A stretch of DNA of 28,399 nt from a virus (Duplodnaviria; Caudoviricetes), in IMG/VR virus record IMGVR_UViG_3300012942_000110, positions 1-28,399 of that record, one strand, 5' to 3'. Under the pieces are notes generated by a model. That model saw only the letters and a list, made by a program, of their open reading frames with translations. It was not told the DNA's origin and did no database searches. Positions 1 through 28,399 of this stretch are shown here, piece after piece. Position 1 is the stretch's first letter; the number at the start of each line of letters is the position of its first letter. The position numbers and the translations under genes were made by a program.

Positions 1-157
1 CGTACGCCGTGACCGTGCTGGAGTCGTACGCCCTGACCGTGCTGGAGCCGTACGCCGTGACCGTGCTGGAGCCGTACGCCCTGACCGTGCTGGAGTCGTA
101 CGCCCTGACCGTGCTGGAGCCGTACGCCGTGACCGTGCTGGAGCCGTACGCCGTGAC
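1..157. repeat. 24-bp tandem repeat, at least 6.5 copies (cgtacgcc[g/c]tgaccgtgctggag[c/t])
   Basis: Units start at 1, 25, 49, 73, 97, 121 and 145 (partial); only two variable positions. Confidence 0.97.
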
Positions 158-277
158 GGACTTGTCCTGATTATCCGAGATGGTGAGCCAAACCCCGGAA
201 GGCGACTCGATGCTGATTTCCGTGACGCGCTTGTTGCTGAGAGCCGCGTCAAGCTCTTCCTGAGTGGTTACCTTCAT
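1..277 (-). CDS. Octapeptide-repeat (SSTVTAYG-type, probable beta-solenoid) phage protein, truncated by the window edge
   Basis: My translation from ATG at 277: MKVTTQEELDAALSNKRVTEISIESPSGVWLTISDNQDKSVTAYG(SSTV[T/R]AY[G/D])n; open to position 1; not in the ORF track. Confidence 0.8.
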   Translation of the reverse strand, partial: MKVTTQEELDAALSNKRVTEISIESPSGVWLTISDNQDKSVTAYGSSTVTAYGSSTVRAYDSSTVRAYGSSTVTAYGSSTVRAYDSSTVTAY

Positions 278-278
278 G

Positions 279-319
279 CGGGCGGCACGGAATCGAACCG
301 TGCTGCAACCATTCGCCCG
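279..319 (-). ncRNA. tRNA-like minihelix 1 (acceptor-like stem plus T-arm, no anticodon arm)
   Basis: Minus strand: CGGGCG-AATGGTTGCA-GCACGG-TTCGATT-CCGTGC-CGCCCG; canonical T-loop, 6+6 = 12 stacked bp. Confidence 0.7.
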
Positions 320-320
320 A

Positions 321-481
321 GCGCTATGCCGTGCGCCAACGTCCAGACGTGTTGCACATCTCGTCTGCCTCTGATGCCCCATGCCGCGGGCCGCGTCCAA
401 CCGTGTTGCTCAGCCCGGTTGCCTCATTGGTGCTGATTGCCGCTGCACCCGCGTCCCGGAGGTTGCTAACCATCCGGCCTC
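321..481 (-). ncRNA. Array of three two-hairpin structured RNA units (429-481, 376-425, 321-371)
   Basis: Each unit is GAGG-stem-12 nt loop containing GCAAC-stem-GACG, then 2-3 nt, then stem-loop containing CGGCA-stem; stem sequences differ but pairing is kept in all three. Confidence 0.7.
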
Positions 482-590
482 TCATATGTCGCAGTCCCTC
501 CGCACCACACCCGGTATCGGTCGCGTCTGCCGTTATTCGTCGCCGTTCCCCCGCATTGGCCTTGGGTGGTCGTGGGGAGGGCTATATCAG

Positions 591-631
591 CGCCTGATGC
601 CGGAATCGAACCGGCGTTGCCAGGTCAGGCG
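591..631 (-). ncRNA. tRNA-like minihelix 2
   Basis: Minus strand: CGCCTGA-CCTGGCAAC-GCCGG-TTCGATT-CCGGC-A-TCAGGCG; 7+5 bp; includes the TGA stop of the xis-like gene. Confidence 0.7.
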
Positions 632-822
632 GCGCGCCTCTTGCGGGGCCGCGGAAGATGCGGGTTGGCCTGCGCGGCAGCCATGCGCTCGATCACGTCA
701 TCGGGAAAGCGCCACTTATTGCCGACCTTCACGGCACCCGGAATCTTGCCGTGCTTCGCGTACTGGGAAACCGTCTGCTCAGTGCACGCAAGCGCGACGG
801 CGAGCTGGGCGGTGGTCATCAT
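625..822 (-). CDS. MerR-like/HTH_17 DNA-binding protein, putative excisionase
   Basis: MMTTAQLAVALACTEQTVSQYAKHGKIPGAVKVGNKWRF fits the excisionase-type winged-HTH pattern; ATGA overlap with the upstream gene. Confidence 0.8.
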   Translation of the reverse strand: MMTTAQLAVALACTEQTVSQYAKHGKIPGAVKVGNKWRFPDDVIERMAAAQANPHLPRPRKRRAA

Positions 823-1034
823 CGGCTCGCCTCCACGTCCGCTTCGATCGCCCTGTAGAAGTCGTACGGGTTCGCCCCGTAGTTGTCGCGGAGCTTCATC
901 GCGGCACCAACACCGATCTGCGCGACGTTGGTGAGGCGGATGCCTGTTGATTTGAGAAGGTCTGCGAGGTCTTCGCCGTTGGCGTCAGCTACGTTGCTGA
1001 GGTATTCGGCGGTTTTCGCTGATCCGTTGTCCAT
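819..1034 (-). CDS. Cro-like small DNA-binding protein (first early gene)
   Basis: 71 aa, divergent from the repressor, HTH-like segment EDLADLLKSTGI; called mainly from position. Confidence 0.6.
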   Translation of the reverse strand: MDNGSAKTAEYLSNVADANGEDLADLLKSTGIRLTNVAQIGVGAAMKLRDNYGANPYDFYRAIEADVEASR

Positions 1035-1224
1035 GCAGATATGGAAGCACGTCTATTTGGACATTGCAAGCATGACATTGATGTAATTTGTCCTCGCTTT
1101 GGAGGACCGTGATTGTCGGCTAGACACAAGCGAGTCGCGCGTGGATCTCGCGCGCGTTCACACAAGCCTCAAGGTTTCGTCAAGCCCCTGGGAGATTCCG
1201 CCAATTGGACGCTATTTTGTGTCC
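1035..1224. promoter_or_regulatory. Divergent cro/repressor control region with candidate operators and leaderless promoters
   Basis: AT-richer intergenic. Near-palindromes GTCTATTTGGAC (1051-1062) and CGCCAATTGGAC (1199-1210), plus TGTCGGCTAGACA (1114-1126). TATTTT at 1213-1218 lies 6 nt before the repressor ATG; TTGCAA at 1064-1069. Confidence 0.55.
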
Positions 1225-1485
1225 ATGACGAAACGCGAACCGGAAGCTCTCGCCATTGGCGACATACTCCGCGAGAACGCTGAAGAGCAAGGCAAGACGC
1301 GAGCCCACCTGATGAAAGTGGCCGGCGTCAGCAAAGCCGCCCTCGAGCGCTACCTCGGCCTGCCGGGTCGCACGAGCATCGACGAGCGGCGCGAGATACC
1401 GCTAATCGCGGCAGCGCGACTGGCCACCGACCTGCGCCTCGACTTCAATTGGCTGCTTGACGAAGCGAAGCGCAGAGCGCAGTAA
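1225..1485 (+). CDS. Immunity repressor (XRE-family HTH), 86 aa
   Basis: MTKREPEALAIGDILRENAEEQGKTRAHLMKVAGVSKAALERYL...IPLIAAARLATDL; divergent from the cro-like gene; ATG 1225 preferred over the ORF-track start at 1099. Confidence 0.8.
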   Translation: MTKREPEALAIGDILRENAEEQGKTRAHLMKVAGVSKAALERYLGLPGRTSIDERREIPLIAAARLATDLRLDFNWLLDEAKRRAQ

Positions 1486-1603
1486 CAAGCTCCTCGAACG
1501 TCACGCCTGCGATGTCCGCCAACATTCTGCCTTGCTTGAACGTCAACTCCGGTGTTGCGTGGATGAACTGGACGGCTTTCTCAAGCCTGGCAGATGTCGG
1601 CAT
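1445..1603 (-). CDS. 52-aa small protein resembling the C-terminal helices of XRE proteins
   Basis: MPTSARLEKAVQFIHATPELTFKQGRMLADIAGVTFEELVTALCASLRQAAN; AAGGGGAA RBS just upstream; below the ORF-track cut-off. Confidence 0.55.
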   Translation of the reverse strand: MPTSARLEKAVQFIHATPELTFKQGRMLADIAGVTFEELVTALCASLRQAAN

Positions 1604-1778
1604 TGCTTTCCCCTTGAAGCGTGGGCGGTTCCGTGCGCCCTGATTCGAAGGTAGGTTGCATCGCCGACATTGAGAAGGTCGGATGGGCGCGTTCCCCTCT
1701 AAGTGGGGGTGAGACGGATCAGTCTCAATCGGTGTTGCTTCGGGCGCGTTGGCGTAACGGTGTCCCTATGTTTCGCTG

Positions 1779-2021
1779 GTGCCCGAGTCCAGGCGTTCCC
1801 GAGCGTTCAGAACCGCTGGTGTCATCGTTGATGCGATCCGGGAAGCGCAGCGCCGTTCGGGTATGACAGTTGACGAGCTGGCGCAGTCGATTGACGTTTC
1901 GCGGCGTCAGGTGCACCGCTATTGGCGTGGTGATGCGGTGATGCCGCTTTGGGTTGCGGTGGGGTTGGCGGATGCGTTGGGGGTCGATTTGGCGAAGGTT
2001 CTGCGCCGGTCGAGGGGCTGA
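1779..2021 (+). CDS. Second XRE/Cro-C1-type HTH protein, 80 aa
   Basis: IREAQRRSGMTVDELAQSIDVSRRQVHRYWRG...LADALGV is a classic XRE pattern; TATGTT (1767-1772) lies 6 nt before the GTG, suggesting a leaderless transcript. Confidence 0.8.
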   Translation: MPESRRSRAFRTAGVIVDAIREAQRRSGMTVDELAQSIDVSRRQVHRYWRGDAVMPLWVAVGLADALGVDLAKVLRRSRG

Positions 2022-2025
2022 ATTC

Positions 2026-2267
2026 GTGTTGGCGGCGCCAACACCGACCGTCGACGGTGCCCGAAAACCGGCGAAAATCAGAGGTTCCTGTGTTGCCGCG
2101 CTGATAGGCTTCGATGGTCGTTCTGCCCAGTGTTTTCTAGGGCGAAACGCCGATCTGATCTGGAATTCCAGAAAGGGTTCAAGTCCCTTTTCCCGCACCC
2201 TGATACCCTAGTAATGGCGCGGAAGTTCGCTCCGCGTGTTGGCCTAAAGCCAACAACACGCCAACAC
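2026..2267. other. attP: core equal to a tRNA 3' end (2173-2199) with flanking integrase arm-type repeats
   Basis: AAGGG-TTCAAGT-CCCTT-TTCCCGC-A-CC is a T-arm, acceptor 3' strand and discriminator A (Leu-like, inference). GCCAACAM motif at 2026-2033(rc), 2037-2044, 2236-2243(rc), 2249-2256 and 2260-2267. Confidence 0.8.
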
Positions 2268-2280
2268 GCTAGGAGATCCC

Positions 2281-2529
2281 ATGGTTGAGGGGTTCGTGCC
2301 AGACACAGACGACGTGCGCAATCGCTACGCCACGGTAGATTTCAGTACCTACGAAACGAGCGACGCGGATCTGGCGGAGTTCGACCGCTGGCTTACCAAG
2401 CACGATGCCGAAGTAGGCAAGCAGGCGCTGCTGGACGCGGCAGATGCGGCGTACTGGACGCTCGTGCAAGAGAAGAAGACGCTCGGGATGCCGACAGACG
2501 AGTGGCTTCGCGCGCGCGCCAATGGCTAG
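2281..2529 (+). CDS. Hypothetical phage protein (EFDRWL...WLRARA type), 82 aa
   Basis: AGGAG RBS at 2271-2275; overlaps the integrase start by 8 nt. Confidence 0.75.
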   Translation: MVEGFVPDTDDVRNRYATVDFSTYETSDADLAEFDRWLTKHDAEVGKQALLDAADAAYWTLVQEKKTLGMPTDEWLRARANG

Positions 2530-3700
2530 CGTTCATCCGCGCAGGCTCTCGACGGGTGAGATTGCGTGGCGGGTGATGGGCCGTGCGGGCGGCAAGCAGG
2601 TCCAGAAATCGTTCGTCAAAGAGGATGACGCGGACGCGTTCAAACGGCTCGCTGACAGGCTCGGATGGTCGAACGCAGTTACGACATGGGAACGCCGCGA
2701 AGGACGCGCCGAACCACTCACCTTGCGCGACTGGACACGCAAATACCTCGACCGCGAATCCGGCATCCTCACCGGCATCGAACCCATGACCCGGAAACGG
2801 TACCTGAGCATGGCCGAACGGTCATTCCTGACCTACCTGGGCGACGTGCCCCTCGACACGCTCCAACGCGAAGACGTCGGCGCGTGGATCGAATGGCAGG
2901 CCGAGCAGACGCACAAGAGTCCGCGCGGCCACAACAAGCCGAAGATGTACAGCTCGAAGACGATCAAGAACATGCACTCGGTTCTGTCGGCGGCGCTCGA
3001 GGCGGCGAACCAACGCGACCTGATCCACAAGAACGTCGCCAAGGGTGCGCCCATCCCCCAGGGCCTCAAAGAAGAGCCGGTGTTCCTCAGCAAAGCCGAC
3101 TACTTCAAGCTGTACGAAGCGATGGACGACCGGTTCAAAGGGTTCGTCGAGTTCCTCGTTTCGTCGCAGTGCCGGTTCAGTGAAGCGACCGCGCTCGCCT
3201 GGGGTCACGTCAACACGGACAGCGAACCACCTACCGTCAACATTGTTCGCGCGTGGAAGCTGACCGGTGAGGGTCGCAAGAAGAAACTCGGGCCCCCGAA
3301 AACGCGCATGGGGCGCCGCACCATCGCGTTGTGGGATGACGTAATCGAGAAGATGGGTCCGCGCGGCGACCGCGACGAGTTCGTATTCACCGCAGTCCAA
3401 GGCGGACCGATCGACCAAGCCAACTTCTACGAACGCTACTGGACCCCAGCAGTCAAACGCGCCGGCATCGACCCGACCACTTCCCCGCACGATCTCCGTC
3501 ACACCGGCGCGTCATGGCTCATCGCAGACGGTGTGCCGCTCACGTTCATTCAACGGCGCCTCGGACACGAATCAATCCAAACGACGAGTGACACCTACGG
3601 GCATTTGCTCCCCGACGCGCACACGCGCATGGCCGCGAGCCTGCAAGGGACACTCACGCGCGTCGGCTTTGAACTGCCCGCTGTCGGCAGTGCCGGTTAG
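2522..3700 (+). CDS. int: Tyrosine integrase, about 392 aa
   Basis: Catalytic set CRFSE (R), PKT (K), HDLRH (HxxR), LGH and TYGH (Y); N-terminal arm-binding-like segment AWRVMGR...QKSF; start at ATG 2522 (MASVHPR). Confidence 0.96.
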   Translation: MASVHPRRLSTGEIAWRVMGRAGGKQVQKSFVKEDDADAFKRLADRLGWSNAVTTWERREGRAEPLTLRDWTRKYLDRESGILTGIEPMTRKRYLSMAERSFLTYLGDVPLDTLQREDVGAWIEWQAEQTHKSPRGHNKPKMYSSKTIKNMHSVLSAALEAANQRDLIHKNVAKGAPIPQGLKEEPVFLSKADYFKLYEAMDDRFKGFVEFLVSSQCRFSEATALAWGHVNTDSEPPTVNIVRAWKLTGEGRKKKLGPPKTRMGRRTIALWDDVIEKMGPRGDRDEFVFTAVQGGPIDQANFYERYWTPAVKRAGIDPTTSPHDLRHTGASWLIADGVPLTFIQRRLGHESIQTTSDTYGHLLPDAHTRMAASLQGTLTRVGFELPAVGSAG

Positions 3701-3709
3701 TCTCGCCGC

Positions 3710-3841
3710 ATGACCCCCGCGACCGAACCGGCCACGTGCGAACTCTGTCGCGGTGTCCAGTTGACCAGGATGACGAGCGACGCGGCACGGTTCATCTGCC
3801 CGCGATGCGGCATGGAACGCGAGCCTGGTGCCGGAACCTGA
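3710..3841 (+). CDS. 43-aa zinc-ribbon microprotein (CxxC...CPxCG)
   Basis: MTPATEPATCELCRGVQLTRMTSDAARFICPRCGMEREPGAGT; TAGTCT -10-like hexamer 6 nt upstream. Confidence 0.6.
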   Translation: MTPATEPATCELCRGVQLTRMTSDAARFICPRCGMEREPGAGT

Positions 3842-4067
3842 AGCCGGTGCCGATTCTCGGGAGAGGCTGGCTCTGGCGGCAACACCGTCGCCTGAACCGA
3901 TTGGAGCGACCAAATTGTCCTCATCCACCACCTCGATCGCTGACGCGTACCCGCAGCCGCCGGCATTGGCCGAGTGCGGGCACGTGTTCGTCGCGCTGCC
4001 AGAACACGGCATCAACGATGTGAGCTGCGCTGAGCCGAGTTGCGCGAACTACTGGTGCCGCTCGTAG
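3828..4067 (+). CDS. Possible small Cys/His-rich protein
   Basis: C-terminus CGH...H...C...C...C ends just before a terminator; start and reality uncertain. Confidence 0.35.
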   Translation: MPEPEAGADSRERLALAATPSPEPIGATKLSSSTTSIADAYPQPPALAECGHVFVALPEHGINDVSCAEPSCANYWCRS

Positions 4068-4077
4068 ACGCAGAGAG

Positions 4078-4117
4078 GCCCCCGACCCGCTCGAGAAGAG
4101 TGAGCCGGGGGCTTTTT
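4078..4117 (+). terminator. Intrinsic terminator after the integrase operon
   Basis: GCCCCCG (4078-4084) pairs with CGGGGGC (4106-4112), followed by TTTTT. Confidence 0.8.
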
Positions 4118-4190
4118 GTTCTGCATCGTGTCACTGTGATACCGAATTGGGGGGTTTTAAAGTGTCAACATGTGGCGTAACGTCCGCCGC

Positions 4191-4793
4191 ATGAAACGAG
4201 GACTTGTCGTCTTGGCGTTCGTCGCGGGCGTGGCTCTCGCGGGGTGCTCCGCGTCAGGCCCGGTAAAGGGAACTCCCGCACCAACGCACGCGGTTGCAGC
4301 GGCTTCCACACCAACCGCAACGGCAACAGCCAGGGCTGCGCTCGGAACGCGCGCGAACCCGTTCCCATTGAACACTCCCGGGAAATATGACCCCGCATCG
4401 ATGTGGACCTTTACCTTCACGGCTGTCAACGGCGATGCGTGGCCGACCGTCAAGCAGGATGACCCCGAACTGAATGAGGCGCCTGATCCCGGCACAACGT
4501 ATGTGCTGGGAACGGTGAAGATCGATGCGGGGACTTCCGAGACCGCCGAGAATCCGGAAACGGACCTCAACTTCAACTACGTGGGTTCGGATGGAAACAC
4601 CTACCCGGCCGATCCAGATCAGTGCGGCGACTTGGGTAGCACTGATCTGACGGATGCGACGGACATGTATTCGGGAGCGTCGCGTACGTTCTCGATTTGC
4701 GCGCAGGTCCCTATTGCGGCGGCGCACGGTGGCACGTGGGCGATCAACTACGTGGACGGGACTTCTCCCACCGCGTTCTTCAAGGGCGCGTGA
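4191..4793 (+). CDS. Lipoprotein (about 200 aa), candidate superinfection-exclusion or lysogenic-conversion factor
   Basis: Signal MKRGLVVLAFVAGVALAG-C with lipobox LAGC, Thr/Ala/Pro linker, GTRANP motif, beta-rich domain with two Cys; TAACGT 7 nt before the ATG. Confidence 0.85.
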   Translation: MKRGLVVLAFVAGVALAGCSASGPVKGTPAPTHAVAAASTPTATATARAALGTRANPFPLNTPGKYDPASMWTFTFTAVNGDAWPTVKQDDPELNEAPDPGTTYVLGTVKIDAGTSETAENPETDLNFNYVGSDGNTYPADPDQCGDLGSTDLTDATDMYSGASRTFSICAQVPIAAAHGGTWAINYVDGTSPTAFFKGA

Positions 4794-4814
4794 TTGACGG
4801 TAGGGTTAAACGCG

Positions 4815-4870
4815 GAAAGTGCCCCGCACGAGGAGATTCCGTGAAGGAACCTACCCGTGCGGGGCGTTTC
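4815..4870. terminator. Long hairpin, probable bidirectional terminator between convergent lipoprotein and holin genes
   Basis: gaaagtGCCCCGCACG ... CGTGCGGGGCgtttc inverted repeat. Confidence 0.65.
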
Positions 4871-4878
4871 TATGGGTA

Positions 4879-5199
4879 CTACTTGACGATGGTTACCGGT
4901 ACCGATGCTGATGTGGTCGCCGCTTCGGGAACGGCTGGCGCGGGAGCACTGTCTGCGGGTGCTGCGGGAGTCGACGTGACCGTGACTTCCTCCGCAGCTA
5001 CTTCCTTCTTGAACCAGGCTGCAGCAGACGACACAACACCCGTTGCGAGCGCGAACGTCGGCGCCTGCAGAGCGCCAAGGCCAGTGAACCAGGACGGTTC
5101 GATCGACGCGGCGATACCGGATACGGCGGCGCAACCGATGGCGGTCAGCAGGCCCGTGAACACCTTCGGGCTGATGGGGATGACTGTCTTGGTGGTCAT
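4879..5199 (-). CDS. Putative holin (2 TM segments)
   Basis: Two hydrophobic helices, AAWFKKE after TM2, last gene of the lysis cassette, AAGGAG RBS. Confidence 0.7.
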   Translation of the reverse strand: MTTKTVIPISPKVFTGLLTAIGCAAVSGIAASIEPSWFTGLGALQAPTFALATGVVSSAAAWFKKEVAAEEVTVTSTPAAPADSAPAPAVPEAATTSASVPVTIVK

Positions 5200-5220
5200 G
5201 ACACTCCTTTGATTGGGTGG

Positions 5221-5493
5221 TTAGCGCATGAGCGTGTCGCGGGCTTCGCGGAGCACGGCACGTTCGTCGTCTGTGAGGTCCGGTGCGTGCCCGAAACGGT
5301 CGATGATGCCGACGCAGACTTGGTAGAGTTGCACGAATACTCGGTAGTCGCGGCGTTGCGCTATCACTTCGGGGAGCTCGAGCGGTTCGCGGGGTTTCCG
5401 TTTCGACAGTAGGTACGAGAGGCCGTAGAACGTGGCGACGATGGCGGCGGGTATGGTGCCCGCGCCGACGATGGAACTGACTTCAGGCGGCAT
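5221..5493 (-). CDS. Single-TM membrane protein of the lysis cassette
   Basis: N-terminal hydrophobic helix followed by a charged helical domain; position. Confidence 0.7.
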   Translation of the reverse strand: MPPEVSSIVGAGTIPAAIVATFYGLSYLLSKRKPREPLELPEVIAQRRDYRVFVQLYQVCVGIIDRFGHAPDLTDDERAVLREARDTLMR

Positions 5494-5950
5494 GCTTCCT
5501 CCCCGCGCGCACGTGCAAGAACACGGCCTGCGCTACGGGGACGACGCTCATTTGGACCGCGATGAGCAGGTACACCGTCTTGTCGCCGCCTCCGCTGTGC
5601 ATGAAGTTGACGACGGCTACGACGAAGCTGAGGATCATCGCCGCGAGCACGCTCACCGCCGCGCGTTCGAAGTTCTCGAGCCGTTCGGACGTGACGGTGG
5701 CCGCTGCCACAATCCCGGCCGCGCACACGAAGATGCCCCACCATGCGGTCACCTCGGGGCCGACTGCGTGCAGCAGGAGGTCCGGGTTCGTGTCGAGCCA
5801 CGTGCCGGCGCCTACGGCCGCGCAGGTCATGTAGACGAGGAACAGCACGAACCTGTTGAAGATGACCGGGCCAGCCCACCACGCGCGCAGTTGTCGAAAC
5901 ACCTGACGCACCACGATGCGCCTACTTCGAACCGACAGTGACGCTGACAT
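5483..5950 (-). CDS. Four-TM membrane protein of the lysis cassette (holin-like)
   Basis: About four hydrophobic segments; directly after the endolysin; start uncertain. Confidence 0.75.
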   Translation of the reverse strand: MSASLSVRSRRIVVRQVFRQLRAWWAGPVIFNRFVLFLVYMTCAAVGAGTWLDTNPDLLLHAVGPEVTAWWGIFVCAAGIVAAATVTSERLENFERAAVSVLAAMILSFVVAVVNFMHSGGGDKTVYLLIAVQMSVVPVAQAVFLHVRAGRKHAA

Positions 5951-7040
5951 GTTGCGCCATTGCCGCCCACAACGCTGCCCCGTCGATCGTGATCCCGACC
6001 TCTTTCAGCGCAGCCGTCAGGGCGGTCTGAAGCTCGGCAGTGCTGATCGTCGGCGTACTGACTTTCGCCAACTGCGTAGTGATGACGGACGCGATGGCCG
6101 ACTCGACCTGCTTCGCGAGCGACGGCGCACCGTTGTACGCAGAGTCGGTGCCGTGCGCCAGGCCGATGATCTCGTTCTCCTGAGCGGTGGTCACCTTGAT
6201 CGCATTCGCGGTCTGGTCGCCGACGAGCTCGAAGTTGTACCAGGAGGTGACCTGGCCCGCGCCCGCGTTCGCGTACAGGATCTTCGACGGGTCACCGGAC
6301 GGGAGGTTCCAGTTCACCGCGAAATACTTCTTGGTCTGGGTGTTGTAGAACAGCCGTGCGCGCGTGCCGCGCTGAATGTCGACGGAGATTTGCTGAACTT
6401 CCGATGCAGACAAGTCGTCCTCCTGGGTGGTCGATGAGACGGTGACGACGGCACCGTTCGCGAGGGATTCGTCGAGTGGGCCGAGCGCGCCGATGTGCGC
6501 GACGGACGTGTACTGCCAATAGGTCCACGATTTCCAGTAGCCGACCGTGGGCACCTTTCCCGGCGAGCCGGTGTTCGCGCCATAGTCAGCGACCCACAGC
6601 TCTTGACCGGCTGCCACATTCGCGGACCAGTCCGCCGCTTTGGTGACGCTCGAGCTCATGTAGAGGCCGGCGAGGATGCCCGCGATGGACTTCGTCGTCT
6701 GACCGAAGGTGAGCGCGTTCGCCGGCGTGGCGTGCGGCATCGAGCCTTCGTTTTCGATGTCGTACCAGAGCTTGTCGGCGACGCGAGGTTGCGCGTACTG
6801 CAGGAACAGGCGCGCGTGCGCGGCAGGGTCGCCGGGCCCGTTGAACCAGTAATGGTCGATGCCAAGGCCAGCCGCGCGAGCGTTCGCAACGTTCGCGTCG
6901 TGGTCGGCATCCTTGTAGGTTCCCGAGTCCGCGCCGCCTGCTTTGATGACGGCACGCTTGACGCCGAACGCGAGAACCGACTTGAACTGGGCAACCGAGT
7001 AGACGCCCTGCCACCGGGACATGTCGATAACAGCAGTCAT
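5922..7040 (-). CDS. Endolysin, GH25 muramidase plus C-terminal domain
   Basis: IDMSRWQG, IKAGG, HYWF, WYDIE (DxE), LWVADYG and WQYTS are GH25 signatures. Confidence 0.92.
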   Translation of the reverse strand: MTAVIDMSRWQGVYSVAQFKSVLAFGVKRAVIKAGGADSGTYKDADHDANVANARAAGLGIDHYWFNGPGDPAAHARLFLQYAQPRVADKLWYDIENEGSMPHATPANALTFGQTTKSIAGILAGLYMSSSVTKAADWSANVAAGQELWVADYGANTGSPGKVPTVGYWKSWTYWQYTSVAHIGALGPLDESLANGAVVTVSSTTQEDDLSASEVQQISVDIQRGTRARLFYNTQTKKYFAVNWNLPSGDPSKILYANAGAGQVTSWYNFELVGDQTANAIKVTTAQENEIIGLAHGTDSAYNGAPSLAKQVESAIASVITTQLAKVSTPTISTAELQTALTAALKEVGITIDGAALWAAMAQHVSVTVGSK

Positions 7041-7052
7041 GACGTACGCCTC

Positions 7053-7790
7053 CTAGTTGAGCAAATACGGCGGGAAGCCGAAAAGCAGCGTCCGCGACGA
7101 ACCGCTGAACTGCGTGATCGTGATCGATCCGTCCGTGCCGATAGTCACCACCGCATACGACGCATTGCCCGACCCAGCCGGGAAAGACATCGCCTCGGAC
7201 GGTCGCACCCCGAGAGGAAGCGTGCCGATCTGAGTAGGCACAGTGATGTCTGCGTTCCTGGCCGCAGTCCCACGGAACGTCACCCAGCCGTTCTTCACTC
7301 GGTATTGCGGCGTCGCGCCCGATGGCGACCAGTTGCTCGCGAGCGGAACGTTCACCCAGCCGGTGTCGAAGTACGGGCGCGTGTCCGTGATCAGCGGCGC
7401 ACCGTTCTGCGCCGCAATAACCGAAGCGAGCTGCAGGAACACTTTCCCGGCACCCGTCAGGTGCACCTGAACGTCGACAGTGAGAGCCGCCGTAGCCGGC
7501 GTCACCCCGTCGGGTGACGGGGTGAACAGGATGCCGACGAGATACGTTCCGCCCGTCGCCGTGAAAGGGAAACTCACCGTCGCGTCGATCTGATGCCCGA
7601 ACCCGTTCACGAGCGCCTGCGCAACCCCGGACGTCGTCGCCGGCGAAACGGTGATCGTCCCGTTCGAATACGCCACGGCATACGGGTTATCCGCAACAGT
7701 ACCGAGAATCCCGGTTCGTCCCATCTGGGTGATCGCCCACTGCGAATCAGTGAAGTTCTGCCCGTCCATCGGGAAGCTCTGCTCAGCCAT
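7053..7790 (-). CDS. Minor tail / baseplate-fiber protein
   Basis: N-terminal SFPMDG...QW baseplate-anchor-like region; C-terminal DTGW...QYR...FRG...TLPLGVRP knob pattern. Confidence 0.8.
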   Translation of the reverse strand: MAEQSFPMDGQNFTDSQWAITQMGRTGILGTVADNPYAVAYSNGTITVSPATTSGVAQALVNGFGHQIDATVSFPFTATGGTYLVGILFTPSPDGVTPATAALTVDVQVHLTGAGKVFLQLASVIAAQNGAPLITDTRPYFDTGWVNVPLASNWSPSGATPQYRVKNGWVTFRGTAARNADITVPTQIGTLPLGVRPSEAMSFPAGSGNASYAVVTIGTDGSITITQFSGSSRTLLFGFPPYLLN

Positions 7791-7798
7791 CGGCTCTC

Positions 7799-10585
7799 CT
7801 AGCTCGCGCGCAACAGCTGAAGCTGCTGCAATGCCTTCGCGACCGCGGCGTTCGTCGCCGTCACATAGTTCGAGGAATCACGGGCACCGACGACCGCCGA
7901 AACCGTCTCCGTCATCTGGTCCGACTGCACCTGAACCGTCGTCGTCACCTCACGCACCGGAGCCGTCAGGTTCAGGCCGTCGATGAACACGCCAACCGTG
8001 TCGCCCACGTTCCAGTCGCGCCGATACCTGATGTCGTCCGTGTCGGTAATCGTGAACGTCACCGACACCGGGTTCGCGCCATCCGAGATCGCGGACGCGC
8101 CGGCTTGAGTCAGCTGCGTGTTGTCCGTCGTCTGACGCTGATCCACGAGGCTCTCGATCTTCGCGCCCCACAGGCTCTCCGCCGTCGAATCGACCTGCTC
8201 AACGAAGATCCGGTTCACGCCCTGACCGCCACCAGCGACGATCGCGTCCGTCACCGTCGGCCGCGTCAGCGTGTACGACCAGTCCGTTCCGAGAACAACA
8301 CCCGCGAAGTCCGCCTTGCTGCCGAACCGGATATTCGCCGACAGGTCGTTGACCTGCCGCACCTCGAGGTCAAGGAACGGCCCCGACGCGTCTTCGTTCT
8401 GCAGGATGCTGACGTGCAGGCCACCCATCTCCGCAATATCGGAAACGGTGGTGCCGACCGGTTCGAGCCTCCCCGAGATGGACACGCTCGAACCGCGCCC
8501 CAACGACGTCGGAACGCGCAAACCCGCCCACTTTCGAGCCGTCAACGCACCCGGCCCCGCATCCGCGTTCACATACCCGAGCAGCACCGTCTCGGCCGTG
8601 CCGGAACGGTTGTCGTACGCCTGCGGCTGATTCGTGATCGGCTGCGTCGGCGCCGGGAACAGGATCCGGTCGTTCAAGCACTCAAGGTCGTCCACACCCG
8701 AGATCGTCGACGTCGCGTAACCGCGTTGAATCGACGTCACCGGACCCGACATGATCCGAATGCCGTCACGGATCAGAAGCACCGCATTGCCGGGGACGAG
8801 GAGATCCGCGAGCGCCTCATTAGGACCCGTGATCTGCCACGTGCCGGCGTTCATGCCCGAATCGCCCGACACGTTGTGTCGTTCCACGACCGTCAGAGAC
8901 GTGTACATCGACACGGGGTCGTAGGCGCGGGCGCGCGTGCCCTTCGCGAGCGGGTAGATCGTCCAAATGCCCTTACCGCTCGGGTTCACAACCGGGGCGA
9001 CTGCACCGGCAGGAGTCGAGGCCGCGACCACAGGGCGCGCGGCCGTGATCGCGGCGCTTCCCGAGTTCGTCTCGGAACCCGTCGCTGCGACGTGCGGTGC
9101 ACCTCCGGTCACCGCCACGGTGCCCGCGTCAACACCCGCCGCGGAACCCGTCGCAGCCACAGTCGGCTTACCGGAAGTCACCGACGCCGAACCCGTGTCG
9201 GTTTCGGTGCCAGTCGCGTGCGCAGTCGGCGCGGGAGCGGCGATCGAGCCCGAGCCGGCATCCGTCGAACCAGCCGAACCGGACGCGGACACGGTGGGCG
9301 CAGGCGCGGTGGCCGCTGCCGAACCGGAATCCGTCTCAGAGCCCGTCGCCGCAACGGCAGGCTTCCCCAGTGTCGCGGCTGCCGAACCCGAGTCGGTTTC
9401 CGAACCAGTCGCGGAAACAGTCGGAGATCCGGCCGTCACAGATGCGGTGCCCGTGGTCGACGTCGGAGCCGGTTCGATGATCCCGGCGATGGTCGACATT
9501 TCTGCCGCCTGGCCCGTGTCGTTCGGGTGCTGCTGCTGCGAGTCGCCCGTCGTCCACGAAGACGGAATCGACGCGTACGGGTACACGTCGTTCAGGTCGA
9601 GCCAGTTGACCGACGTTCCCGCACCCGTAGCGACCGTCTTACACGCCGACACATAGTCGGCGATGGTGTAGCTGCCGTTCGACTCGCTCTCAACACCCGG
9701 CGTCCGCATCGGCGCGAACACCAGAATCGACGGGCTCGACGGCAACGCCTTCAACGCGTTCAGCATCGACGTCAGGTTCGACGCGACCTGCGACGGCGTG
9801 TTCGTGCCGTCGCCGAGGTCGTTACCGCCGACCTGATCGATGATGACCAGATGCGGGGCGAAGTTCGACCAGCCAGCCCAGTTCCCGGTAGTCGACCCGG
9901 ACGTGGCACCGGAGGTGCCCATCATCGTAATGTCCTGCGACGACGTGTAGCCGGTGTGCGACGCGTCCCAGTACGTGATGCCGGCGGTGTAATCGCCGTT
10001 GTAGATCACGTCGCCGTCGATCATCACCGCGCCGCCCGTGGCCGTGTACTTGACCGTGTGCGTGCCAGCAGTGCCGAGCGAGAAATGGTAAATCTGACCG
10101 GGCTTCTGAGCCCCGGCAGCGGTCGGAGACACCGTGGCGACGGTGGTGCCGTCCACCGCAATGGTGATGGTGCCCCAGGTGATGCCAGACAGGCCCGTGG
10201 AGACGCCGAAGTACACGAGGTCGGCGGAATCGCCCGTCACCGTGCGCGAGATCGACGCACCCGAGTTCAGGTACGCGCCCTTGTCGCCCTGCATCGTGCC
10301 GACCTGACCGGTGCTCACCGTACCGGTAACAGTCCACGGGTTCCGCCACGGCTCCGAGCTGTCAAGGTAGGTGGCGTACCCGCCGGCCGGCGTCAAACCC
10401 TGACCGCCCGCAGCGGTCAGGCCGAAGTCCGACCGCATCTTCGCGACCAGCGAATCCAGCCACCGGGTAGCGCGGCTCGACGCGTTCTCACCCTCAGCGA
10501 TCGAGTCGCCCACCACGAGGATCTTCGCCCGCCCGGTCCCAGCCTTAGCGGCGGCAACGGCGCTGTTCCAAGTGGTGAACGACAC
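7799..10585 (-). CDS. Minor tail protein: SGNH/GDSL esterase, Ser/Thr/Ala repeat stalk and Gp37-like baseplate hub
   Basis: GDSIAEG, GGND and HPNDTG blocks; 21-23 aa repeats; C-terminal VAGGGQGVNR...VDQRQ...YRRDWNVGDTV typical of actinophage hub proteins. Confidence 0.85.
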   Translation of the reverse strand: MSFTTWNSAVAAAKAGTGRAKILVVGDSIAEGENASSRATRWLDSLVAKMRSDFGLTAAGGQGLTPAGGYATYLDSSEPWRNPWTVTGTVSTGQVGTMQGDKGAYLNSGASISRTVTGDSADLVYFGVSTGLSGITWGTITIAVDGTTVATVSPTAAGAQKPGQIYHFSLGTAGTHTVKYTATGGAVMIDGDVIYNGDYTAGITYWDASHTGYTSSQDITMMGTSGATSGSTTGNWAGWSNFAPHLVIIDQVGGNDLGDGTNTPSQVASNLTSMLNALKALPSSPSILVFAPMRTPGVESESNGSYTIADYVSACKTVATGAGTSVNWLDLNDVYPYASIPSSWTTGDSQQQHPNDTGQAAEMSTIAGIIEPAPTSTTGTASVTAGSPTVSATGSETDSGSAAATLGKPAVAATGSETDSGSAAATAPAPTVSASGSAGSTDAGSGSIAAPAPTAHATGTETDTGSASVTSGKPTVAATGSAAGVDAGTVAVTGGAPHVAATGSETNSGSAAITAARPVVAASTPAGAVAPVVNPSGKGIWTIYPLAKGTRARAYDPVSMYTSLTVVERHNVSGDSGMNAGTWQITGPNEALADLLVPGNAVLLIRDGIRIMSGPVTSIQRGYATSTISGVDDLECLNDRILFPAPTQPITNQPQAYDNRSGTAETVLLGYVNADAGPGALTARKWAGLRVPTSLGRGSSVSISGRLEPVGTTVSDIAEMGGLHVSILQNEDASGPFLDLEVRQVNDLSANIRFGSKADFAGVVLGTDWSYTLTRPTVTDAIVAGGGQGVNRIFVEQVDSTAESLWGAKIESLVDQRQTTDNTQLTQAGASAISDGANPVSVTFTITDTDDIRYRRDWNVGDTVGVFIDGLNLTAPVREVTTTVQVQSDQMTETVSAVVGARDSSNYVTATNAAVAKALQQLQLLRAS
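9015..9457 (-). repeat. About seven 21-23-aa repeats (TDSGSAAAT..PTVSATGSE-like)
   Basis: Visible in the translation of the 928-aa ORF; boundaries approximate. Confidence 0.8.
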
Positions 10586-10601
10586 GAACGCCTCCTAGCG
10601 G

Positions 10602-10997
10602 CTAAACCTGCGGAATCGTGATCGTGATCGCAGAAAGGTCAACGGGAACCGTCGTCTGCAGCGACGTCGACGCGAGCTGCACGTCACCACCGGAACCCGT
10701 CGCGGTGACGTCCATGTCGCCCTCAACGGTCGTTCCGTCCGACTTCAGCAGACGCGCCCAACCCGCCGTGCCGGCCGCTACAGGGCTGACCTGCGCCGGG
10801 TCGTTCGACGTGAGCACGTTCCCAGACGCCGTGAACGAGGACAGCGGGATCGTGACGAGCAGCGTGCCGCTCGCCGCTGTTTCCGGCGTGGCCGGCTTCG
10901 AGCCGGTGTAAATATTCAGCGAACCGCCGGCACTCACATCGGACGCGATCGCGGACGCCTCAACGCCAGCGAGGTGAACAGAAGGGTTGAACGTCAT
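10602..10997 (-). CDS. Small virion structural (tail fiber-associated) protein, 131 aa
   Basis: LNIYTGSKPA...GTLLV...AGTAGWARL...DVTATGSGGD pattern of small beta-rich phage tail proteins. Confidence 0.7.
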   Translation of the reverse strand: MTFNPSVHLAGVEASAIASDVSAGGSLNIYTGSKPATPETAASGTLLVTIPLSSFTASGNVLTSNDPAQVSPVAAGTAGWARLLKSDGTTVEGDMDVTATGSGGDVQLASTSLQTTVPVDLSAITITIPQV

Positions 10998-11037
10998 CGT
11001 GGTTCCAATCCAGAGAAGGGGAAACAGAAAGCGGGGG

Positions 11038-11961
11038 TTACCAGGCGGACTTGAAGCCCGGGGTCCATGTCAGCGAGACGCGTTGCGGCGACCCGGCAAT
11101 ATCGATCTCCGAATCACCGGGAGGCAGAGCCGAGATCACCGAACTCATCGAGATCGCGGACCATGCGGGCTGACCGTTGATGCGCGCTGACCGGCCACGC
11201 GGGTCGGTTTTCAGCAGCAACGTCTGACCGGTGGTCAGCGCGGAGACGTTGATGTTCGTGCCTGCCCACACCACCTCGAGCGCAGACGACGGACCGTCGA
11301 CCTCGATGACCGGCCATGCGGGAATCTCGCCCACGGTGACCGGCATCCCGGCACCGATGACGGAGAAGTCCGACATGATCTGACGCGGCCACGGGTACGT
11401 GGTTCCGGCCGACGACGTGATGAATGGGTTCGGTGCCTGCGCGGTGAACACAACCTGCGTTGCCTCGGGCGCCCGCCAGTACGGGTCGACGGCGATGAGG
11501 TTCAAGCCGTACTTCTGCCATTTCGTGCCGCCATCACCGGAACCCCACGATCCCTCCATGCCCGACGAGTACACGACCGTCAGCACGCGTTCCCCGGACG
11601 CTGACGTGACGCGGAGACGGAACGTGCCCGTCGAACCGAGCGTCACTTGCTCCCACCCGGCGACAACACCGCGCAACGCGGCAAGCGTGTCGAAGAAATC
11701 AGCCTGCGACGTTTCGGACGTGAACTCGAGCGGCAGGAACACGGGCCGCTGCAACACGTCCACTTCCTGCAACCACGTACCCGGAATACCGGGCGTCTGC
11801 GCGGTCACCACAGACAGCGGCGGCAAATCCAGGCCCGTCGCACCAGGCAGAAGCAAATGTTCCGCGTCAACGTTCAACGGGATCGAAACGGACCCGTCCA
11901 ACGACTCCAAATACAGGAGCCGTGAGTCATCTCGGGGAAGGGCCGAACTCGGATCGGTCAT
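11038..11961 (-). CDS. Distal tail protein (Dit-like)
   Basis: First gene after the tape measure; GLDLPP, RPVFLPL and LIAVDPYW motifs. Confidence 0.85.
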   Translation of the reverse strand: MTDPSSALPRDDSRLLYLESLDGSVSIPLNVDAEHLLLPGATGLDLPPLSVVTAQTPGIPGTWLQEVDVLQRPVFLPLEFTSETSQADFFDTLAALRGVVAGWEQVTLGSTGTFRLRVTSASGERVLTVVYSSGMEGSWGSGDGGTKWQKYGLNLIAVDPYWRAPEATQVVFTAQAPNPFITSSAGTTYPWPRQIMSDFSVIGAGMPVTVGEIPAWPVIEVDGPSSALEVVWAGTNINVSALTTGQTLLLKTDPRGRSARINGQPAWSAISMSSVISALPPGDSEIDIAGSPQRVSLTWTPGFKSAW

Positions 11962-11982
11962 TCGACCCTCCCCCTCGATTTG

Positions 11983-14900
11983 TTACCGGAGCGCGTCGAT
12001 CTGGCGTTCAGCGGCGATGTACTCGCGTGGCCCGAACTCGCGCCCGTAATTGTGGAAATGCATGGTTCGCTGATCCGCGCGGCCGTGACCGGACTGCGGG
12101 GCGAGTAGCTTCCACTGCTGCGGTGTGAGAACGGGTTCCGGTGAACCCGTCTTGTTCGCGACGACAGACAGTCCGGTCGGCAACATGCCGCCGTTGTCGT
12201 ACAACCCGACGACACCACCAGTCGAGTAACCGTGACCCTGACCCAGCGCCGACAGTGACGGCCCATACGCGTGCTTCGCGTAATTCAGGGCAGCCAACAG
12301 GTTGTCGTAACCGTTCAGAATGTTCCCGTGACCGGGGAACGCGTACGCGGCGAACGTTGACGGGATCGTCTGCATCAGACCCTGAGCCGGATGGCCCTCG
12401 ATCGAGTTGATGTCCGTGATCTGCTGCTTGATCGTCGGGTTGCCGCCAGATTCCGTCTGAATCTGCCGGAGCACCTTCTGAACCATCGCCGTAGACGTCG
12501 ACAGCCCATTCGCCGCCAGCGCCTTGATCACGTCCGCAGTCCACCGGGTGACACCCGAACCGGTCGGGTTAGCGACCGAACCGCCCCCGCTCGAGCCCTT
12601 ACCGCCGAACAGTGACGTGAACGCGCTCCGAGCCATGCTCACAAGCGACGACCCGACGCCCTTAGCCAAGTCCAGAGCGGACCCAGCGCCGGGAATCTTG
12701 CCAAGAACACCGTTCAGCGCCGAACTGATCGCCACGCCCGGATTCGACAGCACCGAAGCCGCAACTTTCGCCGCGTTCGTAGTCCAATCCCACGCGTCCG
12801 CGACGACACCACCGGAGGCGAAGCCGGCGAGCTTCCGCACACCGCCAACACCACCGGAGTTGCCGGCCTTGTTCAACGCGTTCACGAACCCCGGACCGAG
12901 AGCCCGCACCACTTCCGGCACGAGCACACCTTCGCCCTTGCGCATCGGAACCATCAGCTCGTCACGCTTCGCCGACTGATAACCGGGCAGCACACCGCCG
13001 CCCGCGAAACCCTTCGGCAACGGAATCGGTTGGATCGTCTTGGCGTTATTCTTGCCTTCGACCGCAACTGCGACCTTGTTGAACCCGTCGATGAGCGTGT
13101 CATCAATAACGGTCTTGATGACGAACTTGACCGGAACCGTGAACGCAGTCTTGATGCCACTCCATGCCGTCTTGACGGCATCTTTGAATCCGTCGAACAG
13201 CTTCGGGCCCGTCTTGGACAGCCATCCGCCGAGCGCGTCGAACGCGGGCTTCACCGTGTTCTTCCAGAACCCGGAGATCGTCGACCCGATACCGTCCCAC
13301 ACCGGCACGATGACGCTCTTCCACAACCATGAGGCCCAATGCCCGATGGTTTGCAGGCCACCCCACACGGCAGCGAACGTCGGATGAATGACCTTCGCCC
13401 ACGCCCACTGCGCCGCCGAACTGATCGCGTTCCACGCAGGAACGAACGCGCTCTGCCACAACCAGACAGCCCACGATCCGATGGTCTTCAGGCCATTCCA
13501 GAACGCCGTCACGATCGGAAGGATGACCTTGTTCCACGCGAGCTGAGAGGCCGCGACAATACCGTTCCACATGGGAACAATCGCGTTCTGCCACAACCAG
13601 ACACCCCAACTTCCGACCATCTTCAACGCGTTCCAAAGCGCCGTCAGGATGGGCGAAAGAATCTTGTTCCACGCCCACTGAGCCGCGCTCGAGATGCCGT
13701 TGAACGCCGGCACGAACACGTTGCGCCACAGCCATAGCGCGGCGGCACCCACCACATCGCGGATAACCACCGCGATGAGCGTGAACACTGCAACGTACGT
13801 GTCCCAGAACCACGTCAGGACCGCGCCGATGCCCGCGAACACCGGTTTGAAAATGTTCGTATACAGCCACGACATCGCCGTGCCGATCTGCTGCGCGCCC
13901 TGCGCGAACGCATCGAACACCGGCTTGATGATCGACTTGTACGACCACGAAACCGCAACACCGATCGCGTTCCACGACACCGCGAACGCGTTTCCGACAT
14001 CCTTAGCGGCCGTCTTCACCCAGTTGATCGCGTCGACGATTCCGTCGAACGCGGGCGTGATCGCATGCTGCCACAACCACGTCGCACCCTGACCGATCTG
14101 CGTCAACCCGTCCGAAAGCGCCGCGAACGTCGGCTTCAGAACGTTGTTCCACGCGAATGACGCCGCGACCTGGATGCCCTTCCACGCCGCCTGAACACCC
14201 GTGCGGAACCACGTCCAATGGTTGTATGCGTACATCACGCCGACCGTGAGCGCGACGAGCGCCGCAACGACGACCTCAATCGCGAGCGCGATCACACCGA
14301 ACGGGTTAGCGTCCTCCGCGACATCCAACGCTTCCTGAGCGCCGGTCGCCTGAACGGTCGCCATCTTGTAGGCGACCATCGCCGCCTTCATGCCCTTCGT
14401 CATCGCCGTGAACGTGAAGCCGAGCGCTTCACCGACCTTCAAAACTCCGTTGAACACGGCAACGCCAACACCGACGAGCTTGAACGCCGCGTATGCGCTG
14501 AGCAGTCCCACCGTCAAAGGACCAAGCCACGACTTGTTCGCGGCAATGAACCCGCTGACCTTCTGCGTCGCCGCGAGAACGCCCTGCGCCATCTGCGTGA
14601 AGATCGGCAGCAGCTTCGTCGTCGCCTGCTGAGCTGTCACAGCGAACGACTGGCTCAGCTTGTCCATCTGAACCTTGAACGTCGCCTGAGTCGCCGCCCA
14701 CGTCGACACGTTCGCGCCGCCCGTTTTCGCAGCCGCCGCGACCTTCGCGATGTTGCTGGCGAACGTCGCGCTCGAGCCGCCAGTCAGCATCAGGGCCGTG
14801 TTCAGGCCCGTCGCGCCGCCCAGCATCGCCTTCAACTGCGCCGTGTACGTCTGCGCCGCCGGCTGACCCGAACGGAGGTAGTTGTTGAAGCCCTGCGCCT

Positions 14901-16434
14901 GTCCTGCGAGGGACAAGAACTGCGACCCCATCGCGTAACCCTGCGAACCCATGTCGCGGATCGCAGTCCGGTACTCCTTCAGCGACGTCTGACCGCTCAA
15001 GTACGACTGCGAGAGCGTCCGGAGGCTCGACGGCATCTTGCCGAGCATCACGTTCAGGTCCTGAGACGCCGACTGCGACTTCTTGAACGTGTCGATAAGC
15101 ACAGTGCCTTGCGGGCCGAGCTTCGACGAGATCGCCTGCGTGATCAGGTCGATGGTCCCCGACAGGCCACGCTTGCCGAGATTCGTTGTCACGTCGTTGA
15201 CGGACAGGCCGAGCTGCTGCATCGCCTTCTGAGCCACCTGATTCGGTGCCTGCAGGTTGCGGATCGTGTTCGCAAGTTCCTGCGTCGCCTCATCCGCTGA
15301 CGTTCCATGCGACGTCAGAGTGGCGATCGCGCCACCCACCTGAGCGAACGAGATACCCGCAGCGGACGCGACCGGCAAAACTGTGGACAGCGAGCCGGCG
15401 AACTCCTGCATCGTCGTCTTCGACGCACCCGACGCCGCCACGAGCTCGTTCGTGACCGTCACAGCCTTAGATGCCGGCAGGTTGTACGAACGCATGATGC
15501 TCGTGAGCGCGTTCGTCATCGTGCCGAGATCGACCGACTCGGCTGCCGCACCCTGAGCAGCCGCCTTCAGCACGTTCAGACCGGAAGCGCCGCGGATGCC
15601 GGCCTTCTCGATCGTGTACATGCCTTCGGCGAGCTGCTCCGTCGACGTACCGGTGGACTTCGCAATGTTCTGAATGCCGGTAGCAACGGCCGGCAGAGCA
15701 GAAGCCGCCTCACCACCAGCTGTGACCAGAAGAGTCATCGACGACTGAAACTTCGACGCCGACTCGACGGCCGCTTTCACGCCCTCAGCCGCAGCGAACA
15801 TGCCGAAGAACGCCGCCATCGAACCCATCGACTTGACGAGGCCGCCGATACGTGAACCCATCGACGTGACAGACGACTCCGCCGCGCCGAGACCCTTCGC
15901 GAGCTTCGCAGAACCCGAATTCGCCGCCAGTTGCGCCTTCTCGAGATCCGTTTGCGCCGTAGCAAGCTGCCCGGTAACGACCTTCTGCTGCTCATAGGCG
16001 GCGCTGATCTGATCCGTCGCCGCCGTGACCTTCAGGGCAGCCTGCTCAGACTTTCCCTGAGCCAACGTGAGTTGCTGTTCCGCCTTGAGCGCCTGAGACG
16101 ACGTGGCACCGTGCTTCTCACGCGCTTCAGCGAGCTTCTGCTCCGCAGCCTGCACACCAAGAGCGGCAGCCTTCTCAGCGTTACGCGCGGCAGCGATATT
16201 TGCCGACTCACGCTTGATCTGCGCCGACGCTTTGGCTGAGGCGGTGGTCAACTCATCAACCGCCGCCTGAGCGGCCTTCGTCGCACCCTCAAGACCCGCA
16301 GTGAGGCCCTGCGTGAACGACTGACCCGCCTTCGCTCCCGCAGACTTCGCCGCCGTCGTGCCCTGCGCGGTAATAAGCTGCGCGAACCCCTTCAGCGACG
16401 GGATAACCTCGATATACGCGACGGAACCGGCCAT
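11983..16434 (-). CDS. Tape measure protein with C-terminal lytic transglycosylase (SLT) domain
   Basis: About 1483 aa, Ala-rich helical, Trp-periodic repeats; QTESGGNP...GLMQTIPSTF...AALNYAKHAYG; GGAGG 6 nt before ATG 16434. Confidence 0.95.
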   Translation of the reverse strand: MAGSVAYIEVIPSLKGFAQLITAQGTTAAKSAGAKAGQSFTQGLTAGLEGATKAAQAAVDELTTASAKASAQIKRESANIAAARNAEKAAALGVQAAEQKLAEAREKHGATSSQALKAEQQLTLAQGKSEQAALKVTAATDQISAAYEQQKVVTGQLATAQTDLEKAQLAANSGSAKLAKGLGAAESSVTSMGSRIGGLVKSMGSMAAFFGMFAAAEGVKAAVESASKFQSSMTLLVTAGGEAASALPAVATGIQNIAKSTGTSTEQLAEGMYTIEKAGIRGASGLNVLKAAAQGAAAESVDLGTMTNALTSIMRSYNLPASKAVTVTNELVAASGASKTTMQEFAGSLSTVLPVASAAGISFAQVGGAIATLTSHGTSADEATQELANTIRNLQAPNQVAQKAMQQLGLSVNDVTTNLGKRGLSGTIDLITQAISSKLGPQGTVLIDTFKKSQSASQDLNVMLGKMPSSLRTLSQSYLSGQTSLKEYRTAIRDMGSQGYAMGSQFLSLAGQAQGFNNYLRSGQPAAQTYTAQLKAMLGGATGLNTALMLTGGSSATFASNIAKVAAAAKTGGANVSTWAATQATFKVQMDKLSQSFAVTAQQATTKLLPIFTQMAQGVLAATQKVSGFIAANKSWLGPLTVGLLSAYAAFKLVGVGVAVFNGVLKVGEALGFTFTAMTKGMKAAMVAYKMATVQATGAQEALDVAEDANPFGVIALAIEVVVAALVALTVGVMYAYNHWTWFRTGVQAAWKGIQVAASFAWNNVLKPTFAALSDGLTQIGQGATWLWQHAITPAFDGIVDAINWVKTAAKDVGNAFAVSWNAIGVAVSWSYKSIIKPVFDAFAQGAQQIGTAMSWLYTNIFKPVFAGIGAVLTWFWDTYVAVFTLIAVVIRDVVGAAALWLWRNVFVPAFNGISSAAQWAWNKILSPILTALWNALKMVGSWGVWLWQNAIVPMWNGIVAASQLAWNKVILPIVTAFWNGLKTIGSWAVWLWQSAFVPAWNAISSAAQWAWAKVIHPTFAAVWGGLQTIGHWASWLWKSVIVPVWDGIGSTISGFWKNTVKPAFDALGGWLSKTGPKLFDGFKDAVKTAWSGIKTAFTVPVKFVIKTVIDDTLIDGFNKVAVAVEGKNNAKTIQPIPLPKGFAGGGVLPGYQSAKRDELMVPMRKGEGVLVPEVVRALGPGFVNALNKAGNSGGVGGVRKLAGFASGGVVADAWDWTTNAAKVAASVLSNPGVAISSALNGVLGKIPGAGSALDLAKGVGSSLVSMARSAFTSLFGGKGSSGGGSVANPTGSGVTRWTADVIKALAANGLSTSTAMVQKVLRQIQTESGGNPTIKQQITDINSIEGHPAQGLMQTIPSTFAAYAFPGHGNILNGYDNLLAALNYAKHAYGPSLSALGQGHGYSTGGVVGLYDNGGMLPTGLSVVANKTGSPEPVLTPQQWKLLAPQSGHGRADQRTMHFHNYGREFGPREYIAAERQIDALR

Positions 16435-16454
16435 CACAGACCTCCGTCACGTGT

Positions 16455-16805
16455 TCACTTATTCGGATCAATGCGCAGCATCAACGCGTCCATTTCGACG
16501 CGATGCTGCGCCTCGTACTCGGCTTCCGCGCGCGACTGAACCGACTCGCCCGTAGACGGAACCGGGATAACATCGACCTTCGGCGGGTTGCCTTGAAAAT
16601 TCGCTTTCCAGAACATCGCAAGGAACGTTCTGAAAGACATTGCCGTATCGCGCAACAGGTACTCGGCGTCAAGCCAATATGACCCGTTATGCGCGCGCCC
16701 CAACGGCGAATCTGGTGGTAGACCTTGGATCATCACCCGCAATTTGCGAAGCGTGATCCTGCCTTGAAAGTAATCCTCAAGAGGATCGCCGCCATACGCC
16801 TGCAT
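16455..16805 (-). CDS. Tail assembly chaperone, frameshift extension (gpGT-like C-terminal part)
   Basis: Lies in the -1 frame of the upstream chaperone and is open across its stop; LRKLRVMIQGLPPDS motif. Confidence 0.8.
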   Translation of the reverse strand: MQAYGGDPLEDYFQGRITLRKLRVMIQGLPPDSPLGRAHNGSYWLDAEYLLRDTAMSFRTFLAMFWKANFQGNPPKVDVIPVPSTGESVQSRAEAEYEAQHRVEMDALMLRIDPNK

Positions 16806-16846
16806 CAGACTGGCTTCGATCTCTTCCGGATACTCCGCGAGTAGGT

Positions 16847-17209
16847 CTACCGCCCGGTAGGGGTTCCGTTCACAACGTCAACGTCATCTTCCTCAGCGAG
16901 AGCGAGGAACACGCGAGCAATGTCCATCGCCTGACCGCCGGCCTCAATGAACTCGTCGTATTGGTCACCGAGCGCAATACGCGCCTGACCCTTGATGTCC
17001 GTCTGATCAATCTGCGACAGAGCTTCCGTCTGCTCGTCGTTGAACCACTGCGGGACCGGGAACGTGAACACCTTCCCGCCCTGCTCGAACTCAACCTGCG
17101 TCGGCTTGCCCGACTTCTCCTCGTACTGCCGCAGAAGCTTCTCGCGGTCGAAACGGACACTGCGGCGAACCGAACGCGGTTCCTGGTGATCCTGGGGCTG
17201 TGCAGCCAT
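16847..17209 (-). CDS. Tail assembly chaperone (gpG-like)
   Basis: Between major tail and tape measure; acidic, 120 aa; AAGGAG RBS. Confidence 0.85.
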   Translation of the reverse strand: MAAQPQDHQEPRSVRRSVRFDREKLLRQYEEKSGKPTQVEFEQGGKVFTFPVPQWFNDEQTEALSQIDQTDIKGQARIALGDQYDEFIEAGGQAMDIARVFLALAEEDDVDVVNGTPTGR

Positions 17210-17256
17210 GGTGAGACTCCTTGAACTAGGTGAGGTTTCGGTGAGCGGGGGTGAAA

Positions 17257-17293
17257 CAGGCGCCGACGTGGCTCACCAACACGCCGGCGCCTG
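17257..17293 (-). terminator. 14-bp hairpin after the major tail gene (weak terminator or regulatory stem)
   Basis: CAGGCGCCGGCGTG / CACGTCGGCGCCTG with one G-U on the minus strand; loop TTGGTGAGC; followed by TTTC. Confidence 0.6.
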
Positions 17294-17299
17294 GTCTTG

Positions 17300-17923
17300 T
17301 TACGAGCCCTGCGCGATCGCCCGCGAGGACGCCTTCGTGTAGGACTTGTTCACGGCCGGGTCGAGGTAGCACGTGAACGTCGTCTCGTACGACTCGGAAT
17401 CCGAACGCGAAAGTGTGCGGTCGCCAAGGTCGGTGACCTTCGCCCGGTACGCGAACTCGACGTGGTACCAGGCGCCCGACCCAACACCGTCCTGCGTGAG
17501 AAGCAGAATTCGGTAGTACGGGAACTCGGACGTGCCGCCCTCGTCGATCGAGTACACGTCAGAGTTCGTCGCCGCCCAGTCCGCGACCTGCAGGCCCGAG
17601 AAGATGCTGTTGACCCACGCGGAAGCCTCACCGAAGCTCACCTTGAGGGTCTTGACCAGCGACTCCATGTCGGAACGCACCGGGTCGAGGCTCTGAAGCA
17701 TCTGCGTGTCGTTCGAGGAGATGTTGTTTGCCTGGGTGAAACCGTCGGTTGTGACGTAACCCATGACCTTGAACCCGGTCGGCAGTGCGGACGGGAGCCC
17801 GTCGGTGCTGCTGAAGAACGTGGTCGGGACGGCGGTTGCGTAGTCCGCGATTGCGATGATCGCGTTGCCGTGCTTGTGAACGTAGAGCGCGTTGTCTACC
17901 TGCTGGGAGATAACGTCAGGCAT
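17300..17923 (-). CDS. Major tail (tube) protein
   Basis: LPTGFKVMGYVTTDG...DPVRSD...AKVTDLGDRTLSRSD..YETTF actinophage tail-tube pattern; position. Confidence 0.9.
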   Translation of the reverse strand: MPDVISQQVDNALYVHKHGNAIIAIADYATAVPTTFFSSTDGLPSALPTGFKVMGYVTTDGFTQANNISSNDTQMLQSLDPVRSDMESLVKTLKVSFGEASAWVNSIFSGLQVADWAATNSDVYSIDEGGTSEFPYYRILLLTQDGVGSGAWYHVEFAYRAKVTDLGDRTLSRSDSESYETTFTCYLDPAVNKSYTKASSRAIAQGS

Positions 17924-17967
17924 CTTTTTCCTCCTGAGAGAGAGCGATTGCCCGACGCGCGGGCATG

Positions 17968-17995
17968 AAAAAACCCCGACTGGTTAGCCGGGGTT
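17968..17995 (-). terminator. Intrinsic terminator upstream of the major tail gene
   Basis: Minus strand AACCCCGGCT-AACC-AGTCGGGG-TTTTTT. Confidence 0.75.
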
Positions 17996-18059
17996 GGGGT
18001 TGGTGAGCGGGTCTAGGTGTTGGCGGTGAGTGCGACTAAATCAGGCGGATTGTGACGGT

Positions 18060-19568
18060 CTACGCGCCGACGCACCTCTTGGCGAAAGCCACGATGTCGT
18101 CGGGCAGGAACGCCTCGGTGGCGAGGTGAACGCCGGGGTGTGAGAGCTCGGTCCATTCCAGCGGAGCAGCCCCCGCGATGATCGGCGCGAGCAGGTCGAT
18201 GTTGTTCGTCTTGGAGACGGTGGTGTCCGCTGTCGAGGCGGTAGCACGCCACCTGATGCCCTGAGGGAGCGCCGACGACGTGAGCGTGCACGGGTCTTTC
18301 CCCACTGGGATGCTCGACGCGGACGTGATGCCGAAGCCGGTGTTGATCGAGCTTGAGTATCCGTTCGCGTACATCCATTGGAGGTTCACGGCGGCATCGA
18401 CGAGGTAGACGCCCTTGAGGTCGGGCAGGCGTGTTTCCTTCGCCGCGATCACAGACAGACAGCCGCCCATCGACTGGCCGACGAGGACGGTCGCGCTGAC
18501 GGTGATGCCGAGGGTTGTGGCGGCGGCGGTACGCGCGGCTGTCTGGTCGCCGCACGCGCTGTCGTTCGACCATGAATCCGTGCCGTGGTTGGTCGGCACG
18601 GCCACCACGAATCCCGCGTTGGCGAGTTCGTAGATCATCGGGTAGGCGTAGTACCCCGGCACGATGGCGTCCGTGCCGCTCTGCTGGTGGTTGTCGATCA
18701 CGAGCGGCATTGACGCGGCACGCTTGGCAGGCGCGTAGAACAGGCGGATCGCCTGCCCGTTGGCGTCGGTGATGTCCTGCGAGACGACTCCGTGATGCTG
18801 CGGAGTCGCGGGCGTTCCCCACTTGGTAGAGAGGTAGGCGTTCACCCGGTCGATCTCGCGGTCGTTGATCGCCCCGCTGTAGATGAGGATTTCCGCTATT
18901 TCCCCGACGAGGGGGAAGTACGAGCCGCCGACCGCCCCGATGTTCAGTTGCGCGCCGATCGGGTTCGTGCCGTGGTCCGATGTGACTGCGACGGCGGTCA
19001 TGTAGCCATCAACCAGCGTCTCTCCGAAGCCGTTCGTGCCGACGTTCGCGCCGAGCCTGCCCGTGACGACGTGCCAGGTGTCGTCGTTGAGCGTTCGGCC
19101 CCCGTGGCTTGAGCCGTAGCTGCCGTTGGCGCCTGAGATTGCGAGCGACTGCGCCGACCCGATGTACAGGCCCGCCTGTCCACCCGATGTCGCGGACGCG
19201 GCGATAGCGCGAGCAGCGTTTGTCGGGCCGGTGGAGCTTGCCTTCACGACCGCGAACATGGTCACCGGCTGCGCGACGGCGGGCAGGTCCCAGCGGTTCG
19301 CGAAGCTCTGCGCCGTGAGCATCTGAGTGGACGTGAATGCGAGCGTCGGGTGGCCGTTGTGCCCGGTCGCGTTGAGGGTGGGCGCGGTGGCGGCGGAGGA
19401 TGCTGCCGCGTCGTTGCGCAGACCCGAACTGTCGGGCCACGTCAGCACGGGCGATCCGTTCGTGCCAGTGAGCGTCGAGGCGTCCCACCAGCCAAGCAGG
19501 CCTCGCACGTCGCGGCGCGGGTCGAAGCTGTCGAGACGCGACGCGGCGGAGTCCTTCATGTAGCTCAC
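18060..19568 (-). CDS. LamG/concanavalin-A-like lectin domain fused to an alpha/beta hydrolase (esterase)
   Basis: GWWDAS...WPDSSG and GEIAEILIY...AYLSTKWG (LamG-like); GQSMGG nucleophile elbow, with DTTV and GVH as candidate triad residues. Confidence 0.8.
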   Translation of the reverse strand: MSYMKDSAASRLDSFDPRRDVRGLLGWWDASTLTGTNGSPVLTWPDSSGLRNDAAASSAATAPTLNATGHNGHPTLAFTSTQMLTAQSFANRWDLPAVAQPVTMFAVVKASSTGPTNAARAIAASATSGGQAGLYIGSAQSLAISGANGSYGSSHGGRTLNDDTWHVVTGRLGANVGTNGFGETLVDGYMTAVAVTSDHGTNPIGAQLNIGAVGGSYFPLVGEIAEILIYSGAINDREIDRVNAYLSTKWGTPATPQHHGVVSQDITDANGQAIRLFYAPAKRAASMPLVIDNHQQSGTDAIVPGYYAYPMIYELANAGFVVAVPTNHGTDSWSNDSACGDQTAARTAAATTLGITVSATVLVGQSMGGCLSVIAAKETRLPDLKGVYLVDAAVNLQWMYANGYSSSINTGFGITSASSIPVGKDPCTLTSSALPQGIRWRATASTADTTVSKTNNIDLLAPIIAGAAPLEWTELSHPGVHLATEAFLPDDIVAFAKRCVGA

Positions 19569-20278
19569 TGGCCGACCTCACTCTCGTTCGCGTAAACCGC
19601 GATGTTGTCGATATCCGTGCCGTCCTCGGTGAGCGTGATGACCACGACTTTCGGGGCTGCGACGGGCGTGCCGTCATGGTTACGGAACGCGACAAAAGTG
19701 GCGTTTAGTTCCGTCGCGGTCTGCGACCCCGGATTCGCGATCAGTGCCTTCACCGCCGAGTCCGACGCGGTCGACGCGCTCTGCGCGGCGGCCTCGGCCG
19801 CCGAAGCAGCAGCCTGAGCTGCTGTGACCTGAGCCGACCACTCGTCGGGGATCAGGATCGTCGCGCCGCCGGCCGACGTGGACGGGATGAGGTCGCCGAG
19901 GCTCACGTCGGAACCGTTGCCCTGGGGCAGCGGGAACGAGAACGGTGCCAGCTGCGCGACGACCGTCCCGTTCGCGTCGAGCCAGGAACCAGAGATGGTG
20001 TAGACGTGAGACTGCTTGCCGTTGCTGACGTCGATGACGCCACCCTTGCCGTCACCCCACACGGCGAGGTCTGTGCACGGCAGCGCGACGGATGCTTCTA
20101 TGCCCACGGCCGTTGACGTGACCTGCACGCCGCTATTCGTGAACTCCTTCCCGTCAGGCAGGTGCACAAGAGTCCGCGAGGCAACAATCTTGCCCTTGAA
20201 CTGAAGCGGCGCGTCGGACTCGAGTACACCGCCCATGATGATCACGTTACGCGTTACGACGTCGGAAGGATACGGCAC
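19565..20278 (-). CDS. Spike/fiber anchor-like structural protein
   Basis: Beta-rich N-terminus (VALPCTD), Ala-rich coil, DSAVKALIANPGSQTATELNAT motif like actinophage spike N-termini; 4-nt overlap with the next gene. Confidence 0.65.
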   Translation of the reverse strand: MPYPSDVVTRNVIIMGGVLESDAPLQFKGKIVASRTLVHLPDGKEFTNSGVQVTSTAVGIEASVALPCTDLAVWGDGKGGVIDVSNGKQSHVYTISGSWLDANGTVVAQLAPFSFPLPQGNGSDVSLGDLIPSTSAGGATILIPDEWSAQVTAAQAAASAAEAAAQSASTASDSAVKALIANPGSQTATELNATFVAFRNHDGTPVAAPKVVVITLTEDGTDIDNIAVYANESEVGQ

Positions 20279-20372
20279 GGCTAGCCTTTCGGGTTGAAGG
20301 GAATCGGGGTCGCGCCATGACTGGTCGGTGTCGTCGAAACGACCACTGAAATTGGGGGTAGAACCTCGCTGC

Positions 20373-20765
20373 TTACTTAGCGGGCCGAGCAGTCAACTGG
20401 TATGTACCAACCGCGCGACGAACATTCAAATCCGCGTACGACACGTCACCAAACGAATTCAGCTCCACAACCTCGTCAATGAAACCGGTATCGTTGCCGT
20501 TCGAATTCAGTTGCATCATCGCAACCTCGACCTTTTGAACCAACGGCCACACGTCAGCGCGAGTAGCACCCCACGCCGTAACGTCCACGTTGAACGCCTT
20601 GTCATACACCTCACCGTGACCACCGGGAAAACGATCAACCTGCAAGCACGGGACAACGGAATCGAGCGTCGACGGCAACTCCGTATACACCGTCACACCG
20701 CACTTATCCTTCAACCATGCGACCAGAAGCTTCTCAACATTCGGCCACGAACCGTTGACGATCAT
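20373..20765 (-). CDS. Tail terminator protein
   Basis: WPNVEKLLVAWL...TELP...QVDRFPGG pattern; position. Confidence 0.8.
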   Translation of the reverse strand: MIVNGSWPNVEKLLVAWLKDKCGVTVYTELPSTLDSVVPCLQVDRFPGGHGEVYDKAFNVDVTAWGATRADVWPLVQKVEVAMMQLNSNGNDTGFIDEVVELNSFGDVSYADLNVRRAVGTYQLTARPAK

Positions 20766-21085
20766 GCGTTCATAGCCCGACGAAGAATCGCCTGCTTCGA
20801 CACGCCCTTATCGCCATACTCAAGCGCTTCAGCGTCCTCGGAACCGGCGATAACGCGCGCGTACGGTCGCTTGAACTTATGCGCCCCATGCACCTTCGTA
20901 CCGGGCCGGCGTCCAACCTCGAGCCGCAACGCGTTAGCGAAATCCGTCGCACCCGCCGCAATCGCCAATCGACGCGCGGTCGGCAGAATCCGTTCCGCCT
21001 TCGCTCTCAACGCCGCCAACACCTGAGGCGAATCAGCAGCCGCATCCAACGACTCCGGGTCGACCACAACGCGGGAAGCCATCAT
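20762..21085 (-). CDS. Neck / tail completion protein (HK97 gp10-like position)
   Basis: RPYARV...ALEYG...ILRRA motif; ATGA overlaps at both ends. Confidence 0.75.
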   Translation of the reverse strand: MMASRVVVDPESLDAAADSPQVLAALRAKAERILPTARRLAIAAGATDFANALRLEVGRRPGTKVHGAHKFKRPYARVIAGSEDAEALEYGDKGVSKQAILRRAMNA

Positions 21086-21414
21086 CCACTCCAAGCGATC
21101 ATCAAAAACTCGGCATGAGGAATCGGACCCGTATAGAACGGCGTCGGGTCACCCCACGGCTTGAACTTCTGCCCACGCCATGTGATCCACGACGCCGCCG
21201 TAATGTTGGGAATCTGCGGCCCGGAAACCTTGTACCGCTTCGTGACCAACAACTCGTCCGTCATGCCCTCGGTTGCCCTGGTCGAAATGACCGGCTGAAC
21301 GTTGAAACCCGCGTAGTCGACCGAGCTCGTCGTGTACGTCGGCAGGCCGTCCTCATCAGGCTCGCCTTCAACGTTCGTATTGAGCGTCAGCGTCTCTTTA
21401 TGGAGAATGCTCAC
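21082..21414 (-). CDS. Head-to-tail stopper
   Basis: GFNVQP...ITWRGQKF...GDP pattern; position. Confidence 0.75.
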   Translation of the reverse strand: MSILHKETLTLNTNVEGEPDEDGLPTYTTSSVDYAGFNVQPVISTRATEGMTDELLVTKRYKVSGPQIPNITAASWITWRGQKFKPWGDPTPFYTGPIPHAEFLMIAWSG

Positions 21415-21911
21415 CAGTACCGCCGATCGTAGAAACGCGGATCACCCGGCTCGTGAATCAGCCAATCCGAAAACCCAAGCTGCGACGGTTGAGCCCCACC
21501 AGATGGCACCGGAATAGTCGAATCCGCAGACGACGCCGCATCCTCGAACACGTCGACCATCCACGGCAGGAATGTGAGGAACGTGCCCGACGCGGAAGCA
21601 TCAAGGGTCACTGTCACGGTTTCCTGACCGGACACTACCGTGTACGCCTTTGCGTTCATCGGAATGTCATCAACGTCGCCCGCAGCGAGGATCGAAATGA
21701 CCGACCAGGCAACGACGTCCTTCACGTCGCCAGGGTCGATACCATCCCCAACGGGCGGCGTCGGCTGACCGATACGCGCCAGCGCATTCGGCCATGTGCG
21801 CCTGATAGCCCGTTCGACAGAATCGATCAGAGCATCAGCGCGCGCAGTTTCAGCGTCGGAAAGGGGACGCCACGGCGCGGCAACATCCTGAGTTGTAGCC
21901 CACATTCCCAT
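21411..21911 (-). CDS. Head-to-tail adaptor
   Basis: WATTQDVAAPWRPLSDAE..RADALI typical adaptor N-terminus. Confidence 0.8.
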   Translation of the reverse strand: MGMWATTQDVAAPWRPLSDAETARADALIDSVERAIRRTWPNALARIGQPTPPVGDGIDPGDVKDVVAWSVISILAAGDVDDIPMNAKAYTVVSGQETVTVTLDASASGTFLTFLPWMVDVFEDAASSADSTIPVPSGGAQPSQLGFSDWLIHEPGDPRFYDRRYW

Positions 21912-21931
21912 GGCATCCCCCTTCCGATCAG

Positions 21932-22162
21932 CTACGCCTGAGGCGCAGCACTTTCCGCAGCCGGCACGTCAGCAGGCTTCTCCGTCACAAGACCGCGGCG
22001 GAACAGTCGAACAAGCTCTGCCGCCTCAACCTCAGCCGGAACGACGCCGTGCTTGTAGATGTAGTGCTCGGTGCGCTTGCCAACGTTGACGACAATCGCT
22101 TCAGCCTTCGCGACGAAAGTCTTGCCCTTGACGTCCTTCTCGGTTACTTCCTTGTCGGCCAT
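21932..22162 (-). CDS. Small capsid-adjacent hypothetical protein
   Basis: 76 aa with GGAGGGG RBS directly after the capsid gene. Confidence 0.75.
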   Translation of the reverse strand: MADKEVTEKDVKGKTFVAKAEAIVVNVGKRTEHYIYKHGVVPAEVEAAELVRLFRRGLVTEKPADVPAAESAAPQA

Positions 22163-22173
22163 TCAGACCCCTC

Positions 22174-23109
22174 CTACAGACCAGTTCCGGTGATCTCGAA
22201 CGCTGCACGGTAGTCGCGAACCACGGGGACGGTGACGCGGCGGCAACGCAGACGCCACTGCTCCTCGTCGTCGTCACGCAGCGACTTAGCCTCGATACCA
22301 GGCGCCGTGTTGTTCGGCACCGTCCCGTATCCGGGCGACTGGATCTGCTCGTCAGCCATACCGCCGAGCTGGTTCCGGTCGAGGATGAACGGGTTCGAGA
22401 CCGGCGTGTACTTCGACGTAACCCAGTTCAGGCCCAGGTAACCGGCGAGGACACCAGAGATGACCTCGTTACCGGTCGCCTCACGCGGCAGAAGGTTCGA
22501 CGTCAGGAAGTACGTCGCAACCTTCGCGAACTGCGTCGGCGTGAGAACAACCGTGTCGTAGTCGTAGGTGCCGAAGTCGAGGTTCGCAACCTGCTGCGAC
22601 GCGACAGCAGCGAGAACATCGGTGATGATCTGCTCCGCGCTCGTCCACGCGGCGCCGGCCGCGACAGTCTGCGTGGTCTTCGATGCGATGACACCAAGCG
22701 CCACGGAGTCAACCTGACGGATCATGCCGTTGCCGAGCTTCAGCAGGCCACGGTTCACCGGGTCGAAGTTCAGACGCGAGATCGCCTCATCGGTGACCAG
22801 CGCGTCCAGACCCCACTTGACCGAGTACGCCGCAGCGAGCTGACCCTGCGTGAAACCGGTCAGACGGAACTCAGAACCCGGAGCGACAGCCGTCGGCGTG
22901 TCGTTCGGGAAGATTTCCTCACCGGTCTCGTACAGCAGCGTGCCGCCGACAGCCTGGTAACGGGCCGGCAGAAGGTAGTCCGCGATGAAACCCTCAGCAG
23001 TGATGTCTTGAAGAGCGCGGCGAATGAGGATCGGGTTCCGCAGGAACTCCGAAATCTCGATAGTGGTCCCGCTGACCTGTACAGCGGGAGCAGGGTAGGT
23101 GTAGCCCAT
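22174..23109 (-). CDS. Major capsid protein
   Basis: 311 aa after protease/scaffold and decoration genes; VAPGSEF, KWGLDALVTDEAISR; strong RBS. Confidence 0.9.
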   Translation of the reverse strand: MGYTYPAPAVQVSGTTIEISEFLRNPILIRRALQDITAEGFIADYLLPARYQAVGGTLLYETGEEIFPNDTPTAVAPGSEFRLTGFTQGQLAAAYSVKWGLDALVTDEAISRLNFDPVNRGLLKLGNGMIRQVDSVALGVIASKTTQTVAAGAAWTSAEQIITDVLAAVASQQVANLDFGTYDYDTVVLTPTQFAKVATYFLTSNLLPREATGNEVISGVLAGYLGLNWVTSKYTPVSNPFILDRNQLGGMADEQIQSPGYGTVPNNTAPGIEAKSLRDDDEEQWRLRCRRVTVPVVRDYRAAFEITGTGL

Positions 23110-23122
23110 GGTTCTCGTCCTC

Positions 23123-23476
23123 CTATCGGTCGAGCTTGATCAGGGCGACGGCGCCGCTCGCGGCGGCAGCAATCGCGGTTCCGATGGGAGCAGTGGTGCC
23201 AGTGGCGACCTGCCCGTTAGCGGCGGTCTGCACGCGGTCGCCTGCAGCGATCGCACCCGAAGCGGTCGGACGCTGAACGCCACCGGCTTCGACGGTCACA
23301 ATGCCGCCCGAAGGGGCATCGAACAGGGCAATGCCGACGTACTTCGTCGACGCGGCGCCGGCCGGCTGCACGGTGAGGTCAGTGGTGATCTCCACCAGCT
23401 GGCCAGCAGTGATCGCGGAAGCGGCGGTGTAAGTGACGTCCTTACCGGGACGGTACAGGGGGGTGTAGTCAGCCAT
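23123..23476 (-). CDS. Capsid decoration/cement protein (DUF2190-like)
   Basis: TAASAITAGQLV...VGIALFDA...ASGAIAAGDRV...IGTAIAAA pattern; GGAGG 7 nt before ATG 23476 (alternative GTG 23482). Confidence 0.8.
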   Translation of the reverse strand: MADYTPLYRPGKDVTYTAASAITAGQLVEITTDLTVQPAGAASTKYVGIALFDAPSGGIVTVEAGGVQRPTASGAIAAGDRVQTAANGQVATGTTAPIGTAIAAAASGAVALIKLDR

Positions 23477-23478
23477 GG

Positions 23479-23943
23479 TCACGCCTCCTCAGCGATCTTC
23501 TTGAACGACGGGCGGAACTTGTTGTACAGGGCGACGGCGCGAACGTCCTCGTCGGTCGAGTCGTCAACCGAACCGCCGTTGCCCTTCGGCGCGACAGGGA
23601 TGGTGTTCGCGGGAATGCTCTTCAGCAGGTCCGTGATGCCTTCCTCATCCGCGTCGATCAGCGCGAGGTAGTGGTCGCGGCGACCGGCAGGGATCTTCCC
23701 CTCGGTGATCGCGGAATCCACGACCTGCTTGCGACGGTTCTGAACCTGCTCCTGACGCGCCTCGCGGCCCGCGATGGCGTCAGCCTGGAGCTGCTCGAAC
23801 ACGGCACTGTCAACGACGCGCATGCCCTCGGGCAGAGTCGGCGGCTTCGGGGTGGCGAGGGCTTCGATCGCGTTCACGATCTCGTCCTCCGTGGCCTCGG
23901 CTGCGAGTCCGAGCCGATCAGTCACCTTCTTGATGTCGGGCAT
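23479..23943 (-). CDS. Nested in-frame scaffold protein (154 aa)
   Basis: AAGGAGG 8 nt upstream of an in-frame ATG (MPDIKK) inside the protease gene. Confidence 0.7.
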   Translation of the reverse strand: MPDIKKVTDRLGLAAEATEDEIVNAIEALATPKPPTLPEGMRVVDSAVFEQLQADAIAGREARQEQVQNRRKQVVDSAITEGKIPAGRRDHYLALIDADEEGITDLLKSIPANTIPVAPKGNGGSVDDSTDEDVRAVALYNKFRPSFKKIAEEA

Positions 23944-24738
23944 ACGTCCGACCTCCTTTTCTTGGGTGTCATCTGGCTCGGCCAGACGCTTACTTGGCTT
24001 TGGTGAGCCGGTCAAAGCGGCAACAAGACGCGCCGGAAGCGACTTGCGCTTCTCGCGGTGCGGCATTGCCGGGTCGGGGGCATGCGAACGACCAGCGAAC
24101 GCGAACATCGACAAGTCGAACGCCTGCTCGGCGTCCTCTTCGTCGTCGTTGTCAGCGATACGGTCAGCGAGCCCAGCGTCAACGGCCTCCTGAGCTGAAT
24201 ACCACTGCTCGCCCTGCATGATCTGACGCCAATCGGCAGGATCACCGCCCGCCTTCGCCGCGTACTGGCCCGCGATCGTGTCAGACAGCCGATTCAACTG
24301 CGTCATCGACTTCTCGTGATCCGACGCGTTGCCGTACGTGATCGTCAAAGCGTCGTGGATCATGATCTCCGCACCCGGAGCCATGACCACCTCATCGGCG
24401 GCGGTGATCAGGAACGATGCCGCGCTCGCCGCGAGACCGTCCACGTATGCGGTGATGTTCGCCGGCGACCGCTGCAGCGCGGCGGTCATCGCCTGAGCCC
24501 CATACACCGACCCACCAGGCGAATTCACATACAAGTTGATCTGATCCACATCGAGCGAATCGATCGCCTGTACGAACTCCTGCGGGTCGAGTCCCCACCA
24601 CGGGTCGATCGCGTCGTACACATACACGTTCGCGGAGGACGTGCCGTCATCCGCTTGCGCCTTCGGCTCGACCCGGAACCATTCCGGGTTCACCGCCTGA
24701 GGCAGACCAAACGGATTCCGTTTCGGCTTACCGCTCAT
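23479..24738 (-). CDS. ClpP-type prohead protease fused to scaffold
   Basis: VNSPGGSV, DGLAASAAS (catalytic Ser), IMIHD and AQEAVDAGLAD are S14/ClpP motifs; helical C-terminal scaffold with AITEGKIPA. Confidence 0.92.
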   Translation of the reverse strand: MSGKPKRNPFGLPQAVNPEWFRVEPKAQADDGTSSANVYVYDAIDPWWGLDPQEFVQAIDSLDVDQINLYVNSPGGSVYGAQAMTAALQRSPANITAYVDGLAASAASFLITAADEVVMAPGAEIMIHDALTITYGNASDHEKSMTQLNRLSDTIAGQYAAKAGGDPADWRQIMQGEQWYSAQEAVDAGLADRIADNDDEEDAEQAFDLSMFAFAGRSHAPDPAMPHREKRKSLPARLVAALTGSPKPSKRLAEPDDTQEKEVGRMPDIKKVTDRLGLAAEATEDEIVNAIEALATPKPPTLPEGMRVVDSAVFEQLQADAIAGREARQEQVQNRRKQVVDSAITEGKIPAGRRDHYLALIDADEEGITDLLKSIPANTIPVAPKGNGGSVDDSTDEDVRAVALYNKFRPSFKKIAEEA

Positions 24739-26126
24739 GAGTCGTTCCCTCCATCCGGGGAGTTGTCGTCAGGCGGTGAGTCCTGTGTGGGATCGTCGGA
24801 GCCATCCGCGCCCGAGGCTGCTGCGGCTTGTTTCGCGAGGTCGTTCGCTTCGGTGCGTGCCGTGGACGGGTCCATCGGCGGCAGACCGTATGCGTTACGA
24901 ATCGACTCCTCGAGCGGGTCATCCATCGTGATGACACCACCCGTTTTGAGCTGGAACAGGTCTTGGGCCGTCGCGTTGTGCTTCGACCCGATCTCGTCGA
25001 ACGTCAGACGCGGGATTCCCGTACCGTCCGGATAGTTCAGCCGCACAATCTCAGCGATGACCTGATCCGTGAACGCGTCCGCCAACTCCTGCGCCACTGT
25101 CTGCAACGACATGGTGAAGAAGTTCTCGAACGTGTCACCCAGCGCATACGAACCCGTAGTTCCGTTGTTCCCGAGGTTCAGGAAGTGCGCAAGAACCGCA
25201 GCGGAAATCTGGTCGTCGTAATACTTGATCGGCACCGACGCGTCCGGCAGCTCACCCGTCACACCAACGAACTCGAAGCTCGCACCGTTCGGCAACGCAG
25301 CACCCGCATTGTCACCAGACCGGGCACTACGAGCCAACCGCTCCCCGGCCTCACGCTCAACCCGCTGACGCTCATCGGCCTCTTCACGAGCCAAACCCTC
25401 AGCGGGGGCAGCGTTCTTGTACACCGGGAAACCAAGCCCGTTACGGTCAACCGCCTGCGCCTGAACCCGCAGCATGCGGTCCTTCAGCAACCAGTACTTA
25501 TACGCCGGCCGCAACATGCTCTGACCGAGCCAGTTGCCGCCCTCACGGTCATTCACGTATGCGACGAGGCGTGACGCTTCCATCGCGACGGCTTCCTGAC
25601 CGAAAATGCCCCACTGGTGAACCATCTTCAGCGTGCCGTCCGAGTTCACATCAACCTCGGAAATCGTGCGCGGAGGACGCCACTGCAGATCAGCCAAATG
25701 CGCCACCAGCGCACCGTTCGGGCCGTCCGGACGCACATCGAAAACCTTCTCGAAGTACGAAAACCCGAACACCAGCTTGAGCAGCGCCAAACGCACGTGC
25801 TCGCCGAAGTTGAAGGGCGTGTCCTTCACCTTGCGGTTCGGCTTCCCAACAATCGGGAGTCCCAAGTCGTCGGCGACCTGATTCACGACACGAGCAGGAG
25901 CACCAGCAGGATCAATCCGGTACGTCACCCGACGAATCGGCAACGTCACAGCCCTCAAAACGGACGCAACCTGCGCATCCTGCCGCCGCATCCGGTCGTA
26001 AACCTCAATGTTCCGAGGCCACCGAAGCTCAGGCGACGGCTCGTGCTCGTCATACGCCCACCACCACGAAGCCGAATCGACCGTATAACCCTTGACTCCC
26101 GAGGGGACTGGCGTTTCAGACGCCAT
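24735..26126 (-). CDS. Portal protein (DUF935 / Mu gp29-like)
   Basis: YDRMRRQDAQVASVL, FGFSYFE, GQSMLRPAY, IKYYDDQISAAVLAHFL and GSYALG motifs. Confidence 0.9.
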   Translation of the reverse strand: MASETPVPSGVKGYTVDSASWWWAYDEHEPSPELRWPRNIEVYDRMRRQDAQVASVLRAVTLPIRRVTYRIDPAGAPARVVNQVADDLGLPIVGKPNRKVKDTPFNFGEHVRLALLKLVFGFSYFEKVFDVRPDGPNGALVAHLADLQWRPPRTISEVDVNSDGTLKMVHQWGIFGQEAVAMEASRLVAYVNDREGGNWLGQSMLRPAYKYWLLKDRMLRVQAQAVDRNGLGFPVYKNAAPAEGLAREEADERQRVEREAGERLARSARSGDNAGAALPNGASFEFVGVTGELPDASVPIKYYDDQISAAVLAHFLNLGNNGTTGSYALGDTFENFFTMSLQTVAQELADAFTDQVIAEIVRLNYPDGTGIPRLTFDEIGSKHNATAQDLFQLKTGGVITMDDPLEESIRNAYGLPPMDPSTARTEANDLAKQAAAASGADGSDDPTQDSPPDDNSPDGGNDS

Positions 26127-26135
26127 AGCGACCCC

Positions 26136-27932
26136 CTAGAAACTGATCGATTGCAGGTCGCCAGTCAGCGAACCCGTAGAACCACCCGAATCACTCGAGC
26201 GCACAACAGAAGGCGGCAACGGAGCCGGCCTCGCAGACGGCTTTCGACGACGGTGCAACCACAACGCACCCATAAACGCCATCAACGGCGCCACATCAGA
26301 AAACGAGTTCTTCCGATCAAGAACGAACCCATCACCCAACGTCTTCATCGAAGCCGTCGCCGCAGCCGCATCCAGAACCGGTTGCGGGTTATGCCGCACC
26401 GTCACATCACGAACCGCATCAAAACCGATCGCACACGCACCCATCAGATCCGCGCCCGACCACTCCACAACCGGAATCGTGAACTTGTCGCCCGGATCAG
26501 CGAACGCAGCCGCGAGCTCACGAATCAGCGGAGACACCGGGGCGCCATTCCACTGACCCGTCACTGACTTGATACGGCCTCGCAACGACGCATCCGACAT
26601 CAGATACGACTTCACCCAATCCGTCCCCGCACGATAAGCGACAACACCCGCCTGATCGATACCGTCACGACGCTTACCAGCAACCGCCACATACGTCATC
26701 GAACGGTCAGTAGACACATCGACGCACACCGCCAGGTCACCGACAATCCGGTCATCATCCGACGCGACAAACGAACCATCAGGTTGAGCAACCGGAGTGT
26801 TCGTGCCCTTCTCCCACGAACCCGCAGGAAACGGGCCATCAAGAATGCTGTCCACCCACTGACACAACACCTCAGTACGGAACACCCAATCCGGATCATC
26901 CAACTGCGACGCAATCGTGCCCATCCGCATACGATGACCAAGCGACGGATTCGCCTGAGCCCAACCGTTCCGATCCGTTTTCTCACACCCCGGAGCCGCC
27001 GACCACTCCGCAAGAAACAGAGTGTCCTCGTCGATCTCCATCTCGTCGAGGAAGAACTCCGCGTCCTCCGCATCCTCGGGATCAACGTCAGCAACAGTCG
27101 GAGCAGTCAACGCCGCATCACCCGCAGCCGACACAATGCCGTCCGGGTCACCGATCGCCGCATGAGCCTTCAACCGGAAATGGCGAAGGACCACGCTCGT
27201 CAAATCGCCGGCATTCGACATGCCCACGATGAGGCGGTTCTCCTGCGCGTTCGTCGTCTTCGTCACAGCAGCCCACGCCTGCCACGTCTGCTGCTCACGC
27301 AACTCGTCCAAAATGACCAAGTTGGCTGACATGCCACGACCAGCACGACGAGACGCCGCCTTCACCACATAACGCTCATGCGTTGCGAGGCGAAACTCTT
27401 TCTTGCCGTTGACGCGAATGACCTTCTCAACAAACGGCGCAAGATCCTCATCGTCCTGCAACGTCGCGAGCGTGGACTCCCACACCTCTTCGGCAGTGCC
27501 CAAATCCTGAGCCGTACCGAGCGTCAACGGCCAACCCTTCACCATCATGAACCACAGCGTCATGACGGAAACGAAGGTCGATTTTCCGTTTTGCCTGGCA
27601 ACGAGGATGATCGCCGTCGCGAACCGAAGCCGGCCATCCTCGCGCAGTTCGAGCATGTGAATCGCAAGCCAACGCTGCCACGGGTCCAGCACCACACCCA
27701 GCACGTCACGCGCGAAGTCGATCAGCTCGAAACCCCACGACGTTTCCGGCGTCAACTCGCGCAGAGGCGGCGTGAAGATGCGCGGCGTTGCCGAACCATA
27801 ACGACGACCAGGATTCAGCAGCTCCCAGCCCGCATGCACATACTCGTCATGGATCGAACCGTCACGAGGATCAACGAGAGACGGCCCGGAGCCTTGCGAC
27901 CTTGGCGAGCTTGTCTTCCTCGGGGACAACAT
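26136..27932 (-). CDS. terL: Terminase large subunit
   Basis: Walker A VARQNGKS, Walker B VILDELRE, SNAG coupling motif, QANPSLG, nuclease DVS and DVAPL; start uncertain (27974, 27932 or later). Confidence 0.95.
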   Translation of the reverse strand: MLSPRKTSSPRSQGSGPSLVDPRDGSIHDEYVHAGWELLNPGRRYGSATPRIFTPPLRELTPETSWGFELIDFARDVLGVVLDPWQRWLAIHMLELREDGRLRFATAIILVARQNGKSTFVSVMTLWFMMVKGWPLTLGTAQDLGTAEEVWESTLATLQDDEDLAPFVEKVIRVNGKKEFRLATHERYVVKAASRRAGRGMSANLVILDELREQQTWQAWAAVTKTTNAQENRLIVGMSNAGDLTSVVLRHFRLKAHAAIGDPDGIVSAAGDAALTAPTVADVDPEDAEDAEFFLDEMEIDEDTLFLAEWSAAPGCEKTDRNGWAQANPSLGHRMRMGTIASQLDDPDWVFRTEVLCQWVDSILDGPFPAGSWEKGTNTPVAQPDGSFVASDDDRIVGDLAVCVDVSTDRSMTYVAVAGKRRDGIDQAGVVAYRAGTDWVKSYLMSDASLRGRIKSVTGQWNGAPVSPLIRELAAAFADPGDKFTIPVVEWSGADLMGACAIGFDAVRDVTVRHNPQPVLDAAAATASMKTLGDGFVLDRKNSFSDVAPLMAFMGALWLHRRRKPSARPAPLPPSVVRSSDSGGSTGSLTGDLQSISF

Positions 27933-28260
27933 CAGCCCCCTTCTGCGCGGGCTTCGCCTTGTCCAACGCCGCACGACCGCTCGGAGTCAAACCAAGCTGC
28001 TCCATGCCCTTCAAATACGCGCTGATCGACACGTTGTCATTCGCAGGCACAAGAGGACGGCCACCAGAATCAGCCGCATCCTCATTCGCCCACACAACGA
28101 TCACATTCCAAGCGTCGATCTTCGCCGCGAGCATCAACAGTGCCTTCATCGCACCCGCATGCTCGCCAGTCAGATGCTCAGCAGCCGCGAAAGACGCCTC
28201 AGTAGCAGCAACCAGTGACACCGGTCGTTTCTCGGCGGGTTTTCGCGGCGAAACAGGCAC
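27871..28260 (-). CDS. terS: Terminase small subunit
   Basis: LAAKID...DNVSISAYLKGMEQLGLTP motif; AGGAGG RBS; directly upstream of terL. Confidence 0.88.
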   Translation of the reverse strand: MPVSPRKPAEKRPVSLVAATEASFAAAEHLTGEHAGAMKALLMLAAKIDAWNVIVVWANEDAADSGGRPLVPANDNVSISAYLKGMEQLGLTPSGRAALDKAKPAQKGADVVPEEDKLAKVARLRAVSR

Positions 28261-28354
28261 TTTTCACGCCTCCTGAGCCGAAAAACAAGGAAAATCGCGG
28301 CTTTCTGGAACCGACCAAATAGCCCTAGATTGATCAGCGCGAGCCGGATGATCG

Positions 28355-28399
28355 CCCTCGCGCAACCCCCTCCCGTGGTGCGCGGGGGGGGATGCCAGA
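28355..28399. other. Possible cos / packaging region near the genome end
   Basis: Non-coding C- and G-tracts (8 G) and a short inverted repeat about 100-140 nt upstream of terS; positional inference only. Confidence 0.3.

Follow-up and report, generated by a model that had tools for sequence, protein, structure and literature searches.

Introduction

In 2021, put and EAR were the only RNA-based antiterminators counted besides conAn2 (PMC8191782). The put RNA of phage HK022 is a single V-shaped unit of about 70 nt whose two long stems meet at a fork with one G, stem I containing a triplex (PMC9378689); it binds the zinc-binding domain of beta' and suppresses termination. conAn2 is an intergenic RNA of 260-600 nt behind the first gene of its operon, requires the ConAn1 protein and sits in conjugation operons, and EAR is a single element in Bacilli (PMC8191782). 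In the cited parts of PMC9378689 and PMC8191782, the known RNA antiterminators act singly and none is named as a triple repeat. Two further kinds of structured RNA bear on what follows. STAXI units, which are pseudoknots with UUCG loops and have no assigned function, are small, usually repeated three times and found near integrase or DNA-handling genes (PMC2864571), and ANTAR targets are dual stem-loops with a short linker in actinobacteria (PMC8164766).

Here we analyse a non-coding element in a viral contig of 28,399 nt (IMG/VR record IMGVR_UViG_3300012942_000110; the whole stretch is called the window). Like put, the element is a non-coding two-stem RNA early in the lytic operon of a phage (PMC9378689), and it shares with conAn2 and EAR, which are cis-acting structured RNAs, a place behind the first gene or genes of a long operon (PMC8191782). 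Unlike put, it has three units of about 50 nt with a 12-nt first loop, a linker of 6-7 nt and a second stem of 3-5 bp, and its host is actinobacterial. The original prediction had likened the units to HK022 put, and that likeness held for the non-coding position in the early lytic operon but not for the anatomy (three units, short second stems, linkers and a 5' domain).

Genomic context

Judged by its genes, the window comes from a temperate siphophage, with endolysin, tail, capsid, portal and terminase genes all on the minus strand; every virion gene tested lies on the strand of the early operon, which runs leftwards from about 1034. The integrase matches that of Microbacterium phage Footloose at 43.6%, among the closest annotated proteins, the capsid matches Arthrobacter phages at about 50%, and Microbacterium phages supply 100 of the 109 matches to the excisionase-like protein. 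This is a temperate phage of soil actinobacteria, and we infer a host among the Microbacteriaceae or Micrococcaceae. The genes around the element are:

2..277, minus strand: next early gene, cut by the contig end, encoding a repeat-rich protein of phrog_15773 (function not assigned)
625..822, minus strand: HTH_17 excisionase-like gene directly upstream of the element (Pfam PF12728, E 2.6e-9; PHROGs excisionase/HTH)
819..1034, minus strand: first early-operon gene, cro by position only, encoding a 71-aa protein of no family and with no homologue
1225..1485, plus strand: divergent repressor-like HTH gene, start uncertain (weak HTH_31 match, E 0.003, below the cut-off)
2444-3700: tyrosine integrase gene

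The gap between the end of the excisionase-like gene (625) and the next start (277) measures 347 nt. The units had been placed downstream of cro, which needs correction: the adjoining upstream gene is the HTH_17 excisionase-like one, and about 140 nt of further conserved structure lies between it and the units. The genes upstream encode an HTH_17 protein and proteins of no family; in the conAn system the upstream protein is the processivity protein ConAn1. The divergent control region (1035-1225) contains short direct and inverted repeats that are likely operators. A stretch resembling attP and the 3' half of a tRNA lies upstream of the integrase gene (2160-2202); none of 201 genomes matched it with fewer than 2 mismatches. 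At the contig end, a 24-bp tandem repeat (1-160) gives an 8-residue repeat in the phrog_15773 protein, relatives of which are encoded at 24 viral loci in varied contexts.

Structure of the element

The three units, C, B and A, make up the 3' half of a larger non-coding element on the minus strand (631-321), whose parts and neighbouring helix T2 are given below in 5' to 3' order:

591..631, minus strand: T1, a helix of 7+5 bp with an internal loop on its 5' side and a 7-nt loop like the T-loop of tRNA
490..583, minus strand: 5' domain, made of P2/P3, P4 and P6
577-574/551-548, minus strand: P2, topped by P3
571-568/561-558, minus strand: P3, with hexaloop 567-562
543-539/527-523, minus strand: P4, with an 11-nt loop ending in CGGCA, as found in the second loops of the units
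516-513/506-503, minus strand: P6, with hexaloop 512-507
567-564 with 512-509, minus strand: predicted kissing-loop contact between the complementary hexaloops of P3 and P6
429..481, minus strand: unit C, with GAGG, stem 477-473/460-456 (C1), loop 472-461, GACG and stem 449-445/433-429 (C2); second loop of 11 nt containing CGGCA
376..425, minus strand: unit B, with stem 421-416/403-398 (B1), 12-nt loop, GACG and stem 391-388/379-376 (B2); second loop of 8 nt containing CGGCA
321..371, minus strand: unit A, with stem 367-362/349-344 (A1), 12-nt loop, GACG and stem 336-333/324-321 (A2); second loop of 8 nt containing CGGCA
279..319, minus strand: T2, a helix of 6+6 bp with a T-loop-like loop

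The three minus-strand units originally claimed are present as written (C 481-429, B 425-376, A 371-321), their stems contain Watson-Crick pairs only (C1 5/5, C2 5/5, B1 6/6, B2 4/4, A1 6/6, A2 4/4), and GAGG, a 12-nt first loop with GCAAC, GACG and CGGCA recur in all three. The six stems had been described as all different in sequence; this is so overall, but A1 and B1 have 4 of 6 pairs in common and the six are therefore not independent. The shuffling check that had been proposed was carried out with two descriptors, both composed after the units had been seen. With a descriptor of structure alone (two perfect stems and no motif letters) the mean was 36.8 single-unit starts per shuffled window, and a chain of three units arose in 0 of 40 dinucleotide shuffles; a motif-plus-stem descriptor found 3 units in the window and none in any of 1000 shuffles. 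The three-unit array is beyond chance.

Folding energies did not distinguish single units (z -0.70 to +0.87) or the whole element (z +0.81 and -0.14) from shuffles. When pairing was limited to 30 nt, stem probability exceeded 0.6 in 5 of 6 unit stems of the window and in 4 of 6 of a related contig, L238 (described below), and with unrestricted pairing most named helices stayed below 0.5. The named stems dominate only locally, and the fold would therefore need co-transcriptional folding, tertiary contacts or bound protein. The window stems fold on either strand, P3 and P4 contain mismatches, and the kissing strands of the window have an alternative extended helix that the energy model favours.

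The flanking helices folded with lower energy than shuffles (z -2.33 for T1 in the window, -1.97 in L238; -2.01 for T2). The 5' strand of T1 contains the stop codon of the upstream gene, and T2 ends one base before start codon 277, ahead of which there is no Shine-Dalgarno sequence; a cut at the end of T2 would yield a leaderless mRNA. No tRNA gene was found at T1 or T2 by ARAGORN, and T2 gave a weak Rfam tRNA-Sec match, scoring 15.5 bits where the threshold is 47. A build like that of T1 and T2 was also observed at 40-200 of another contig, the 120-kb phage contig L073, where two interrupted, tRNA-like helices with GGCA in the internal loops and T-loop-like loops stand in tandem.

Comparison with described families placed the element in none of them. 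Rfam gave no match to the window at gathering score, and at E up to 10 nothing credible in window 200-1300 and L238 1150-1693, self-cleaving ribozyme families included. A likeness of the first loop to the loop of the twister-sister ribozyme and to T-loops fitted A-type units only, had no Rfam match and was dropped. The STAXI reading was rejected, since the units have no pseudoknot in common and no Rfam match. The linker of 6-7 nt lies within the 2-25 nt that separate the two stems of ANTAR targets (PMC8164766), but the 8-12-nt loops of the element are not the hexanucleotide A1/G4 loops that such targets require in the cited part of PMC8164766, and this assignment was rejected as well. All five pairs of the first duplex of putL (A3-G7 with C15-U19) recur in the inner part of A1, and the two beside the loop, the best conserved of that duplex, are also common to A1 and B1 (PMC9378689); A1 is one of three stem types and the five-pair match may be chance. 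Pairing of the loop with a downstream strand, as in put, was possible over 3-4 bp in A-type units only, and no put-like pseudoknot was found among helices of at least 4 bp common to the window and L238.

Comparison between phages

A pattern scan of metagenome contigs returned 34 loci, 2 of which had the full first stem, namely the window's own contig (L209) and L238. In L238 a divergent repressor-like ORF, two small early genes and two further ORFs precede the element. Neither pair of first two early proteins gave a BLASTP alignment, the control region (1035-1225 in the window) is unrelated in sequence, and in a BLAST comparison of L238 with the first 1100 bases of the window only the element and T1 were in common, with 70% identity over 265 columns for element positions 573-327. 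The proteins at the excisionase position do not align, yet both have a basic tail closing in RAA (window 625-640, L238 770-783), a tail also found in P0003-P0005.

L238 carries three units as well, and across both phages units measure 47-53 nt, linkers 6-7 nt and second stems 3-5 bp. Unit C of L238 (1401-1451) retains GAGG, GACG and the entire second loop, with a wholly different C1 stem containing one G-U pair and two both-sided changes in C2. The A1 stem comes second in L238 (1458-1481) and the B1 stem third (1505-1528); both are identical in the two phages, so that the A and B first hairpins have swapped places, taking their respective loop bases and linkers along, and at the middle position the second hairpin has not moved. 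The claim of a kept first loop, which stood for the window, is narrowed by L238, where the 12-nt loop and GCAAC occur in the A and B units only and unit C has a 9-nt loop that retains GCA. T1 recurs at L238 1229-1266 as the same helix (78% identity over 41, one both-sided change), again over the upstream stop codon, with a 6-nt loop that lacks the T-loop A. T2 in its window form was not found in L238; the combination of 12-bp helix and T-loop is seen in window T1 and T2 and is incomplete in the loop of L238 T1.

The L238 order of A and B recurs independently as a joint in contigs of sequencing run X1, contigs of which match window 128 to 2500 without a difference. Run X1 also contains a third version, known in part from table rows and 30-base loose ends: a contig fitting 475-542 without the one bulged base of P6 (517). 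Read by eye, its loose ends give another unit C first stem and, in P3, a G-U pair where the window and L238 have a mismatch. L238 shares the assembly prefix of the window's contig and all versions apparently come from one sample, so the three are not independent samples.

Selection on RNA structure had been proposed from the six window stems, and L238 supports selection on single-strand structure through both-sided changes in six helices. Between the window and L238 such changes number 1 in the inner part of T1, 3 in P2, 2 in P6, 2 in C2 and 3 in the last second stem, at least 11 pairs besides the wholly different C1; within the 5' domain they affect 3 of the 4 pairs of P2 and 2 of the 4 of P6. 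The alignment of six units had 8 cells with both-sided changes, a number reached by 0 of 500 shuffles (MAFFT misplaced part of the second stem, of whose cells only 59% pair), and the two 5' domains had 5 such pairs, reached by 23 of 500 shuffles; slid controls were lower for both. The comparison comprises two whole versions and one partial one; covariation between two sequences is weak, and the structures had been derived from those very sequences. The four predicted kissing pairs, being invariant, show no covariation. The element is real, structured and multi-domain, larger than the three units originally noticed, with exchangeable tandem modules.

Two other readings of the array are touched by these comparisons. 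The units could be sites in DNA, either inverted repeats bound by protein or single-stranded hairpins in recombination or replication, for which the pure Watson-Crick stems of the window, foldable on either strand, the identity of A1 and B1 in both phages and the shuffled module order would speak. We consider this very unlikely, because the half-sites are not the same from unit to unit and change in pairs, the loops vary in length (12 against 9 nt), the repressor and cro-position proteins differ between the phages, and G-U pairs favour the mRNA strand (four G-U pairs; the opposite strand would be favoured by two A-C pairs). We also rejected a role as operators of the phage's own repressor. A small repetitive protein from a 53-codon ORF (485-324), which spans exactly the three units, opens with an ATG behind a G-rich run and holds units B and A in one frame, is almost certainly not the product: in L238 the ATG is missing and the A and B units, 47 nt apart, fall in different frames, first-loop differences alter amino acids, and no Pfam family matched. 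With no reading frame conserved between the window and L238, the ORF is largely refuted.

Distribution

Covariance models were built for the units (R1) and the 5' domain (R2), and pattern searches were run beside them. Among viral contigs, the unit pattern gave 61 loci, none with the full first stem; a pattern from the first loop to CGGCA gave 121 matches, none with both stems (15 of 64 parts scanned); the unit-C pattern found no unit in 56; and neither the long unit pattern nor the 5'-domain pattern, which the third version would escape, gave any. The element was absent from the loci of relatives of the first-gene and excisionase-like proteins, and no unit was found at 24 loci of the downstream gene family or in the early regions of Footloose, Gusanita, Hestia and MargaretKali. 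Genome contigs gave 0 of 9, blastn against annotated phages returned matches to the T-arm of tRNA-Thr, chance matches or nothing, and plasmids gave chance matches only.

Whole genomes were no richer. R1 found 0 in 18; the pattern matched in 2 of 18, unsupported by R1 or R2; short BLAST matches (1 of 21 and 18 of 401) were judged to be chance; and over 401 genomes the pattern gave 13 matches, compared with 16 in the reversed control. R2 matched in 3 of 151 genomes with scores of 21-22 bits, where the training sequences reach 121-142, and the one of these three that was checked lay antisense to a long ORF. The genome samples were small, with family- or order-level draws of about 20 genomes. Within the searched sequence, of up to 401 actinobacterial genomes, the element is rare; rarity is not absence here, because a diverged version escapes an exact pattern and the likely host family lies outside the coverage.

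Footloose (L086) has a 743-nt unannotated gap (6282-7024) in the same place of its early operon, after small HTH genes. The gap is hairpin-rich, with a T-loop-like hairpin near 6719, gave no credible Rfam match and no R1 or R2 match, and may be another large early-operon RNA.

Function

Our tentative working model is that the conserved element of about 270-310 nt is a cis-acting processive antiterminator of the put/EAR/conAn2 kind, these being the nearest to it in position and size. It would be transcribed from an early promoter near 1035-1100, its short hairpins would fold on leaving RNA polymerase and the kissing-loop contact would close the 5' domain. The invariant unpaired GAGG, GCA (loop 1), GACG and CGGCA (loop 2, also P4) may then offer a host factor or RNA polymerase contacts that recur along the element, occupancy would rise with three copies, and the loaded complex would pass terminators, Rho-dependent or intrinsic, in the early and late genes, which are long and co-oriented. 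In the window and in L238 alike the element follows the first small genes of the lytic operon. The local pairing probabilities at 30 nt fit with co-transcriptional folding, and the persistence of a 70% identical element beside unrelated flanking regulators argues for a partner from the host rather than one specific to the phage.

We rejected a conventional intrinsic terminator or attenuator, since no U-tract follows the element and there is no terminator-like site on the minus strand of 1-2500. The antitermination reading is itself weakened by the repeats, by the single copy in the sequence covered (neither the arm with repressor and integrase nor the stretch ahead of the late genes has a second), by the few terminator-like sites of the late arm and by the tRNA-like helices. 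Terminator-like sites numbered 6 on both strands of the late arm, which is the part that the count covers, the remaining early operon lying beyond the contig; shuffles gave 14.8, and one of the sites was strong. The only strong intrinsic-terminator-like site on the minus strand (17972-17995) lies just upstream of the major tail gene and offers a natural test terminator for the antitermination idea.

The T-loop-like helices at both ends of the window element suit a processed RNA at least as well. CsrB-type RNAs titrate protein through GGA loops, and the element could likewise be a small RNA cut from the early transcript that serves in trans as a multivalent decoy, its seven or so hairpin loops displaying GCA or CGGCA and titrating an RNA-binding protein or defence factor of the host; protein-binding RNAs were the alternative raised in the original prediction. 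The modules repeat with their loops fixed and their stems free, as in such a decoy, the A and B first hairpins exchange places between phages as if their order were immaterial, and the 12-bp T1 and T2 that bracket the window element are possible sites for RNase P or Z. We nevertheless think a decoy unlikely: L238 lacks T2, and its T1 lacks the T-loop A, no partner gene is evident within the window, and the loops are unlike GGA or ANTAR motifs.

The same helices could instead belong to a platform for mRNA processing, stability and translation, which we consider distinctly unlikely. T1 would form only once ribosomes had cleared the stop codon of the upstream gene, and cuts at the tRNA-like helices would part the regulators from the early genes that follow. 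Downstream mRNA would be protected against 5' decay by the hairpins and GAGG, and would begin at 277, leaderless, if a cut followed T2. In both phages the 5' strand of T1 includes the stop codon despite different upstream genes, and T2 ends one base before a start codon that has no Shine-Dalgarno sequence, as this proposal would have it; in L238, however, a Shine-Dalgarno sequence of the ordinary kind is present and the next gene lies about 110 nt beyond the last unit, GAGG followed by C is a weak ribosome site, and the invariant loops are left unexplained.

The C4 RNA of phage P1 and the CI RNA of P4 are structured early-operon RNAs with a tRNA-like helix that may be processed. An antisense immunity RNA of this kind, whose loops would pair with target boxes in the early transcript and so end it prematurely, would share with our element the early-operon place, a tRNA-like helix at the 5' end and complementary loops, which here lie within the 5' domain. 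It is highly improbable all the same, as no loop has a complement of at least 7 nt in the early transcript within the window, loop matches of 6-9 nt in L238 are not at homologous places, and no Rfam C4 match appeared at E up to 10; a C4/CI RNA proper was rejected for want of conserved complementary target boxes within the contig and of that match.

Discussion

Our literature search found no description of this element, the motif supplements of Weinberg 2010 and 2017 being outside its scope. We regard the element as undescribed, and motifs in those supplements that have no Rfam family could bear on this. How actinobacterial temperate phages transcribe long co-oriented genes with no evident N- or Q-like protein is poorly understood, and the search found no paper on how they achieve such read-through.

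Going beyond the antitermination model, the element might represent a new RNA-only, modular class of antiterminator in actinobacterial phages, in which a kissing-loop 5' domain and exchangeable modules would load on RNA polymerase or on NusA, NusG or Rho with no phage protein. We think this unlikely; if true, it would be the first such RNA-only antiterminator for actinobacterial phages. Its known helices, invariant loops and natural module swaps make this compact element directly testable by reporter. An antiterminator would provide a new tool to express long operons in actinobacteria, and, should the RNA prove to be a decoy, its ligand would reveal a host RNA-binding factor that these phages must neutralise.
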